A stretch of 64,000 nt of DNA from a virus: positions 16,060 to 80,059 of the IMG/VR virus record IMGVR_UViG_3300013286_000501. The stretch is one strand, 5' to 3'. Both the position numbers and the translations under genes were made by a program. Positions within the stretch are counted from its first letter, which is position 1; every line of letters begins with the position of its first letter. Of the stretch, positions 1 through 64,000 are shown in pieces. The notes below the pieces were generated by a model, which did no database searches, was not told where the DNA came from, and worked only from the letters and a program-made list of their open reading frames with translations.

Positions 1-1004
1 GTAAAGTTATTACCGTTAGGACTCAAACTCATATATCCCCATCCTAGTTGGTTTAAATTAGGGTTATCGTTTTTATACATTCCAACAACGTGTTCATTTT
101 CATAAGGTTTATCCGAAACCTTAATGCCTTTGTTCTTGAGTTCATTTAACAGTGATAGGGCTCGATCTTCAGCAGCCTGTGCAGCCGCAGTCTTTTGTTG
201 ATTATCTTTTTGTTGATCAGCTGATGCTTGGGCTTCTGCTGCTGGAGGTTCTTTATTCTCTTTATCCCCACCATCCTTTTTAGAGTCGCCTGTCTTTTCA
301 GCAGCTGATTTTGCAGCCTGCTGTATGGCAATACCGGACATTGTCGATGGTGGTTTGATGATTAGATTATTGCCAATTGGTGTATTGCTTAAATTAACAA
401 CTACAGGAGGGCTTGGGGGAGTGCTTGCTGTCTCAACGATAGTAGCCTGGTATGGTTTGTCTAAACGGATTATAGTAGATCCACTATCTACATCAATTTT
501 ACCACTACCACATGTTAAGCCTTTTAGGTTAATGTTTTGGTCAACTTCACATGTTGGCATCAACATGATCATACTTTTGCCAGTTTCGTCAACAGCCATA
601 ACAAAGTCTGTACCACGTACAGCAATGGCCGCTGTAGGAGTATTGATTTTTACACTGTTGGGATTGTTGTGTGCGATATTACCAGATACATAACGTACAG
701 TTCCGGCAGCAGCCTTAAGACCTAGCTTGCCGCCTGCAGCATTTTTAGGATCGTATACAAAGTCATCGATTATTAAAGTAGAGTTTTCTGTGACCTTAAC
801 GGTAGTATCGTCTTTGAATCGAATATTAACAACACCGTTTTTGGTTTCTACTTTATCATTGGTTTCGATAGGAGTACCGTTGGCTACTGCAATAGTTTCT
901 TTGCCGCGTTTAATAACCGCTGTGCCTTTTAGTTCAACAACTGAACCAATATCGGCAACAGCAGCCGTAGCAACTAACCATAACAGGATGGCCCATTTTT
1001 TCAC
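1..1004 (-). CDS. Secreted FecR-domain protein (3' end outside window; absent from ORF track)
   Basis: GTG at 1004 after AAGGGG. Manual translation MKKWAILLWLVATAAVADIGSVVELKG...KINTPTAAIAVRGTDF: signal peptide plus the FecR-type TPTAxIxVRGT motif. Frame stays open to the window edge. Confidence 0.8.
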   Translation of the reverse strand, partial: MKKWAILLWLVATAAVADIGSVVELKGTAVIKRGKETIAVANGTPIETNDKVETKNGVVNIRFKDDTTVKVTENSTLIIDDFVYDPKNAAGGKLGLKAAAGTVRYVSGNIAHNNPNSVKINTPTAAIAVRGTDFVMAVDETGKSMIMLMPTCEVDQNINLKGLTCGSGKIDVDSGSTIIRLDKPYQATIVETASTPPSPPVVVNLSNTPIGNNLIIKPPSTMSGIAIQQAAKSAAEKTGDSKKDGGDKENKEPPAAEAQASADQQKDNQQKTAAAQAAEDRALSLLNELKNKGIKVSDKPYENEHVVGMYKNDNPNLNQLGWGYMSLSPNGNNF

Positions 1005-1016
1005 AATAGCCCCTTA

Positions 1017-1823
1017 TTAACGGCTTTTCTGAATGATGTTAAAACTACCACCGGCGGCAGTTGCTTGGATATTAGCTACGTTAGAGAATGTACCAGTTTG
1101 GCTAACATTGAATGTTGTGCCGCCTGATCCATTCTGTGCCAATACCAAACTGCTCATGCTTGCGCTAGTTTGTAATACATTTACCGTATTATTATCACTA
1201 CCGGTTAAGTTGATCAACATCTGTTGACCAGCTGTGCTATCTTGTCGTAGGTTAAGTGTATTACCATTGCCAGTAACATAAACAGCAGCCTGTAGCTGTG
1301 ATCCATTGCCAGTATAGTTTGCAGTGTTGCTATTACCGCTGAATCTTAAGTCTAACAGTGCATTAGTGCCAGCTTGTGCAGACCCAGTTGTGGTTACTGT
1401 TTGACCAGCACTTACATTAGCTGTGTTGCTATTGCCCGATTGTAACAAATAAACATTGGCTTGATCACCTTTAACTCGTAATGTGTTAATAAGGTTGTTG
1501 TTGCCAGTTTGGTTAAGTGTAATAATTTGACTATCACCTTCTAACTTCATACTGTTAATTGTGCCAGTTGCATCGCTACCAGCACGGTTGCTATTACCGT
1601 CTTGGTTGATACTAACTGTTGGCGCACTACCAGTCTGCTCTAGATAGATAATGTTAGTTGTAGCAGCATTGCGAGAAGCAGTTACGCCAGCCGCAAAACG
1701 TGTTGTCGATTGATCAGTAATAGCAGGTGCTGATGCCTGTGTAGGTGCTGTGGGTGCAGTTTGTGCATAAACAGATCCTACGAATATACCTGCTAGTAGT
1801 GTTGCTAGTAGTTTTTTAATCAT
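1017..1823 (-). CDS. Curlin-repeat-like secreted protein (CsgA/CsgB-like)
   Basis: Signal peptide from ATG 1823 (GGAG RBS). Gln/Asn/Gly-rich repeats QDGNSN, QTGNNN, QSGNSN, SGNSN, TGNGN. Directly downstream of csgG. Confidence 0.7.
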   Translation of the reverse strand: MIKKLLATLLAGIFVGSVYAQTAPTAPTQASAPAITDQSTTRFAAGVTASRNAATTNIIYLEQTGSAPTVSINQDGNSNRAGSDATGTINSMKLEGDSQIITLNQTGNNNLINTLRVKGDQANVYLLQSGNSNTANVSAGQTVTTTGSAQAGTNALLDLRFSGNSNTANYTGNGSQLQAAVYVTGNGNTLNLRQDSTAGQQMLINLTGSDNNTVNVLQTSASMSSLVLAQNGSGGTTFNVSQTGTFSNVANIQATAAGGSFNIIQKSR

Positions 1824-1867
1824 AGTGTTTTCTCCGAGAGTTTTCATTTTTACTCCTGTTTTTTGGA

Positions 1868-2797
1868 TCATCTGATCCCTGTACTTTCTTCTTTGTTTCC
1901 TCCAGCATCTTTTCTGATGCTGGGCTGCTGCGTTGCCTTGGTAGGTGTTTTGGTATCCCCTTCGGACGCGGTTTTACTTTGAACCAACTCATTAGACGCC
2001 TCCTTGTATTTCCATAATCCTAACTTCTCACCCTTCTTCACCATTTCAACAACACCTTGTTCAATTGCCGAACGAAGTGCATAGTTTCCAGGTTCATTGA
2101 ACGTCTGGCTTGAATCAAACTCAAACGACTTTGTTCCCTGATCGTAAAATCTCATTGCAGTAGCACCATCTTGTGTACTCAATAAGTTCTTTTCAATAGT
2201 CACAGATGATAAAACTTCACCTGTTTGAACACTGATCAGTCTCAAGCTGATAACAACTTGATCTTGTGTATAGCTAGTATATGGACCGATACCTAATATA
2301 GCAAATCCAGTACCACCTGTTAGCACGTTACTATTGTAATCAATAACGCCACCTTCTAGGATAACACCTGCTAATGTTAGTGGCGGAAGCATTTTAGCTT
2401 CGGCGCCTTCATAAATTTCACGAGTTTGTTTGATCATCTGACGCTCTTTTAAAAGATTGTCTAGATTGCTACGTTCTACAACTGTGAACCATTGACGGTT
2501 TCCAGCTTCCTGTAGACTCTTGATTAGATAACTTTCAGCACCCTGTGTAACTGCTGTACTGAAGGAACTTAATGTTACACTTGGCTTACGTTGACCGGTA
2601 AGATCTTTGAAACTATAAACTGCCACCGCAATTTTTTGACCTGCAGGTGCTGGTAGTGTATTGATCTCTTTAACAATAGTTGTTGAAACTTTTGGCGCTT
2701 CAGTTAGACTAATGTGTTCGCCCCATGGACGAATTGAAGAACAGCCTGTCATTGCGGCTAGTGCTAGGGCAATAGTTGTTAATTTTAGTAATTTCAT
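1868..2797 (-). CDS. csgG: Curli secretion channel lipoprotein CsgG
   Basis: Lipobox MTGC. Family motifs VAVYSFKDLTGQRK, FSTAVTQG, WFTVVERSNLDNLLKERQMI. Confidence 0.93.
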   Translation of the reverse strand: MKLLKLTTIALALAAMTGCSSIRPWGEHISLTEAPKVSTTIVKEINTLPAPAGQKIAVAVYSFKDLTGQRKPSVTLSSFSTAVTQGAESYLIKSLQEAGNRQWFTVVERSNLDNLLKERQMIKQTREIYEGAEAKMLPPLTLAGVILEGGVIDYNSNVLTGGTGFAILGIGPYTSYTQDQVVISLRLISVQTGEVLSSVTIEKNLLSTQDGATAMRFYDQGTKSFEFDSSQTFNEPGNYALRSAIEQGVVEMVKKGEKLGLWKYKEASNELVQSKTASEGDTKTPTKATQQPSIRKDAGGNKEESTGIR

Positions 2798-2807
2798 CTA
2801 TTGCTCC

Positions 2808-3290
2808 TTAAAAACTAAAACTTGAAATTGGCACAGTGATGGTCTGTGTAGGACTTTTATTTGCAACAAATGCACCGTTGACCGTTTTACCGTCGTATAC
2901 AGTTAATGTAACTTGACCGTTTAATTTGGTCCATTGGATTTGTTGTGCGTCAGCAACCATAAAGTTGCCGGTACTACATGCACCTGTGGTACACTCTTTG
3001 AATAAGTTGTTAGTTAGTTGAGTTGCCAATTGGCTATAAACTTGTCCAGTAAACAATGACATAAATTTCGCTAGTGGAGTATTTGCAGCAGCAGCACCGA
3101 TAGCAGCGGCATCTGCAGCCTTTTTAGAATCAACAGCATTTTGTGCGCTGTTACGCATCTGTTCTACCGTAAGGACTTGACTAGCCCAACCTTGGCCACT
3201 AAATGTTGGATCTTTAAATTGTTGAACTAATTCTGCTTGTGCTGTAGCTACAATCACTATCAACCCAAGGGTTGCTAAAGTTTTTTTCAT
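2808..3290 (-). CDS. csgF: Curli assembly protein CsgF-like
   Basis: Signal peptide followed by ELVQQFKDPTFSG (CsgF N-terminal FxNPxFxG-type motif). Adjacent to csgG. Confidence 0.8.
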   Translation of the reverse strand: MKKTLATLGLIVIVATAQAELVQQFKDPTFSGQGWASQVLTVEQMRNSAQNAVDSKKAADAAAIGAAAANTPLAKFMSLFTGQVYSQLATQLTNNLFKECTTGACSTGNFMVADAQQIQWTKLNGQVTLTVYDGKTVNGAFVANKSPTQTITVPISSFSF

Positions 3291-3316
3291 TGATTCCTCC
3301 GAATGACCTTGTATTG

Positions 3317-3322
3317 TATTTA
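3317..3322 (-). promoter_or_regulatory. TAAATA late-promoter-like box (representative of more than 20 copies)
   Basis: Gene-oriented TAAATA in intergenic gaps near 3317, 3740, 5019, 6512, 14203, 16160, 23813, 26014, 29637, 37697, 40172, 42789, 44523, 45040, 47362, 59106 and others. Confidence 0.7.
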
Positions 3323-3362
3323 CAGGGTTATATAGCGGAGTTATGTAAGCGGTTAATGCTGA

Positions 3363-3734
3363 TTAAGGAACTAACAAATACCATACCATCCACAGGTATG
3401 TTGCTTGGTGTGCTAATTGATCTAGACCAAATTGCGTCCAGAAGATAGGTTTTGTTTGATCTTTGCTTCCATATTTTACTTTAGTATAATCTACAAGGTA
3501 ATGGATTGCACCCTCTGCTAATATCAAAAATACTACAAGAAATGCATTAGTGGGTACAAAGAAGCTAAACAACAGCAAAGAAACGGCAGAGCAGATCATG
3601 TGCTCGGTAGTGTGGCTCATTCCAATTGGATCTAACCACACTCCTTTTTTAATGGTCTGCATATAGGTCTGCAATACAAAGTCGGCATAGCAATGCTTAA
3701 CCTGTAGCAGTAGGAGTAAGAGTAATATATCCAT
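3363..3734 (-). CDS. DUF3307-like membrane protein
   Basis: KHCYADFVLQ, IHYLVDYTK and FGLDQLAH motifs with hydrophobic segments. Confidence 0.75.
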   Translation of the reverse strand: MDILLLLLLLQVKHCYADFVLQTYMQTIKKGVWLDPIGMSHTTEHMICSAVSLLLFSFFVPTNAFLVVFLILAEGAIHYLVDYTKVKYGSKDQTKPIFWTQFGLDQLAHQATYLWMVWYLLVP

Positions 3735-3779
3735 ATTATTATTTAAGAGTATTTAACTCTTACCTAACAATTTCTGATA

Positions 3780-3926
3780 TTACTTTTTAGAATCTAAAAG
3801 CTCCGCTAGTGTAGTAGAAGTAGTATTTTCTGTCAAATTTGGATGAGGATCAGCTAAAGTGAATGCATTTTGGAGTTCTTTTTCCATATCTACAATTACT
3901 ATGATTTTATTTAGATCTTCGTTCAT
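3780..3926 (-). CDS. Small hypothetical protein (48 aa)
   Basis: ATGA overlap with the upstream stop; MNEDLNKIIVIVDMEKELQ...; fills the gap between genes. Confidence 0.4.
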   Translation of the reverse strand: MNEDLNKIIVIVDMEKELQNAFTLADPHPNLTENTTSTTLAELLDSKK

Positions 3927-5011
3927 ACTGCTGGTTCCTGTGGTATTGGTGCCGATCCCATTGGGATTTTCGGTCCTAGCGGCTTTTGAAGATTCTGGAT
4001 ACTGGCCGGAACTGGTGCTGGCGTCGGTTGTGCTGGGACAGGAGCTGATACTGTAAGATCATCTAACCACTGTACTTTTCGAGTTTCGTTCTTTGTATTG
4101 GTTTCTGCTCTAGCATTCTTAAGACCTAAATCTGGACGATCAGTCATAAATCTAACAGCGAGATACGGCTCGTATAAACCTGTAGGAGTTTTACCATTAA
4201 GAAATACAGTATCGGCGCCTAATTTAAACACTCCCTGACCTGCTGGTTTTATGGTAGCGTAACCTATTAGAACAGCATTGACATTAGAAAAGCCAAACGG
4301 GCCTCCAAAATCTTTCCCAAAGACGATTTTATTTTTAACCACATCATCTTTAATGTGGTGGCCAAATGATTGTTTTGGTCCTAGTACTCCGCCTGTGATT
4401 TCTTTTATCTTTGAAATCCATGCTTGTATTTCTGGACTCGTTGGAATCAGGTGTTGAAACCCGCCCCACTTTTTAAAATTAGATCCTTTTAGGCTAACCC
4501 ATGCAACAGCAGTACCATTCTCATCATATACGCTCATATCGCTCTTTGGTTGCTTGCCACCGACTAACTCGACGGTTTTACCAAATTTAGCAGCGTGGAC
4601 TATTTTTCTGCCAAAAGCTAATTTAATAAAAGGTTGACCTTCTTTTAGTTTTTCTAATTCTTTAGATAAGCCGTCGATCTGTCCTTGTTCTATACCTTCT
4701 CGAGATCCGGCATGTTCGCCGCCGAACTCTTTTGTTTTAATGATAGATCCAAATGGAATTTCTTCTTGAGAATCTTTTAACTTTAAGGATAATGATTTAC
4801 GAGGAGCAGGAGTTTGTATCCATGCCGTAACCTTATCGAGCTCGTCGGGATCGATTACAACTTCTCGTCCGTCTTTTAGCTCAAACGGAGTACCTAACAT
4901 AATTTTTTCAAGAAAGATAGGAACTCTATCCTTGGGAGTATTTGTATACTTAAACAGTCCCGGACCACCAATTGGTGCCTTTTCTGTAAGTTTAAATTCA
5001 TTAAATCGCAT
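3923..5011 (-). CDS. Hypothetical protein, possible PD-(D/E)xK nuclease-like, possibly head-packaged
   Basis: 362 aa. PKSD...WVSLK motif; N-terminal MRFNEFKLTE; TAAATA upstream. Confidence 0.5.
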   Translation of the reverse strand: MRFNEFKLTEKAPIGGPGLFKYTNTPKDRVPIFLEKIMLGTPFELKDGREVVIDPDELDKVTAWIQTPAPRKSLSLKLKDSQEEIPFGSIIKTKEFGGEHAGSREGIEQGQIDGLSKELEKLKEGQPFIKLAFGRKIVHAAKFGKTVELVGGKQPKSDMSVYDENGTAVAWVSLKGSNFKKWGGFQHLIPTSPEIQAWISKIKEITGGVLGPKQSFGHHIKDDVVKNKIVFGKDFGGPFGFSNVNAVLIGYATIKPAGQGVFKLGADTVFLNGKTPTGLYEPYLAVRFMTDRPDLGLKNARAETNTKNETRKVQWLDDLTVSAPVPAQPTPAPVPASIQNLQKPLGPKIPMGSAPIPQEPAV

Positions 5012-5021
5012 AATCTAATAT

Positions 5022-5687
5022 TTATGCCACTTCTGGGAACAATACTTCACTTACAAATTGCTTCATAGTAGATTCGGGGACTCCCATAGCAACCATACTC
5101 TTGATCACGTGAGGATTCTGTTTTTGCCAATGACAGTAGCGATTCTGCGCCATATGATAGTCTGCACCACTTTGTTGGTCAATGCCCACATTCTTAAGAT
5201 AGAAATCTAATGTAGTCAATGCTGTAGCACACAGTTGATCTATCTCCGCTTCTTCCTGTAGATTACCTGCGGCAACCATAGCGGTACTAAAGATTTGTCG
5301 AGCCCATTCTGGAAGTTCTCTGGGCTTATTCCACTCTAGTACATTGACCTGCGCCTTGAACCAAAGATACATGAAGCTGGTAGGATCGCCCGAGATACTG
5401 AAGTCGTGGAACGCACCTGTTATTTTATTAGGTCCACATACTGCATCAAACCCGTAGATAGGGCTAGGATCGTTATAATGTGGGAATACAGTGCAGTGTA
5501 GAATGTAGAGCTTGTGCGTATCACGCTTGTCTACAATTTCAATGTGTGCTCTACGGAATCTAGGACTTGACCAAAGTTGGTTATGCCAGTCGTAATCTAG
5601 TTTACCCTCGATAGGCTCGCCGGCGGCATTGAATCGTTCTTCGATGTCTTTGGCCAGTTTGCTGATCTTATCCCAAGCTAGAGTCAT
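5022..5687 (-). CDS. pcyX: Ferredoxin-dependent bilin reductase (PcyA/PcyX family)
   Basis: RRAHIE, LHCTVFP...PIYGFD, GAFHDFS, RELPEWARQIFS, QNRYCHWQKQNPH motifs. Overlaps the heme oxygenase gene. PcyX versus PcyA not resolvable by eye. Confidence 0.82.
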   Translation of the reverse strand: MTLAWDKISKLAKDIEERFNAAGEPIEGKLDYDWHNQLWSSPRFRRAHIEIVDKRDTHKLYILHCTVFPHYNDPSPIYGFDAVCGPNKITGAFHDFSISGDPTSFMYLWFKAQVNVLEWNKPRELPEWARQIFSTAMVAAGNLQEEAEIDQLCATALTTLDFYLKNVGIDQQSGADYHMAQNRYCHWQKQNPHVIKSMVAMGVPESTMKQFVSEVLFPEVA

Positions 5688-6204
5688 AATCCCTCATCAT
5701 GCGGATTGCCCAGTCAAAGGCTATATTGGCTTCGTCGCCCATGCTGTCATCTAGTTTAGCACGAATATTGGTCATCAGTGTGCGGGGATCTGCAAACTCT
5801 AAATTGCGGTGTGCGCCCGGAACAATCTTCTTAATCATCTGCCCACCGAACATATCGCCCATGTGCCAGGTGTATAGGTGTGCCATGATCTTGTCGGGCT
5901 CTTTGGCAATAGAAATTAAGTATTTGTAGTAGTCGACTACCACAGGACGAAACTGATGCTTCTTACTATCAGTGTTCATTTCATTGTAATCCATGAACAG
6001 GTAAAATGTTCTGCGTAGATCTGGCAAATCACCTAACAACTGATTAGCACCTGCGGCACCTTCGATAGCTCCGTAGAACAACCATTTCTGATATGTCCAA
6101 TCTATCCATAGGTCTTGGGGCAGCGTCTTGGCAAACACCGCTTTCATAAAGGGTGTTGATTCAGCTTCTTGATGTTTTTCTACTGTAAGGTCTTTGAGGC
6201 TCAT
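5668..6204 (-). CDS. hemO: Heme oxygenase
   Basis: LKDLTVEKHQEAE (proximal His), AHLYTWHMGDMFGGQMI (distal helix), EANIAF. Confidence 0.9.
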   Translation of the reverse strand: MSLKDLTVEKHQEAESTPFMKAVFAKTLPQDLWIDWTYQKWLFYGAIEGAAGANQLLGDLPDLRRTFYLFMDYNEMNTDSKKHQFRPVVVDYYKYLISIAKEPDKIMAHLYTWHMGDMFGGQMIKKIVPGAHRNLEFADPRTLMTNIRAKLDDSMGDEANIAFDWAIRMMRDYDSSLG

Positions 6205-6506
6205 TCGGCCTCCGCTTTTAATACCAACGGATAGCCATTTAGCTTGGCCATGTTGGTAGCATCGATGACCTTTTGTTCGGCAATTTCGTATGAGTAGATA
6301 CCTGCGACAGCACTACCTTTGTTGTGGATTGCCATGGTTAGCGAGATAGCTTGACGTTCTTCATGACTGAATACAGAGACCAACATGGCCACTACAAACT
6401 CCATAGGTGTGACATCGTCGTTGCAGACAATGACCTTATACTTACTAGGCTCTTTAACTTTTCGAGAAGTGGTTGTTTTCTTTTCGATGATGGTATCAAT
6501 GGTCAT
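6201..6506 (-). CDS. clpS: ClpS N-end-rule adaptor
   Basis: YKVIVCNDDVTPMEFVV, IHNKGSAVAGIY, GYPL. Start moved to ATG 6506. Confidence 0.93.
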   Translation of the reverse strand: MTIDTIIEKKTTTSRKVKEPSKYKVIVCNDDVTPMEFVVAMLVSVFSHEERQAISLTMAIHNKGSAVAGIYSYEIAEQKVIDATNMAKLNGYPLVLKAEAE

Positions 6507-6555
6507 AATTCTATTTAATAAAAGTTTATAATGGGGGGCCGGGGCCCCCAACGCT

Positions 6556-6990
6556 TTACTCGGCTGTGATTTTCAACTGACGCGGCTTTAACGCTTCAGG
6601 AACAATACGAGTAAGGGCAATAGTAAGAACACCGTTCTTGATCTTGCCTTCACCTACCTCCATGTGTTCGGCCAGTGTCCAACTACGAGTAAAGTCTCGT
6701 GTTGCTAGCCCACGGTGTAGGTATTGTGGTTCGTCAACTTCACGCAGACGTTGCCCCTTGATTACCAGTTGATTCTGGTCGATCTCAACTGTAACTTCCT
6801 CTGGTGCAAATCCTGTGACTGCAACTTCGATCTCATAAGAGTCTTCGCTGTGCTTTAGGATGTTGTATGGGGGATAGTTGTCTTTGATTTGATTTGCAAA
6901 ACGACCTTCAAAGTCGTTAAACAATGTGTCAAATCCTAGTAGGGCTCTGTTTAGAGCGTTCGTGTCGAAACGTACGATTTGTTGATTCAT
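6556..6990 (-). CDS. ibpA: Small heat shock protein Hsp20/IbpA
   Basis: NYPPYNI, EVAVTGF, YLHRGLATRDF, NGVLTI motifs. Confidence 0.95.
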   Translation of the reverse strand: MNQQIVRFDTNALNRALLGFDTLFNDFEGRFANQIKDNYPPYNILKHSEDSYEIEVAVTGFAPEEVTVEIDQNQLVIKGQRLREVDEPQYLHRGLATRDFTRSWTLAEHMEVGEGKIKNGVLTIALTRIVPEALKPRQLKITAE

Positions 6991-6994
6991 AATT

Positions 6995-7014
6995 TTCTCC
7001 TTAATAAGTAAGAA
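6995..7014 (-). promoter_or_regulatory. SD-occluding hairpin (ROSE-like RNA thermometer candidate) of hsp20
   Basis: UUCUU-A-CUU-AUU-AAG-GAGAA pairs over the AAGGAG Shine-Dalgarno with one bulged A. Confidence 0.55.
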
Positions 7015-7052
7015 TCAGGTGGGACCCTTTATAGGTATCCCACTTGTATTTA

Positions 7053-8933
7053 TTATACAGTCTCTGTGACCTCTGCGTCAACGATGTTATTATCCTTATC
7101 AGCTTTGGCTTTTTCTTCAGCCTCGTGCTTTTTACCAGTAATAGGACCCATAGCTTCGTAAAGTTTTGGAATACTATCTTGGATGATCTTTGCATCGTCG
7201 CCTTTGATTGCATCTTCAACTGCTTTTACAGCATCTTCCGCATTGGCTTTTTCTTCAGCAGTCACTAGATCGCCGTACTTTTCTACATCGCCTTTGAAGC
7301 CGTGTAGTGTGCCTTCTGCGCTGTTGCGAGCTTCAATCAATTCACGTTGCTTCTTATCTGCTTCTGCATTAGCTTCTGCATCTTGAACCATACGTTCGAT
7401 TTCTTCCTTGCTCAACCCACTGTCGGACTTGATAGTGATCTTGTTCTCTTTGCCTGTGCCTTGGTCTTTGGCACTGATCTTCATGATACCGTTGGCATCA
7501 ACATCGAATGTAACTTCAATCTGTGGTGTGCCGCGGCGTGCTGGAGGAATACCATCCAACTTAAAATCACCAAGTGCTTTGTTGTATTGGAACAACTCAC
7601 GCTCACCCTGTGCCACTTTGATATCAACAGCAGGTTGATTGTCTTCAGCAGTGCTGAACACTTGACTTGCCTTGGTTGGGATAGTTGTGTTCTTCTGAAT
7701 CAACTTGGTAAACACACCGCCCATGGTTTCAATGCCTAAACTCAATGGAGTAACATCCAACAATAGAACGTCAGTGCGGCCACCGCCTAGAACATCACCT
7801 TGGATAGCAGCACCTGCGGCAACTGCTTCGTCTGGATTAACATCCTTACGTGGAGCCTTGCCGAATAGTTGTTCAACAACTTCCTGCACCTTTGGCATAC
7901 GTGTCATACCACCAACTAGAATAACTTCGTCAATATCGCTAGCACTAACACCTGCATCTGACATGGCAGTCTTGCAAGGGCCGATACTGCGCTGGATCAA
8001 TTCTTCAACTAGCTGTTCTAACTTACTGCGTGTAAGTTTAACATTCATGTGCTTGGGACCACTTGCATCTGCTGTGATGTAAGGAAGATTAACATCTGTC
8101 TGGGCACTACTTGACAGTTCAATCTTGGCCTTTTCAGCAGCTTCTTTCAAGCGTTGCAGGGCCAACATGTCTTTCTTAAGATCAACACCGTTGTCTCGTT
8201 TGAATTCATCGACCAAGAAGTCCATGATACGTTGGTCGAAGTCTTCACCACCTAGGAATGTATCACCGTTAGTGGATAGAACTTCAATTTGTTTGTCGCC
8301 TTCAACGTTGGCAATTTCAATAATGCTCACATCAAATGTTCCACCACCCAAGTCATAGACTGCAATCTTACGATCACGCTTGTCTTGTTTATCAACACCA
8401 TAGGCCAATGCAGCCGCAGTTGGTTCGTTGATGATACGCAATACTTCAAGACCTGCAATCTTACCTGCGTCTTTGGTTGCCTGACGTTGGCTATCGTTAA
8501 AGTAAGCCGGAACTGTGATAACAGCCTGTGTCACTTCGTGGCCCAAATAGTCTTCCGCAGTTTTCTTCATCTTGCGTAGAACTTCGGCGCTGATCTGTGG
8601 AGGTGCTAGTTTGTCGTTGTTTGCTTCTACCCATGCATCACCATTGTCCGCCTTGATAATCTTGTAGGGCATCAAGTCAATGTCCTTCTGAACAGCCTGT
8701 TCAGTGAACTTTCGTCCGATCAAACGCTTGGCTGCATAGATTGTATTCTTTGGGTTTGTGACTGCTTGGCGTTTTGCACTGGCGCCAACGAGGATTTCGT
8801 CATTAGCATAGGCAACAATACTTGGTGTAGTGCGAGCACCTTCTGCGTTTTCAATGATTTTTGTGATGCCGTTTTCGATAACAGCTACACAAGAGTTGGT
8901 TGTACCTAGGTCGATACCGATTACTTTGCTCAT
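7053..8933 (-). CDS. dnaK: Chaperone DnaK (Hsp70)
   Basis: [25 protein letters not shown]; full length 626 aa. Confidence 0.99.
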
Positions 8934-8939
8934 TAATTT

Positions 8940-8956
8940 CTCCTTAATAAGTGAGC
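8940..8956 (-). promoter_or_regulatory. SD-occluding hairpin of dnaK (same motif as hsp20)
   Basis: CUC-A-CUU-AUU-AAG-GAG pairs over the SD with a bulged A. Confidence 0.5.
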
Positions 8957-9004
8957 GGGCTTTGTGCCCATATAGAAGCCATAAGGTCTTCTACAGCTTT
9001 ATTT

Positions 9005-9033
9005 ATTATAGTAGCATACTATATAAATGTCAA
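9005..9033 (-). promoter_or_regulatory. Consensus sigma70 promoter upstream of dnaK, followed by a TAAATA box
   Basis: TTGACA-17 nt-TATAAT read directly. Confidence 0.85.
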
Positions 9034-9311
9034 GTGAGTGTATCATCTATATGATCCGATGCCCGGGGCACTCGATCGATGAACTGTTCTTTATATGATT
9101 GTCTAGCCTTTTCTGCATCGTAAGTAGATTTAACGTTAGATATTGCTTTGTATATAGGGTGCATGAGTTTATCCATAATCCTACGTGCCATTTGTTCTAA
9201 CACTTGATCCATATCTTTGCCCTGTGCAATCTGCATCATAGCATGGCCGTGTTCAAACATGCGAACACGTTCACTCCAAGACTCGTAGCTTTCACCCTCA
9301 TTGATTTTCAC
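9030..9311 (-). CDS. Small protein resembling the glutamyl-tRNA reductase (HemA) dimerisation domain
   Basis: AMMQIAQGKDMDQVLEQMARRIMDKLMHP recalls the HemA C-terminal pattern (L..G.D...VLE.LA..L..K.LH.P). Confidence 0.5.
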   Translation of the reverse strand: MKINEGESYESWSERVRMFEHGHAMMQIAQGKDMDQVLEQMARRIMDKLMHPIYKAISNVKSTYDAEKARQSYKEQFIDRVPRASDHIDDTLT

Positions 9312-9559
9312 TGCAATAGTTTTCCAACATGTTCCACTGTGAGCTTATCATCTGGAACAATTTCGGCATTCCACATGATAGCCATAACCAATGCATCTTT
9401 GTTGCTGTCAAACGTAAAGTCCATATACATCTCGTTGGCATGGACAAAAAACTTGCCGCCAGGCAAACCAAATCGTTCAACGGCCCATGCACATACTTCG
9501 TTCCAATAGCCGCCCTTATCTGTTTCGATAGTCCAGGGTATTCTTACGGTTGAGCTCAT
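9308..9559 (-). CDS. Hypothetical protein
   Basis: 83-aa ORF with 4-nt stop/start overlaps on both sides. Confidence 0.65.
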   Translation of the reverse strand: MSSTVRIPWTIETDKGGYWNEVCAWAVERFGLPGGKFFVHANEMYMDFTFDSNKDALVMAIMWNAEIVPDDKLTVEHVGKLLQ

Positions 9560-10314
9560 TTTGTAATCTTTATATTTTTAACATCGGCACACATATTGAT
9601 ATTTTGATCTTTTTCTAAAAACACTTCATGTAAAAAATCAAATTGATATAACTCGTAATTGTTCAAGTCACCTTTAGGTACAATCTTTCTTATCATAGCT
9701 TGGTCAATGACAACATCATAATGTTGATAATCATAGGGTTTATTTTTCATGTGTGATTTTGTATCAACATACTGAACCGGTGCTGTATAGAAGTTTACAT
9801 ATGTATCGTTTTGTATTTGTGGAGGATAATCGTCATACCGATTATCAAAGAGTGCCCACAAGATTGCAGAATATTCATCTGTTATTTTGTTGCGAACGTA
9901 GATTCCTGCTGATAGTTGACCGATACCCGTGCCTGAAAAACTACCGACCTTTGCATCAAAACTTAATACGTAACGATCATTTGCCGGCAATAATAAATTG
10001 GCGCTAAATGCTGTAGCATTGCCGCCGCCTGTTATCGTTTGAAAATCACTGTAATTTTGTTTAATACAACTACTATAGGCATGTGGTTCCCAATGTATTT
10101 GGGCAAGGTTATTTTTAGCGGTGTATCTATCTGATGTTGTAAAATATCCAAGATAATGTGCATGGGCGTTCCAACGATATAGTTCATCACCATGTAATAC
10201 ATCTCCAGAATTACGAACCTGCAATTCTGGATTAACATCATACGGTATATTCAGTTCTGTATTACCTCCACACGAAATCAAAACAGTAGATAACAATGCC
10301 AACAATTTTTTCAT
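9556..10314 (-). CDS. Putative lipoprotein
   Basis: MKKLLALLSTVLISC lipobox-like N-terminus; 252 aa. Confidence 0.6.
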   Translation of the reverse strand: MKKLLALLSTVLISCGGNTELNIPYDVNPELQVRNSGDVLHGDELYRWNAHAHYLGYFTTSDRYTAKNNLAQIHWEPHAYSSCIKQNYSDFQTITGGGNATAFSANLLLPANDRYVLSFDAKVGSFSGTGIGQLSAGIYVRNKITDEYSAILWALFDNRYDDYPPQIQNDTYVNFYTAPVQYVDTKSHMKNKPYDYQHYDVVIDQAMIRKIVPKGDLNNYELYQFDFLHEVFLEKDQNINMCADVKNIKITK

Positions 10315-10323
10315 TTTGTTTCC

Positions 10324-10719
10324 TTAATATAAATGTGGTTCTACTGTGTGTTCATCTTTTAGAATCAGCATGACTTCTTCTTTGTTGGTATAGATCAACT
10401 GATTGTACTCCAAAATAATCCTACGCTGTGCTGGATCGATACCGCACCAGGCATTGATCTTGTCATAACTGCCATGTGCTTCTTCCGGCACAGTATCTCG
10501 GATCCAACCTACTAATGCTTTAAATGCTTCGATAGTATTGCAAGGATGGCTACGTGCTATTGCCTTGGCAAAGTCGTTGGCCAGTACTGCTTCAAAACAA
10601 CTGCCTGGCCTGAATCCCCACACTAGGTAGTTGTAGAAAGGATCGGCAAACTCCTTGGGCACATCCCAACGTTCAAATGTTTGCATCAGTTTGTTTTTAC
10701 TATATTTTGTCAAGTTCAT
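10324..10719 (-). CDS. Hypothetical protein
   Basis: 131 aa; its RBS and start are supplied by the junction repeat at 10716-10736. Confidence 0.7.
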   Translation of the reverse strand: MNLTKYSKNKLMQTFERWDVPKEFADPFYNYLVWGFRPGSCFEAVLANDFAKAIARSHPCNTIEAFKALVGWIRDTVPEEAHGSYDKINAWCGIDPAQRRIILEYNQLIYTNKEEVMLILKDEHTVEPHLY

Positions 10720-10952
10720 TCTTCAACTCCGAAATGTTTTGTAAATCTTTCTTGCCAATCTCGCAACCATTCAATATATTCTGTAGGTCGTTCGCCGGGC
10801 TCAAAACAATGATACGCATCGTCCTCTGCTTGTTCCATCAACCCACACATTTCTTTCACAATCAACTGGGCGAGGATTTCATCATAGATACTACGTGTTT
10901 CGCTACATTTACGGTCAGCCTCTGCCATTAGTTCTTTAATTCGTTCGTTCAT
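10716..10952 (-). CDS. MNERI...HFGVEE family protein, copy 1
   Basis: Conserved start, middle and end boxes. Confidence 0.75.
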   Translation of the reverse strand: MNERIKELMAEADRKCSETRSIYDEILAQLIVKEMCGLMEQAEDDAYHCFEPGERPTEYIEWLRDWQERFTKHFGVEE

Positions 10953-11065
10953 TCTTCAACTCCGAAATGTTTGTTAGGGCGTATGTTTAACATTACTCTA
11001 TTGATTTCATCAACAATATAAAATGCATCGGGTGTACCATATTGTTCAACGATTCCGACACATTC
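10947..11065. repeat. About 119-bp exact direct repeat (second copy about 11836-11954)
   Basis: The 3' halves of copies 2 and 4 are identical in sequence. Confidence 0.9.
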
Positions 11066-11197
11066 TCTCACAATCAACTCGGCGAACTTTCCCTTGTCGA
11101 ACTTATAGTGTTTAACAGTTTTGTGATTATATTGATCAAAAGTTTCGTAAGCAAGTTCCGTAGCCTCATCAGCAAGTTGTCGAATTCGTTCGTTCAT
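10949..11197 (-). CDS. MNERI...HFGVEE family protein, copy 2
   Basis: KFAELIVREC...HFGVEE. Confidence 0.75.
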   Translation of the reverse strand: MNERIRQLADEATELAYETFDQYNHKTVKHYKFDKGKFAELIVRECVGIVEQYGTPDAFYIVDEINRVMLNIRPNKHFGVEE

Positions 11198-11472
11198 AAT
11201 GTTTTACAATAGTCCTTAACTGCCTGGTCAATAACTCGGTTTATGTTGTCGAACAAGTCTTGAGCTTCTTGTGACAGTGCTTTTTCGTATCCACTTTCCC
11301 ATAGCAAGTGTCCCCACTCACGCCAGAACTGTACGGTACGGTACAATCCCTTGCGGGGAATCTTGCCAAACTCTCCGTAGCCGGAAAATTCACCATCATC
11401 GTCCCAGCCACGAAACTGTGGACACTCGCACATGGCCTCATAGCAAGCATCGTGTAATTCTTGTGCTGTCAT
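11194..11472 (-). CDS. Hypothetical protein inserted in the array
   Basis: 92 aa; starts in a junction repeat; unrelated to the paralogs. Confidence 0.65.
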   Translation of the reverse strand: MTAQELHDACYEAMCECPQFRGWDDDGEFSGYGEFGKIPRKGLYRTVQFWREWGHLLWESGYEKALSQEAQDLFDNINRVIDQAVKDYCKTL

Positions 11473-11735
11473 TCTTCAACTCCGAAATGCTCTTTAATCG
11501 TTCTAACACATCCATTAGCGGCACTACGCACATCATTCAATCGACCATCTTGGATAATAGCAGTAGCACATTCTCGCACAATCAACTCGGCGAACTTTTG
11601 ATTGAATTGTGTATGCCAACCCACGTGTCCATCTTCCCAAATCTTGCCCGGAGTTTTACTTCTAACAGGTCCGGTATATGTTTCATTCACATAGTCACCA
11701 GCCTGTTTACTAAGTTTTCTAATTTGTTCGTTCAT
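11469..11735 (-). CDS. MNEQI...HFGVEE family protein, copy 3
   Basis: Same three boxes. Confidence 0.75.
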   Translation of the reverse strand: MNEQIRKLSKQAGDYVNETYTGPVRSKTPGKIWEDGHVGWHTQFNQKFAELIVRECATAIIQDGRLNDVRSAANGCVRTIKEHFGVEE

Positions 11736-11841
11736 TCTTCAACTCCGAAATGTTTTTACATTTATGAAATGGCATAATGCGGCCAAGCCAGCCAATAAGT
11801 TCGCCACATGTTTGGCAACAATATGATGGATATTTGTTCAT
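11719..11841 (-). CDS. 40-aa Cys-containing ORF in the array
   Basis: MNKYPSYCCQTCGELIGWLGRIMPFHKCKNISELKNERTN; starts in one junction repeat and reads the next in a different frame. Confidence 0.5.
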   Translation of the reverse strand: MNKYPSYCCQTCGELIGWLGRIMPFHKCKNISELKNERTN

Positions 11842-12080
11842 TCTTCAACTCCGAAATGTTTGTTAGGGCGTATGTTTAACATTACTCTATTGATTTCATC
11901 AACAATATAAAATGCATCGGGTGTACCATATTGTTCAACGATTCCGACACATTCCTGAACAATCAACTCGGCGAACTTTTCTCTATCAAATTTAGCATAG
12001 GAACTTGAATAACCTTGTGAATTAACCGTATCTACAATGGTAGTAGCCTGTTCAGCAAGTTCTCGAATTTGTTCGTTCAT
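11838..12080 (-). CDS. MNEQI...HFGVEE family protein, copy 4
   Basis: Same three boxes. Confidence 0.75.
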   Translation of the reverse strand: MNEQIRELAEQATTIVDTVNSQGYSSSYAKFDREKFAELIVQECVGIVEQYGTPDAFYIVDEINRVMLNIRPNKHFGVEE

Positions 12081-12083
12081 ATG

Positions 12084-12908
12084 TCATACCTCAAAGTAAA
12101 AGCCAGGAATAAATTGATCACCTTCCCAAGGAAGGTATCCCCTAGGATTACTAATGATCCGTGTAGAGCCAATCATAAAATTTACCGGGTCATGCATGTG
12201 CCCGTGGCACCACACCTTGATGTTTTCGTTGTCAAGGATGAACTCACTCATGTCACTGGCATAGGCACCATTGCTGGTAGTTTCATGTTTATACTTTTCA
12301 TTTATACTCATGTAGCTGGGAGCCATATGTGTAATAACCACAAAAGGTTTATCTCTGTTCATTTCCAACACAGCCTTAAAATACTGTTTGGTCTTACGAT
12401 GAATAGCCACTGTATGTTCCGGTGTCAATTTATGATAGAGACTTTTAGCAGGATAGAAGTTTTGAATAACCTGGTAGTCATTCATAAAACTTCTCATAGA
12501 ATGAACAGTGATAGGATCACCCTTGTTCATATCGGTCCATAATGTAGCACCCATGAACATAACACCTTCATACTCTACTACCTCATCTTCCAGAATGGTC
12601 ACGTTGGGGGGCATCAAGGATTTTAAATCATTATAAGTTTTATCCAATCTATGATGATAGAATTCGTGATTTCCCAGCACATAGAACACTTTCTTATATT
12701 TGGCACATTCGTGATAAAAGAAATCATAGGCATTCAATCCACCGGGAGTATAGGGAATTACTCGAGTGCTATGAAAGTCCTTTTTGAGAGTTCGGTATTC
12801 ACAGATATCTCCGGCCAATATCAATAGATCTCCCCCAGGAAGTGATTGGTATCCAAACTCAAGGTGAAGATCGGAAACAAGAGATATGTTAAGTTTAGTG
12901 TGCGTCAT
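12084..12908 (-). CDS. Calcineurin-like metallophosphoesterase
   Basis: SDLH, LAGD, GNHE, THMAP, HGHMH, NPRGY motifs. Confidence 0.9.
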   Translation of the reverse strand: MTHTKLNISLVSDLHLEFGYQSLPGGDLLILAGDICEYRTLKKDFHSTRVIPYTPGGLNAYDFFYHECAKYKKVFYVLGNHEFYHHRLDKTYNDLKSLMPPNVTILEDEVVEYEGVMFMGATLWTDMNKGDPITVHSMRSFMNDYQVIQNFYPAKSLYHKLTPEHTVAIHRKTKQYFKAVLEMNRDKPFVVITHMAPSYMSINEKYKHETTSNGAYASDMSEFILDNENIKVWCHGHMHDPVNFMIGSTRIISNPRGYLPWEGDQFIPGFYFEV

Positions 12909-12914
12909 GTTAAT

Positions 12915-12943
12915 ATTATACAGGAAAACCACAAAAAAGTCAA
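12915..12943 (-). promoter_or_regulatory. sigma70-like promoter driving the phosphoesterase and cassette array
   Basis: TTGACT-17-TATAAT. Confidence 0.7.
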
Positions 12944-12982
12944 GTCTGATTTTACCAAGTTAAATAGTAAAAAGGATCTATT

Positions 12983-13402
12983 ATGGACAGAATTAAGCGT
13001 GGTATTTGGTTTGCATTAGGGATGATCTGCTTGGGCATTGCCTATATTGGAGTAGTAACACCCGGAATTCCGTGGTCAACTCCCACAGTCGGTGCTGCCT
13101 ACTGCTTTGCCAAAAGCAATAAGAAGTGGCACGATTGGATTATGAACCATAAACTGTTTGGACCCTTCCTCCGCAATTGGAGTGAGAAGCGTGTATTCCC
13201 CACATATGGTAAGTGGGCCATGGTCATCACTATGGATGTTAGTTTGATCATATTGTGGTTTACTACCTACAACTGGAAGTTGGTAGCAGGTGTTGGCCTA
13301 GGAATGGCACTCTGCGCTGTATGGGCATTACGTTATCCTAGCAGCCCAGAAGAGTATGACCAAAGAAAAGCCAATGGTCTACGCATTGGCTGGTTCAAAT
13401 AA
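12983..13402 (+). CDS. YbaN/DUF454 inner membrane protein
   Basis: GIAYIGVVTPGIPWSTP...AYCFAKS...WIMNHKLFGPFLRNW. Confidence 0.85.
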   Translation: MDRIKRGIWFALGMICLGIAYIGVVTPGIPWSTPTVGAAYCFAKSNKKWHDWIMNHKLFGPFLRNWSEKRVFPTYGKWAMVITMDVSLIILWFTTYNWKLVAGVGLGMALCAVWALRYPSSPEEYDQRKANGLRIGWFK

Positions 13403-13422
13403 AATAGGACCCGAAGGTCCTA
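13401..13422 (-). terminator. Intrinsic terminator between convergent genes
   Basis: TAGGACC-TTCG-GGTCCTA followed by TTTT on the minus strand. Confidence 0.8.
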
Positions 13423-13503
13423 CCACTGGTTACGAGAATCCAGCGACACTCTATCTTGTGCCCGATTTAAATATGCTTCCAAAAAAACTTCGGAAGCTGG
13501 AAA

Positions 13504-14157
13504 TTACTTCCCCAATAGCGTATCAACCTTTGCTTCGGCAACATCTAAACGTGCTTCGATAGTATCCAATTCTGGATCAGCTGGAGTTGCAATTGCTTCG
13601 GCAATTTCAGCGTGTACTTCGGGAGCAACTTCTTCACCTGTTGCGGCAGCAATAACTTCAGCAACTGCGCCTGCAACTTCTTCTGCAACTTCTGGAGCTG
13701 GGGCTGGCATGTCAGCAACTGCTTCCATGATAGCGGCTGTGATTGCTACTGGATCTGTAACAACTTCTGGCTCTGCTGCAACAACTGCTTGAACTGCGGC
13801 TGAAACGATATCAGCAACTTCAGTATTCATAACTGGGTCTGCTTCTGCTTGTGCTGTAACAACGTCAGCAACAATGTCAGCAGCTTCTGCGTGGTCAGCA
13901 CTAGGAGATAGTGCAACTACTTCTGCAACTGCGGCTTGGATGCTCTCAACAGCTTGTGCTGCTGCGGCAACAATAGCATCAACGTGTTCTTGAGTTTTCA
14001 CAGAGATCAATTGATCAACTGTAATTTCAACAAGTGTTAATCTTGCGTCTAGTTCAGCAATGCTTGTGGCATTGTCTGTATTAACTGTTGTGCCAGTTAG
14101 GTTTGCTAACTTGGCTTCTACGGCTACTAATCTTGCGGCTAGGTCTTCAAATCTCAT
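13504..14157 (-). CDS. Acidic Ala/Val/Glu-rich helical protein
   Basis: 217 aa, low complexity with heptad-like ends; GGAG RBS; TAAATA upstream. Confidence 0.75.
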   Translation of the reverse strand: MRFEDLAARLVAVEAKLANLTGTTVNTDNATSIAELDARLTLVEITVDQLISVKTQEHVDAIVAAAAQAVESIQAAVAEVVALSPSADHAEAADIVADVVTAQAEADPVMNTEVADIVSAAVQAVVAAEPEVVTDPVAITAAIMEAVADMPAPAPEVAEEVAGAVAEVIAAATGEEVAPEVHAEIAEAIATPADPELDTIEARLDVAEAKVDTLLGK

Positions 14158-14238
14158 GGGTTGCTCCTTGTTTTATGAGTGTGTGCCACTTCGGCACGCA
14201 ATTATTTAACCATGTACATATTACATTGAGATTACAAT

Positions 14239-15246
14239 TTAATGTTTTTCAACCAAATTGTCACGAAATATTTCCCAGGCTCGTTGCCAACTCCAACGCT
14301 GACTTACTCTATGCACATCAGCTCTATCAATTTTCAAACATTTGTCAACAGCTACAGCTAGGCCTTCGCGATCTTCAACCATAAATCCAGTAACGCCTTG
14401 ATCAATAACATCTTTGGGGCCTTGGCAGTTGTATGCCGCCACAGGTGTGCCGCAGGCCATTGCTTCAATCATGACTATACCAAATGTTTCCCACTTGCTG
14501 GGAAATACAAATACTTCAGCATTGGCATAGTATCGTGCTAGATCTACGCCGGTCTTGAATCCTGTGAATGTAACATCTGGATATTTCTTTCGATAGATTT
14601 CTAGCATCGGTCCATCACCTACCATAATCTTTTGGTATCCAGGGTAGTCTAATTCCAGGAATGCTTCTAAATTCTTTTCCTTACTAACACGGCTAACACA
14701 TAACAGATACTTACTAGGTAAATTTTCTCTTAACTCCGGTTTAAAAACATTACGATCAACACCACGTGTCCAAGGAATAACTTCACCCTTAAATCCGTGT
14801 GCTTGTAATTCTTTGACCATACTATCAGTAGTGGTCAACACCTTGCCACTATGCTTGTGAAACCAGCGCACAAAATGCCAGGTAAGAGTTTCGGGAATAC
14901 CAAATAACAATTTTAACCCTTCAGGAAAGCGAGTATGATAAGCGGTATTGTGCCTAATACCAGCCAATGACAAATACTTTCTAGCCCAACAACCAAGAGG
15001 ACCTTCTGTCGCGATGTGTATATAATCCGGAGAAATCTCCTCGATCTTCTTGCCCATGTTGCGCGGCCAGGCAAGTTTGACTTCGTTATATTTAGGGCAA
15101 TCAATGTAGCCGAACCACCCGGGATGCAGCACCACAAACTTATAACCATCCAGAATCGCACATGCCTCAATATTCGTGTAGGTCGTGACCACGCCATTTA
15201 TTTGCTCCGGTAAATTATCTGTTATTATCAGTATAGTTTTTGACAC
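14239..15246 (-). CDS. GT4 glycosyltransferase (Agt-like glycolipid synthase)
   Basis: TDNLPEQINGV, IHIATEGPLG, TAYHTRFPE, RVSKEKN, ETFGIVMIEAMACGTPV. Confidence 0.88.
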   Translation of the reverse strand: MSKTILIITDNLPEQINGVVTTYTNIEACAILDGYKFVVLHPGWFGYIDCPKYNEVKLAWPRNMGKKIEEISPDYIHIATEGPLGCWARKYLSLAGIRHNTAYHTRFPEGLKLLFGIPETLTWHFVRWFHKHSGKVLTTTDSMVKELQAHGFKGEVIPWTRGVDRNVFKPELRENLPSKYLLCVSRVSKEKNLEAFLELDYPGYQKIMVGDGPMLEIYRKKYPDVTFTGFKTGVDLARYYANAEVFVFPSKWETFGIVMIEAMACGTPVAAYNCQGPKDVIDQGVTGFMVEDREGLAVAVDKCLKIDRADVHRVSQRWSWQRAWEIFRDNLVEKH

Positions 15247-15401
15247 TTGCCGTCTACCTTAAAACTCTTAAACTTTAGATTCCACTTCATTGTGCTCAAT
15301 ACTTGTTCGCAAGTTTTTTGATCCTCGAACTTTAGTTCTATCCTGCCTGGTTGATCCTGCGGATCCGTCAGGTGTACTGCTATTAATATCATCAGCCACA
15401 T
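15228..15401 (-). CDS. Hidden 57-aa ORF overlapping the phosphoesterase tail
   Basis: AAGGAG RBS; MWLMILIAVHLTDPQDQPGRIELKFEDQKTCEQVLSTMKWNLKFKSFKVDGKCQKLY. Confidence 0.6.
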   Translation of the reverse strand: MWLMILIAVHLTDPQDQPGRIELKFEDQKTCEQVLSTMKWNLKFKSFKVDGKCQKLY

Positions 15402-16155
15402 CGTCTTTCTCCTTGGTCCAAGTTATGATTTCCCAATGACCATCCCAGTGTTCGACTAGGGCAGTGCATGACTCAACCCAGTCACCGTCATTCATATAAA
15501 TGATGCCATCTATATCTTTTATTTCAGCATGGTGTATATGTCCACATATCACACCATCGAATCCACGCTTCTTGCAATAGGCTGCTAGATTATGTTCAAA
15601 CTTGAACATAAAATCTACTGCCTTCTTTACTCTGTGCTTAAGATATTTGCTAATACTAAAGTACCCAAAACCAAAACGATGGCGTATCCAATTGAACTTA
15701 CTATTGAGCGAAAGAATGACATCATATGCTTTATCTCCTAAAAATGCTAGCCATGGCGCTAGTCTTGTAATGCCGTCAAATAGATCACCGTGGACTACGA
15801 GGTAGTGCTTACCGTCAGCACCTATATGTTCTATTTGATTATGTATTTCTACTAGACCAAAACTGAAACCGTATGTAATTAATGGACGAAGAAATTCGTC
15901 ATGATTTCCTGCAACATATATAACACGGGTACCACGCTTACTGTGCCCAAGGACACGCCTAACAACATTAGTATGGCTTTGTTTCCATCTCCATTTGTTT
16001 TGTTGGATTCGCCACGCATCAATAATGTCTCCTACTAAGTAGAGGGTATCACAAGTATTGTGTTTAAGAAAATTGTTTAACTTTTCCGCTTGGCTATCTT
16101 TGGTTCCGAGATGAATGTCAGAAATGAAAATGCTACGATAAGTTTTGGTTTTCAT
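15268..16155 (-). CDS. PlcP/LpxH-like metallophosphoesterase (phospholipase C-like)
   Basis: YRSIFISDIHLGT, YLVGDIID, GNHDEFLR, HGDLFD, CGHIH, YMNDGDWVESCTALVE; adjacent to a GT4 gene. Confidence 0.85.
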   Translation of the reverse strand: MKTKTYRSIFISDIHLGTKDSQAEKLNNFLKHNTCDTLYLVGDIIDAWRIQQNKWRWKQSHTNVVRRVLGHSKRGTRVIYVAGNHDEFLRPLITYGFSFGLVEIHNQIEHIGADGKHYLVVHGDLFDGITRLAPWLAFLGDKAYDVILSLNSKFNWIRHRFGFGYFSISKYLKHRVKKAVDFMFKFEHNLAAYCKKRGFDGVICGHIHHAEIKDIDGIIYMNDGDWVESCTALVEHWDGHWEIITWTKEKDDVADDINSSTPDGSAGSTRQDRTKVRGSKNLRTSIEHNEVESKV

Positions 16156-16198
16156 ACCGTATTTATCGTAGCAATGTGTGTAAAATATTACAGTTGTA

Positions 16199-16357
16199 TT
16201 ACACCTGCACTATTGTCCATTTAGTTGTAAATGGTTTACCTTCGGCCTTGTGTTTCAAGATCTTGGCGAATTCCTTCTTGCGAAGTTCAAACTGTTTCTC
16301 GGCATTGTGGTCGAAGCAAGCCTTATACACTTTTCTAACTAATTTAGATTGTTTCAT
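16199..16357 (-). CDS. Small basic hypothetical protein (52 aa)
   Basis: AGGAGG RBS; MKQSKLVRKVYKACFDHNAEKQFELRKKEF... Confidence 0.6.
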   Translation of the reverse strand: MKQSKLVRKVYKACFDHNAEKQFELRKKEFAKILKHKAEGKPFTTKWTIVQV

Positions 16358-16402
16358 AGATTGTCCCTCCTTGAAAACTATTTATACTGTTTTGTCAAAC
16401 AA

Positions 16403-16804
16403 TTAAAATCTTTCAGCAAGACTCTTGTATCCAGCCCAGCTTGGGTGAATCTTGTCTGCCTGCCAGCGTGTTGTGATTAATACTGTGTCCCCAAAATGTT
16501 CTGCAACTTTACGGACATGCTGCACTGCTTCGAACTTACTTTCACGATTTGGCTCGATCCAGAACACTTTAGTATCCCCTTTAATTTTCGTGCGAATGTT
16601 TATTAACATACCATAGGTATCGGCTTTTTCCCAATCGTTGGTACTTAAACTAATGATAACAGTTTTGGCAGTTAAATCTTTATTACCAAACTTCGTGTTC
16701 CATCTGTGGCTAGTAATCCCACCCTGTGCGTAGGCTACACAATCAGGTCGGAACTGGTGTGTGCCCACTGCAATGCTATCTCCTAAAATTAGGCACTCCA
16801 GCAT
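16403..16804 (-). CDS. SGNH/GDSL hydrolase
   Basis: ILGDS, SLSTND, DKIHPSWAGY motifs. Confidence 0.8.
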   Translation of the reverse strand: MLECLILGDSIAVGTHQFRPDCVAYAQGGITSHRWNTKFGNKDLTAKTVIISLSTNDWEKADTYGMLINIRTKIKGDTKVFWIEPNRESKFEAVQHVRKVAEHFGDTVLITTRWQADKIHPSWAGYKSLAERF

Positions 16805-16932
16805 TAGATGGTCTCGTAGTCTTCTTTGCCTACACCGCATTCTGGGCACAGGAAATCATCGGGCAAAGAATCCCATGCGCCTTCTAGTTCTTCACTGTGG
16901 ACATGGCCACAAACAATACAAACGTGTTCCAT
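16804..16932 (-). CDS. Rubredoxin (42 aa, missed by ORF track)
   Basis: MEHVCIVCGHVH...WDSLPDDFLCPECGVGKEDY; two CxxC motifs. Confidence 0.9.
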   Translation of the reverse strand: MEHVCIVCGHVHSEELEGAWDSLPDDFLCPECGVGKEDYETI

Positions 16933-17381
16933 TATAGTGACTCCTTAACTTGTTGATACGCTTCTGCGTGACGCTGTTCTACTCGCTTCAATGCGGCAAA
17001 ACGCTTTTCAGCTTTGGCTAGAACTGCGGCAAACTGATAAGCGTGTTCTTTACTTTCTTCAATTTGTGCTTTAGCTTCTGCTACGGCATTATCGTGGCCT
17101 TCGGCATTGGCGGCTGCTGCGAACTCTGGATACATTGTAGTGAACTCATATGTTTCACCTTCGATAGCCATTTCCAAACACTGCTTAACATCCGGCTTGC
17201 CGATCAGCAATTCCAAATGACCCCAAGCGTGTAGCAGTTCTTGGTCTGCGGTATGTTCGAAATGTTGGGCAACTTCTTCAAAACCTTGCGCTCTTGCCAT
17301 CTTGGCAAAGTAGCGGTACTTGGTATGGGCCTGACTTTCACCTGCGAAAGCGGCCTCTAAATTTTTAATTGTAACAGACAT
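16932..17381 (-). CDS. Rubrerythrin (short, no fused rubredoxin)
   Basis: NLEAAFAGESQA, QELLHA, GETYEFTTMYPEF, ESKEHA. Confidence 0.92.
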   Translation of the reverse strand: MSVTIKNLEAAFAGESQAHTKYRYFAKMARAQGFEEVAQHFEHTADQELLHAWGHLELLIGKPDVKQCLEMAIEGETYEFTTMYPEFAAAANAEGHDNAVAEAKAQIEESKEHAYQFAAVLAKAEKRFAALKRVEQRHAEAYQQVKESL

Positions 17382-17626
17382 CAGAACTCCTTTAATTTTT
17401 TTATGTCTTTGTGCTTAACAATTATAAGATTGTGTATAGCACCTTTATACTTAATCGGAAGATCTAAATGAATAGAAATTCTTGGACCTTCAATATCGTT
17501 TATCTTTGTATCATTACCGACAGTACCAACAAATGGAATTTTATTCCAGTGTCCAAATACTCGTTCACCTATCCAGTATTTAGGTTGGTATCCAATTTTG
17601 TTAAAGTAATCAGTTTGATTTCCCAT
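17381..17626 (-). CDS. Hypothetical protein
   Basis: 81-aa ORF in operon. Confidence 0.6.
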   Translation of the reverse strand: MGNQTDYFNKIGYQPKYWIGERVFGHWNKIPFVGTVGNDTKINDIEGPRISIHLDLPIKYKGAIHNLIIVKHKDIKKLKEF

Positions 17627-17644
17627 ACACTTCTCAACATTTGT

Positions 17645-17803
17645 TTATACAAATATACCAACTAAAATTACAATAAATCCTATGGCCAGTATAAGGCTTA
17701 AAAAGTTAATAAACCAAAGTTGCAAGATGCCGTGCTCCGATGTACACCAAGGACAGCGTGTACTAAATGCAGGAGTAGACTTCGTGCATCTTGGGCAAAT
17801 CAT
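17645..17803 (-). CDS. Small zinc-ribbon plus TM protein (52 aa)
   Basis: MICPRC...RCPWC followed by a hydrophobic helix; ATGA overlap. Confidence 0.55.
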   Translation of the reverse strand: MICPRCTKSTPAFSTRCPWCTSEHGILQLWFINFLSLILAIGFIVILVGIFV

Positions 17804-18030
17804 ATAGCTATTCCAATTACTTTATAAATTAACTGATCCAGCTCTGTTTGATAATCGTGATTACCTACTCTGCGCTTTAGCCAAATCTTTTCTACTAAAT
17901 CTTTGGCATTGATATCTGTATCTGGAGGCAGCTCTCCACGAGATTCTAGTTCTTCCTTAAGGTCATCTGTGTCAAAATCAGAGAGATCAACATCAACTTC
18001 GACTTCTGTGTATACTGTTTTATAGGTCAT
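17800..18030 (-). CDS. Hypothetical protein
   Basis: 76 aa, acidic N-terminus. Confidence 0.65.
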   Translation of the reverse strand: MTYKTVYTEVEVDVDLSDFDTDDLKEELESRGELPPDTDINAKDLVEKIWLKRRVGNHDYQTELDQLIYKVIGIAI

Positions 18031-18031
18031 A

Positions 18032-18562
18032 TTATCTTTCTCTTATTTTAAGTTTAGCGTAGATGTTTTGCACACCTACTGACTGTCGGATAGCATCTTG
18101 TAATGCATCGTGTTTACTACCTTGAGGCATCTCTGGATCATATCCTAGATCAAAAAGGGTGCGAGTATCACGTAGTTGCCAATAGCTCCAAGGCAATGGT
18201 TTGTTCAATTGCTGGAAAATATCTTCAATGATAACCAAATCGAATGTAGCACCGTGACTCCAAAACGCTGAACAACCCCAAGCAAACTTATGAAACTGAT
18301 CCATAGCATCTACTAGGCTAATGCGATTGTCTGGGCTAAACGCTTCTTCCATAACAGTAGGGTCTTGCTTGCTCCACCACAAAAGTGTGTTAGGATCAAT
18401 TTCACGACCTAGCTTGTCTTGGTCGTCGATGCTGATACGGAAATACAGTTTATCTCCGTAACCATTTCCATAGGGATTAAAATGAACTGCTCCCAGGGAT
18501 AGGACTACCGCCTTTGGAGACACTGCCATAGTCTCCATGTCAATCATCAAATGTTTTGCCAT
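18032..18562 (-). CDS. DEDDh 3'-5' exonuclease (Rv2179c/DUF5051-like)
   Basis: MIDMET, WSHGATFD, RDTRT, HDALQDA. Confidence 0.85.
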   Translation of the reverse strand: MAKHLMIDMETMAVSPKAVVLSLGAVHFNPYGNGYGDKLYFRISIDDQDKLGREIDPNTLLWWSKQDPTVMEEAFSPDNRISLVDAMDQFHKFAWGCSAFWSHGATFDLVIIEDIFQQLNKPLPWSYWQLRDTRTLFDLGYDPEMPQGSKHDALQDAIRQSVGVQNIYAKLKIRER

Positions 18563-18612
18563 TTTGGCTTTCTATATGTAAAAGTATAGTTTAACAGGTT
18601 ACAAGAAGTTTG

Positions 18613-19581
18613 TCAAGATTTAATTTCTTCAAACATACTAGGATTGAGTGTCGCTGGAACTTTTTTAACTTTAGGAACCTTTTTCTTTTTATGATTAGGA
18701 ATTTCTCCACGTTCTTTAACACTTAAATGTTTTCCCTCAAGTGCTAGTTTAGCATCTAACACAGCAGAAAAATCTTTAATTTGCTCATTCTTAATTCTGT
18801 CTTCGGCAGTAGTACAGTAGTCGGCACTCAAGTCTATTCCTAAATAACGACGACCTGTTTTTTCTGCAACAAAGGTAGTCGTTCCTGCTCCATTGAATGG
18901 ATCTAGAATAACATCATTTTGAAAAGAAAACATCTTTAATGCCCTGTATGCTAACTCTGTAGGGAACATAGCAGGATGTCCGTAATCTTTCATTTTGTGT
19001 TCCGGTGAAATACTCCATTTAGCATCTGCCCAAGTCTTGAATTCATTACCTGTAATATCTGCTAGCTTGCTATCACCTTCGTGTTTGAGATCACCTTTGC
19101 AAAATACTTCTAAAAATTCCCAGGTATATTTAAAATAAGGACCACTTGGACTTTTCCAAGAGCCCCAAGCGCAGTAAGCACAATTCCTATGATTCTTCTC
19201 CCATAGGATTTCTGCCTTCCAAATCAATCCTCTCTCCATAAATCCTTTAGAAATAAGATGATGACTGGGAATATATTCACTGAACAAGGGTTGTGTATTA
19301 ACAATGATTCTACCACCGTGTTTAACTACACGGATACATTCGTCAAATATAGCCCACAACATCTCAAAATATTTTGGCCAATCTGTTTTGTCATTATGCG
19401 TATCATACCCCATACCAAAATTATAAGGAGGAGAAGTGAATACCAAATCTACACAATTATCTGGTAATTGCTTTAATACAGACAAACTTTCTGCATTGAT
19501 AATTTTATTTGTGAATGCCAGCGGAAATTCGTTGTTTGTTTTTGAAAATTCTTTAGTGTATGATTTGTAACCTTCTGCCAT
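18613..19581 (-). CDS. N4-cytosine/N6-adenine DNA methyltransferase (beta class)
   Basis: TSPPY precedes HPAMFP and DPFNGAGTT. Confidence 0.92.
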   Translation of the reverse strand: MAEGYKSYTKEFSKTNNEFPLAFTNKIINAESLSVLKQLPDNCVDLVFTSPPYNFGMGYDTHNDKTDWPKYFEMLWAIFDECIRVVKHGGRIIVNTQPLFSEYIPSHHLISKGFMERGLIWKAEILWEKNHRNCAYCAWGSWKSPSGPYFKYTWEFLEVFCKGDLKHEGDSKLADITGNEFKTWADAKWSISPEHKMKDYGHPAMFPTELAYRALKMFSFQNDVILDPFNGAGTTTFVAEKTGRRYLGIDLSADYCTTAEDRIKNEQIKDFSAVLDAKLALEGKHLSVKERGEIPNHKKKKVPKVKKVPATLNPSMFEEIKS

Positions 19582-19600
19582 AATGAATCCTTAATTGTTT

Positions 19601-19629
19601 ATTATACTGTAATATTTATATAGTGTCAA
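19601..19629 (-). promoter_or_regulatory. Consensus sigma70 promoter of the MTase with TATAAATA in the spacer
   Basis: TTGACA-ctatataaatattacag-TATAAT. Confidence 0.8.
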
Positions 19630-19636
19630 TGCGGCA

Positions 19637-20488
19637 TTATAGGTATTGTGTTAGTTCCGGCGGAACGTAAACTCCATTGGAGTCAATTTGAGCTCGAAGG
19701 TACACATTACTACTAGCAGTAGATATTTTAATCAAGAAGTCTTCTTTGGATTTATTGGCCAAATAATTCAAACATATTTTTTCTACCAACTCGAATTTAT
19801 CTGCATTGAGTTTAGGATATTTCTCATATACACCGTTAGTTCCACGTTGGCATACCAATAGGCCGCCTGCACCGAATACGTTTTCAACTAAACTAGTTTG
19901 ACCAACACTTACATTATTGTCAGTAATACACATGCCCAATACATTGGGGTTCATTGCCCTTACTCGACGCATAATTCCGTCAACTCCGGTACATGCTGTT
20001 TTACAAAAATGACCAGTTTTATCTTCCGCTACAACAATGGGCATGATGCATCCGTGGGTAGGATCTACTATACCAACACCGCCGTCGACATCTTTAAAAC
20101 TTGTGGGACCATTGCTCCAACTTTCGACTACTTCTGTATTTTGAATAAGAGCAAGACTAGTGTTCCATTGGTTCTCAAAGGATTTCCTTACACGTTCAAA
20201 CACAGGAGCCCATAATTGTTCTGTCCAGCTAGGACTAACTTTAATTTTTTTATAGGCAAAAATATTGGTTTTATCGCCCTTTTGACTTTGTTCCCAAACA
20301 AATTGATCATATGTTTCGATACTTTGGCAATACTTTGCCCAATCACCGTCAACGACTGCATTCAACATAGCTTGGGCAACGACTGGATAAAGTTCTTCAG
20401 CCTGCCTAGCAAGAACATGATCATTGGCTGTTCGGTTATAACCTGTGGTAGGTTTTTTAACTAAATTGATATGATAGTTTGTATCCAT
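19637..20488 (-). CDS. Hypothetical protein, candidate restriction endonuclease
   Basis: Next to the MTase; DVDGG...VAEDK resembles a PD-(D/E)xK core. Start set at ATG 20488, downstream of the promoter at 20520-20548. Confidence 0.45.
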   Translation of the reverse strand: MDTNYHINLVKKPTTGYNRTANDHVLARQAEELYPVVAQAMLNAVVDGDWAKYCQSIETYDQFVWEQSQKGDKTNIFAYKKIKVSPSWTEQLWAPVFERVRKSFENQWNTSLALIQNTEVVESWSNGPTSFKDVDGGVGIVDPTHGCIMPIVVAEDKTGHFCKTACTGVDGIMRRVRAMNPNVLGMCITDNNVSVGQTSLVENVFGAGGLLVCQRGTNGVYEKYPKLNADKFELVEKICLNYLANKSKEDFLIKISTASSNVYLRAQIDSNGVYVPPELTQYL

Positions 20489-20587
20489 TTTATGCCCTGT
20501 ATTGTTTCCGTATGTGTATATTATACACGATTTTACCAGAGCAGTCAAGAGAAAACGGACCTAAAATAGAATCCGTTTTACCAAATA

Positions 20588-20827
20588 TTAGAACATTTTT
20601 TTAGGTAGTTCGTTATCGCGTAGCTTCTTTAGCCAACGTGCCCTTGCAGCACCTTTCTTACGCTTACGTTCGGTAGTGGGTTTTTCAAAGTGAGTACGGG
20701 CTTTAAGTTCTTCCAACTTACCCGAATCATCTACACGTTGTTTAAATTTGCGAAGTGCTACAGGTAAAGGTAAGTCTCCTACCACTATTTTGGAGCCCTG
20801 AATTCCTTTGTCTTTATTTCTGCTCAT
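20588..20827 (-). CDS. rpsU: Ribosomal protein bS21
   Basis: ALRKFKQRVDDSG...HFEKPTTERKRKKGAARAR. Confidence 0.92.
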   Translation of the reverse strand: MSRNKDKGIQGSKIVVGDLPLPVALRKFKQRVDDSGKLEELKARTHFEKPTTERKRKKGAARARWLKKLRDNELPKKMF

Positions 20828-22040
20828 TTGCTTTCTTATCAAATATCATTGTAGCAGGCTTTCCGGCTACGGTATCTTTAGTTATCACAATTTTGGTTAA
20901 ACCACGTTCTACAAGATTAATAGCATCAAATTGATAAGGTAGCAATGTCTTTTCCAGGATATTTTTAAGACCACGGGCATTAGTTTTAAGTTCTTTGGCC
21001 TTTTCTGCAATATAAGTCAATGCCGAATCTTCAAATGTTAATTCAATACCATCTAACTCAAAGATATATTGATACTGATTAATTAGGCTATTCTTGGGTT
21101 CTTTAAGTACACTGACAAGGCTTTCTATACTCAATTCATCAACATTGGTAATAAGTCCAAATCGACCAATAAATTCAGGAATCAATCCGTATTGGATCAA
21201 GTCTTTAGTAGTAGCCTGTTGATACAGATCGTTTGATTTATTCTTATCAATGATAGCAGAGTGAAATCCCACACTGCGAGCATCTGTGCGCTTTTCAATG
21301 ATCTTATCTAGTCCAACAAAAGCACCACTGCAAATAAACAAGATACTACGGGTATCGATCTCTTGCATGTCACTTCCCGGATGTTTACGTTTTCCCGAGA
21401 AAGGCACACGCATAATTGATCCTTCGACCATCTTTAGTAAAGCCTGTTGTACACCTTCACCACTAACATCGCGGGTAATTGATACGTTTTCGCCTTTACG
21501 GGCAATCTTATCGATTTCATCAATATAAACAATACCGCGTTGTGCTTTTTCGATGTCTCCGTCAGCTTCGTTCATTAGGCGTGTTAGGATACTTTCAACG
21601 TCATCACCCACATATCCCGCTTCTGTAATGCCAGTGGCATCACAAATAGCAAATGGAAGATCTAGGTATTCGGCAATCTTACGTGCCAACATGGTCTTAC
21701 CACAACCAGTAGGACCTAACATTAGTACGTTGGTCTTTTCTAGTTTGATTGTTTCACTTGGATTGTTTACACGTTTGAAGTGCTGACTAACTGCTACACT
21801 TAGTGCAATTTTAGCATCGTCTTGCCCTATAACATATTCGTCTAGGAAGTCCTTGATCAGTGATGGATTTAGTGTGGCGGTATCAGATGGAAACTTTTTG
21901 ATTTTTTCATCTTTTAGTATATCGACACATAGCTCAACACAGTCGTTACATATTGCACTGTTCTCACCTACAATAAGTTTCTCTACATTCTCTTTGCTTT
22001 TTCCGCAAAAGTCACAGGTATGTTCAGGTTGTTTGGCCAC
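20814..22040 (-). CDS. clpX: ClpX ATPase
   Basis: CDFCGK/ICNDC zinc domain, [29 protein letters not shown]. Confidence 0.97.
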
Positions 22041-22422
22041 TTAATGCTCTTTCTAAAAATTCTTCTATCTGGTGAACACGGTTACTATTAATATGACTAT
22101 ATACTGCCGCAATATTTTTGTCTGTAGTTTTATAAACGAAATTATTCTTTCCCAGCACATAACCACTTAACGCGGAAGTAACATAATTATTTCCATCTAG
22201 GTCTATATACTTATGTTCACATGATCCAATGGCATGAAAAAACCACGTGACATTTGGTTCACCGTTATAGAAATAGATGTTGATGTTTTCATCTATGTTA
22301 GTATCGGACAACCATTTACTAACTGCATCCTGATCTTGTTCAGATAAGTTTACGAACAGTAGACTAATATTACCGTTCTCAAATATGTCCGGCGGAGTGA
22401 TTAGTGTAATTTTACCGTTCAT
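22024..22422 (-). CDS. Hypothetical protein
   Basis: 132 aa, overlapping neighbours. Confidence 0.7.
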   Translation of the reverse strand: MNGKITLITPPDIFENGNISLLFVNLSEQDQDAVSKWLSDTNIDENINIYFYNGEPNVTWFFHAIGSCEHKYIDLDGNNYVTSALSGYVLGKNNFVYKTTDKNIAAVYSHINSNRVHQIEEFLERALSGQTT

Positions 22423-23807
22423 ACTCTGGCCTTAACTTCTGCCATCAATGATTCGGGTACTTCATCCATTGTCATCTTACCTTGTCTAACCAATTCTGCA
22501 ATTTCATTAACGTGCAACTCAATCTTATCTTGGCTGGCCTGCATATATTCCTCATGCGATATAACACCTGTCCATAGACTACTTTCTTGTTGTTCCTCAT
22601 TCTGAACAAACAATGGCTCATCTAGATAGGTGTCGTCCACTAGTGGGTTATGTACTGCTGAACGATCATCCATACTGTCGAGTTCTGGCTTGTATACTAG
22701 CGGCGTAAGATTTTCAAAATGTGCGAAACCTTTTGTCAAGTAAGGGTGTTGTTCTAGTAGGGTTGGTTCTCTCACCGGAGTTAACGCTTCTATAACTTCT
22801 TCAACCTCTGCATCTGTACCAGGATACGGAACAGGGATTTCATCGAACATCCAACCTATGGGATGTGGATCGGATTCTGTGACAGTGGCTGTGCTGACTA
22901 CATAAGATTTCTTTTCAGGGCTGTCACCCTCCGTGGCTTTTAGTTCTTCCGCAGTGGGTTTTTCAAAATCCTCAAATGTGTATCTTCCTAGATTATCTTC
23001 TGCGATCTGATCAAAATCGCGTTGTTCCAACCGCTTTCTAAAGTCCTGGAAACTGATCTGACTAGACAACAATAGGATAACAGCCATAGGATCAAACACT
23101 ACAATCAATGTAATGATAACCCAGGTCACTGCTTTCTCTAGTATGCCTTCATTAGTCTCACCATAGACAAATGCTGCAATATATTTTATCGGACCAACTT
23201 CTGCTTCCACCTTGCGTACTTCAGCGGCGATGGGTGCCCGTTCTTCACTAAGCTGGGTAATTGTTTTCTGTTCGGTGGTAATCTCATAAAGTAATCTAGT
23301 GCGTTCTTTGGCCTGCCCTCTACGGAGCGCAACTGCCTTGTCCGCACCCTTTTCATCTTGACTTCGACCCATAACTTGGTCCACAGACTCATCCATCTGT
23401 TTGAGCGCCTTGCGATTAGCATCGATATTTTCCTTTGCTGTTTTAATCTTTTCGTCATACACACTAATCTTTGCCTGGACATCACCACTGACTAGACTTT
23501 GGTCACTGTGTGCTTTACTCAAGAATCCAAAGATACCCATGCTGGTGACCATCATGAGTACTATGATAGCGGCAAATAGATAGCCTCGCATAGTCCACGG
23601 GGCAATCTTCCAGTTTTGTTTTAGCCACAATGTAGCAGTGACTTTACCCAGGCCCAATGCTATTCCCATAATAACAACGGGGATAACTGCGGCAGAGAAA
23701 ATAGCGGTAAGGCCGAGAATACTATAATACTCTGCGACCAAGGATAGGAACAGTCCGCTAAACAGTGCTAGGTAGGCGAGGAACTTTTCATTTAATGTTG
23801 GTTTCAT
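22419..23807 (-). CDS. Membrane protein with coiled coil and acidic tail
   Basis: Three N-terminal TM helices, coiled coil, then TM with VVFDPMAV. Confidence 0.75.
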   Translation of the reverse strand: MKPTLNEKFLAYLALFSGLFLSLVAEYYSILGLTAIFSAAVIPVVIMGIALGLGKVTATLWLKQNWKIAPWTMRGYLFAAIIVLMMVTSMGIFGFLSKAHSDQSLVSGDVQAKISVYDEKIKTAKENIDANRKALKQMDESVDQVMGRSQDEKGADKAVALRRGQAKERTRLLYEITTEQKTITQLSEERAPIAAEVRKVEAEVGPIKYIAAFVYGETNEGILEKAVTWVIITLIVVFDPMAVILLLSSQISFQDFRKRLEQRDFDQIAEDNLGRYTFEDFEKPTAEELKATEGDSPEKKSYVVSTATVTESDPHPIGWMFDEIPVPYPGTDAEVEEVIEALTPVREPTLLEQHPYLTKGFAHFENLTPLVYKPELDSMDDRSAVHNPLVDDTYLDEPLFVQNEEQQESSLWTGVISHEEYMQASQDKIELHVNEIAELVRQGKMTMDEVPESLMAEVKARV

Positions 23808-23815
23808 AAGGTTAT

Positions 23816-24343
23816 TTATAACCAGTCAAACAATCCCGTAGATCTCATTAGGGGAGTCTTCTTGATAGCAATAGTTTGAATTTTATTTCCTATAGGTCTA
23901 TGCCCGTGATTTTTTACGTGAGACTCAACTAATTCGTCTTCGATACGTTGCAGTTCAGCACGAGGATTGTCAATTTCAAAAGGAGCAAGAGTATAATCCA
24001 TCATAGTTAGCACTACATCATTCTTGTCAAATACTACATTAAATGTAGTTTCTATTTTGTTGATAATTTCGTCAATGTCTGCTTTTGTAGACGGCCCCCG
24101 TTTAAGATTCGGCTTTTCCCAACCGGGCATGTGTCCTGCCTGTGTATATGCACGTTCACCGTAATCATTTCCGCCATGTCCGAATTTATGTTGGATACCG
24201 TATTTTAATATGTAACCTTTCCATGTAAAACAATAAACATAGATTTGTATATCTTGTGACCGACAGAACCTCATGATATCTGTATAGTCATTGATATTTT
24301 TAAAATCTAAAGTGTAGGTAGCCGGAATATATTTTGTAATCAT
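23816..24343 (-). CDS. Hypothetical protein (weak GIY-YIG-like)
   Basis: IYVY...LKYG...R, and late E...PIGN. Confidence 0.5.
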   Translation of the reverse strand: MITKYIPATYTLDFKNINDYTDIMRFCRSQDIQIYVYCFTWKGYILKYGIQHKFGHGGNDYGERAYTQAGHMPGWEKPNLKRGPSTKADIDEIINKIETTFNVVFDKNDVVLTMMDYTLAPFEIDNPRAELQRIEDELVESHVKNHGHRPIGNKIQTIAIKKTPLMRSTGLFDWL

Positions 24344-24723
24344 CGTCGCATCCTTGAAATGTTAATTGCTTCTTCATCACTAAACACTGGTACAGCGTTT
24401 GACTTGTGCATGGTTCCGATGCCTAGAATTTTAGTCCCAGTGTACTGGGGAATATCTTTGGTGCGAACTGCACCTGTATGTCCTGTATCGCGACTAGGCA
24501 TACGAGTGGTCTCGCGGCCTGACAGCGTATAGACAAGTGGTTCGGCCGACATGGCTCGCTTGCGTTTTTTATCTTCGGCCTCTACTGCCCACTTCTTCTG
24601 TAGTTGTTTCCAGGCCTCATCTAACTCGCGGGCCTTCTTTGCCTCTTCGGCATTGCGGAACTTGACCTTGCCACGCTTCTTACCAACGGTAGAGAGCCAA
24701 GGTCCTTCAAGATGCATTGTCAT
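24340..24723 (-). CDS. Phage hypothetical protein
   Basis: YTGTKILGIGTMHKSNAVPVF C-terminus. Confidence 0.7.
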   Translation of the reverse strand: MTMHLEGPWLSTVGKKRGKVKFRNAEEAKKARELDEAWKQLQKKWAVEAEDKKRKRAMSAEPLVYTLSGRETTRMPSRDTGHTGAVRTKDIPQYTGTKILGIGTMHKSNAVPVFSDEEAINISRMRR

Positions 24724-24968
24724 TATTCGTCCTGTTCGTTTGTAAGTTGATCTCGAAATACCTGCAACTGCTGAATCAAATTATCAACACCTGTCCTATT
24801 CATTGTAAGCTCACTATAGCCTACTTGTAAAGATACAGTATTGTCATCTGTCACGCCGATACGATAAAAGACTTTTGTTTCGGATTTGGGAGGCGGCATC
24901 TTCGGCGGCTCTGGAAACTTGACTACATTACTGTATTCACGTTTTCTAAAAAAATCAAAATCAAACAT
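24723..24968 (-). CDS. Hypothetical protein
   Basis: 81-aa ORF in operon. Confidence 0.6.
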   Translation of the reverse strand: MFDFDFFRKREYSNVVKFPEPPKMPPPKSETKVFYRIGVTDDNTVSLQVGYSELTMNRTGVDNLIQQLQVFRDQLTNEQDE

Positions 24969-25296
24969 GGGCTTCTTCTAATTTGGGGAAGTCAATAGGG
25001 TTGTTTGTATTTGTTGAGTGAGGTTCGAATGTCATCTGAACCTTACGGGGCAGGCCTGTCCAACGCTGGATTACACCGTTCGGAGCAATCTTAATACTTC
25101 CAGCTACTACCCAAATCTTACTACCACTGGCATCTGTGCCTGCTAACTTTCGTACTACCCCGTTGATCAGTCCGCTTGCAGTATCCTTGCCGCGATTCCA
25201 ATGATAGGTAGTACCCTTGTTTGTCCAAACTTGCTCATCGCCACTATCGGCTAGGCAATGTTGTTTAACTTTGTTCAATGTGTATTCAGCGTTCAT
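24961..25296 (-). CDS. Hypothetical protein
   Basis: AGGAGG RBS; sigma70-like TTGCGT-17-TATAAT upstream. Confidence 0.7.
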   Translation of the reverse strand: MNAEYTLNKVKQHCLADSGDEQVWTNKGTTYHWNRGKDTASGLINGVVRKLAGTDASGSKIWVVAGSIKIAPNGVIQRWTGLPRKVQMTFEPHSTNTNNPIDFPKLEEAHV

Positions 25297-25414
25297 AGAA
25301 CCTCCTAATGTGTATGTCTATGTTAATATTATACGGTAAATCCAGTATTCACGCAAGAGGAATTTTTACCAAAAGAAAACCCACCGAAGCGGGTTTAATT
25401 GGGTTTCTGATATT

Positions 25415-25969
25415 TTAGAAACTAACTTTTAGACCTAGGCCCAAAGCGTTTTCTTGGATGTCTTGATAGCTCTTGCTTGCGTTAACATTAATTGCAACAT
25501 TCTTGGCAACTGGAATGCTGTAGGTAGCAAATGCCAAAGTCTGTTTTGTGCGAGTGTGCTCATCACTACCGACACGAGTCTTAACACCAACTAGTGCAAA
25601 GCCTGGGCCAACTGGCAAGCCAGCAGTAGCGCCAACTAGACCGTATGTGTAAGGAGCGCCCTTAACACCGTTGAAGCCATTGTCATGACCAACACCAACG
25701 AATGGAGTAACACCTGCAAAGCCAATTTTGTTGTTAGCGGCAGTTACTTCTGTGCTGTTTACCAAACCACCAGTTTTGAAGTTAGCAGTGCGAGACTGTA
25801 AACCCAATTGGTAGTCGCCGAAGCCTTTACCAGCACGAACATATTGTGCTGTGCTGTCTTTTCCACCCTTAAGACCTGTGACTGCATCAACGTCGACAGA
25901 TACATAATCAGCGGCTGCTGCCATACCGGCTGCTAGAGCAATGGCTGTTGCGATTGCGATTTTTTTCAT
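25415..25969 (-). CDS. Outer-membrane beta-barrel protein 1
   Basis: Signal peptide, alternating beta-strands, C-terminal GLGLKVSF (BAM-type terminal Phe). Confidence 0.75.
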   Translation of the reverse strand: MKKIAIATAIALAAGMAAAADYVSVDVDAVTGLKGGKDSTAQYVRAGKGFGDYQLGLQSRTANFKTGGLVNSTEVTAANNKIGFAGVTPFVGVGHDNGFNGVKGAPYTYGLVGATAGLPVGPGFALVGVKTRVGSDEHTRTKQTLAFATYSIPVAKNVAINVNASKSYQDIQENALGLGLKVSF

Positions 25970-26041
25970 ATATGAAATTTCCTTTAAAGAATGACTGTGT
26001 GTCATTGAACTATTATTTACTCTTTAGGCATAAAGGTCAAG

Positions 26042-26065
26042 AAAAAAGGCAATAAAATTGCCTTC
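26042..26065 (-). terminator. Intrinsic terminator
   Basis: AAGGCAAT/ATTGCCTT stem followed by a T-run. Confidence 0.65.
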
Positions 26066-26081
26066 TTTGAGCAAATTTGGA

Positions 26082-26654
26082 TTAAAATGCGTATTTTAAT
26101 CCAGCAGTTACTCTATTACCGTTAAAGACACTAACAGTAGACTGTCCGACCTGACGAGTAAAATCACCTGTCAAGTATACGTTTTTCATAACCGGAATGT
26201 CAACTCCGAGACCAGCAGTGGCTGCAAGTCCGGTATGGCTGTATGTATTATGTGTTAGAGAATACCTAGTGCTAACTGGATCAGTAACTAGTATGGCGCC
26301 GCCTACCTTTGCCACTAGTAATACTCCACGTACATTGGCTAGATCGAATGAAGTGATTAAACTATAACGATCTTGTTTAATATCTGGTAACAGCCCATCG
26401 CTGTCAACAGTTACGGGGTAACCCCCGGTTGATCGGCTATAACCCGCAGTCAATGCAAATCGTCCAATCTGGTGTCCTACAGTAATTCCAAACTCGTTAC
26501 GATTAGCACCTTGGTTACAACTCCTTGGGCCAACAACAAATCCACAACTGCCAGTAGCAGAAGATAAATCTCGACCACCGATGATGCCAACTTCAACAGC
26601 ATTGGATGCCATTGTAAATGCTGCCATTAACGATGCGATAATTAATTTTTTCAT
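26082..26654 (-). CDS. Outer-membrane beta-barrel protein 2 (OmpA/Ail-like 8-strand)
   Basis: Signal peptide, AGLGVDIPV, C-terminal AGLKYAF. Confidence 0.78.
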   Translation of the reverse strand: MKKLIIASLMAAFTMASNAVEVGIIGGRDLSSATGSCGFVVGPRSCNQGANRNEFGITVGHQIGRFALTAGYSRSTGGYPVTVDSDGLLPDIKQDRYSLITSFDLANVRGVLLVAKVGGAILVTDPVSTRYSLTHNTYSHTGLAATAGLGVDIPVMKNVYLTGDFTRQVGQSTVSVFNGNRVTAGLKYAF

Positions 26655-26703
26655 TATACTTCCTTTGTAATCTATACAGACTGTATAGTGTAGATATTTA
26701 ATC

Positions 26704-26731
26704 AAAAGAAAAGCACCCAAAGGTGCTTTCT
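26704..26731 (-). terminator. tmRNA terminator
   Basis: AAAGCACC-TTTG-GGTGCTTT followed by TCTTTT. Confidence 0.75.
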
Positions 26732-26734
26732 GGT

Positions 26735-27005
26735 TGTTTTGGTAACAAGGTAAGTCCTACCTCGGAGATCAAGCGGCTAGCGCCCAGACCTCATCGTTAG
26801 ATGCGTTTGCATTTAGGTTTTTTGTGTCTTTGACCGGGTTCCCCCAATCCTAACGGCTTCTACATTGCCGGACAGTCCATTTCATTACTCTTGACCCAAT
26901 CGATCCTGTGTCATCCCCACCTAAATATACAGCATACACTTAGGTGGAGATGTCGGGCACTGCCCCCGAGTCTTGAATCCTTTTCAATCTACTTCATACC
27001 ATCAT
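26735..27005 (-). ncRNA. ssrA: Circularly permuted (two-piece) tmRNA
   Basis: Acceptor piece ...TCGGGGGCAGTGCCCGACATCTCCACC (ends 26943), then a hairpin intervening sequence, then 5' GGGGATG (26918) pairing with CATCTCC including G3-U70. Tag ORF 26810-26769 reads ANASNDEVWALAA*. Outer ends approximate. Confidence 0.9.
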
Positions 27006-27016
27006 AACTTTACTTA

Positions 27017-27217
27017 TCATTTTACAAATCTCGGCATACGATCTTCGGTGCCAGCGTATTGAAAGTTATCCAACATAGGCACAAGACTGGCCATGTCACT
27101 GGCAGGGTGGCGATAAATTTCTTTTAAGTCGGCACCGTCGATCAACATGAAATACAACTTGGTTGTACCTTCATCAACTTGTGGCTTAAAAATATATTCC
27201 AAATCTTCTAAAATCAT
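27017..27217 (-). CDS. Hypothetical protein
   Basis: 66 aa; AAGGA RBS. Confidence 0.6.
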   Translation of the reverse strand: MILEDLEYIFKPQVDEGTTKLYFMLIDGADLKEIYRHPASDMASLVPMLDNFQYAGTEDRMPRFVK

Positions 27218-27470
27218 AATGTTTCCTTAATAACACACCAAATGAAAGAGCACTTGCATACCTTCTAGGGCATATACAACCCGTTTACAACTATACAACC
27301 TTACGCCTCTTTCCTGACCCAGGCTTCTCAGTGTGTGTTAAATTTACTCATCATAGGGTTTCAAAAAATCGTCTCCCTCTGAATCTTCATCAAACTTTGA
27401 CCAATCGTAAGTAGCTACGGCGTAGGCCCAATATCCTACCAATCCGATCATTATTACTACCAGTAATAGA

Positions 27471-27785
27471 TTACTGAGAACAGGTGCGTTCACGGTAAAT
27501 TGTTCCATCAGAATTTTGTATCTCTCTCCATTCTGTACAAACGGTTTGACGTTGAATAATCACCGACTGCGGTTGTTGCACCACTACAGGAGGTTGTTGG
27601 ACTACTACTGGAGCAGATTCTCTGGCAATTACTGCACCTGCAATACCGCCAAGGATCAAAGGTGCAACCCAACCACCTCCACCATAGTAGCCGCCGCGGT
27701 ATCCACCGTAGCCATGATGGTGCCACTGTGCCATTGCGGGCAAGGTGGCCAATGTCAATACTGCAACTGCTAATACTTTTTTCAT
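27471..27785 (-). CDS. Small secreted Gly/Tyr- and Pro/Val/Gln-rich protein
   Basis: Signal peptide, GYGGYRGGYY, PVVVQQP repeats, C-terminal Cys pair. Confidence 0.75.
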   Translation of the reverse strand: MKKVLAVAVLTLATLPAMAQWHHHGYGGYRGGYYGGGGWVAPLILGGIAGAVIARESAPVVVQQPPVVVQQPQSVIIQRQTVCTEWREIQNSDGTIYRERTCSQ

Positions 27786-27898
27786 AACTATCTCCAAAAA
27801 TGTGACGGAATCCGAAGGGCTTGTGGAGTCTCCGCCTAACCTTCAAGGGCCTCTCACCCTGACAACCTGCTACGCAGATTTACCCCTTCCGGCGTATA

Positions 27899-28366
27899 TT
27901 ATTTAACACTTTGCGTCTCTGCGGTCAATTTACACATCAACATAAAATGATCATATGCTTTACGCACAGCCTCATTTTGTAATAACTTTTCAGCTTCTAC
28001 TGCCATGGCCTTAACACCTTCCTCGGCAATCTCACGAGCACTAGGTATTTCGATATAGTAGCGATCGTTATCAAATGCTTTGGCCAATGCCGCCCAGGCC
28101 TTGCGTTGTTTTTCAGTAATGGGCTTGTTATGTGGCCGCATTTCACTAGCCCGGACCACTGCCTTACTGATAGCATCCTCTGCAACACGACCGGCAGCAA
28201 TCATTGGAGCATATGCTGCATCAATGTTAAAGCGACGACTAGACCCCCCAGGATAACACATAACCAAGTGATTACCTTTTGGAAAACTGTCGAGGTAATC
28301 ATTGTCGTATTCAGCCACTGGAACATATCTACAACCAATTTTTTCATAGTAGATCTTCTTTGTCAT
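27899..28366 (-). CDS. Hypothetical protein
   Basis: 155-aa ORF. Confidence 0.7.
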   Translation of the reverse strand: MTKKIYYEKIGCRYVPVAEYDNDYLDSFPKGNHLVMCYPGGSSRRFNIDAAYAPMIAAGRVAEDAISKAVVRASEMRPHNKPITEKQRKAWAALAKAFDNDRYYIEIPSAREIAEEGVKAMAVEAEKLLQNEAVRKAYDHFMLMCKLTAETQSVK

Positions 28367-28643
28367 TACTCAATCCGTTACTGTGCCGATCTGTGATCTT
28401 TTCCACATCTTGGAAAAGTCGTCTTTCCTGTAGTGTGGGCTCGTTAAAAAACTTTCGAGGATTGCCGCACATAACACAGTTTGGATCACCACAGGTAGTT
28501 CCACTTAATTTGTGTAAACGATGCGCTTCATCGTTCTTAACTGGAAAGCCGTGTGCTTTGGCAATCTTTACCTGTTTGGCAATATGTGCATCGTCCTTGA
28601 GTAGACGCTTACTGTGTTTGAACTTGTCTTGCTCTATACTCAT
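28344..28643 (-). CDS. Hypothetical protein with CxxxxCxxC motif
   Basis: CGDPNCVMCGNPR; TTGACC-17-TATACT upstream. Confidence 0.7.
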   Translation of the reverse strand: MSIEQDKFKHSKRLLKDDAHIAKQVKIAKAHGFPVKNDEAHRLHKLSGTTCGDPNCVMCGNPRKFFNEPTLQERRLFQDVEKITDRHSNGLSNDKEDLL

Positions 28644-28686
28644 CTGCTACCTCTTTCATATAGTATAGCATCTTGTTGGTTGTTGG

Positions 28687-28935
28687 TCAACCGGCTAGTA
28701 CATCCTGGCTTCCGCCATTTAATACTCTGCCTTTGGATGTAGCGGCACCCTCTACAACTAAATGTTTATTTTCCACAAATACAGTTGTCGGGCTACTGAC
28801 AAATACTCCGCTACCTACTGTGTTCCCACCTTCGATAGCAGCTTCTTTATTATTAATGAACACAGTCTTTGCGCCAGTAACAATTAAGGTACCGGCAACA
28901 TCAACTCCTACTCTACCTGCCGGATGATCAGCCAT
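28687..28935 (-). CDS. PAAR-like spike tip protein
   Basis: PAGRVG, TVFINNKEAA, TVFVENK, GSQDV repeats. Confidence 0.7.
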   Translation of the reverse strand: MADHPAGRVGVDVAGTLIVTGAKTVFINNKEAAIEGGNTVGSGVFVSSPTTVFVENKHLVVEGAATSKGRVLNGGSQDVLAG

Positions 28936-28936
28936 A

Positions 28937-29614
28937 TTATACCAGGTTAGAAATATCAGGAGTGCCCGACAATGCTGCTGCATTGTTGGCAATGGAACTA
29001 GGTTTCTTGAAGTTAAACACAGCAAGCAATCGATCTTTCTGTTTCTTCAACCAACCAGTAACTTCTTGATATATTGTCATTTCAGTAATCCAGGTACCTA
29101 TCGATTTCATTGTATCTGTAAGTTTCTGATTCAAATAATTTCCAGCTACGGCCTGCTGATGGATCATAAACCCGTCTTTTAGTGCTGTCTTTATTTGTTC
29201 TATCACTGGGGGCATTGTTGGAACAGTTTTGCCAGCATCGATCAATCCTTGTTTAGTCACAGCAGTCTGAAAGTTGTTGGTTTGGATAACACTTGCGGCC
29301 ATCATCTCTTGAGTTCCAGCAGCATCGGCTATTGCTACCTTAACACTACCCATTGCCGAGTTAAGATCGCTAACAGCTTTACTAGCACCTTCTGAATTTT
29401 CTTTTATAGCATTAAGTGGAACTGCAAGATCAGCCAATGTAATTCTAACTCTTTCTAATTGAGCCAACATGGCGGTATGCTGTAAAGCCTGCACTGCATA
29501 TTGTTTTTCCATAGATGCCATTAAGGCTCCGACAGCAACAGCAGTTGTATCGGCAATAGTTAATGTTCCGCTGCCGCCTGGCGGGAATACGGTGGTTATG
29601 GTAGTTAAAGACAT
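28937..29614 (-). CDS. Hypothetical helical protein
   Basis: 225 aa; TATAAATA upstream. Confidence 0.7.
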   Translation of the reverse strand: MSLTTITTVFPPGGSGTLTIADTTAVAVGALMASMEKQYAVQALQHTAMLAQLERVRITLADLAVPLNAIKENSEGASKAVSDLNSAMGSVKVAIADAAGTQEMMAASVIQTNNFQTAVTKQGLIDAGKTVPTMPPVIEQIKTALKDGFMIHQQAVAGNYLNQKLTDTMKSIGTWITEMTIYQEVTGWLKKQKDRLLAVFNFKKPSSIANNAAALSGTPDISNLV

Positions 29615-29652
29615 ATAAATGCTCCTAGTTTAGAGTATTTATATGTGGATTA

Positions 29653-29940
29653 TTAGGCTAATGCAATTCCGGTAGTTCCCTGCATGTATTGATCAGCTGC
29701 GTCTTTCTTGCTGGGCAACATGACAAATACATGTTCTCTCTTAAGAGTCATTGTTTCTTTGTCAGCTAGAAAGATCCACGGCATCATGCCTAGTCCGCCA
29801 CCACTCATTGTCAGTGCTAGTGGGCGATTAATGGTAATACCATTTTGATCATCTTTTTCCAAACGAGCGATAATTTCGTCGCCGTTGACTAGTTTGATAC
29901 TGACTACATCGCCTTCGGCGATTGGTTTGCTTAATAACAT
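29653..29940 (-). CDS. Hypothetical protein (Sm-like fold candidate)
   Basis: VSIKLVNGDEIIARL. Confidence 0.6.
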   Translation of the reverse strand: MLLSKPIAEGDVVSIKLVNGDEIIARLEKDDQNGITINRPLALTMSGGGLGMMPWIFLADKETMTLKREHVFVMLPSKKDAADQYMQGTTGIALA

Positions 29941-29941
29941 T

Positions 29942-30436
29942 TTATTCCTTTGTTTCTTTCGGTAAATCGCACAAGGCTTCTAGAGTCTTGTAATTGTTGT
30001 AGGCTTTTTTCAATGCCTCAAAGTGTTCTAACTTTGCAGGGTCCGGAACCAATATGGCTAACCGACTCTGTATATCATCTAATATTTTGGCAATACTAAC
30101 ACCTTTGATCTTAACATCTCCTTCAAAATCTGCATCGCCTCGGACACTTAATGATGAAGGATTAGATGATGATGTTATTATGCTTGGAGCAGTACTCCAA
30201 GTAGTTCCATTCATGCCGTTATATAGATATGATCCTGCACTACCTATAGCGCCAGCTGTGGATATAGTAAAAGAGCTCGAACTCCATAATGACGAGTCAA
30301 GAGTAATAGTATCAGAATCTATTTCTCCAGTCTCCTGCGCTATAAAACCTGGTTCATCTGACTCGTCTTTCCATTTAAAATCTTCTGTTTTAATATTGGA
30401 CAGAGCCTCTTTGATTTTATCAAATCCATTAGCCAT
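29942..30436 (-). CDS. Hypothetical protein
   Basis: 164 aa, Ser-rich middle. Confidence 0.65.
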   Translation of the reverse strand: MANGFDKIKEALSNIKTEDFKWKDESDEPGFIAQETGEIDSDTITLDSSLWSSSSFTISTAGAIGSAGSYLYNGMNGTTWSTAPSIITSSSNPSSLSVRGDADFEGDVKIKGVSIAKILDDIQSRLAILVPDPAKLEHFEALKKAYNNYKTLEALCDLPKETKE

Positions 30437-30653
30437 TTAGATGCGCTTTCAATTCATTAACTCCGCCGATTACTATACCGTCAATAATAATTTGTGGAAC
30501 TGATCGAGCAGTTGGGATTTCTTCTAGCAATTCTTCTCTGCTATATCCATCACCAATTTTACGTTCTTCAAATTTAATATCACGCTGGCCTAACAATGTT
30601 TTGGCTTGATCGCATTGGGGACAATTGTATTTTGACCATACAACAACTTTCAT
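30429..30653 (-). CDS. grx: Glutaredoxin
   Basis: CPQC, SVPQI, IGG motifs; next to nrdB. Confidence 0.92.
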   Translation of the reverse strand: MKVVVWSKYNCPQCDQAKTLLGQRDIKFEERKIGDGYSREELLEEIPTARSVPQIIIDGIVIGGVNELKAHLNG

Positions 30654-30665
30654 TTTTATTTTCCT

Positions 30666-31766
30666 TTATAGATCTGGTAGTTCGTCATATGTCACAGAGT
30701 CCGACATGGCCCCAATGACATAATTTGTACTTTCAGTTTCCTGTAAAGCACTTTGCTTTTTTCCGATATTGACATGCTTATTAAACCATGGGATAGGGTT
30801 AGATTTAGGATGCTCTCCTTGATACTTAACGCCAATGTCTTTGAGACGAGTAAATGCAGTATAATCAACAAAGTCACTCAAGATGGCAGCATTAAGTCCA
30901 ATGACTGGACCTAGTTTAAACAAATAGGTGGCCCAATCTTTTTCTTCTTGGATAACAGACATATACATTGCATATACTTCATCAGCACATTCTTCAACTA
31001 AATTGGCAAAATCTGCATCATCTTTGGTCACATTGTTGATTAACCAGGCAGTCCATTCTGCATGTAGGATTTCGTCCTGTAGGATTAGACTAATAATATT
31101 ACCATTACCAATATAAATCTTATTCTCTACCATGGCTAGACTAGTAGCAAATGATACCATAAAGCGGAATGCTTCTAGTGCATAGCTGGCATGTAGTGCT
31201 AGCCAAATTGCTCGCTTGTGTTCTCGTATTGATATTTCCTCACCTAACTCTTTACGACAGTTAAGAATATGAAGGTCCTCATAGTAGCGACCAATGTTAG
31301 CAGCCATACTAACAATTTCGCTTGTGTCGTGAATCTTGTTAAATTCTTCTTTAGGTACTCCATATACGTTCCTAATAATGTGACTGTATGACTTGCTGTG
31401 AATATTAGTTTCAAAGAAACTCCAGTTACTAACAAGTGCTTCTAGTTCAGGGATACTGATAACAGGACTAAACACTTGATTAGGCGCTCGCCCTTGAATA
31501 CTGTCCAGTGCAGTTTGGCGCAGTAGGTTGCTGGTGAAGATATGCTTGATTGCATCACTGGAATCCTTGTGATCCATTTTGTCTTTGGTAAGACTAATTT
31601 CCTCTGGCACCCAAAAGAAACCACGTGCTGTTTCTTCATATTTGGCGATCCGAGGATACTTGACTTCTTCAAACCGCTGTACAGTGACCGGACCTGCTGG
31701 ATCCAAAAACATTGTGCGTTTTAGATAGTTTGTTTGTTTTGTTAAATTGTATTGTGCTTTGCTCAT
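30666..31766 (-). CDS. nrdB: Ribonucleotide reductase class Ia beta subunit
   Basis: FFWVPEE, DSIQGR, IHSKSY, EAFRFMVSF, DEILH. Confidence 0.96.
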   Translation of the reverse strand: MSKAQYNLTKQTNYLKRTMFLDPAGPVTVQRFEEVKYPRIAKYEETARGFFWVPEEISLTKDKMDHKDSSDAIKHIFTSNLLRQTALDSIQGRAPNQVFSPVISIPELEALVSNWSFFETNIHSKSYSHIIRNVYGVPKEEFNKIHDTSEIVSMAANIGRYYEDLHILNCRKELGEEISIREHKRAIWLALHASYALEAFRFMVSFATSLAMVENKIYIGNGNIISLILQDEILHAEWTAWLINNVTKDDADFANLVEECADEVYAMYMSVIQEEKDWATYLFKLGPVIGLNAAILSDFVDYTAFTRLKDIGVKYQGEHPKSNPIPWFNKHVNIGKKQSALQETESTNYVIGAMSDSVTYDELPDL

Positions 31767-32008
31767 TGCTTATCCTGTTTTGTTAGTGTTGGATTGTTCC
31801 AAACATTTCTATTGTGTATTACACTGTCTTTCAGTAACCGCCAAGTGCGTTCTTGGAGTGTTTCTGTCCATTCAAAATACAAACTGTTCAAAGGCGGTCT
31901 GCCAGTTGATTCATCGTATAGGCTTTTGTGCTGGAGGTAGTATTTAAGCCAAATACATTTTCCACTAGTTACTTTGGTGGGTAACCAGGCGAATTTTTTA
32001 TTTTCCAT
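31763..32008 (-). CDS. Hypothetical protein
   Basis: FAWLPT...IWL; ATGA overlap with nrdB. Confidence 0.6.
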   Translation of the reverse strand: MENKKFAWLPTKVTSGKCIWLKYYLQHKSLYDESTGRPPLNSLYFEWTETLQERTWRLLKDSVIHNRNVWNNPTLTKQDKQ

Positions 32009-32056
32009 TGCACATTGGCTTTCTAGTAGTTCTGCCGCAGGTACATGTACTCATAG

Positions 32057-32275
32057 TTATCCTTTGTAGTATTGTACAATGCCTAGGAACCATACCGAAG
32101 CCAGCATGCCAAAGTTTGCGGCACTGGGCCAATCTCTTGTGCGTACAGCAGTGGCTAACCAAGCGGCATTGCCTATAAACAATAATTCAATGCCTAGGAT
32201 AGGATCTAGTTGAAAACTAACCACAGTAGCGCCTGCTAGCATGACACTAAAGCATAACCATTTGATTACATTCAT
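32057..32275 (-). CDS. Small 3-TM membrane protein
   Basis: Three hydrophobic segments. Confidence 0.6.
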   Translation of the reverse strand: MNVIKWLCFSVMLAGATVVSFQLDPILGIELLFIGNAAWLATAVRTRDWPSAANFGMLASVWFLGIVQYYKG

Positions 32276-32276
32276 A

Positions 32277-32402
32277 TTAGGCCATGGTGATGGCAATAAA
32301 TGCCAGCATAAAACTCAACACTGCTCCTACGATGGGAATCACAATGTGTATGTGTTTTACCACATCTTCTACTGGATCTTCTTCTTGATTTGGATCTTCC
32401 AT
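32277..32402 (-). CDS. 41-aa single-TM protein (missed by ORF track)
   Basis: MEDPNQEEDPVEDVVKHIHIVIPIVGAVLSFMLAFIAITMA. Confidence 0.55.
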   Translation of the reverse strand: MEDPNQEEDPVEDVVKHIHIVIPIVGAVLSFMLAFIAITMA

Positions 32403-32405
32403 ATT

Positions 32406-32870
32406 TTAACTTTCTGTTATTCTTTTCACACGCACAGCCCAGTTGCCACGTAGGGCAAAATACAATCCACCAATCCAAAGACTGAAGTGTAAGTAGTCAG
32501 TGAGAATAAACTGTAGGATGCTTTCTGGTTTCAACACTGTCCAGATCACACCAGTGGCCACACAGCACATCACAATGCCGCTGAATCTGGTGACAACATC
32601 GCCCAGTTCTGCCAAGATGCTGATGTCTCTGATTCGGGGCAGGGTTGGCACAGCACCTGCCAACAGGCCCACACCAGCGCCAATCTCACTCACAATAACA
32701 AACAGCCACACCATGGCGGGCAAGCCAAATGCTTCTCCACCCCCAGCATCGTAGGGCAGTTTGCTGAGACCCTGCGTAATGAATACAAGGGCAAGTGGTA
32801 TGCGTAACAAGATGTGGCTCCAGTCAAAGTCTGGTAGTCGTTGCCAATAGTTTTTAAATATGTTTGTCAT
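32406..32870 (-). CDS. DoxX-like membrane protein
   Basis: LLRIPLALVFITQGLSKL...SEIGAG; four TM helices. Confidence 0.7.
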   Translation of the reverse strand: MTNIFKNYWQRLPDFDWSHILLRIPLALVFITQGLSKLPYDAGGGEAFGLPAMVWLFVIVSEIGAGVGLLAGAVPTLPRIRDISILAELGDVVTRFSGIVMCCVATGVIWTVLKPESILQFILTDYLHFSLWIGGLYFALRGNWAVRVKRITES

Positions 32871-33001
32871 GGTTCAACTCCGAATAGTTTCACTGGGTGC
32901 CCATTCATCTGAACAGTCCAATGATTCTTATAAAGTATAGGGACAAAACACAAGGTCATCCCAATCATGCAAAATACAAACGCCTTTAATAGTTCTTTCA
33001 T
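32867..33001 (-). CDS. 44-aa ORF ending in a junction-repeat-like box (FGVEP)
   Basis: Ends TTCGGAGTTGAACCATGA, overlapping the DoxX start. Confidence 0.5.
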   Translation of the reverse strand: MKELLKAFVFCMIGMTLCFVPILYKNHWTVQMNGHPVKLFGVEP

Positions 33002-33017
33002 TTTGTTTCCTTAATTG

Positions 33018-33551
33018 CTATATTTTGCGGCAAATGGCCACTGCCGCTCTACTGCCCACACCAATCATGCCACACCATGCGCTTAGTATGGGATTGCTAC
33101 TGACCACTCTAGCGCCAGCATCGTCCCTGTGATGAATCTCATCTGCTTGACACTTGATCAGCACCTCAAGGATCTTGTTGTGATCCCTATACTCACTCAA
33201 CTGATCGATCTGTTGCTGATAATGCTGGTCCACAAATGTTTCCACTGCTTGAATAGTGGCATACACAGTATTACGGCCAAACAGGGCAGGCACAGCACCA
33301 GTGAGCCAACCTGCCACTCGCCAAGGTGTTTCCAGTCTGCTACGCTGTTCACCGGGCACCAACTGGTTCATCATGGTCAAATGCGCCTGTTCTACAGCAC
33401 CGTGCTCATCAGCAAACCGCATGAGTTCATGGTCACCACGCCAAAGAGCCACGGCTTTGATACCACGATAGATTTCCACAGCACCCACTTCGCCAGCATG
33501 ATCCGAACGCAGTTCCTGCTCTATGTATTTGGAGTCAGGATGTGTGTTCAT
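33018..33551 (-). CDS. coq7: Coq7-type demethoxyubiquinone hydroxylase (di-iron)
   Basis: LRSDHAGEVGAVEIYRG, EQAH, VETFVDQHYQQQ, DEIHH. Confidence 0.88.
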   Translation of the reverse strand: MNTHPDSKYIEQELRSDHAGEVGAVEIYRGIKAVALWRGDHELMRFADEHGAVEQAHLTMMNQLVPGEQRSRLETPWRVAGWLTGAVPALFGRNTVYATIQAVETFVDQHYQQQIDQLSEYRDHNKILEVLIKCQADEIHHRDDAGARVVSSNPILSAWCGMIGVGSRAAVAICRKI

Positions 33552-33552
33552 G

Positions 33553-33849
33553 TTATTTCATTGTGGCTGTGTAGGCCGCAATGTTTTTAATATCGTCAGC
33601 GCTCAGCGCACCAGCCATACCCCACATGAGAGCACTTTGTGGACCACGCTGTTCTTTGTTTTTGTAGGCTGTGAGTTTTTGTACAATCACTTCTGGCTTC
33701 TGTCCTGCCAACTTGGGACCTGCTCCGCCTTGACCTTGAGCACCATGACAGGCCGCACAGGTGGCATATTTGGCCTTGCCCAGATCGGCATTCTGTGCCT
33801 GGGCTGGAACTGATAACGCTACAAGAGAGGCTACTACGAGATATTTCAT
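33553..33849 (-). CDS. Class I cytochrome c (c553-like)
   Basis: Signal peptide, CAACHG, PKLAGQ, distal Met, LSADDIKNIAAY. Confidence 0.92.
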   Translation of the reverse strand: MKYLVVASLVALSVPAQAQNADLGKAKYATCAACHGAQGQGGAGPKLAGQKPEVIVQKLTAYKNKEQRGPQSALMWGMAGALSADDIKNIAAYTATMK

Positions 33850-33869
33850 TTTGTTACCTTTATTAAAAA

Positions 33870-34253
33870 TTAATTACGAGACAGCATTTGGTCAGCTCGT
33901 GTTACTGCGGCAAGTCTTTGATCTTCAGTCAGCTCATCACAGCGACTGGAACGATCTGGTGCTCGCAACCAATCCACACCTGTACGTGGTGCATAGGTTC
34001 GTTCCACTGAACGAAACACAGCCCATGTGCCAAACACCATACTGATAATGGCAATGTGCCCAATCATGTTGTAACCGATTGTAAGCAGTTCGCCCACATA
34101 TAAACCAAATGCCAAACTCCAAAAGCAACCCAGCAAGATTGAGGCAAAGTATTTGATGTGTGCGGGAGCATGTCGTAGGGGATTGATGTTGGGATTCATG
34201 ATGTTCCACGAGGAACGAGTCACTAACCAGAAAAATTTGAGTATGCTAAACAT
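33870..34253 (-). CDS. Membrane protein
   Basis: MNPNINPLRH followed by two TM helices; TTGACA-18-TATAAT at 34279-34308. Confidence 0.7.
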   Translation of the reverse strand: MFSILKFFWLVTRSSWNIMNPNINPLRHAPAHIKYFASILLGCFWSLAFGLYVGELLTIGYNMIGHIAIISMVFGTWAVFRSVERTYAPRTGVDWLRAPDRSSRCDELTEDQRLAAVTRADQMLSRN

Positions 34254-34327
34254 AACAGTCCTTGAATGTTAAAATTTAATTATACTATGTTCAAGTACCT
34301 GTTGTCAACTGTTTTTGATAACAAATA

Positions 34328-34978
34328 TCAATATCTTCCGCTGGCAAGAACTATGCGGGCAATGTGCTCGAGGCGTTCTATGTGCTCATATGCACGCCAC
34401 GGACTTGTGTCAATGGCCACAACGCCATGTCCTTTGATACCCACAATGTCGTAGGCAATGTTTCCGTCTTTATCTAACTGTAAGTTTTCGTGACAACGAT
34501 CAGCAAGCTCTTGGCTGATTGGAGCAACATCACCTACGTTTGGTGCTACTTTTGTATAACGATTGAGTTCCGGGAACGCATCGCTGATAGTACTGAGATC
34601 AATGCCGGCATGCATAGCTGCAATGCAGTAGGTAGGGTGAACGTGTACCACTACACGAACTTCACCACTATGCTGACCCATATTCTTTTGTAGGCCAAAG
34701 TGTAATGGAATCTCGCCGCTAGGTTCCAAGTTAGAACTGATATTAGTATAAAACTCTTCTTCCCACGATTTTGTTAAAAACGGCGGGGCTATATTAAGTT
34801 GATCTACTAATTTAATCTTCTTAAACTGGTCAGGCTGTAGTGTTTGCTTGCGGACGCCGCTGGGCGTGATATAAAAGTGATCACGGTCGTGATGACGAAT
34901 GCTAACATTGCCATCACGACTGGTAATCCAATTGCGCTTATATGCGTCTTCTAATACTTCACAAATTGTTTCTAACAT
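34328..34978 (-). CDS. Class II aldolase/adducin family protein
   Basis: GNVS, ITPSG, PSGEIPLH, HVHP, GHGV. Confidence 0.9.
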   Translation of the reverse strand: MLETICEVLEDAYKRNWITSRDGNVSIRHHDRDHFYITPSGVRKQTLQPDQFKKIKLVDQLNIAPPFLTKSWEEEFYTNISSNLEPSGEIPLHFGLQKNMGQHSGEVRVVVHVHPTYCIAAMHAGIDLSTISDAFPELNRYTKVAPNVGDVAPISQELADRCHENLQLDKDGNIAYDIVGIKGHGVVAIDTSPWRAYEHIERLEHIARIVLASGRY

Positions 34979-34980
34979 TT

Positions 34981-35307
34981 TTATACTCTAAAACTTTCAC
35001 CACATCCGCAACGGTCACGCTCGTTGGGATTTTTAAATTCAAATCCTTCGTTCAATCCATTTATTACATAATCTACTTCAACGCCATTAACATATGGAGA
35101 TGATCTACCATCCACCCAAACTTTAACTCCGTAGCTTTCATAAACAAATTGATCACGTGTAACAGGCACACTGTCTACATATTCTAACACATAGGCAAGG
35201 CCAGAGCAACCGGTAGTTTTAACACCTACCCTTATACCCAATCCCTTGCCGCGTTTTTCAATAACCTGTGCTACTTTTTTGGCAGCACGTTCTGTCATTG
35301 AGATCAC
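34981..35307 (-). CDS. iscA: Fe-S cluster A-type carrier IscA
   Basis: [23 protein letters not shown]. Confidence 0.93.
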
Positions 35308-37661
35308 AACTTGCAGGATTCGCAAGAATCATCTTCCAATTCAGTGTATAGTATAACATTATCTACGGCATTGATTGCAATAGGTGTGAGTGAATGTGTG
35401 CCGGTATCCGCCTTGGCACCAACTTTGTTGATCAAACTGTAGTAGATTGTTTTCAATCCCCACTTGTAGGCTAACATTAAATTCTTGGCAATCAGTGTGC
35501 CGGGAACTTTGCGATCCTGTTGTGTATCACTACTAGTGAAGTGTGCAGGATTGTAGAATGTATTGGTGCTTAATGATTGATCAATATACACTGCCAGTAC
35601 CGCCGATGTCTTCAAATACTCGACACAATCCTTTTGATCCCACATCAACTGATAACGATTCTTTAGGCGTTTGTACTCTGGTACTACCTGTACAAACGAT
35701 CCAGCCTTTGATTCCTTAACACTAATTAATTCCATCGGCATTTCAATTCCGTTGGTACTGTTTAGAACAACTGAGCTAGACTCTACAGGCGCAACTGCCA
35801 TCAGTGTAGCATTACGGATACCATACTTCTTCATACGTGCTCGCAATGGTTCCCAATCTAGACTAGGAGTAAAGTCTGTTAGCTCATTAACACCGGGCGC
35901 ACGGCGCTCCCAGGGGAATACTCCCTTACCGTAGTAAGTGTATTGGCTACGCTGACATGGTCCACGCTCTTGGGCCAGTTCAACACTCGCTTCAGTGAGG
36001 TAGTATGCTTGATGCTCCATCCACCGCTTGACTTCTGCAAGTGCATCAGCTTCGCCGTACTTAAAACTCTTACGCGCATGCCAGTAGGCTAGATTAGTGA
36101 TGCCAACGCCGAGAGGTTCGAAGTCTGTGTTGGCTAATTTACTTTGTACTGATAAGAAGTCTTGATAGTTCAACAAGTTGGATAACGAGCGAACTAGCAC
36201 ACGACAGGCTTTTCTCATTTCTTGTGGGTTACGGAATGCGCCCCAGTTGATTGACCCAAGAGTGCAAAGAGCAATTCGTCCCTCTGGATCTTCAATTCTT
36301 TGGAAAGGCTTCGTGGGTAAAAGTATCTCTTGGCATAAGTTTGATTGATATATAGGGTCAAGCTGTGTATCAAACGGCCCCTGGTTGATAACATTGTCGA
36401 TATTGACAAGATATATGCGCCCAGTATCAGTACGTTCTTTAAGGATTCCAGCTTTGAATATCGCATCCGCAGATACAACTTTCTTTTTAATTTTCTTGTC
36501 CTGCTCATATTGTAGATATAACTTCTCAAATTCTTTACTGTCTCTGTAGTAGGCTTCGTATAGGTCCGGGACCTCGTGAGGATCAAATAAAGAAATCATT
36601 TCGTTATTCTTATAACGATTCCAGAACATCTTATTAACTACAACACTATAGTCCATTTGTCTTACACGAACTTCTTCAGTACCTTGATTGTTCTTTAGTA
36701 CAATAAGGTCCTCAAATTGATAATGCCAAACAGGGAAGGTAACTGTACAACTGGCGTTGCGTATGCCGCCTTGGCTGCATGATCTCAAATCAGCAAACCA
36801 TTTCTTCAAGAATGGTATCATACCCGTATGTTTGATTTCTCCGTTGCGAATTGGAGCACCTAACGGTCTGATTCTGCCTATTTCGAGGCCGATTCCGGCT
36901 CGTTTTGAGGCATATTTGGCCATCATTTCCCCGGCCGCGAAAATACTGTCCAAAGTATCATCCGAACTAATGAGAACGCAAGAACTAAATTGTTTTGTAG
37001 TTGTTCCAAGCCCTGCCAAAACTGGTGTAGCCAACGTGAAGTGGCCTGCACTAGCACATTCATAATATTCTTTAACATATTTTAATCTTGTCTCTTTTAA
37101 TTCATTATGGAATGCTGTTGCAGCCGCAACAGCATAACGCACCTGCGGTGTTTCATAGATAGTATTATTGGCACGATTTTGTACAAGATATTTTTCACAT
37201 AACTGTGCGATAGCCGCAAACGTGTAAGTTTCATCTTTGTCGTGGTCAATAAACAGGTCAATAATGTTCCATTCATCTTCTGTGTACCAGTCTAGCAGTT
37301 CACTGGTGTACATACCTAGTTCTACATTCTTTTTAACAATATGGTAAAGTTTAGGCGGATCATATTCACCATATACTTCTTTACGCAACATACTGACACG
37401 TTGGCGACCTGCTACGTATTGATAATTAACGTTGTTGATTTCTGGGTTTTCAGATTCATCTATCAAATTAACCATAGCGTTGAGTAATAACTCATCTATG
37501 GTCTTTGTGCTCATTCCGTCGTGCAATTCTATTTGTGCTTTAATTTCAATCATACTAGGACTAACACCGTCAATGCCTTTGCAAGCATGGGCGACCTGTC
37601 TCTGTATTTTAGAAATGTTTAGTGGGACTTTTGTCCCATCTCTTTTGATCACGTTGATCAT
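35304..37661 (-). CDS. nrdA: Ribonucleotide reductase class Ia alpha subunit
   Basis: ATP cone (VIKRDG), SSCVL, SNLCQE, TIYY, C-terminal CESC. Confidence 0.97.
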
Positions 37662-37699
37662 TGTTAGTTGAACCTTCTTAAATGTGTCGAGGAAGATAT

Positions 37700-38134
37700 T
37701 TACCTAGCGGGCTCAAGTTCCACTAGATTTTCTAGTAAAAACGAGTCTGGTATATTTTCTATGGTTACAGGGCCGTTATCAATATAGTTAATTGCCCATG
37801 TATCGTCAACACATACTACATTGTATTGCCTAGACTTTGATTTGTCTACATAAGTTTTAACCATGATTACAGATTTGTTAAACCTATCAGTTAGCTTTAA
37901 TGTCCATGCTATCATAACAGCTTTGGTAAAATCATCGTATTTGTTGTCCACAATGATTTCCCAAGGGCTAGGCCAACTAGCTTTATGGTAAGGGTCAATT
38001 TTGTTGTTGTAGGGGATATAGGGAGCCTGTTTCCAGAATGCCCATACATCCTCAAATGGTAAAGTGCTGTTATTTAATTGGGCACGGTGCTGTGCCCACA
38101 ATGACAATCTGTCATCGATTGATTGGCTAAACAT
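37700..38134 (-). CDS. Hypothetical protein
   Basis: WPSPWE motif; follows the structural gene. Confidence 0.65.
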   Translation of the reverse strand: MFSQSIDDRLSLWAQHRAQLNNSTLPFEDVWAFWKQAPYIPYNNKIDPYHKASWPSPWEIIVDNKYDDFTKAVMIAWTLKLTDRFNKSVIMVKTYVDKSKSRQYNVVCVDDTWAINYIDNGPVTIENIPDSFLLENLVELEPAR

Positions 38135-38137
38135 CAA

Positions 38138-40150
38138 TTATTGTAAAATGTTAATATTAAATTCTATGCTAGAAATTGTTGCAGTTGAAGTCGAGTCATT
38201 CCTAGCAGTTAGTGTGACATAATTAGTAGTAGTAGACGATGTTGTATTCACATCTATTACAATAGGGCTTGATACAGATCTTGCCAAAATATATTGATTT
38301 AGATTATCAAATGTCATTACTGGAGCAGACTGTGTATCAAATACTGCAACGTTTCCACTACTGGTATTAAAGTAAGTTATCTGTGCAGCATTATTGTTAT
38401 TGGCTGTGTCTACAAGGAACCATGTTCCATCTGTTTCAACAGGTGTTCCCGGATACGGCTCACTAACTCCGATGATGTCTCTAAAATTGCGATGGTCAAC
38501 TAAATTAACTACAAATTGTGTAGGACTATGTAGTACACCTGTAGATGTTGATATGTTTTCTTCAATAACAAGATCGCTAGAATTAAAATTGTAAGTATCT
38601 GTTAATGATGCAAATGCTTCCGTTGAAGTACTTGATGATCCTACATTAACTACAACGTTACCTTTTCTAGACAACACAGTATTAACCAACTGGTACTGAA
38701 TAGTAACCATCTGGTCGTAATCATTCAAACCAATTTTCATTAAGTTTTGAATTCCGTGTGTAACTGAAGTATATGTTCCAATGGTTGCAGTGAATACAGC
38801 ACTATCATCTATAATTGCTCTGCCTTTTACTAATGGGTAGTAATAAAATGCCGCATTGGTTGTAGAGTTAGCAACTGTTCTTCTATGGAAATAGTCATTA
38901 ACAGTTTTGTTGCCTTCGGAATAAAAAGTGATAACAGATGTTGCTGTAGAATTAATAGTGGTGTGATCATCTAGTTCACGACCGTTGCCAACCTGTACAA
39001 AATAATTATTTTCGCTAACATGCATAGTCTTGTTGGTACTGGGTCCAACGAAGATAGCTTCACGTACAATACTCTTAAATCTATTAGAGCTAATCAATCC
39101 GTTAGTTGGACCTAACAATGCATCAGATGCATATAATGATACACCTCTATCTAGATTACTAAACACGTTGTCAGTTATAACAGGACGAACAATAGTACCT
39201 GTACCTTCTACACCTGTGTACAACCTATCAAAATTACATCTGTGGATCTGTATATTTTCGCATAGGTTAACATCACCCGATTCAATGCCACCACCTGTTC
39301 CTCTAATAGAAATTCCAATACCACTACCTACAAGACTATATGTAGCTGTGCTAGTTGTATCAATAGCTGTTCTAAAAGATACATTTTCAATAATAGTATT
39401 CAACACATTGTCGACAGATATCAATGCAGGACTAGCGGCATTGTTAGTTGATGTAGAATACCGCAATGTCATACCTTTGATGGTGACTTGTCTTGCACGT
39501 TTTACACCACCGCTCATACCCACTTCATATGTATGCCCTTCTGCATCAACAGTTCTAAACATGTTGGTGATAGTAGATGCTAATGTTAATGTAGTTAATT
39601 CCTGTCCTTCACCTTCGATAGAAGTATATGGAGGCAAATTTATAACTTCATTAATCAAGTAGTTGCCTGCCGGAACAATTAGTTTACGTCTAGCATCTCT
39701 TCTTTGTAGATCACTCCAGTTTCCATTCTTAAACAAATCATTGACTGCTAGTTGAAATTTAGCAGTAATATCAGTAGCTGTGGAACTTACTCTAACATCA
39801 TAGTCTGTTAAGTTAACTGTATTGTCTGACTTGACGGCAACTGAAGAAATAGACGAATGTATAAAATTTACACCATCTCTATATTTGTATGAGCTAGTAG
39901 TAGCATCTTGACTATGAGGGCGGAATGTACTAAAAATACCACCTAACTGATCAATAATATCAGCCTTGTCATTATCAGTTAAGATACGCGAGTTGTTATC
40001 GTTTGTAGCACCTTCTGATATGCGCTTACCAATATATAAGTGTTCAGTATCTTCTGCCCATCCAAATTCGCCGGGTGCTAGTTGCGGAATGCCCGTTTGA
40101 TTTTCTTGTCCTCTACGGATTTGTATCTTCGCTATTTCTAAAATTGCCAT
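38138..40150 (-). CDS. Virion protein with beta-helix (pectate-lyase-like) domain
   Basis: KIQIRRG...LAPGEFGWAED N-terminus, VPAGNYLI, repeated Asn-ladder beta motifs. Confidence 0.7.
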   Translation of the reverse strand: MAILEIAKIQIRRGQENQTGIPQLAPGEFGWAEDTEHLYIGKRISEGATNDNNSRILTDNDKADIIDQLGGIFSTFRPHSQDATTSSYKYRDGVNFIHSSISSVAVKSDNTVNLTDYDVRVSSTATDITAKFQLAVNDLFKNGNWSDLQRRDARRKLIVPAGNYLINEVINLPPYTSIEGEGQELTTLTLASTITNMFRTVDAEGHTYEVGMSGGVKRARQVTIKGMTLRYSTSTNNAASPALISVDNVLNTIIENVSFRTAIDTTSTATYSLVGSGIGISIRGTGGGIESGDVNLCENIQIHRCNFDRLYTGVEGTGTIVRPVITDNVFSNLDRGVSLYASDALLGPTNGLISSNRFKSIVREAIFVGPSTNKTMHVSENNYFVQVGNGRELDDHTTINSTATSVITFYSEGNKTVNDYFHRRTVANSTTNAAFYYYPLVKGRAIIDDSAVFTATIGTYTSVTHGIQNLMKIGLNDYDQMVTIQYQLVNTVLSRKGNVVVNVGSSSTSTEAFASLTDTYNFNSSDLVIEENISTSTGVLHSPTQFVVNLVDHRNFRDIIGVSEPYPGTPVETDGTWFLVDTANNNNAAQITYFNTSSGNVAVFDTQSAPVMTFDNLNQYILARSVSSPIVIDVNTTSSTTTNYVTLTARNDSTSTATISSIEFNINILQ

Positions 40151-40179
40151 GGAAATATCCCTTGTATGGGATATTTATC

Positions 40180-40905
40180 TTACTGTGTGAGCAATTGCTT
40201 CAAGCCGTTCATGCCTGTAGTATAGTATTCTTCTACTTTACCCAACCAAATATCTTCATATTTGTTAAAGTTATCTTTAGTTAAATCAAATTGTTGATAC
40301 TGTAGATCTCTGCTACACATAAAGATAACACCTCTACGAATGTCAGTACCATATACTTCATTATGTGCTAGGATATAGGCAACTAACTGCACATAGTAAT
40401 CTTCAACCCACTCTGCTTTTTTTGCCTTGTTTGATTGTTTGTGGTCGCAAACTGCTGGTTCACCTTCAAACACTCCTACCAAGTCTGTAGTTCCGCTGTA
40501 CAGTCCTGGGAAGTATAATGACTGTTCCATGGCCCATACTTCGTTCATTTTGATTAGTCCGTTTTCGATAATAACATCGGCCATTTTGTTAGCCTGCACA
40601 TGCACCGCATTATTGCCGGGCTGTCGTTGTTCGCCAATTAGGAAACGTTCTAGGTTGGCGTGCATACTTGTTCCTACAGAAGCGGCTTCGGTGGTAATTT
40701 GTTGTGCCTTTTCAACACCTACTCGTTTCTTCCATTCATTTAAATGTGTCATATCTTTTGTTGCACCTAGAATAGTTGTTACGCTAGGCAACGACTCACC
40801 ATCCGGAGTTTGATAAACACGCTTCCTTGTTACGGGATCGTTTACCTGTACGCAGTTTTTATATTGGAATCGTTCAATGAACGGAGGAGGAGTATATATA
40901 GTCAT
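40180..40905 (-). CDS. PD-(D/E)xK exonuclease (Cas4/MGME1-like phage type)
   Basis: PSVTTIL, GTSMH, GTTD, DHK, QLVAY; TTGACA-17-TATAAT at 40913-40941. Confidence 0.85.
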   Translation of the reverse strand: MTIYTPPPFIERFQYKNCVQVNDPVTRKRVYQTPDGESLPSVTTILGATKDMTHLNEWKKRVGVEKAQQITTEAASVGTSMHANLERFLIGEQRQPGNNAVHVQANKMADVIIENGLIKMNEVWAMEQSLYFPGLYSGTTDLVGVFEGEPAVCDHKQSNKAKKAEWVEDYYVQLVAYILAHNEVYGTDIRRGVIFMCSRDLQYQQFDLTKDNFNKYEDIWLGKVEEYYTTGMNGLKQLLTQ

Positions 40906-40937
40906 AAACTTAATTATAACTATATATTCTCATGATG

Positions 40938-41279
40938 TCAAATTTTAGGAGTAAGATCCGAATTTGATTTTGCCATTTGATCTACGCTAGAGCCCGAAGA
41001 TTTTTTAACAGCCGGATCTTGTGCATCGCCGGGCACTTTTGTTTTTAATACCACTGTGCCGTTGTCTAAAATATCTTGGATTACATCACCAGCTGGATCA
41101 ACTTCATTCTTAAGTGCAATTAGTCCGTCCGGTGTGCTGATGCCTAAACCAAATGGACGGATCATATTCATCACTGCAGGAAAAGGCAACTCTGATGGTT
41201 GCCCTTGCTTGTTTGCTAGTCCTTGGAATACTGCTAGAACATCTCTAGCAGATCCCAAATCTACTTCCAGTAATCTCAT
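40938..41279 (-). CDS. Hypothetical protein (likely head-associated)
   Basis: MRLLE start; late operon. Confidence 0.65.
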   Translation of the reverse strand: MRLLEVDLGSARDVLAVFQGLANKQGQPSELPFPAVMNMIRPFGLGISTPDGLIALKNEVDPAGDVIQDILDNGTVVLKTKVPGDAQDPAVKKSSGSSVDQMAKSNSDLTPKI

Positions 41280-42763
41280 TACTTGGCTAGTTTAGACATG
41301 ATGCTGTGTGATTCAGCTAGCTTGCGAGCAAACTTGCTTTCACGCATTGCGCGACCACTTGTCTCTGGTCCACCGGCAGCAGCATCAGCAGCGCCAAATT
41401 CATCACCAGCTGGCATTGGATTCATTTCATCAGGAGCACTCATGTCCATTCCATCTTCTGGAGGCATACCTGGCTCCATACCCATTGGCTCTTCTGGCAT
41501 ACCGCCACCTGCTAGAGCAGCAACAGCAGCACTGATAGTTTCACGTTGTTGTGTTAGTACTTCTAGAGTAGCACTTAATGCAGGAGCAACTGCGGCTTTG
41601 AATGCTTCGGATTCAGCTTGACCAAAGTCTGCCTTGATACTATCAGCTAATTCAATCATGCTCTTGGTTTGATATTGACCAACACGTTGCATCCAGCTTG
41701 TATAGTCATTGACCATGTCGCCAGCAGCAGTAATAGCTTTAGCTTTACCTTCTTCGTCTTCTGACAACAAGAACTGTAAGCTCTCATTTACAAAACGTAC
41801 ATTGTGTTTAAAATTGCTTTCTTCTAGTTGACCAGCTTTTTTCATCTTTTGGAATTGTGCGCCAGCAATTTTCTGACCTTTTTCACCTCCACCCGCTTTC
41901 TTGGCAAGTGCTTTGAAACCAGTAGTCTTGTTGTTGTGCTTGCCCATGTCGCCTTCGTACATGCCCATACATTCTTTGCAGTCACAATCATTAGGATGTG
42001 CTTTGCCTTCTTTCATTTTCTTATCGCTGTCAGGAGTCTTTGGAGCATCCTTGCCACCATAGTTCTTACCAGCAGTGTGCTTTAGGCCAGTAGCAGTCTT
42101 TGTGATTTCGCCACCTGTGCTAGACTTCTTCTTCTCGCCAGCTTTCATACCAGCTGTACCAGCGGCAGCTTTTTTAGCATCGTCAACAGTTGGGAAGCCT
42201 TCCTTAACTGGATATTCTTTACCGCCTACTTTAACTTTCTCGCCAGGTTGAATACCATCTTTCTTTGCGTTGCGAACAGCTTGGCCAAAGGCGTTACCTT
42301 CTAGTTCTTTTTCATCTTTCTTGATAGTCTCTTTGACTTTAGCACTCTTGGCCGCGCTTTTCATCGGTTCGGCCTTGTTACCGTCTTTGTCTAAATCAAG
42401 AAAGTCTGGTTTACTGCCTTTAGCTTTCTTGGCATGTTTGATGTCGCGTACACCTTTTTTGGCCTCGCTTAATTGATCCATACGATCGCGTAGTTGTTGC
42501 ATTTGTTCGCCTAGCATTTCTTTAATCCTTGTGTTTAGCAAATCTAACATTGCTTTATCTTTTTGGTATGTCTCGTTGGTCAGCAGGTCATTAATACCAG
42601 CGGCACCTTCCTGTTGAAAAATACGTGTGCGTAACTTGTTACGTATGTCTTCTAGCTGTTCTCTGTCATACTTGGCTAGATTAACACGAGCACCGAAACG
42701 CTTTTCCAAGTCCTCTTTGAGTTGAGCACTTGTAATTGCTTTGTTAAAATCTGTGGTTTTCAT
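41279..42763 (-). CDS. Charged scaffold/core-like protein
   Basis: 494 aa, K/E-rich; DFLDLDKDG motif; many xxE sites; TAAATA upstream. Confidence 0.6.
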   Translation of the reverse strand: MKTTDFNKAITSAQLKEDLEKRFGARVNLAKYDREQLEDIRNKLRTRIFQQEGAAGINDLLTNETYQKDKAMLDLLNTRIKEMLGEQMQQLRDRMDQLSEAKKGVRDIKHAKKAKGSKPDFLDLDKDGNKAEPMKSAAKSAKVKETIKKDEKELEGNAFGQAVRNAKKDGIQPGEKVKVGGKEYPVKEGFPTVDDAKKAAAGTAGMKAGEKKKSSTGGEITKTATGLKHTAGKNYGGKDAPKTPDSDKKMKEGKAHPNDCDCKECMGMYEGDMGKHNNKTTGFKALAKKAGGGEKGQKIAGAQFQKMKKAGQLEESNFKHNVRFVNESLQFLLSEDEEGKAKAITAAGDMVNDYTSWMQRVGQYQTKSMIELADSIKADFGQAESEAFKAAVAPALSATLEVLTQQRETISAAVAALAGGGMPEEPMGMEPGMPPEDGMDMSAPDEMNPMPAGDEFGAADAAAGGPETSGRAMRESKFARKLAESHSIMSKLAK

Positions 42764-42791
42764 GTAAGTTCCAAAAAGTGTTTAGTATTAT

Positions 42792-43259
42792 TTATACGAG
42801 TTTTCGAAGTTTCTCGAAACTCTTGTTAATAGTAGTGCGACATTGTTCTTTTTTGGCACGAGCTACAGTACATTTACCCATCATTACTTCAAAGTGTTCT
42901 AATGATTTCTTCTTGCTTAATCGAACAGCACGTTCATGTACCATTTCATCAAACAGGGCATAACCATAGTTTTGATCTTCTTTAAGTAGCGCATCATCCA
43001 AAAACTTGCCTAGTGCTAATCCGTTGGCTAGCAAAATAGCAGTATGGGGTAAATTAATTTGATCAACAATTGCATCACCACTGCGATTAACTATAGCATA
43101 AAATCCATCAGAATCTTTAGTTATAGTGAAATTATCTAGTGTTATTGATCCGTCTTTATTTTCTACAGGAATTACAAGTCCCTTACGGCGAAAATCTTGT
43201 TTGACTTCCGTAGAGACTTTTATCAACTTCTTATATAGTTCGTCAGTTAGTGGTTTCAT
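42792..43259 (-). CDS. Hypothetical protein
   Basis: 155-aa ORF. Confidence 0.65.
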   Translation of the reverse strand: MKPLTDELYKKLIKVSTEVKQDFRRKGLVIPVENKDGSITLDNFTITKDSDGFYAIVNRSGDAIVDQINLPHTAILLANGLALGKFLDDALLKEDQNYGYALFDEMVHERAVRLSKKKSLEHFEVMMGKCTVARAKKEQCRTTINKSFEKLRKLV

Positions 43260-43452
43260 TTACATTATTGATCAGTGTAGTGCTGTCTTTACTTATTGCG
43301 TAAATGCCCTTACGAACTAAACTCTGGGCTAGCCACTTATCATGCTCGTCTAGGCTTGTTAGTCTAACATCTTTCTCAAAACGTTCCATGAACTTTTGTT
43401 CTTCGTTAGTGACTGGGATTCTTACACCCGATAGGAGCTGATGGATTTTCAT
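43243..43452 (-). CDS. Hypothetical protein
   Basis: 69 aa, overlapping neighbours. Confidence 0.6.
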   Translation of the reverse strand: MKIHQLLSGVRIPVTNEEQKFMERFEKDVRLTSLDEHDKWLAQSLVRKGIYAISKDSTTLINNVNETTN

Positions 43453-43793
43453 GGTGTAGGTTGTTGCATTTGCTGTTGCATCTGCTGTTGTTTCTGTTTG
43501 AGGCCTACAATCTGTGCTGCAATTTTATCAAGGTCTGTCATTGTAGTTTTCATACCTTGTTGCAGAGCTGGATTGATAGGAACAGGTTGTGATCCAGTAG
43601 CTGTTTGTTGTTGCGGCTGTTGACCAATTTTAGGAGCATTGGGGTTAGGTGGTGTTGTTGCTACAGGCTGTGTTCCGGGCGCGGGAGGAATAGTTCCTGC
43701 AGGAGCACCAGTCTTGGGCAATCCATTTGGCTGCAAAGGATCAGTGGTAGAACCAATAGTTCCTATAGCTTCGAATAACTCTTTAATTTTCAT
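43449..43793 (-). CDS. Pro/Gln-rich hypothetical protein
   Basis: MKIKELFE start. Confidence 0.65.
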   Translation of the reverse strand: MKIKELFEAIGTIGSTTDPLQPNGLPKTGAPAGTIPPAPGTQPVATTPPNPNAPKIGQQPQQQTATGSQPVPINPALQQGMKTTMTDLDKIAAQIVGLKQKQQQMQQQMQQPTP

Positions 43794-43794
43794 G

Positions 43795-44031
43795 TTAACT
43801 CATTTTTGTTAGTATAACAAGAACTACGCTTATAACACCAGTTACTACTGTACCTGCTGTACCTACTAATACTTTGAACATGCTATTGTGGCTGTCCTCG
43901 ATTAGTTTTTGTAAAGAACCAACTTTGTTTTCAATAGTGGTCAATCTATTTTCTATTTGACTATAGCGTAATGCACACAGTTCTACGTGTGTTTCTAAAT
44001 TCTCTTTTTCGATTTCCGTGGGTGACGACAT
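43795..44031 (-). CDS. Coiled-coil plus C-terminal TM protein (holin/XhlA-like candidate)
   Basis: HVELCALRY, heptads, terminal TM helix. Confidence 0.5.
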   Translation of the reverse strand: MSSPTEIEKENLETHVELCALRYSQIENRLTTIENKVGSLQKLIEDSHNSMFKVLVGTAGTVVTGVISVVLVILTKMS

Positions 44032-44076
44032 GTATATGCTCCAAAATGACGCGCTAATAACCTAACTAACCGTTGC

Positions 44077-44505
44077 CTATATTGCGCCTTTGAGAGCCTT
44101 GATGATTGTGTTTTTATATTGACTATCTTTGAGATCGAAGATAGCCTTGTCAATATTTATCGTTTCTAAAAGATTTTTGGTAAACGGCACTTGATTGAGG
44201 TCATTGACTAGTTCACCGACTGGATCATTTCTATCATCTGTATATACTCCTTCGCGATCTGGGGTAATTCTAAATGTCCATACAGTATGTTTGCCTTTGT
44301 ATGCACTGCCAAAGCCCATGTCTTTAATATCAACGGTGTCAAATGCAGGACGACTATCGTAGCTGACAATAGATCTAATCTCAATACACTGCATCAGTGT
44401 GATAAAGTTTCGTTGTTGATCTAACTGTAGCTGTGTGCCTTGATTGGGTCTTATCACTCTGGTGTTAGTGATATCAACTAGTGTTTGAATTTCTATGATC
44501 TGCAT
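44077..44505 (-). CDS. Hypothetical protein
   Basis: TLVDITNT...QQRNF; TAAATA upstream. Confidence 0.65.
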   Translation of the reverse strand: MQIIEIQTLVDITNTRVIRPNQGTQLQLDQQRNFITLMQCIEIRSIVSYDSRPAFDTVDIKDMGFGSAYKGKHTVWTFRITPDREGVYTDDRNDPVGELVNDLNQVPFTKNLLETINIDKAIFDLKDSQYKNTIIKALKGAI

Positions 44506-44534
44506 AATATACCTATATAATATATTTATGCCAC

Positions 44535-44565
44535 AAAAAAAGGTACTTAAAAAAGCACCTTCTTT
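44535..44565 (-). terminator. Intrinsic terminator
   Basis: AAGGTGCTT/AAGTACCTT stem plus T-run. Confidence 0.6.
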
Positions 44566-44583
44566 GTTTTCTAACTTTTAATA

Positions 44584-44985
44584 TTAGAATGCGTTACCAC
44601 GAACACCAGCAGCTACAGTAGTAGAACCGTTAGCAATACCTTGTAAGGCACCAGTAACTGTACCAGAAGCCTGGATTAGAGTAGTTAGACGTTGAACAAA
44701 AGTCTGGCTGCTATTACCGTCATACATTTCAGTACCAAAGTCGCCGCCAAGTGCTGCAACAGCGATTGGCAATGTTGTTGTAGAAACTGTACCGATCAAC
44801 TCAATGCTAGCAATTTGACTGATAGCTTCTAGAGCTTGTGCAACTGGACTCTTAACACCCGCAACAGTAGCAGTTAAAACACCACTAACATCACCTGGGA
44901 ATGTGATTGTAACGAACTGTAGAGATACACCGTTCTTATAAAAAGGCGCTACAACCTTTTCGTTTTTCTTAATAATTTGAGCCAT
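44584..44985 (-). CDS. Monocistronic late protein, candidate virion decoration protein
   Basis: AGGAGG RBS, TAAATA, 5' hairpin, own terminator; small-residue-rich. Confidence 0.55.
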   Translation of the reverse strand: MAQIIKKNEKVVAPFYKNGVSLQFVTITFPGDVSGVLTATVAGVKSPVAQALEAISQIASIELIGTVSTTTLPIAVAALGGDFGTEMYDGNSSQTFVQRLTTLIQASGTVTGALQGIANGSTTVAAGVRGNAF

Positions 44986-45086
44986 TTTGGCCTCCTAATC
45001 TTTTTATTTTTGAGCTTCCCTATGAAGCTCTAGTGTAATTATTTATCAAATTGATAAAATAATATCCAATATGGGTATAAAACTGA

Positions 45087-45386
45087 TCAATCGTCGTCTT
45101 TAAGATCGCCTTCTATAATGGTCAAATGACGGGCGGTTTCTTTACTATCACGTAGTCTGCGTATGCTACGGACAAATTTGCTAGAATCACCACCTTTGAT
45201 ACTGTTGAGCAATCTACGTTCTAACTCGTAGGCCTGTTCTAGTGGAAAGTTTTCTTTGATCAGTGTCAATAAATTGATGGCACTGTCAATAACATGAGTA
45301 GCCCTAGCTTCGATGATAGCTTCACCATTCTTCTTTTCGGATATGGAATTAAGTTCTTCTAATAGACTTTTAGTGGCTCGTTTCAA
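45087..45386 (-). CDS. Hypothetical protein
   Basis: 99 aa; TTG start. Confidence 0.65.
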   Translation of the reverse strand: MKRATKSLLEELNSISEKKNGEAIIEARATHVIDSAINLLTLIKENFPLEQAYELERRLLNSIKGGDSSKFVRSIRRLRDSKETARHLTIIEGDLKDDD

Positions 45387-45562
45387 GTTAGTGTCCTTTT
45401 TGATATTTAGTATTATTATAGCATAGATATTGTAAAACTAACATTAGTATTGGCTCACTAAAGAAAAGACTTTTGCGGCGGCGCAACATATGTTATACTA
45501 AATACAATATCAGTGTTTACCATGAGTCGATACTGATAAAACATAACACACAGGAGAAAATT

Positions 45563-45751
45563 ATGTTAAATGAATTAGCCCTATACTTCCAAAAGATGTT
45601 TAGCGCATTTGATAAGCCATTAACCTATGGCTCGGCACTAGAAAATTATATTGTTAGCCACAATCCACAAGACGGATGCGATGTTGACCGTCTAACTAGA
45701 GAGTTTGATCTAAAAAATTCAACTCGTACCACAGCAGGGTGGCCAGTATGA
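45563..45751 (+). CDS. Small hypothetical protein
   Basis: AGGAG RBS; LENYIVSHNPQDGCDVDRLTREF. Confidence 0.6.
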   Translation: MLNELALYFQKMFSAFDKPLTYGSALENYIVSHNPQDGCDVDRLTREFDLKNSTRTTAGWPV

Positions 45752-45925
45752 TTATGAAAATATTAACTGCTATTTTTGATTTCCTAATAGAACTTGGCGA
45801 ATATCGTTATGAAGTTATGAAGTCCCATGGTTATAAGGCATGGTATTGATATGAGTAAAGATTGTTCTTTATTTTCAGTTGGTATTATGCTGTTCCTTTT
45901 TGGTATGCTTGTACTAGTAGTTTAA

Positions 45926-46483
45926 ATGCCACATGCTACCGTTAGACGGGTATTGCCACACGAATACCATAAGTATAGATCACACCTTAAGGCCTTGGAT
46001 GCGGAATCTAAGACACTCCGGTTTGGTCATCCTGTCACTGACTATGTGATAGACAACTTATGTGATAAGTTTGAAACAGATATCAGCAATCATGTATTAT
46101 TTGCTATAGAAAACCGTAAGTTAGAATTTATTGCCGTGGGACATATTGCATTAGATGGAGGTATGGAACTGGCATTTAGTGTGCTCAAGAAACATCAAGG
46201 CCGAGGCTTTGGTAATTTATTAATGAAGCGTTGCATACAATACTGCCGCACACACGATATACTTAACGGCAACATGATCTGTTTAAGTTCCAACTCTGTT
46301 ATTCGTCATCTATGCAAGAAGTATGACATCAGCATAGAAAATGATCACGGCGAAAGCCTTGCTAACATTCAATTGCCGCCTGCTGGCATCGATACCTACA
46401 TCAGTGAAACTATAGACAACAACATGTCTGCATTAGACTACATTACCAAGCGGGCAAATAACAACACACTATTTTTATCGTAA
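45926..46483 (+). CDS. GNAT acetyltransferase
   Basis: LRFG, ELAFSVLKKHQGRGFG (acetyl-CoA motif A). Confidence 0.88.
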   Translation: MPHATVRRVLPHEYHKYRSHLKALDAESKTLRFGHPVTDYVIDNLCDKFETDISNHVLFAIENRKLEFIAVGHIALDGGMELAFSVLKKHQGRGFGNLLMKRCIQYCRTHDILNGNMICLSSNSVIRHLCKKYDISIENDHGESLANIQLPPAGIDTYISETIDNNMSALDYITKRANNNTLFLS

Positions 46484-46573
46484 AGATTGTTTTACACAGA
46501 TAGTCTGTGTATAATAAATACATAGACAGCAATAATGCTGTTTACACATAGACATACACATAAGGAGAATAAT

Positions 46574-46846
46574 ATGTCAAATACATTCAATGCACCAAAA
46601 CTACCAGAAGTTAAATTTAACAAGAATGGATACGAACTGAGAACAGATATCTTGGGCATGGCAAAAAGCCTAGTACAAGATGACTTTAGTGCTAAGTTCC
46701 AAGGATGGGAAATGACTGCTGCTCGTGATGAGAAGACTGGTCAAATCGTTAGTACAGTTAAGATGCCAGAGTTCCCAGGACTTGACAAAGTTCTAGAAAC
46801 AGCGGAAAAAATGTACGCATTTGTCAACGCTGGCACAAAGAAATAA
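46574..46846 (+). CDS. Hypothetical protein
   Basis: AAGGAG RBS; KNGYELRTDIL. Confidence 0.7.
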   Translation: MSNTFNAPKLPEVKFNKNGYELRTDILGMAKSLVQDDFSAKFQGWEMTAARDEKTGQIVSTVKMPEFPGLDKVLETAEKMYAFVNAGTKK

Positions 46847-46898
46847 TATAATAAAAATAATATTAGGGCATAGCCCAAAAATAATATAGTAAGTAATG

Positions 46899-46923
46899 AA
46901 AAAGGACCTTCGGGTCCTTTTTC
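46899..46923. terminator. Bidirectional intrinsic terminator
   Basis: AAAAAGGACC-TTCG-GGTCCTTTTT between convergent genes. Confidence 0.88.
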
Positions 46924-46939
46924 TACGAGTCCGGAGTAA

Positions 46940-47356
46940 TTATATAATAATTGGTTTAGAGGATAGATAGTTTGGGTATTGGCGGTTAAAATGGCGCATG
47001 ATAATCCCCGCCATTTGGTTTGCTTGATTTTCTTCCGGACTACCTGTGACGCCGCTTTGGTCGTTAAGTTGATGCTCCGAGTCCTGCTTGTAGTGAGTTA
47101 GTTCGTGTGCCACTGTGCGTAGTATGTCATTAGGATGACGGTCTGCTAGTGCAACATATAGAGTATGTTCACCATTGACATACATACCAAACGTTGGTTG
47201 ATGTACGTCTTTAATATGCGAAGTGAAATGCATCTTGGGTAGATGATCTAACTCTAAATAGTGCATGGCTAACGGCAAGAATTTAGAAAACATTTCTACA
47301 AAGTCTTCTTTACTATTACCGTGGACGTTTTCAGTGAGGAATTGTGCAGCTCGCAT
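46940..47356 (-). CDS. Zincin-like metallopeptidase domain protein
   Basis: AHELTH...ENQAN; MRAAQFLTE start. Confidence 0.7.
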   Translation of the reverse strand: MRAAQFLTENVHGNSKEDFVEMFSKFLPLAMHYLELDHLPKMHFTSHIKDVHQPTFGMYVNGEHTLYVALADRHPNDILRTVAHELTHYKQDSEHQLNDQSGVTGSPEENQANQMAGIIMRHFNRQYPNYLSSKPIII

Positions 47357-47502
47357 ACTTGTATTTAGTTGCCGCTTACTTTATGCGGCACCGCGTTTTT
47401 TAAGGCCCGGTAGTGTAATTACGCCAAGTGCTTACGGCACAACTCGGACGCCCGGAGCAAGCTCCTAACCGTTGCGACAACGATCCCAAGGTGGGTGTTC
47501 TT

Positions 47503-48321
47503 TTAGTCGTCTGAAGCGTTTGCTCCGCAACGGGCCTTCTTCGCCTTGGTCAACGCACCGAAGTCAACTGGCCATTCTGCACCAGGTTGTAGTTCTTTAG
47601 CACCTGCTGGATATGCATACTTAACACCAGCAGCGGTTTCAATCTGTGCAATAGGTAAACGGAACTTGGTCAAGTCATTGCCTAGATTAGGATACGGAGC
47701 TACGTGTGGGAATGCCCATCCAGCAACTTCATTAGTTTGATTGTTGATAACAATCTTGTAGAAACCATGTGGAACAACTACGCCAGTACCGATCTTTTTA
47801 TCGTTAGCATCATAGACACCGCCTACATAAACTGTATAACTTTGGTTATGTTGTACAGTCCATCCACGTACACTAGTTTCAAGTAATTTCCAAATGCCGC
47901 GATTTAATGAACCTGCTTGTGGGCTCATGTTGGTCATTAGGAAACTTTCAAACTCTACTTGTACATCCCACGACAAGTCACCATCTGGACTCATGTGTCC
48001 TTTGTCATAACCTGTGCCTGCATAGTCATCAGGACGAGCACCGTTCGGCACTGACTGATCAGCTACGAACGCATTAGTACGAGCAACACAGCCAAGGGCG
48101 TTTTGCGGTAGTAATTGATATGTAACAAACTTTGGAAGTTTGGCAGGTGCATCATAGCCTACTAAATAGGCCTGACGGCAAATAGGCTGAACGCCTAATG
48201 TTTGTGGGAAGCCATATGGTGCGTGAACAGCACAGGCCTGAACCGGATTTGGAGCACGTTGTGTCCATGCATGTGCTAGGCCAACAGCCATTAGCATCAA
48301 TGCGGCGAATAATTTTTTCAT
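47503..48321 (-). CDS. Secreted DNA/RNA non-specific endonuclease (NucA/EndoG family)
   Basis: Signal peptide; YDKGHM, FLMTNMSPQ...LNRGIW. Confidence 0.92.
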   Translation of the reverse strand: MKKLFAALMLMAVGLAHAWTQRAPNPVQACAVHAPYGFPQTLGVQPICRQAYLVGYDAPAKLPKFVTYQLLPQNALGCVARTNAFVADQSVPNGARPDDYAGTGYDKGHMSPDGDLSWDVQVEFESFLMTNMSPQAGSLNRGIWKLLETSVRGWTVQHNQSYTVYVGGVYDANDKKIGTGVVVPHGFYKIVINNQTNEVAGWAFPHVAPYPNLGNDLTKFRLPIAQIETAAGVKYAYPAGAKELQPGAEWPVDFGALTKAKKARCGANASDD

Positions 48322-48351
48322 AGCAGTCCTTTAATTAACTGCTATTATTTA

Positions 48352-49017
48352 TTATCTACGCATGAAATGGTAATATCTATCCATCTCTGTTCTATAGACA
48401 AATGTATAACCTTGTGCTGTTAGCCATTGATCTACTTCTGCGGTAGTAGTGTCAAAGAAGCTACGCTCAACAATGATCCCAGGATGGAACTGATTGATAG
48501 TGTCGGCTGCACCCTGTAGTACTTCTAGCTCGTGTCCCTCTACATCTAGTAATATTAGCGAACAGGCCGTTAAAATCAACCTATCAATAGTAGTCACAGG
48601 CACATTGATATGTTGTTGCACAGGAATAGGATAAACTGGTCTGGACTCGTTCAATATTCTATGCTGTCCACTAGTGCCCACTTCTTCTAATACCAGTGTG
48701 CCTATAGTTTTTCCCAATGCAGAATTAAACTTGTGTATGTTGGCTTTATTACAGTTGGCTAACAGACATTCAAAGTTTGCAGGGTGTGGTTCAAACGTGT
48801 AGACCGTATCAAATATGTTACTCAAACATCTAGGATACAATCCCTGATGCCCACCTGCTTGCACCACTGTATCAAATTCTAATGTAACACGATCTAGATT
48901 GCTGCGTATTTCGTGCCAACCTTGCACTATGATGTCCCAAGTTTCCTCACCTTGTCTAACATCACTGACAGCCCAAGGACCTGTATTGTCTACAAGTTGA
49001 TCACGGGTATATATCAT
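48352..49017 (-). CDS. FkbM-family methyltransferase
   Basis: QAGGHQG, FEP, LDVEGHELEVLQGA. Confidence 0.85.
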   Translation of the reverse strand: MIYTRDQLVDNTGPWAVSDVRQGEETWDIIVQGWHEIRSNLDRVTLEFDTVVQAGGHQGLYPRCLSNIFDTVYTFEPHPANFECLLANCNKANIHKFNSALGKTIGTLVLEEVGTSGQHRILNESRPVYPIPVQQHINVPVTTIDRLILTACSLILLDVEGHELEVLQGAADTINQFHPGIIVERSFFDTTTAEVDQWLTAQGYTFVYRTEMDRYYHFMRR

Positions 49018-52000
49018 CTTCTAACAAAGTGGTAATCACCATCCGGACCATTGTTGCTGAAAATGCCACGGCAGTCGTAGCCAATGGAATCCATGTAGGC
49101 AATGACTTCATCACGTTTAGGAGCACCTTTGTTATAGTCAATGACCTGTAGTTCTAGGACTATGTGTTTGACAGTTTGCAGTGTTTCGAGCGCACCTTTC
49201 AGCACATCCATTTCTGCACCCTGCACATCCATCTTGATCATGTCCGGATCTGGAAACTGCTTTAATCTACGAACTGCATCCAGTGTGACTGTGCGTAGTC
49301 TACGTCTGTGAGATTCGTTGAAGTAGTTGACTGTCTCTGGATTGACTTCTTCGTTTTCTTTGTAGTAGCTGTTGCCACCCGGATGATAATCGTTTTGGTA
49401 GAAGTCAACTTCCTTGCCGCTGACATCGCTTAACACACCCATGTGATATTTTAGTCCACGTTCTTGGTATAGGAACTCACTGGCATCCATAGCTTCAAAG
49501 GCAACAAACTCGGCCCGGTCCCAAATACGTTGGGCTTCATTGGTCCAGTGTAGAACACAGGCGCCAATGTCGTAGATCACTCTGGGCTCGAATCCTTCGT
49601 TCTTTAACTGTATCAAATACTCAACGTGATCACGTGGAATTAGTCGTTGACTGCCTAGGTCTCTCAAACGTGCTTTGATATCAATTACAGGTGCCTCTTC
49701 TATTGCGGGGATGGCAGTGTCCACGTTGAATGTAAAGCTGCCTGTATGGCTGCACAGCACATTGGGATCTGCCCAAATCTTAAATCCTTTGTCTCGGGCT
49801 TTCTTACAGAAGTCTACATCTTCTGATACAGTGTTTCTATGCTCAATAGCACTGTAATACTTAAACTGCGGATAACCTATATCACGTAGGACTTCCGCTT
49901 TGACCAATGCGCAGCCAAAGCCGCATCCGGCAACTTCGACTAGATTGCGTCCTTTGAGTTTAGGATAAGGCATATTGACTACACCGCCATTCTCATTAGG
50001 CTCGTATATTTCCAGGATGTGTAATCCGGGCTTACGCTGTATATATAGTCCGCTAACAACATCTACATCATGTGACAACAGGCGTTCTAATGTATTGGAA
50101 GGAAAACTGATGTCGCTGTCTACGCTGAATAGATAATCAAAGCCTTTGACTACCCAATCAGCAATTAGGTTTCTTACTTGGTCAATATTATATCCATAAA
50201 AGTATTGGAATGTGGCTTCATATCCTTCGGGTATCTTTAGGTCATAGATACTTTTAAAAGTTTCGGGCTCAATATTACGAGCCGTTGGAATTGCTATCAG
50301 TATCTTTTTTTTAGATGTGTTCATTTTTTTAATAATTGTCTGTGCGTTGACATTTTGCTCTACTGCATTGACCTTGTAATCATTCAACGGACTAGCATCA
50401 TTGTAGTTATACACTATGTCTTGGAGGCATTTAACTTTGTTAGGATCGGCTGCTTCTATTAGCGCATAGAATATACTGCCATCCCCACCAGCTTTAAACC
50501 AACGACCTTCTGCATCTTGGAACATGCTGTCATCGATATCATTTAACAACGACTTCTTAAATGTGCGTAAGTGTGTATAGGGCAAGATCCAGTTGAAGTG
50601 ATGATTCCTATACTCTCTATTCTGTTTTACATGTTCAGGATAGGGTTGGCTGATTAACGGAATGTCATCAACCATACTCCAACATGAGCCATAGGTAAAT
50701 TCAGTGGTTCCATCATAGACTGTGTTGTAGTAAGAAAACACTGTGTTGTCATTGATCAAGCTATCATCGCCATCGAGCAACATAACAATGGCACGGTCAT
50801 CAACTAGTGCTCGAATATTTTCTATTTGATTTCTAACAGCACCTACGTTTGTGCTATTTGAGATAACTGTATATTTCTTTCTGATATCTTCGGGTAAAAT
50901 GGCTATTAGTGCATTTATTATTGCCAATGAGTTATCAGTTGAACAATCATCAATTAATATATGTCTGTAGTTATCGTAGTCCTGTGTGGATACACTGGCA
51001 ATACACTTGGCAATATATTCAGCGCAGTTGTAGAAGGGACTGACAACAACAATCTCTTGTTCTGTATTTGTTTTGTAGTCCTCTAGTTCAACGGTATTGT
51101 GGAATTTTCGATTGTAGATTTTATGCACTCTACGATTAATTTTGGCAACAGTTTGATACTCATCACGTTTTAGATATCTACCTAAACTCTTCACCATCAA
51201 TTGTTTCCACTGTAAGGCCACACTGTCCCAACCTGCTGTATCTTTGACAATGTTGCAGTAGTATTGTTTCTGTTGATGTAGATAAGGGTTGCGATATGCT
51301 TCTACTGCTGTCTTAACAAACTGTTCAATCTGTTCAGGAACGCTGATGTCCGGAAACAGGCTATTGGGTTCAATAGCATAGTCAATTAGGTAGCAGGCAC
51401 CTTCGATGGCAATTTCTTCCAGGGCTCCGAATCTGCAGGTCACGATGGGTGTATTGTAGCACAGACTTTCCATTGAGGAGATACCGTAGGTCTCCGGGAA
51501 GGCTGCTGGATACAACATGAAGTTGGCTTCAGTTAGTATATCCGCAATTTCTCGTTGTGATATAACACCTGTAAATTCTATGCCCTGCTGGGCCAGTTTA
51601 GGATCAGCAGCCATCTCACGCCAATCTTTTTCCTGTTGGTCGGGCTCACTGCTGGTGCTGAATCTGTAGTAGCCTCCGATTACTTTTAGACGGGCTTCGG
51701 GGATGTGATTCTTAATGTGTGGCCAAATCAATTTAACCAACGGAATCATACCCTTGGTCACTGATGCATTATAGACAAACAAGTTTTTATCTTTGGCCTT
51801 GATGTCTACTTCCGTATTGTAGATACGAACACCGTTGCGTGTGATAAAGAATTTATTCTTCAATACTTCAAAGTTACGTCTACGTCCGTGATTGCAGTTG
51901 GCAACATAGGTTAGATGGAAATCACTTAATGTAAAGATGTTGGTAATGCGATTGTCTAATGCCAGTTCTTCAATTAGATTATCACCTAGGCAGAACGTGT

Positions 52001-52382
52001 CGTGCATCCATAAGATACGCATTTTAGCCGTGGCCAGTATCCTATTGTATAGATCCATATTTTGGAATGGCTGCGATCTATAGTCGTTTAGTTTTGGGTA
52101 GTCTTCCGGACGGGTAAATGGTATAACTGTGCGCGAGCTTATGACAACGTCAAAGTAATGGTCATTGGCCAGTTCAGTTAGTGGGCGGTAGGTCACATTG
52201 TTGTATACGCCCGCTTGTGCATGGTCAATGTTGCAGTTGTTGAAAACGGTGACATCAAATCCAATTTGGGCAAGTTCCCTGCTCATTAGGATAACAGCAC
52301 TTTCGCTGCCACCTAGTCCTTGTTTATCCACTGTGGTTCCATCATATGGAATACCAATAATATCAATAATAGCGATCTTCAT
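49014..52382 (-). CDS. Multidomain GT4-GT2-GT2-FkbM fusion
   Basis: GLGGSE/ETYGI (GT4); IDDCSTD/LDGDD (GT2); VDSDI/SEDVDFC (GT2); YDIGA/KMDVQGAE (FkbM). Confidence 0.85.
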   Translation of the reverse strand: MKIAIIDIIGIPYDGTTVDKQGLGGSESAVILMSRELAQIGFDVTVFNNCNIDHAQAGVYNNVTYRPLTELANDHYFDVVISSRTVIPFTRPEDYPKLNDYRSQPFQNMDLYNRILATAKMRILWMHDTFCLGDNLIEELALDNRITNIFTLSDFHLTYVANCNHGRRRNFEVLKNKFFITRNGVRIYNTEVDIKAKDKNLFVYNASVTKGMIPLVKLIWPHIKNHIPEARLKVIGGYYRFSTSSEPDQQEKDWREMAADPKLAQQGIEFTGVISQREIADILTEANFMLYPAAFPETYGISSMESLCYNTPIVTCRFGALEEIAIEGACYLIDYAIEPNSLFPDISVPEQIEQFVKTAVEAYRNPYLHQQKQYYCNIVKDTAGWDSVALQWKQLMVKSLGRYLKRDEYQTVAKINRRVHKIYNRKFHNTVELEDYKTNTEQEIVVVSPFYNCAEYIAKCIASVSTQDYDNYRHILIDDCSTDNSLAIINALIAILPEDIRKKYTVISNSTNVGAVRNQIENIRALVDDRAIVMLLDGDDSLINDNTVFSYYNTVYDGTTEFTYGSCWSMVDDIPLISQPYPEHVKQNREYRNHHFNWILPYTHLRTFKKSLLNDIDDSMFQDAEGRWFKAGGDGSIFYALIEAADPNKVKCLQDIVYNYNDASPLNDYKVNAVEQNVNAQTIIKKMNTSKKKILIAIPTARNIEPETFKSIYDLKIPEGYEATFQYFYGYNIDQVRNLIADWVVKGFDYLFSVDSDISFPSNTLERLLSHDVDVVSGLYIQRKPGLHILEIYEPNENGGVVNMPYPKLKGRNLVEVAGCGFGCALVKAEVLRDIGYPQFKYYSAIEHRNTVSEDVDFCKKARDKGFKIWADPNVLCSHTGSFTFNVDTAIPAIEEAPVIDIKARLRDLGSQRLIPRDHVEYLIQLKNEGFEPRVIYDIGACVLHWTNEAQRIWDRAEFVAFEAMDASEFLYQERGLKYHMGVLSDVSGKEVDFYQNDYHPGGNSYYKENEEVNPETVNYFNESHRRRLRTVTLDAVRRLKQFPDPDMIKMDVQGAEMDVLKGALETLQTVKHIVLELQVIDYNKGAPKRDEVIAYMDSIGYDCRGIFSNNGPDGDYHFVRR

Positions 52383-52427
52383 GCTATTAATTATACACTC
52401 GTTGAGTGTATAGTCAATGATATTGGA

Positions 52428-55400
52428 TTATCGTGGTTTAGGTGGCGTCGTAGGTGGCGTAAAGGCAGTAATGTAACGTACTGTACCATTAGCAAACCGT
52501 AGATCGTCGATATAGCCATTCCAAAAATCAGTGGGTGTATTGGAATCTGTTGCTCCTACAAGCACCGGAGCGTTTGAAATACCAATTGTACCAGATGCAG
52601 TACCCGTAGTTGCATCTACAACGCCATTTACAAATAATCTCACCGTCGTGCCAGATCTAGTAACAGCAACATGAGTCCATTGATTGGCTGAAACTGTTGT
52701 TGTAGTACCGGTTAATGTATTAGTAACGCCAAGATACCATACCAATACTAATCTGCTTGACACTACTTTAAAAATGAATTGTAGATTTGATGTCGCCCAT
52801 CGAGAGATAATAGAATTATTAGCACCGTTAAGTGTAGAATAGACCCATGCTTCAATAGTAAAATCACCAGTCATGAGAAACGCTGGGTTGCTAGGTATAG
52901 TCAAATAATCCCCAGCACCATCAAAATACATAAGACTAGAATTATATTTCTTAATTGTAGTAGTCAATGATCTAGCATCGCCTACTGTGGATAGATTACT
53001 CTGCATACTGGCATCGGTGACCGCAGCATCAGTCATGTTTAATAACAATGCAGTGTTAGGTGCTGCCCGTAATGGTGCAGTTGTTGGTGTAAAGTTAGAA
53101 GTGTAAAGTGCAGTACCGTTAATGACACGAAAATCAGATAGATAGAATACTCCTGAGCTACCATCCGGTCCTATAATTCTATTGGCTGTACCAGCATAAT
53201 TATTTGTGTCGGCCGCAGAAAAAACTTGCACTCCATTAATAAATCCTTTTGTCACTGAACTAGCTCTGGATATTGCGATGTGCGTCCATGCATATAATGG
53301 AACTGTTCCGCCGGTTTGTAGATTACTGCTGTTAAATTGCCAATATAGAGCATTACCAAATACTACGACTCCCCAAGAACTCGGTATTGTATAGGAAATA
53401 TTCTGAGCCGATGCCGATGCATATATCCAACATTCGACTGAAAAGTCTCTAGTACCAAACACTAAAGCAGGAGTATTTGGCACATTCAAATAATCTCCCA
53501 CTGCATTAAAATATGTACTGCCGCCAATAACACCTTTGTTATAGCCTTGGTTAGGGAATGGAGTGAATCGACTTATACTAGGGGTACCTGCTGTGGTAAA
53601 GGTAGAAGTATTGCTAATAGTAACTCCACTGACATCGTTAAATCTGTTTGAGGCACAGGCTAATAAAAATATATTTGCTGGTAGGTTAAGTGGTAGAGTA
53701 GGAGCAGTAAATGATGTAGTATAAAGTGCTGTCCCTTTTAGAATACGCAGATTGGATATATAACCATTAAATGTGGAACCTGTGTTATCCCCAAATATTC
53801 TACCAATTGTTATAACCGGCGTAGCTGACCAAGTTGGTGATACACTATTTGTAAACACTGATACACCATTTAAATATAGTGTGTTTGTAGTGCCCGAACG
53901 CACAAAAGCAATATGTTGCCATGCATTAATAGTTATACTATTAGTTGTTGTATATACAGTAGTGTTACCGGCAACAAAAAATGTTAGCTTTGCAGCGGTT
54001 GTTACATATAGAGCAAACCCGGCGGCACTTGAACTAACTGTGGCATTAATGCCAATGATACCCTCTTGGGCCGCCACTGATGTTGTGTATATCCAGCATT
54101 CAATAGTAAAATCGGCGGTCAATTGATTTGCTGCCGATGCTGGCGATGTCAAATAATCCGTGCTACCGTTAAAGAATACACTCCAGTTTGCCCCATATGG
54201 TGAGAATGAGCCTTGAGCAGGAGTACCTGTGGGTGTTACTAAATTCTTAAACGGACCATAGTCGAAGACTGATGTGTTCTTGGCTGCGACTGATGTCTGC
54301 AGAGTCAACAACTGTGTAGCAGTTGTAGCAGTTAACGGTAAGGTTGGGACTACAAAGTTTGTGGTGTATAGGGCCTGACCTCGTATGATTCGAACATTTG
54401 ACATATAGCCAATAAAGACACTAGCACCACTAGCATCTGAACCAACTCTTACCGGACCATTATTGCCTAGCGTGGCTGCATTAGCATCAGTGGTTCCTAA
54501 TACAACACCGTTTAGATAACCTCTAATAGTTGTACCAACCCTTATAACAGACACATGTGTCCAAGCGTTGATAGGTATAGTGCCGCCCATTGTTACAGAA
54601 CCGCTGCCGAATATGTTAGTTACTAGCGCACCGTTTGTTATAACAATCACGTAACGAGAAGTAGCTTCAGTTCCAAGTGCTAATAAGTTAAAGGACCCAG
54701 TAACGTTGGTTGGATAAATCCACATCTCAATTGTAAAATCAGCGGTTAATGTAATATTAGATGTTGCAGTGGTTACAATTAAGTAATCCCCAGTGCCGTC
54801 AAAATATGCACTACCAATGTTGGTTGTCACAGCTCCTGTAGTATAACCAAACGGGTTGATATCCACAGCCTTTGCACCGCTCACAACTGTCAATGTATTA
54901 CTAAAGGTACTGACGTCGACTATTCTATCAGACTGAGCAGTTAGCAATACTGTAGCAGTAGTTGCGGTCAATACTGCGGTTGGTGGAGTAAAGTTACCTG
55001 GTGCAAATGAAATAGATCCAGTTGCTGTGAATATGTATACTATGTTGCCGCCAGTGTTGGCTATTGTAGGACTTCCAGTAACTGTCGCAGTTGAGATAGT
55101 GTTTGGGTGAGCAATGATTACTACACCGGATCCCCCCGCTCCACCACCGCCTTGACTATAATTGCCACCACCACCACCGCCACCTGTAAAAGATGTTCCG
55201 TTAGATCCCGGGGCACCACTAGTTGGCCCACCACCTCTTCCACCACCTCCAACGCCGCCAGATGCGGCAGGCGAACTTCCAGTGTATTGAGCACCGCTGC
55301 CGCCGCCGGCGAACCAAACTGTTCCACTACTAACTTGGCCAACACTTAAGGTAGTTGCCAATGATGTAGAAATAATAGATGTGTATGTACCAGCACCGCC

Positions 55401-58400
55401 ACCGCCTGATACGCCGCTGGCCAATCCGTCTACACCGGGACCGCCTGCACCACCACCGCCACCTGTTGGATATGAATTTAAACCCTTACCACTTCCACCT
55501 GCATTGCCCTGCCCGGCAGTTCCGGCCGCGCCCGGATAAGTTGTGTTGGTTTCACTCGATCCAGCACCACCACCCGATCCACCAATTGATGGAAGATTAG
55601 TACCGGCACCAATGTACGATCCGCCGCCACCTCCACCGATTGCAGTTATTGAAAGTCCGGCGCCTAAAATAACACTATTAGTGCCAGTTGAACCAGCAGC
55701 ATTATTTACTCCGGTAGCTGTGGCTCCTGCACCCACCGTGATAACAACTGTTCCACCAGATGAAATAGTAGCACTACTAGCTAATAATCCACCAGCACCG
55801 CCACCACCAGCAAGTGATCCGCCACCACCACCGCCACCTGCAACCACTAGGTAGTTAATAGGAACTGACACACTAAGTGGTAGCGGATATAATGCTGTGC
55901 CTTTTACAATACGCAGATTGGAGATATATCCCGGAATATAGAATGCTCCAGTATCAAATCCTCTACCAATATATATTGAATTATTTCCGTTGCTCCAGTT
56001 TGTAGAATCAGTTCCCGAATAATATGAAATTCCGTTAATGAATATTCTTAAAGTTCCACTAGATTTAGTAGCCGCAAAATGAAACCATGTGTTAGCAGTA
56101 GGCGTTATACCACTAGTTGCTACATGTGAAGTTCCGTTATACACAGTAAATGAATTTGGAAATGCTCCGCCGGCATTGAATACGTTAAATGCACCCGGGA
56201 TAGCAGTTCCCGAACCCCGCAAATCTAGGAATGTACCTTGCGTAGGAACGCTTGTTAAATATGCCCAAAATTCAACTGTCCAATCACCTGTTCCAAATAC
56301 TAGATTTGTATTTCCTGTAAATGACAAATAATCTGTATTACCATTAAAACTGATTGCATAACTGTTCGCTGCTCTAGTTATAGTGCCCGGAACCAGGAAT
56401 GGAGTATTCTGTGCAATCTGCGGAGTACCGGCTAGGGTTAATGTTGTTACTATAGTTGCATAACTTGTATCGATAAATCTACTGCTTTGAGCAGTTAATA
56501 GTGATGTAGTAGTTGTGATAGCAGCAATGTTTGTACCAGAATTCTGAGTCACAGTCAGTGGGGCTGTTGGGGGAGTAAATGTCCCAGTGTATACTGCGGT
56601 ACCTTTTACTACTCGTAGATTGGATATGTAACCATTAAGTGTAGAAATTGTGTTATCTCCATACATTCTACCAATTGTTATAACCGGTGTAGCTGACCAA
56701 GTCGGTGATACACTATTTGTAAACACCGATACACCATTTACATATAGCGTATTTGTGCTACCTAACCGGACAAAAGCAATATGTTGCCATGCATTAATAG
56801 TTATACTATTAGTTGTTGTATATACAGTAGTGTTACCAGCAACAAAAAATGTTAGTTTTCCAGTGGTCTCTATATATAGAGCAAAACCGGCGGAGCCTGA
56901 ACTAACTGTGGCGTTTATGCCAATGATACCTTGTTGAGTTGTTATTGAGTTTGGGTATATCCAGCATTCAATGGTAAAGTCGGCGGTTAGTTGATTTGAT
57001 GCTGCTGCCGGCGATGTCAAATAATCCGTGCTACCGTTAAAGTAGTTGCTATAATAACCGTGATTGTATGGATTAAATGTGTAGGGGCGTGTGTCGCCTA
57101 GAATAGATATCAATGCTGTGTTGGTGCTGGCATCAGTGACAAATGATGCAACGGTTGATTGATTGCTCAACAGTAATGTGTTGGATGTAAAGTTTGGATC
57201 ATACGGAACAGTATTAGGATTGGCTAGATATCGTATGATAACAATACCACTACCACCATTACCTCCGACAGTTGTAGAAGAGCCATTTCCGCCACCGCCA
57301 CCACCGGTATTTGGTGTAGCGGAGGCGCCATTGGAAGAGGCGCCGCCACCTAGACCACCAGCTAATCCAACACCACCACCAGCGCCACCGCCTGCGTAAT
57401 AGATAAGAGCACCTGCTAATGTATAAGGTAATCCTGCACCACCTGCACCACCTGCTGCACTGGCATTGGAACCAACTGCACCAGCGCCACCACCACCACC
57501 ACCATTACGATATGTGCTACTATCAGTACCACCTTGACCACCAGCATTACCTTGTCCTGCGGTGCCTGCGCCGCCAGCATAGTTGCCCGCGTTTAGATAA
57601 GCGCCACCGCCACCACCAGAACCGCCAGCACTACCGGGCAACGGACCAACACCACCTGCACCACCACCTAGTGTGGTTAGATAGGTAGTGTTAAATGGAC
57701 TCAGTGTATTAATACTGGGACTACCAGTAAGTGTTAAGTTATTTCCGCCAGCAGTATCTACAGGCACAGTAGATGCAGTTGTTGGGGCAATTAATAATAC
57801 GGTATTAGTGACAGATGTTAATGGAATTGTGCTCGGGGTAAATGTTGCAGTATATAATGCTGTTCCATTTATTATACGAAGATTGCTAATATATCCAGTC
57901 CAATAACTAGGTGTGCTCATTGCACCGACAGTAAGTCCTCCCTGTGATAAACTATAACCACTAGGAGTTCCACTAGTTGTAAATGCTGTAGAAACACCAT
58001 TAACAAATAGTCTCATTACGCCGGCGGCTCTAGTTACTGCAACATGATACCATGTTCCTGCACTAAAGGCAGTTGTTGTAACAACACTGAATCCGCCGCT
58101 ACTATGTGTTCCAAAGAATAATCCACCACCTGCAAAAGCAAACCACCATTTGTTGTTTGTAGATGAACCTAAAGCATCACTTTGGGCTATGGGTAAATTG
58201 GCACCAGGAGCCACCGAGCTATTGACCCATGCCTCAACGGTGAAATCACCTGTGCCAAAAGCAAATGTAGCATTACTTGCGGCACTCAAATAATTACTGC
58301 CGTTAAAGGCAACACTTGTGGCACCTGTTACAGATTGTAGAGAAAAAGAACTATTGCCACCGTTGGTAGCATTACCCCCACCGGCACCTACTGTAATAAT

Positions 58401-58703
58401 ATAGACACTGGACGCAGCAAATGTAAACGTGCTAGAATACAATAGACCACCTGCACCACCACCACCACCTCGGTTATCTTGACTTGCACTACCCGCAGAT
58501 CCACCACCACCACCGCCTGCTACCACCAGCATTTCTAATGATGAAATAGCTGTGGTTGCAGTCAGTATGCCCGATGATGTAAAGATGTGAGTATTGTAGG
58601 CAACTCCGTTAACGTAGGTTGCGGTAAATGTTCCACCGACCAATGTGCTGGCCGCAGGTGGAACGTATCTCTGGCGTTTGATGATGCCTAAATCGTAAGT
58701 CAT
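52428..58703 (-). CDS. Giant Gly-rich, multi-LamG (concanavalin A-like) fibre/receptor-binding protein
   Basis: 2091 aa; repeated DFTIECW...WxHIA...GYISNLR LamG units and VAGGGGGG...GGSGIVII Gly-rich domains. Confidence 0.85.
53750..54174. repeat. Near-identical internal LamG duplication (partner about 56617-57042)
   Basis: About 425-bp copies with long identical DNA runs. Confidence 0.85.
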
Positions 58704-58707
58704 CGAG

Positions 58708-59070
58708 TTAAACTGTTGGGAATGTAACTGCTACCCAAGTTAGGGTATTTTCGTCCCATGTATAAGATGTATTTTCTGTTGGAGTGGGCATTGCTACAGG
58801 AGCAGTCCAAATACAGGTCTCTTCGTTTAAGATCCAGCTTGCGAATGGTTGTGGTGCATAAAACGCATCTCTAGTGCTATCGTATATATATCCAATACCT
58901 GCATAGTTTTTACGCAGTGGGCGCCCTTGAGGGTGCTGACCGGCATATGTATTATAACTAGTTTGTACCCAGTCACTGGGGCTACCTACTAATCCTGTAT
59001 CGATGAAATCTTGTTCTGCAACAATAACCTGTGTTACGATTCCATTTTCTACTTTTGCAAAATGACTCAT
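58708..59070 (-). CDS. Fibre-associated phage protein
   Basis: MSHFAKV...WVQTSYN...RKNYAGIGY...YTWDE. Confidence 0.7.
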
Positions 59071-59129
59071 TTGTATAATCCTTTTAGATGATCTTGTTAT
59101 AGTGTTATTTATAACAAGATATCTTCATA

Positions 59130-59366
59130 CTATTGAATTATTGCAGTCGAAGTCTCTTTATCAATTGTCATTGTGCCTTCGCAGGCAAAGTTCCAGTCAT
59201 CGTTTCCCAGTCCATCACCTGTAATTTCATCATGTACAGGAACGTTGATTTTAACGTGTTTAAATAGGTATTCTTTACCGTCCTGGAATACACGCCACAC
59301 GTGATCTCGTGTGCCACGTCCGTTTTGACCTCGACTTTTGTTAAATCTTATGTGGAACTTGCTCAT
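59130..59366 (-). CDS. Hypothetical protein
   Basis: IRFNKSRG...HVWRVF. Confidence 0.65.
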   Translation of the reverse strand: MSKFHIRFNKSRGQNGRGTRDHVWRVFQDGKEYLFKHVKINVPVHDEITGDGLGNDDWNFACEGTMTIDKETSTAIIQ

Positions 59367-60112
59367 ACAATCACTGGTGCATCAGATACGGGCTGCTGTT
59401 GCGGCGAATCAACTACTGTAATATTGAAATGGATAAATCTCACAGCTTTAGATGAAGCGTTTCTAGTTATTGAATGTGAAAGCCAACTGTTGGCAAACAT
59501 TAACAATCCAGGTTCCGGAACAAAGTTAATACTGCTACTGGCATAGGTAATATCAGTCATGTTAAGTTCGGGCAAATTGATCTGCTTTTTAGCCGGACGA
59601 GGATCGTGTATTAGAATACGCTGGCTGTCTTTGGGAACATCTAGGAAATAAAATCCAACAAGTTGAGATCCTAATCCATGTACATGTTCGTCCATTGCAG
59701 AATGTCTGTGATGCTCTTGACACCACATTTCCGTGAACACTACATTTTTAGTCCGCATATCGTGTCCCTGACTTTCTAATATGTTCCAACCAGTTGCACC
59801 AATGTAGTTGACAAATTCAACCATCCTGGGATCGTTGAACAGGTTATCTGTTTGATACAGTGGATAGATTGGATCCATCTTTGGCTGCTCTTTCTTTCGT
59901 TGAGTAAGAGCTTCAGTTGATACAGTTCTAACTGTATTCAAGTATTCTGGTTTCTTAATTGAATAGATATTAGTGGGAAAATACGAAGTGATCTCTAATT
60001 GATTGTTGGTGTCTGCAGAGGGCTCATAAGTGTCTCCTACAATCACAGGCCCATTATTTGCTAACTCTATGCTAGAATTTCCCACAAGTATAGAGTTATT
60101 GGTATCGTTCAT
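59363..60112 (-). CDS. 2OG-Fe(II) oxygenase-like (TIGR02466-type)
   Basis: HVH, DPRP, FANSWLSH, RFIHFN. Confidence 0.8.
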   Translation of the reverse strand: MNDTNNSILVGNSSIELANNGPVIVGDTYEPSADTNNQLEITSYFPTNIYSIKKPEYLNTVRTVSTEALTQRKKEQPKMDPIYPLYQTDNLFNDPRMVEFVNYIGATGWNILESQGHDMRTKNVVFTEMWCQEHHRHSAMDEHVHGLGSQLVGFYFLDVPKDSQRILIHDPRPAKKQINLPELNMTDITYASSSINFVPEPGLLMFANSWLSHSITRNASSKAVRFIHFNITVVDSPQQQPVSDAPVIV

Positions 60113-60121
60113 TATATTCCT

Positions 60122-60601
60122 TTATTGTGTTACAAGATTTCCGTATTCGTCTAATTGCGGTGGAGTAGGAAATACCACCGCAAAAGGATCTGTAACTGTA
60201 ATAGATTGTAGCACACTTAAATAGGTTTGCCAAGCAGTTTGGATATCTCCAGTAGTTTCGGCAATTTTAGCAGTGGCCAGTTCTGATAGAGCAGTAATAT
60301 CATTGTTTACAATTACTCGACGATCAGCAATAGTTTTGGTTTTTTCTGCAAGCGTCATTTCTCTGACACTCCAGGTGTCTTTGTAAGTAACACCATCTTC
60401 AGCCAATTGATAAGTGCATTCTGCTACTTGTAGATTGCCAACGGGCATTACATCTAGACCTGGACGTTCTACGCGAACAAATGGTGCAAAACCTTCAGGT
60501 GGATTTTCTAAATCAAATCCCGGAAAAGCCTGCAATAGGTTATCTGGCAAAATTGGGTGTTGCCACGGTTGGCCATCACGGACCTGTATGAATAATTTCA
60601 T
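60122..60601 (-). CDS. Tail-fibre assembly/chaperone-like protein
   Basis: WQTYLSVL...FPTPP C-terminus; between fibre genes. Confidence 0.55.
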   Translation of the reverse strand: MKLFIQVRDGQPWQHPILPDNLLQAFPGFDLENPPEGFAPFVRVERPGLDVMPVGNLQVAECTYQLAEDGVTYKDTWSVREMTLAEKTKTIADRRVIVNNDITALSELATAKIAETTGDIQTAWQTYLSVLQSITVTDPFAVVFPTPPQLDEYGNLVTQ

Positions 60602-60662
60602 ATGTTAAACTCCTTTAATGTGTTTATTTAAATTCTTTCGAAATGCTGTGTTAGAATTCTGA

Positions 60663-63600
60663 TTAGCCTAGGCCTGCGCATACCTGTGTGCTAGGGAATT
60701 TGCGGGCTTGTCCTGGCCATACAACACGAACTGCCCCACCACCACCGGCACCACCACTGGCGGCACTGGTACCTCCAGCACCTACTACCACAGTATATGC
60801 AGTACCAGAAGTTACAGGAAACGAATTGATATAAGCTAATCCACCGCCGGCTCCACTGGCAAAACCTATGTTGGTTGAGGGAGTGTTGCCTGATCCACCA
60901 CCACCACCGTAGTTGCCACCTTTACCGGCACTAACAGTATATGGCGAACCATCAGTTCCGCCACTGCCCCCATAACCGCCAGCATGTCCTAAAGTGATAT
61001 TTGATCCCCCTGCACCATTACAACCTTGTCCAAATAATCCAACACCGCCACCGCCGCCGGGGCCGCATACACTAACTCCGCCAGAACCGCCAGCACCGCC
61101 AGAGCCGGCAGTACCGTTTGCACTAGTGTTACGTACACCGTCACCACCTGCACCACTATAACCACCGGCACCGCCACCAGATGCAGCCATTAAGCCGCTA
61201 CCACCGGCACCAAAACCGCCATTATATCCAATAAATCCTGTAGCACCTGTATTGAGTCCGGGGCCGGCCCATGATCCGCCTGCAGTACCACCGCTGCCGA
61301 TGCCAGTATTAGAGACAGTACCTTGTTTTCCCGCGCCTGCTTGTAGTATTGAAGTACCGACAAAATAACTTGGACTTCCTACACCAGAAAAATTACACTG
61401 GGTTCCGTAACTAATAGCACCTGCTCCGCCACCGCCCACAGCAACAATACTGACTGAAGTTACGTTAGCAGGTGCGACCCAACTATATGTTCCCGGTGTA
61501 GTATAGGACGTGCTGCTTGATAGAACAAGAGTAGTAGCACTGTTTGACGCTGTAGAGAATGCACTGTTTCCCACTAGATTAGTTGCATACATTTGGAAAG
61601 TGTATGTTGAAAATAATGGCAGTCCGGTGAATACAATAACACCACTATTAGTAAATGACGTCGTGGTACTTAATGTAATATTGCCCGGAGTCGATACCGC
61701 AGTGTAAGAAATAATTGGTAAAAATCCTGTATTCTGCGGACCAGTAAATGAAACAATAATTGATCCGGTTGATGTATTTGCAAATCCTGCAGCACTTGTT
61801 ATTGTAGGTGCATCTGGCACTGTATATTTAGATAATAAACCAGAGTTGATGTTAGATACACAGAAGGATGGGAATCTACGTAGATTGCCCGGCCATACTA
61901 TACGCACTGCGCCCCCGGCTCCGGCAGCACCGCCGGGGTAAGTTTGGCATCCCGGAATGCCACCATTGCCAACAGTTACGGTATATGATCCTGAAACTGT
62001 GTAATTATTAAGGTAGACTAATCCTCCTCCACCACCCCCTGTGTCACAAGCGCGGCAGGTCGAGCCGGCGCCGCCGCCACCGTATAAACCACCTACTCTA
62101 GTAGTATGTACGCCAACTCCGCCGCCTTGGCCGCCTGAACCTCCGCCAGGTACACAAGTATTGAGGTGTTGAGCTAGACCGTTTGGTCCAATACCGTATA
62201 TACCAACACCGCCACCACCACCGTTACAATTTCCACCCCCACCACCACCTCCGACACCGCTAGTAGCATTGGCAGTTAATCCGCCATTACCGCCGGGTCC
62301 CGCATAACCGGCCGCACCACCGCCACCAAACCTGTTTGCTCCAGATGAACCACCACTATTGACAACTGTTCCAGCAGGGCCGGATCCTGAACCGCCAGTT
62401 GCAGTTACGCCCATGGAGCCGCCGGATCCCGCAGATGCTACTAATATTGTAGTAGCAGACGGGGTATAAACAAATGTGCTAGCAGCGCCGGTAACCCCGG
62501 GAACCATCGCGGTGCTAGGGCCCTTTTGCTCGCCGCTGCCGCCGCCACCAACTAGCAATAGGCTAACTGAAGTTACGCCCGCAGGTGGAAGCCAACTGTA
62601 TGATCCTGCTACAGTATAAACTGACTCACCAAATGCATATGGATATACAATAGATGCTGTACTAATTGTTCCTGTTGATCCCACAACGTTTACTGCATAT
62701 ACTGTAGCTGTGTAGGTTAATGTATTATCAGGGATACCAGTAACTATAACGGTATTGGACGCAGTTGTAGTAGTTGATAACGATGCTGTATAATTGCCAG
62801 GTTGTACTCTAGCAACATAAGATGCTACCGGACCGGCTCCACCCGAGTTATCTGGACCAATAAATGTCACAGCTATGCTCGAAGTGCTGGCAAATGTGGA
62901 ACTTGTTATTGTGGGAATCCCGGGAGCAGTAGGAGTATATGCGGTAGTTGCACTTGGACTATTTCCCGCAACGTTTGTTCCATATAGGGTAATAGTTGCA
63001 CTGTTGGCAAAGTTAAAACTATTGTTTGAGATTACCAGTGTAGCCGAACCACTGGTCAATGACGATGATGTTGTTATGCTGTAACCACCAACAGCCAATG
63101 TGTAAGAACCGTTGTATAATTGTAGGTTAGTGGTCAAGCTGGGAATGGTATATGTTACAGACAAGCTGGTTGGACTTGATACAGTGTAACTTGAGATAGT
63201 CGGAGCAGCAGTGACTGAATATGAAGATGTTGTTAGAACACTGCAATTAACTACCTGTGTTAATGGAAATGCTCTGTTTACACCCCATAATACTCTACCA
63301 CCGCCGCGAGCACCGGATACACCGCTAGTAGAACCACCCCCACCACCAACTACCAGTGTGTAAGTATTACCCGGAATTGTCCCATAACCGTTTGCATAGG
63401 CTAAATTGCCGCCACCACCACCTACACCAGTAGTATTAGATCGAGCGCTGCCGCCACCATAAAGGCCGGGTGTTCCGCCATTGTTAACACCAACAAGGCC
63501 GCAACCTCCCACAGTTCCGCCACTACCACCCAACCCACCTGACCCAGCGCCGCTGGGGTTTACTGCGCCGCCGGCGCCGTTAGCGCCTTGTCCAAATAAT

Positions 63601-64000
63601 CCAACACCACCACCACCACCACCACGGTTATCAGTGGTGGCATAACCGCCACCACCACCACCACCACCGGTGCCTGCTGATCCATTACCAAGGCCGCCCT
63701 GCCCTGAATATCCAGCAGCACCTTGACCACCAAAGCCGCTACCGGATGTGGTATTATTTGTACCACCGTTATTTCCCCCGCCCGACAGTGCAGATCCACC
63801 GATTACGGCACCAGTGGCGCTGGCAGATCCAGCACCACCGCCGCCCCCACCAGCATTTAGTACAGTTGCGCCGTTAAATGTACTAGCACCTCCATTGCAG
63901 CCGCCAGTGTTGCCATAGCCACCGCCACCGCCACCTACGACAACAACAGCTACTCTGGTCACACCAGCAGGAGCTACCCAACTGTTACTGCCAGCCGCAG
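60663..64000 (-). CDS. Gly-rich FN3-containing fibre protein (5' end outside window)
   Basis: Repeated SWVAPAGVTSVSxVxVGGGG...VRxVW units alternating with APTI...YAxNxVG FN3-like units; frame open to the edge. Confidence 0.82.
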   Translation of the reverse strand, partial: AAGSNSWVAPAGVTRVAVVVVGGGGGGYGNTGGCNGGASTFNGATVLNAGGGGGGAGSASATGAVIGGSALSGGGNNGGTNNTTSGSGFGGQGAAGYSGQGGLGNGSAGTGGGGGGGGYATTDNRGGGGGGVGLFGQGANGAGGAVNPSGAGSGGLGGSGGTVGGCGLVGVNNGGTPGLYGGGSARSNTTGVGGGGGNLAYANGYGTIPGNTYTLVVGGGGGSTSGVSGARGGGRVLWGVNRAFPLTQVVNCSVLTTSSYSVTAAPTISSYTVSSPTSLSVTYTIPSLTTNLQLYNGSYTLAVGGYSITTSSSLTSGSATLVISNNSFNFANSATITLYGTNVAGNSPSATTAYTPTAPGIPTITSSTFASTSSIAVTFIGPDNSGGAGPVASYVARVQPGNYTASLSTTTTASNTVIVTGIPDNTLTYTATVYAVNVVGSTGTISTASIVYPYAFGESVYTVAGSYSWLPPAGVTSVSLLLVGGGGSGEQKGPSTAMVPGVTGAASTFVYTPSATTILVASAGSGGSMGVTATGGSGSGPAGTVVNSGGSSGANRFGGGGAAGYAGPGGNGGLTANATSGVGGGGGGGNCNGGGGGVGIYGIGPNGLAQHLNTCVPGGGSGGQGGGVGVHTTRVGGLYGGGGAGSTCRACDTGGGGGGLVYLNNYTVSGSYTVTVGNGGIPGCQTYPGGAAGAGGAVRIVWPGNLRRFPSFCVSNINSGLLSKYTVPDAPTITSAAGFANTSTGSIIVSFTGPQNTGFLPIISYTAVSTPGNITLSTTTSFTNSGVIVFTGLPLFSTYTFQMYATNLVGNSAFSTASNSATTLVLSSSTSYTTPGTYSWVAPANVTSVSIVAVGGGGAGAISYGTQCNFSGVGSPSYFVGTSILQAGAGKQGTVSNTGIGSGGTAGGSWAGPGLNTGATGFIGYNGGFGAGGSGLMAASGGGAGGYSGAGGDGVRNTSANGTAGSGGAGGSGGVSVCGPGGGGGVGLFGQGCNGAGGSNITLGHAGGYGGSGGTDGSPYTVSAGKGGNYGGGGGSGNTPSTNIGFASGAGGGLAYINSFPVTSGTAYTVVVGAGGTSAASGGAGGGGAVRVVWPGQARKFPSTQVCAGLG

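Follow-up and report, generated by a model that had tools for sequence, protein, structure and literature searches.

In T4-type phages, PeSL (promoter-early stem-loop) cassettes are characterized by intergenic repeats, each of which combines a promoter of the sigma-70 type with a stem-loop terminator (Arbiol et al. 2010, PMC2839356). In the gp38 adhesins of T-even phages, glycine-rich motifs alternate with hypervariable segments (Trojet et al. 2011, PMC3157838). The locus described here resembles both. As in the PeSL system, short repeats mark gene boundaries in regions where small genes without a known function are plentiful; recombination from repeat to repeat would account for insertions, deletions and replacements between related phages; and the repeat carries the expression signals of the downstream gene. 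As in gp38, conserved motifs that would form the structural core alternate with easily interchanged variable segments.

The analysed window is a 64,000-nt stretch (positions 16,060-80,059) of the record IMGVR_UViG_3300013286_000501, derived from a large uncultured phage. All coordinates below are those of the window; the searches covered the 80-kb record, which represents about 22% of the phage genome. Four paralogs (P1-P4) are arrayed in tandem in the region, interleaved with three unrelated small ORFs, all on the minus strand. Each paralog displays a constant-variable-constant-variable-constant layout: a start block (ATGAACGAACRAATT, encoding MNE(R/Q)I), a first variable half (V1), a mid block (AAGTTCGCCGAGTTGATTGT, encoding KFAELIV), a second variable half (V2) and an end block (the 21-mer CATTTCGGAGTTGAAGAATGA, encoding HFGVEE and a stop codon). 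P4 (80 aa, 11838-12080) has its start, mid and end boxes at 12066-12080, 11959-11979 and 11838-11858, respectively. The corresponding positions are 11721-11735, 11578-11598 and 11469-11489 in P3 (88 aa, 11469-11735), and 11183-11197, 11070-11090 and 10949-10969 in P2 (82 aa, 10949-11197). In P1 (78 aa, 10716-10952), the start box lies at 10938-10952, a degenerate mid box at about 10858-10878 and the end box at 10716-10736. The presence of the three boxes in four paralogs, with the P1 mid box degenerate, had been proposed in an original prediction made from the sequence, and the boxes were indeed recovered at these places. The P1 mid block is a variant encoding ILAQLIV, which travels with its V1 type.

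The 40-aa ORF (11719-11841, minus strand), with its CxxC/HxC pattern, starts at the end-box ATG of P4 and reads the end box at 11732-11752 out of frame. It appears to be a real gene, because it shows many synonymous differences from its homologue in another locus (L007), which is 84% identical at the amino acid level, likewise begins with the ATG of an end box and continues across a junction that has diverged. The unrelated 92-aa ORF (11194-11472, minus strand) starts at the end-box ATG of P3 and shows an ATGA overlap with P2, the start of which overlaps its stop codon (TTATGA); it has no Pfam match, a single weak PHROG hit and no homologue among the fetched loci. A relative was also looked for in the case of a 252-aa gene, and none was found. 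The 131-aa ORF (10324-10719, minus strand), which starts at the last end-box ATG, is the conserved downstream anchor of the slot. The conserved upstream anchor is a calcineurin-like metallophosphoesterase gene (12084-12932, minus strand, likely ATG at 12908; PF00149 and phrog_1649). Just upstream of the latter, a sigma-70-like promoter is predicted on the same strand (TTGACT-17-TATAAT, 12915-12943, 11/12 matches in a consensus scan), which is probably the start of the transcription unit containing the array. No terminator-like site was found on the minus strand from 12915 to 10324. All seven array genes would belong to one operon behind the phosphoesterase gene, probably early and sigma-70-driven.

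Five exact copies of the 21-mer are found on the minus strand (at 10716, 10949, 11469, 11732 and 11838), where none is expected by chance. No more copies appear when up to three mismatches are allowed, none of 100 shuffled sequences yields any, and the whole 80-kb record contains the same five copies and none beyond. The repeats had been described as lying at gene junctions and as bearing GGAG, the ATG of the next gene and, in four cases, the upstream stop codon, all of which holds: four copies end paralogs in frame, and the fifth (11732-11752) is preceded in its own frame by a TAA two codons upstream. The slotting of unrelated ORFs at the same junction, one of them out of frame with the box, is likewise illustrated by the 92-, 131- and 40-aa ORFs, which start at box ATGs. 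GGAG, 7 nt and ATGA follow one another in 5/5 boxes, as in translationally coupled operons. Since the following gene receives from the end block a GGAG, a spacer of 7 nt and an overlapping ATG, in mRNA that looks unstructured, this block would act as a translational-coupling joint, and any ORF joined there would be translationally coupled.

Among 313 end blocks in other loci, 220 close family genes, 50 close other ORFs, several of which have unrelated bodies, and 38 are orphan; the gene that follows is a non-family one in 196 of the 313 cases. Elsewhere in the window, a 44-aa membrane-like ORF (32867-33001, minus strand) ends in KLFGVEP and a stop codon; its end box is degenerate (TTCGGAGTTGAACCATGA), and it overlaps the following gene through ATGA. 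In L007, a core that resembles the end block (GGAGTTGA..AATGAAC) follows a non-family gene and comes ahead of a start codon. A further core, TTCG(CC)GAGTTGA, had been pointed out as common to the mid and end boxes. This core is real, but it stands barely above chance, since 68 of 5000 shuffles reach the same, and chance is possibly its origin. As for structure, the junction folds of the boxes do not exceed those of shuffles (z -0.2 to +1.1). RNA structure was rejected as a cause of conservation on the basis of six junction and mid-box folds (z -1.0 to +1.1). Promoters or terminators of the PeSL type within the boxes were discarded too, only weak promoter-like matches (9/12) and no terminator-like site being detected in the array.

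Conservation extends to the synonymous sites of all three blocks, where rare codons are often used. In the mid block of 183 genes, AAG, TTC, GCC, GAG, TTG and ATT are used at 92, 83, 87, 89, 93 and 98%, respectively, against a background of 35, 24, 22, 23, 30 and 63% in the same genes. The bias persists with one gene per locus, and the third base of the Val codon that follows is free. The start block prefers AAC (90% vs 34%), CGA (86% vs 20%) and CTT (76% vs 17%). For the end block, where loci were picked by peptide only, CAT, GGA, GAA and TGA are each found in 40/40 cases and GTT in 39/40. The binomial P values of such codon tests are overstated because of the shared ancestry of the sequences, and a pair test is the fairer control: in gene pairs sharing a module with 40-80% amino acid identity, the proportion of identical residues encoded by the same codon is 0.46-0.58 in the modules and 0.75-0.91 in the blocks. 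The comparison of synonymous sites inside and outside the boxes, suggested together with the original prediction, thus turned out in its favor, the blocks being far more conserved than the homologous variable modules compared in the same pairs of genes. Part of the nucleotide conservation of the end block can be put down to ribosome binding; in the mid block, a function at the RNA or DNA level that is distinct from recombination may be responsible.

The V1 and V2 halves are reassorted, with breakpoints at the mid block. P2 and P4 share an exact run of 119 nt (10947-11065 and 11836-11954), next to which come the 21-nt mid box and then divergence; the two copies had been noted for their identical 3' halves and different 5' segments, and the run does end beside the mid block. 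At a larger scale, 344 genes fall into 240 V1 clusters and 177 V2 clusters. The V2 type of P1, which is the commonest (82 members), has 55 V1 partners, and one V1 type is associated with 14 V2 partners. When V1 is at least 90% identical at the nucleotide level, V2 is unrelated in 13 of 15 pairs; conversely, V1 is unrelated in 15 of the 17 pairs with V2 at least 90% identical. The breakpoints fall within -28 to +11 nt of a 30-nt mid region. Whenever a module of the window has a relative elsewhere, its partner there is different: the V1 of P4 is 91% identical in nucleotides and 95% in amino acids to that of a gene in L008 with an unrelated V2, the V1 of P3 recurs in four loci (L031, L101, L145 and L149) with a different V2 each time, and the V1 of P1 recurs with four other V2 halves.

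Array content turns over between relatives as well, again with breakpoints at the blocks. The two nearest relatives (L151-153 and L154/155) carry two other family genes in the same slot. Their phosphoesterase anchor is 89% and 80% identical to that of the window, and their 131-aa anchor, like that of L148, is 74-80% identical in amino acids (63% in L157). In L157, the 131-aa homologue comes directly after the phosphoesterase gene and the slot is devoid of an array. DNA homology to L151 and L154 stops at window positions 12066 and 12045, respectively, inside the P4 start box, and resumes at 10739 and 10744, at the end box, with different content in between. The comparison of cassette order and content in relatives, which had been recommended as a check, therefore reveals differences, with breakpoints at the start and end boxes.

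The MNERI...KFAELIV...HFGVEE family is very large, virus-only and unnamed. Membership was defined by the three constant blocks in order, a length of about 70-100 aa and a significant profile match. More than 7,100 of 8,000 scored candidates belong to it, none with a Pfam match, and the four window genes, which share these features, match each other and this database set. The paralogs themselves have no Pfam or PHROG match, no DNA or protein match to a cultured relative was found in 50,697 GenBank phage records, and a literature search for HFGVEE or FAELIV returned no relevant paper. The box pattern is present in at least 120 viral contigs, with up to six copies each, and on only 2 metagenome-assembled (MAG) contigs among 185,579 species genomes, which make Bacteroidota a possible host group; the number of family genes per locus reaches a maximum of 11. 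AlphaFold2 gives P1 a model with the shape of a helical hairpin (pLDDT 84), and the family proteins are predicted to be helical hairpins of about 80 aa. The best PDB match of this model is no better than E = 1.9. A structural lead to TerB (TM 0.65) was also seen, the fold being so simple that the match is uninformative. Twenty-seven longer relatives are either tandem units or read-throughs into neighbours (Lar-like zinc ribbon, PF14354), and the zinc ribbon fusions give a weak hint of an anti-restriction neighbourhood. As a guess, the family proteins could be variable binders of host or defence factors, engaged in an arms race.

The original prediction had noted that no recombinase is visible in the window, and none is found even in the whole 80-kb record. 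Tyrosine (PF00589) and serine recombinases (integrase, resolvase) and RecA, and more generally recombination genes of any kind, are absent from this record, with positive controls in the case of PF00589; no reverse transcriptase (RVT_1) is present either. Since the record is about 22% complete, these absences are weak evidence. In 150 other loci, no recombinase or nuclease recurs beside the arrays. The commonest neighbours, each in at most 10% of these loci, are a FEN-type exonuclease, a phosphoesterase, a phosphatase, a ligase, a kinase and RNR. In a diversity-generating retroelement, a reverse transcriptase is accompanied by a template repeat and a variable repeat, between which differences are confined to adenines. 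This possibility was set aside in view of the lack of RVT_1 in the record and of variable halves that differ in length and are unalignable.

Sequence comparisons thus point to short-homology general recombination at the blocks, with an end block that would double as a translational-coupling joint; a probability of about 0.68 is given to this reading. The blocks would provide tracts of 15-30 nt with near-perfect DNA identity, common to paralogs of the same genome and to many other phages, between which general homologous recombination or annealing could occur, within a genome or between co-infecting phages. The mid block would be the site of V1/V2 half swaps, and the start and end blocks would allow whole genes to be swapped, added or deleted. 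Repeated exchange and gene conversion would keep the blocks identical, synonymous positions included. Tracts of 15-24 nt are short for general recombination, near the lower limit of the lengths that it uses. A recombination enzyme would presumably take part, and the blocks may either be selected for exchangeability or merely be kept by exchange. The boxes had been predicted to act as exchange and translational-coupling joints, and this gains support from synonymous conservation, reassortment, array turnover and the end box on unrelated ORFs. Because the boxes are synonymously conserved, the modules reassorted and the array different between relatives with breakpoints at the boxes, neither ordinary protein-level conservation within the boxes nor a fixed cassette order describes the data. 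The integron- or shufflon-like, site-specific part of the prediction found no support, the repeats being direct, with no fold, no recombinase or reverse transcriptase in the 80-kb record and none recurring beside the arrays in 150 other loci. A simpler explanation of the locus is general homologous recombination between short tracts of identical sequence.

Other explanations start from the same blocks. Ordinary tandem paralogs could have diverged in place, with the blocks as their conserved protein core and the exact repeats as the result of recent duplication. Tandem duplication is clear from the 119-nt exact tract of P2 and P4, and the blocks are conserved as protein, probably as the scaffold of the helical hairpin. 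However, the blocks keep non-preferred codons at synonymous sites in over 100 contigs unrelated to each other, whereas homologous modules have reached saturation; the same half is found with many partners of different length, and slot content is replaced between relatives with 80-89% identical flanks. This explanation, the least probable of all, is already contradicted by the codon tests, the reassortment and the slot breakpoints. A function at the RNA or translation level might instead conserve the blocks, module exchange being a by-product; it could consist in coupling signals, in antisense control or in a site bound by a translational repressor or an endoribonuclease. GGAG, the 7-nt spacer and ATGA in essentially every end-block copy, the end-block-like core before the start codon after the non-family gene in L007, and unstructured junctions, as expected of an open initiation site, would fit such a function. 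It nevertheless seems unlikely: rare codons are used at 76-93% in the mid and start blocks, for which no role in translation is apparent; end-block positions beyond GGAG and ATG (CAT, GTT) are fixed too; and no fold is distinct from shuffles. Moreover, recently shared modules nearly always carry different partners, so that exchange looks frequent rather than incidental.

A dedicated system, either site-specific (integron- or shufflon-like) or of a nuclease-driven homing type, with its enzyme in the unsequenced 78% of the genome, is very improbable. The exact repeats with their sharp boundaries, the end block on unrelated ORFs and the orphan blocks would suit it, and the genome is incomplete; its possible target would be the core TTCG(N0-2)GAGTTGA shared by the mid and end boxes, at the level reached by 68/5000 shuffles. 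These points have to be set against the lack of integrase, resolvase and reverse transcriptase in 80 kb, the direct orientation of all repeats with no inverted copy or attC-type hairpin, the absence of a recurring recombinase or nuclease beside the arrays in 150 loci, and mid-block breakpoints that are spread over about 40 nt instead of one position. It would be just as surprising if the blocks were recognition sites of a dedicated enzyme, encoded in another part of these large phage genomes and cutting or pairing the shared core, for programmed exchange of cassettes in combinatorial libraries of small host-targeting proteins during infection.

If short-homology exchange is the right reading, the array is a clear example from nature of a gene family constructed for recombination, with a fixed scaffold, two interchangeable halves and a self-contained translation joint that accepts any ORF. 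Known from uncultured viruses only, the family counts thousands of members, with module types in the hundreds, and would offer a testable model for the renewal of small early protein sets in large phages. It is usually from such proteins that functions in anti-defence and host takeover come. The array also hints at a scaffold that could readily serve combinatorial libraries of small binders, and the conservation of rare codons at the nucleotide level calls for caution in annotation and in selection tests that assume neutral synonymous sites.

As in integrons, small genes without promoters of their own follow one another behind a single promoter, with a repeat per junction and a content that varies between relatives. 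In contrast, no IntI is encoded in the 80-kb record, no attC-like inverted repeats or hairpins are seen, and the joints lie inside coding sequence. As in the shufflon (Rci, sfx repeats), short repeats let alternative protein ends combine. Unlike the shufflon, which relies on inversion at inverted repeats by a tyrosine recombinase within one cell line, the five end, four mid and four start boxes are all direct and the variation is between genomes. Both analogies thus hold in effect only, since the searches turned up neither an enzyme (integrase, resolvase or reverse transcriptase) nor a hairpin or inverted repeat. In gp38, one virion gene serves receptor binding, whereas the present array is multi-copy and encodes non-structural proteins of about 80 aa, without sequence similarity to gp38, and one of its joints would double as a gene-to-gene coupling signal. 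The PeSL system comes close, since replacements between related phages bounded by repeats are also found here (L151, L154). Yet the present repeats are coding, without promoter or stem-loop, the joint would be translational and not transcriptional, and a third repeat inside the gene creates two exchangeable halves. The idea known from gene boundaries (PeSL) and from one adhesin gene (gp38) would thus be extended to the interior of genes that form a multi-copy family.

The array lies in an 80-kb IMG/VR viral contig with an estimated completeness of about 22% (CheckV), which indicates a large phage. Nearly all genes of the window are on the minus strand, and the neighbouring ones include dnaK, both RNR subunits and a ClpX-like ATPase. 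Elsewhere in the window, two very large ORFs (52428-58703, 2091 aa; 60663-63998, more than 1100 aa) abound in glycine-rich repeats and also contain repeated internal segments of about 600-700 nt and, at 53689/56557, a pair of 300 nt with 85% identity. The array itself comprises four tandem paralogous mini-genes, P1 (10716-10952), P2 (10949-11197), P3 (11469-11735) and P4 (11838-12080), all on the minus strand. Each consists of a start block (MNE(R/Q)I), a variable half V1, a mid block (KFAELIV, a variant in P1), a variable half V2 and an end block (HFGVEE-stop).

The end block corresponds to the 21-mer CATTTCGGAGTTGAAGAATGA, found in five exact minus-strand copies at 10716, 10949, 11469, 11732 and 11838, with no further copy at up to three mismatches and none in 100 shuffles. 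It reads CAT TTC GGA GTT GAA GAA TGA (H-F-G-V-E-E-stop) on the minus strand, and GGAG stands 7 nt upstream of an ATG overlapping the stop codon (ATGA). P1 to P4 each end in one copy. The fifth (11732-11752, minus strand) follows a 40-aa ORF (11719-11841), which reads it in a different frame, the box's own frame being stopped by a TAA two codons upstream. The box ATGs also start unrelated ORFs of 92, 40 and 131 aa. P2 and P4 have in common an exact run of 119 nt (10947-11065 = 11836-11954), followed by four mismatches, an identical 21-nt mid box and then divergence. The original prediction is thus confirmed as to the position and content of the five junctions, the start and mid boxes, and the identical 3′ halves of P2 and P4 with different 5′ parts. 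The core said to be shared by the mid and end boxes does exist, but the similarity is weak, being reached by 68 of 5000 shuffles.

The blocks are conserved as DNA. Among 183 genes encoding KFAELIV, the mid-block codons are AAG (92%), TTC (83%), GCC (87%), GAG (89%), TTG (93%) and ATT (98%), against 35, 24, 22, 23, 30 and 63%, respectively, in the variable portions of these genes. The Val codon that comes next is unconstrained at its third base, and the bias persists when one gene per locus is counted. Start-block codons behave likewise (AAC 90%, CGA 86%, CTT 76%, versus 34, 20 and 17%). For the end block, loci were selected solely by peptide patterns, which leaves the sample unbiased at synonymous sites; CAT, GGA, both GAA codons and TGA were found in 40/40 genes, GTT in 39/40 and TTC in 29/40. 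Shared ancestry was controlled for with gene pairs from different loci having a homologous module in common at 40-80% amino-acid identity. Identical residues use the same codon in 0.46-0.58 of module positions, close to the 0.41-0.50 of non-homologous alignments, which places the modules near saturation. The blocks of these pairs reach 0.75-0.91. These codon and pair tests show that synonymous variation in the blocks is not that of ordinary protein-level conservation, in line with the DNA-level constraint initially suspected.

Exchange of halves at the mid box, the second element of the prediction, is well supported by 344 split genes, which fall into 240 clusters for V1 and 177 for V2. A single V2 type occurs with 55 V1 clusters, one V1 type with 14 V2 clusters, and one complete four-combination set is present. 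V2 is unrelated in 13 of the 15 gene pairs whose V1 halves are at least 90% identical in DNA; conversely, 15 of the 17 pairs with V2 at least 90% identical have unrelated V1. Identity is lost at -28 to +11 nt relative to the 30-nt mid region. Each window module with a relative in the sample stands there beside a different partner.

The end block looks like a portable joint. A survey of other loci gave 313 end blocks (up to two mismatches allowed in 18 nt). Family genes terminate in 220 of them and other ORFs in 50, several of the latter with plainly unrelated bodies and a ...KEHFGVEE C-terminus; 38 are orphans, the frame being shut just upstream. Genes starting at the end-block ATG are non-family in 196 cases (159 clusters) and family in 89. 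For the 40-aa ORF of the window, another contig (L007) provides a homologue, 84% identical and likewise begun at an end-block ATG. This homologue reads through a diverged junction, GGGTTGGAGTTGACAAATGAAC, and the window counterpart of that junction is the exact consensus block, which looks like conversion of the junction to consensus. A sixth, degenerate end block (within 32867-33001, minus strand) closes a 44-aa hydrophobic, membrane-like ORF ending ...KLFGVEP-stop and overlapping, through ATGA, the gene of a 154-aa membrane protein; the joint thus also serves outside the array. Another translation start region, TATTAAGGAAACAAAATGA, is also repeated on the minus strand (10311-10329, 27214-27232, 32998-33016, 33846-33864). 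It precedes four genes, two with signal-peptide-like starts: a 252-aa gene and a 98-aa c-type cytochrome-like ORF (33553-33849).

The slot between the phosphoesterase gene (12084-12932) and the 131-aa ORF (10324-10719) varies between relatives. In the nearest ones, the phosphoesterase is kept at 89% and 80% identity and the 131-aa gene at 74-80%, and two family genes with halves unlike those of all four window paralogs lie between them. DNA homology stops at 12066/12045, within the first start block, and restarts at 10739/10744, at the last end block. In a more distant relative (L157), the two flanking genes are adjacent, without array. Cassette content is therefore variable, with breakpoints at the boxes, and not fixed in order. 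Downstream of the phosphoesterase, other distant relatives have small genes of another tandem family (L156:6836-7814, L159:7294-8927), which is a second mini-gene array at the same place; the family is also noted at L151:8348-8609 and L154:5728-5995, and its products all have a common tail type, ...F(I/L/T)L(R/K)W(S/L). The 252-aa lipoprotein-like gene (9556-10314) is missing in both close relatives, where homology ends at 10311 and restarts at about 9550-9563. Viral contigs yielded no relative, so that it is a window-specific insertion adjoining the array.

No Pfam or PHROG family could be assigned to the four products. Their profile matches more than 7,100 proteins among 8,000 scored candidates, all unnamed and without Pfam domains; database members have the same block layout, with discrete, re-used variable halves. 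The degenerate end-box pattern matches at least 120 viral contigs, often in 2-6 copies, and some loci contain up to 11 family genes. No member was found in the GenBank phage collection, nor any relevant paper by searching the literature for the motif strings. A search of 185,579 prokaryote species genomes found the family in two MAG contigs only, one of 183 kb from a Haliscomenobacter MAG and the other from a Lake Erken Bacteroidetes MAG. These sole cellular-genome records are probably phage contigs that ended up in MAG bins, and they may indicate freshwater Bacteroidota hosts. The AlphaFold2 model (pLDDT 84) is a two-helix hairpin, whose long first helix carries the start block, V1 and mid block, V2 forming the turn and second helix; a structural search with it gave nothing informative. 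Hypervariability and rapid turnover lead us to guess that these proteins are variable binders of host or defence factors. One 208-aa database protein (P0132) is a family member fused through stop loss to a Lar-like restriction-alleviation zinc ribbon (PF14354), a hint that the arrays are located among anti-restriction genes.

Comparison of loci shows that exchange occurs at the blocks; how it proceeds can be proposed from the sequence. The array would be one polycistronic unit, probably early, each gene passing the ribosome to the next via the end block. At 12943-12915, ahead of the phosphoesterase gene, there is one strong sigma-70-like promoter, and neither a convincing promoter or terminator nor RNA folding beyond shuffles (z-scores -1.0 to +1.1) was detected at the blocks. 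The three blocks would serve as micro-homologies on which phage or host enzymes carry out general recombination or annealing, from one tandem paralog to another, as in the P2/P4 tract, and from one co-infecting phage to another. Exchange at high frequency would both shuffle the halves and keep the blocks identical; exchange may reach a measurable rate during infection, and the blocks may be selected for exchangeability.

The integron- or shufflon-like nature originally proposed was not borne out, the defining features of these systems having been looked for and not found. The same holds for a diversity-generating retroelement. Block copies are direct repeats throughout. The prediction had noted no recombinase in the window, and indeed no tyrosine or serine recombinase, RecA or reverse transcriptase is encoded in the 80-kb record, about 22% of the genome. 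In 150 array loci from other contigs, no neighbouring gene was seen in more than 10%; those met most often encode a FEN-type exonuclease, phosphoesterase, phosphatase, ligase, kinase and RNR. Among published systems, two come closest: the PeSL cassettes of T4-type phages (PMC2839356) and the gp38 adhesins, which combine conserved motifs with hypervariable segments (PMC3157838). The array works like both but belongs to neither: its joints are coding and translational, without promoter or stem-loop, one of them lies inside the gene, and the proteins, small and non-structural, form a multi-copy family.
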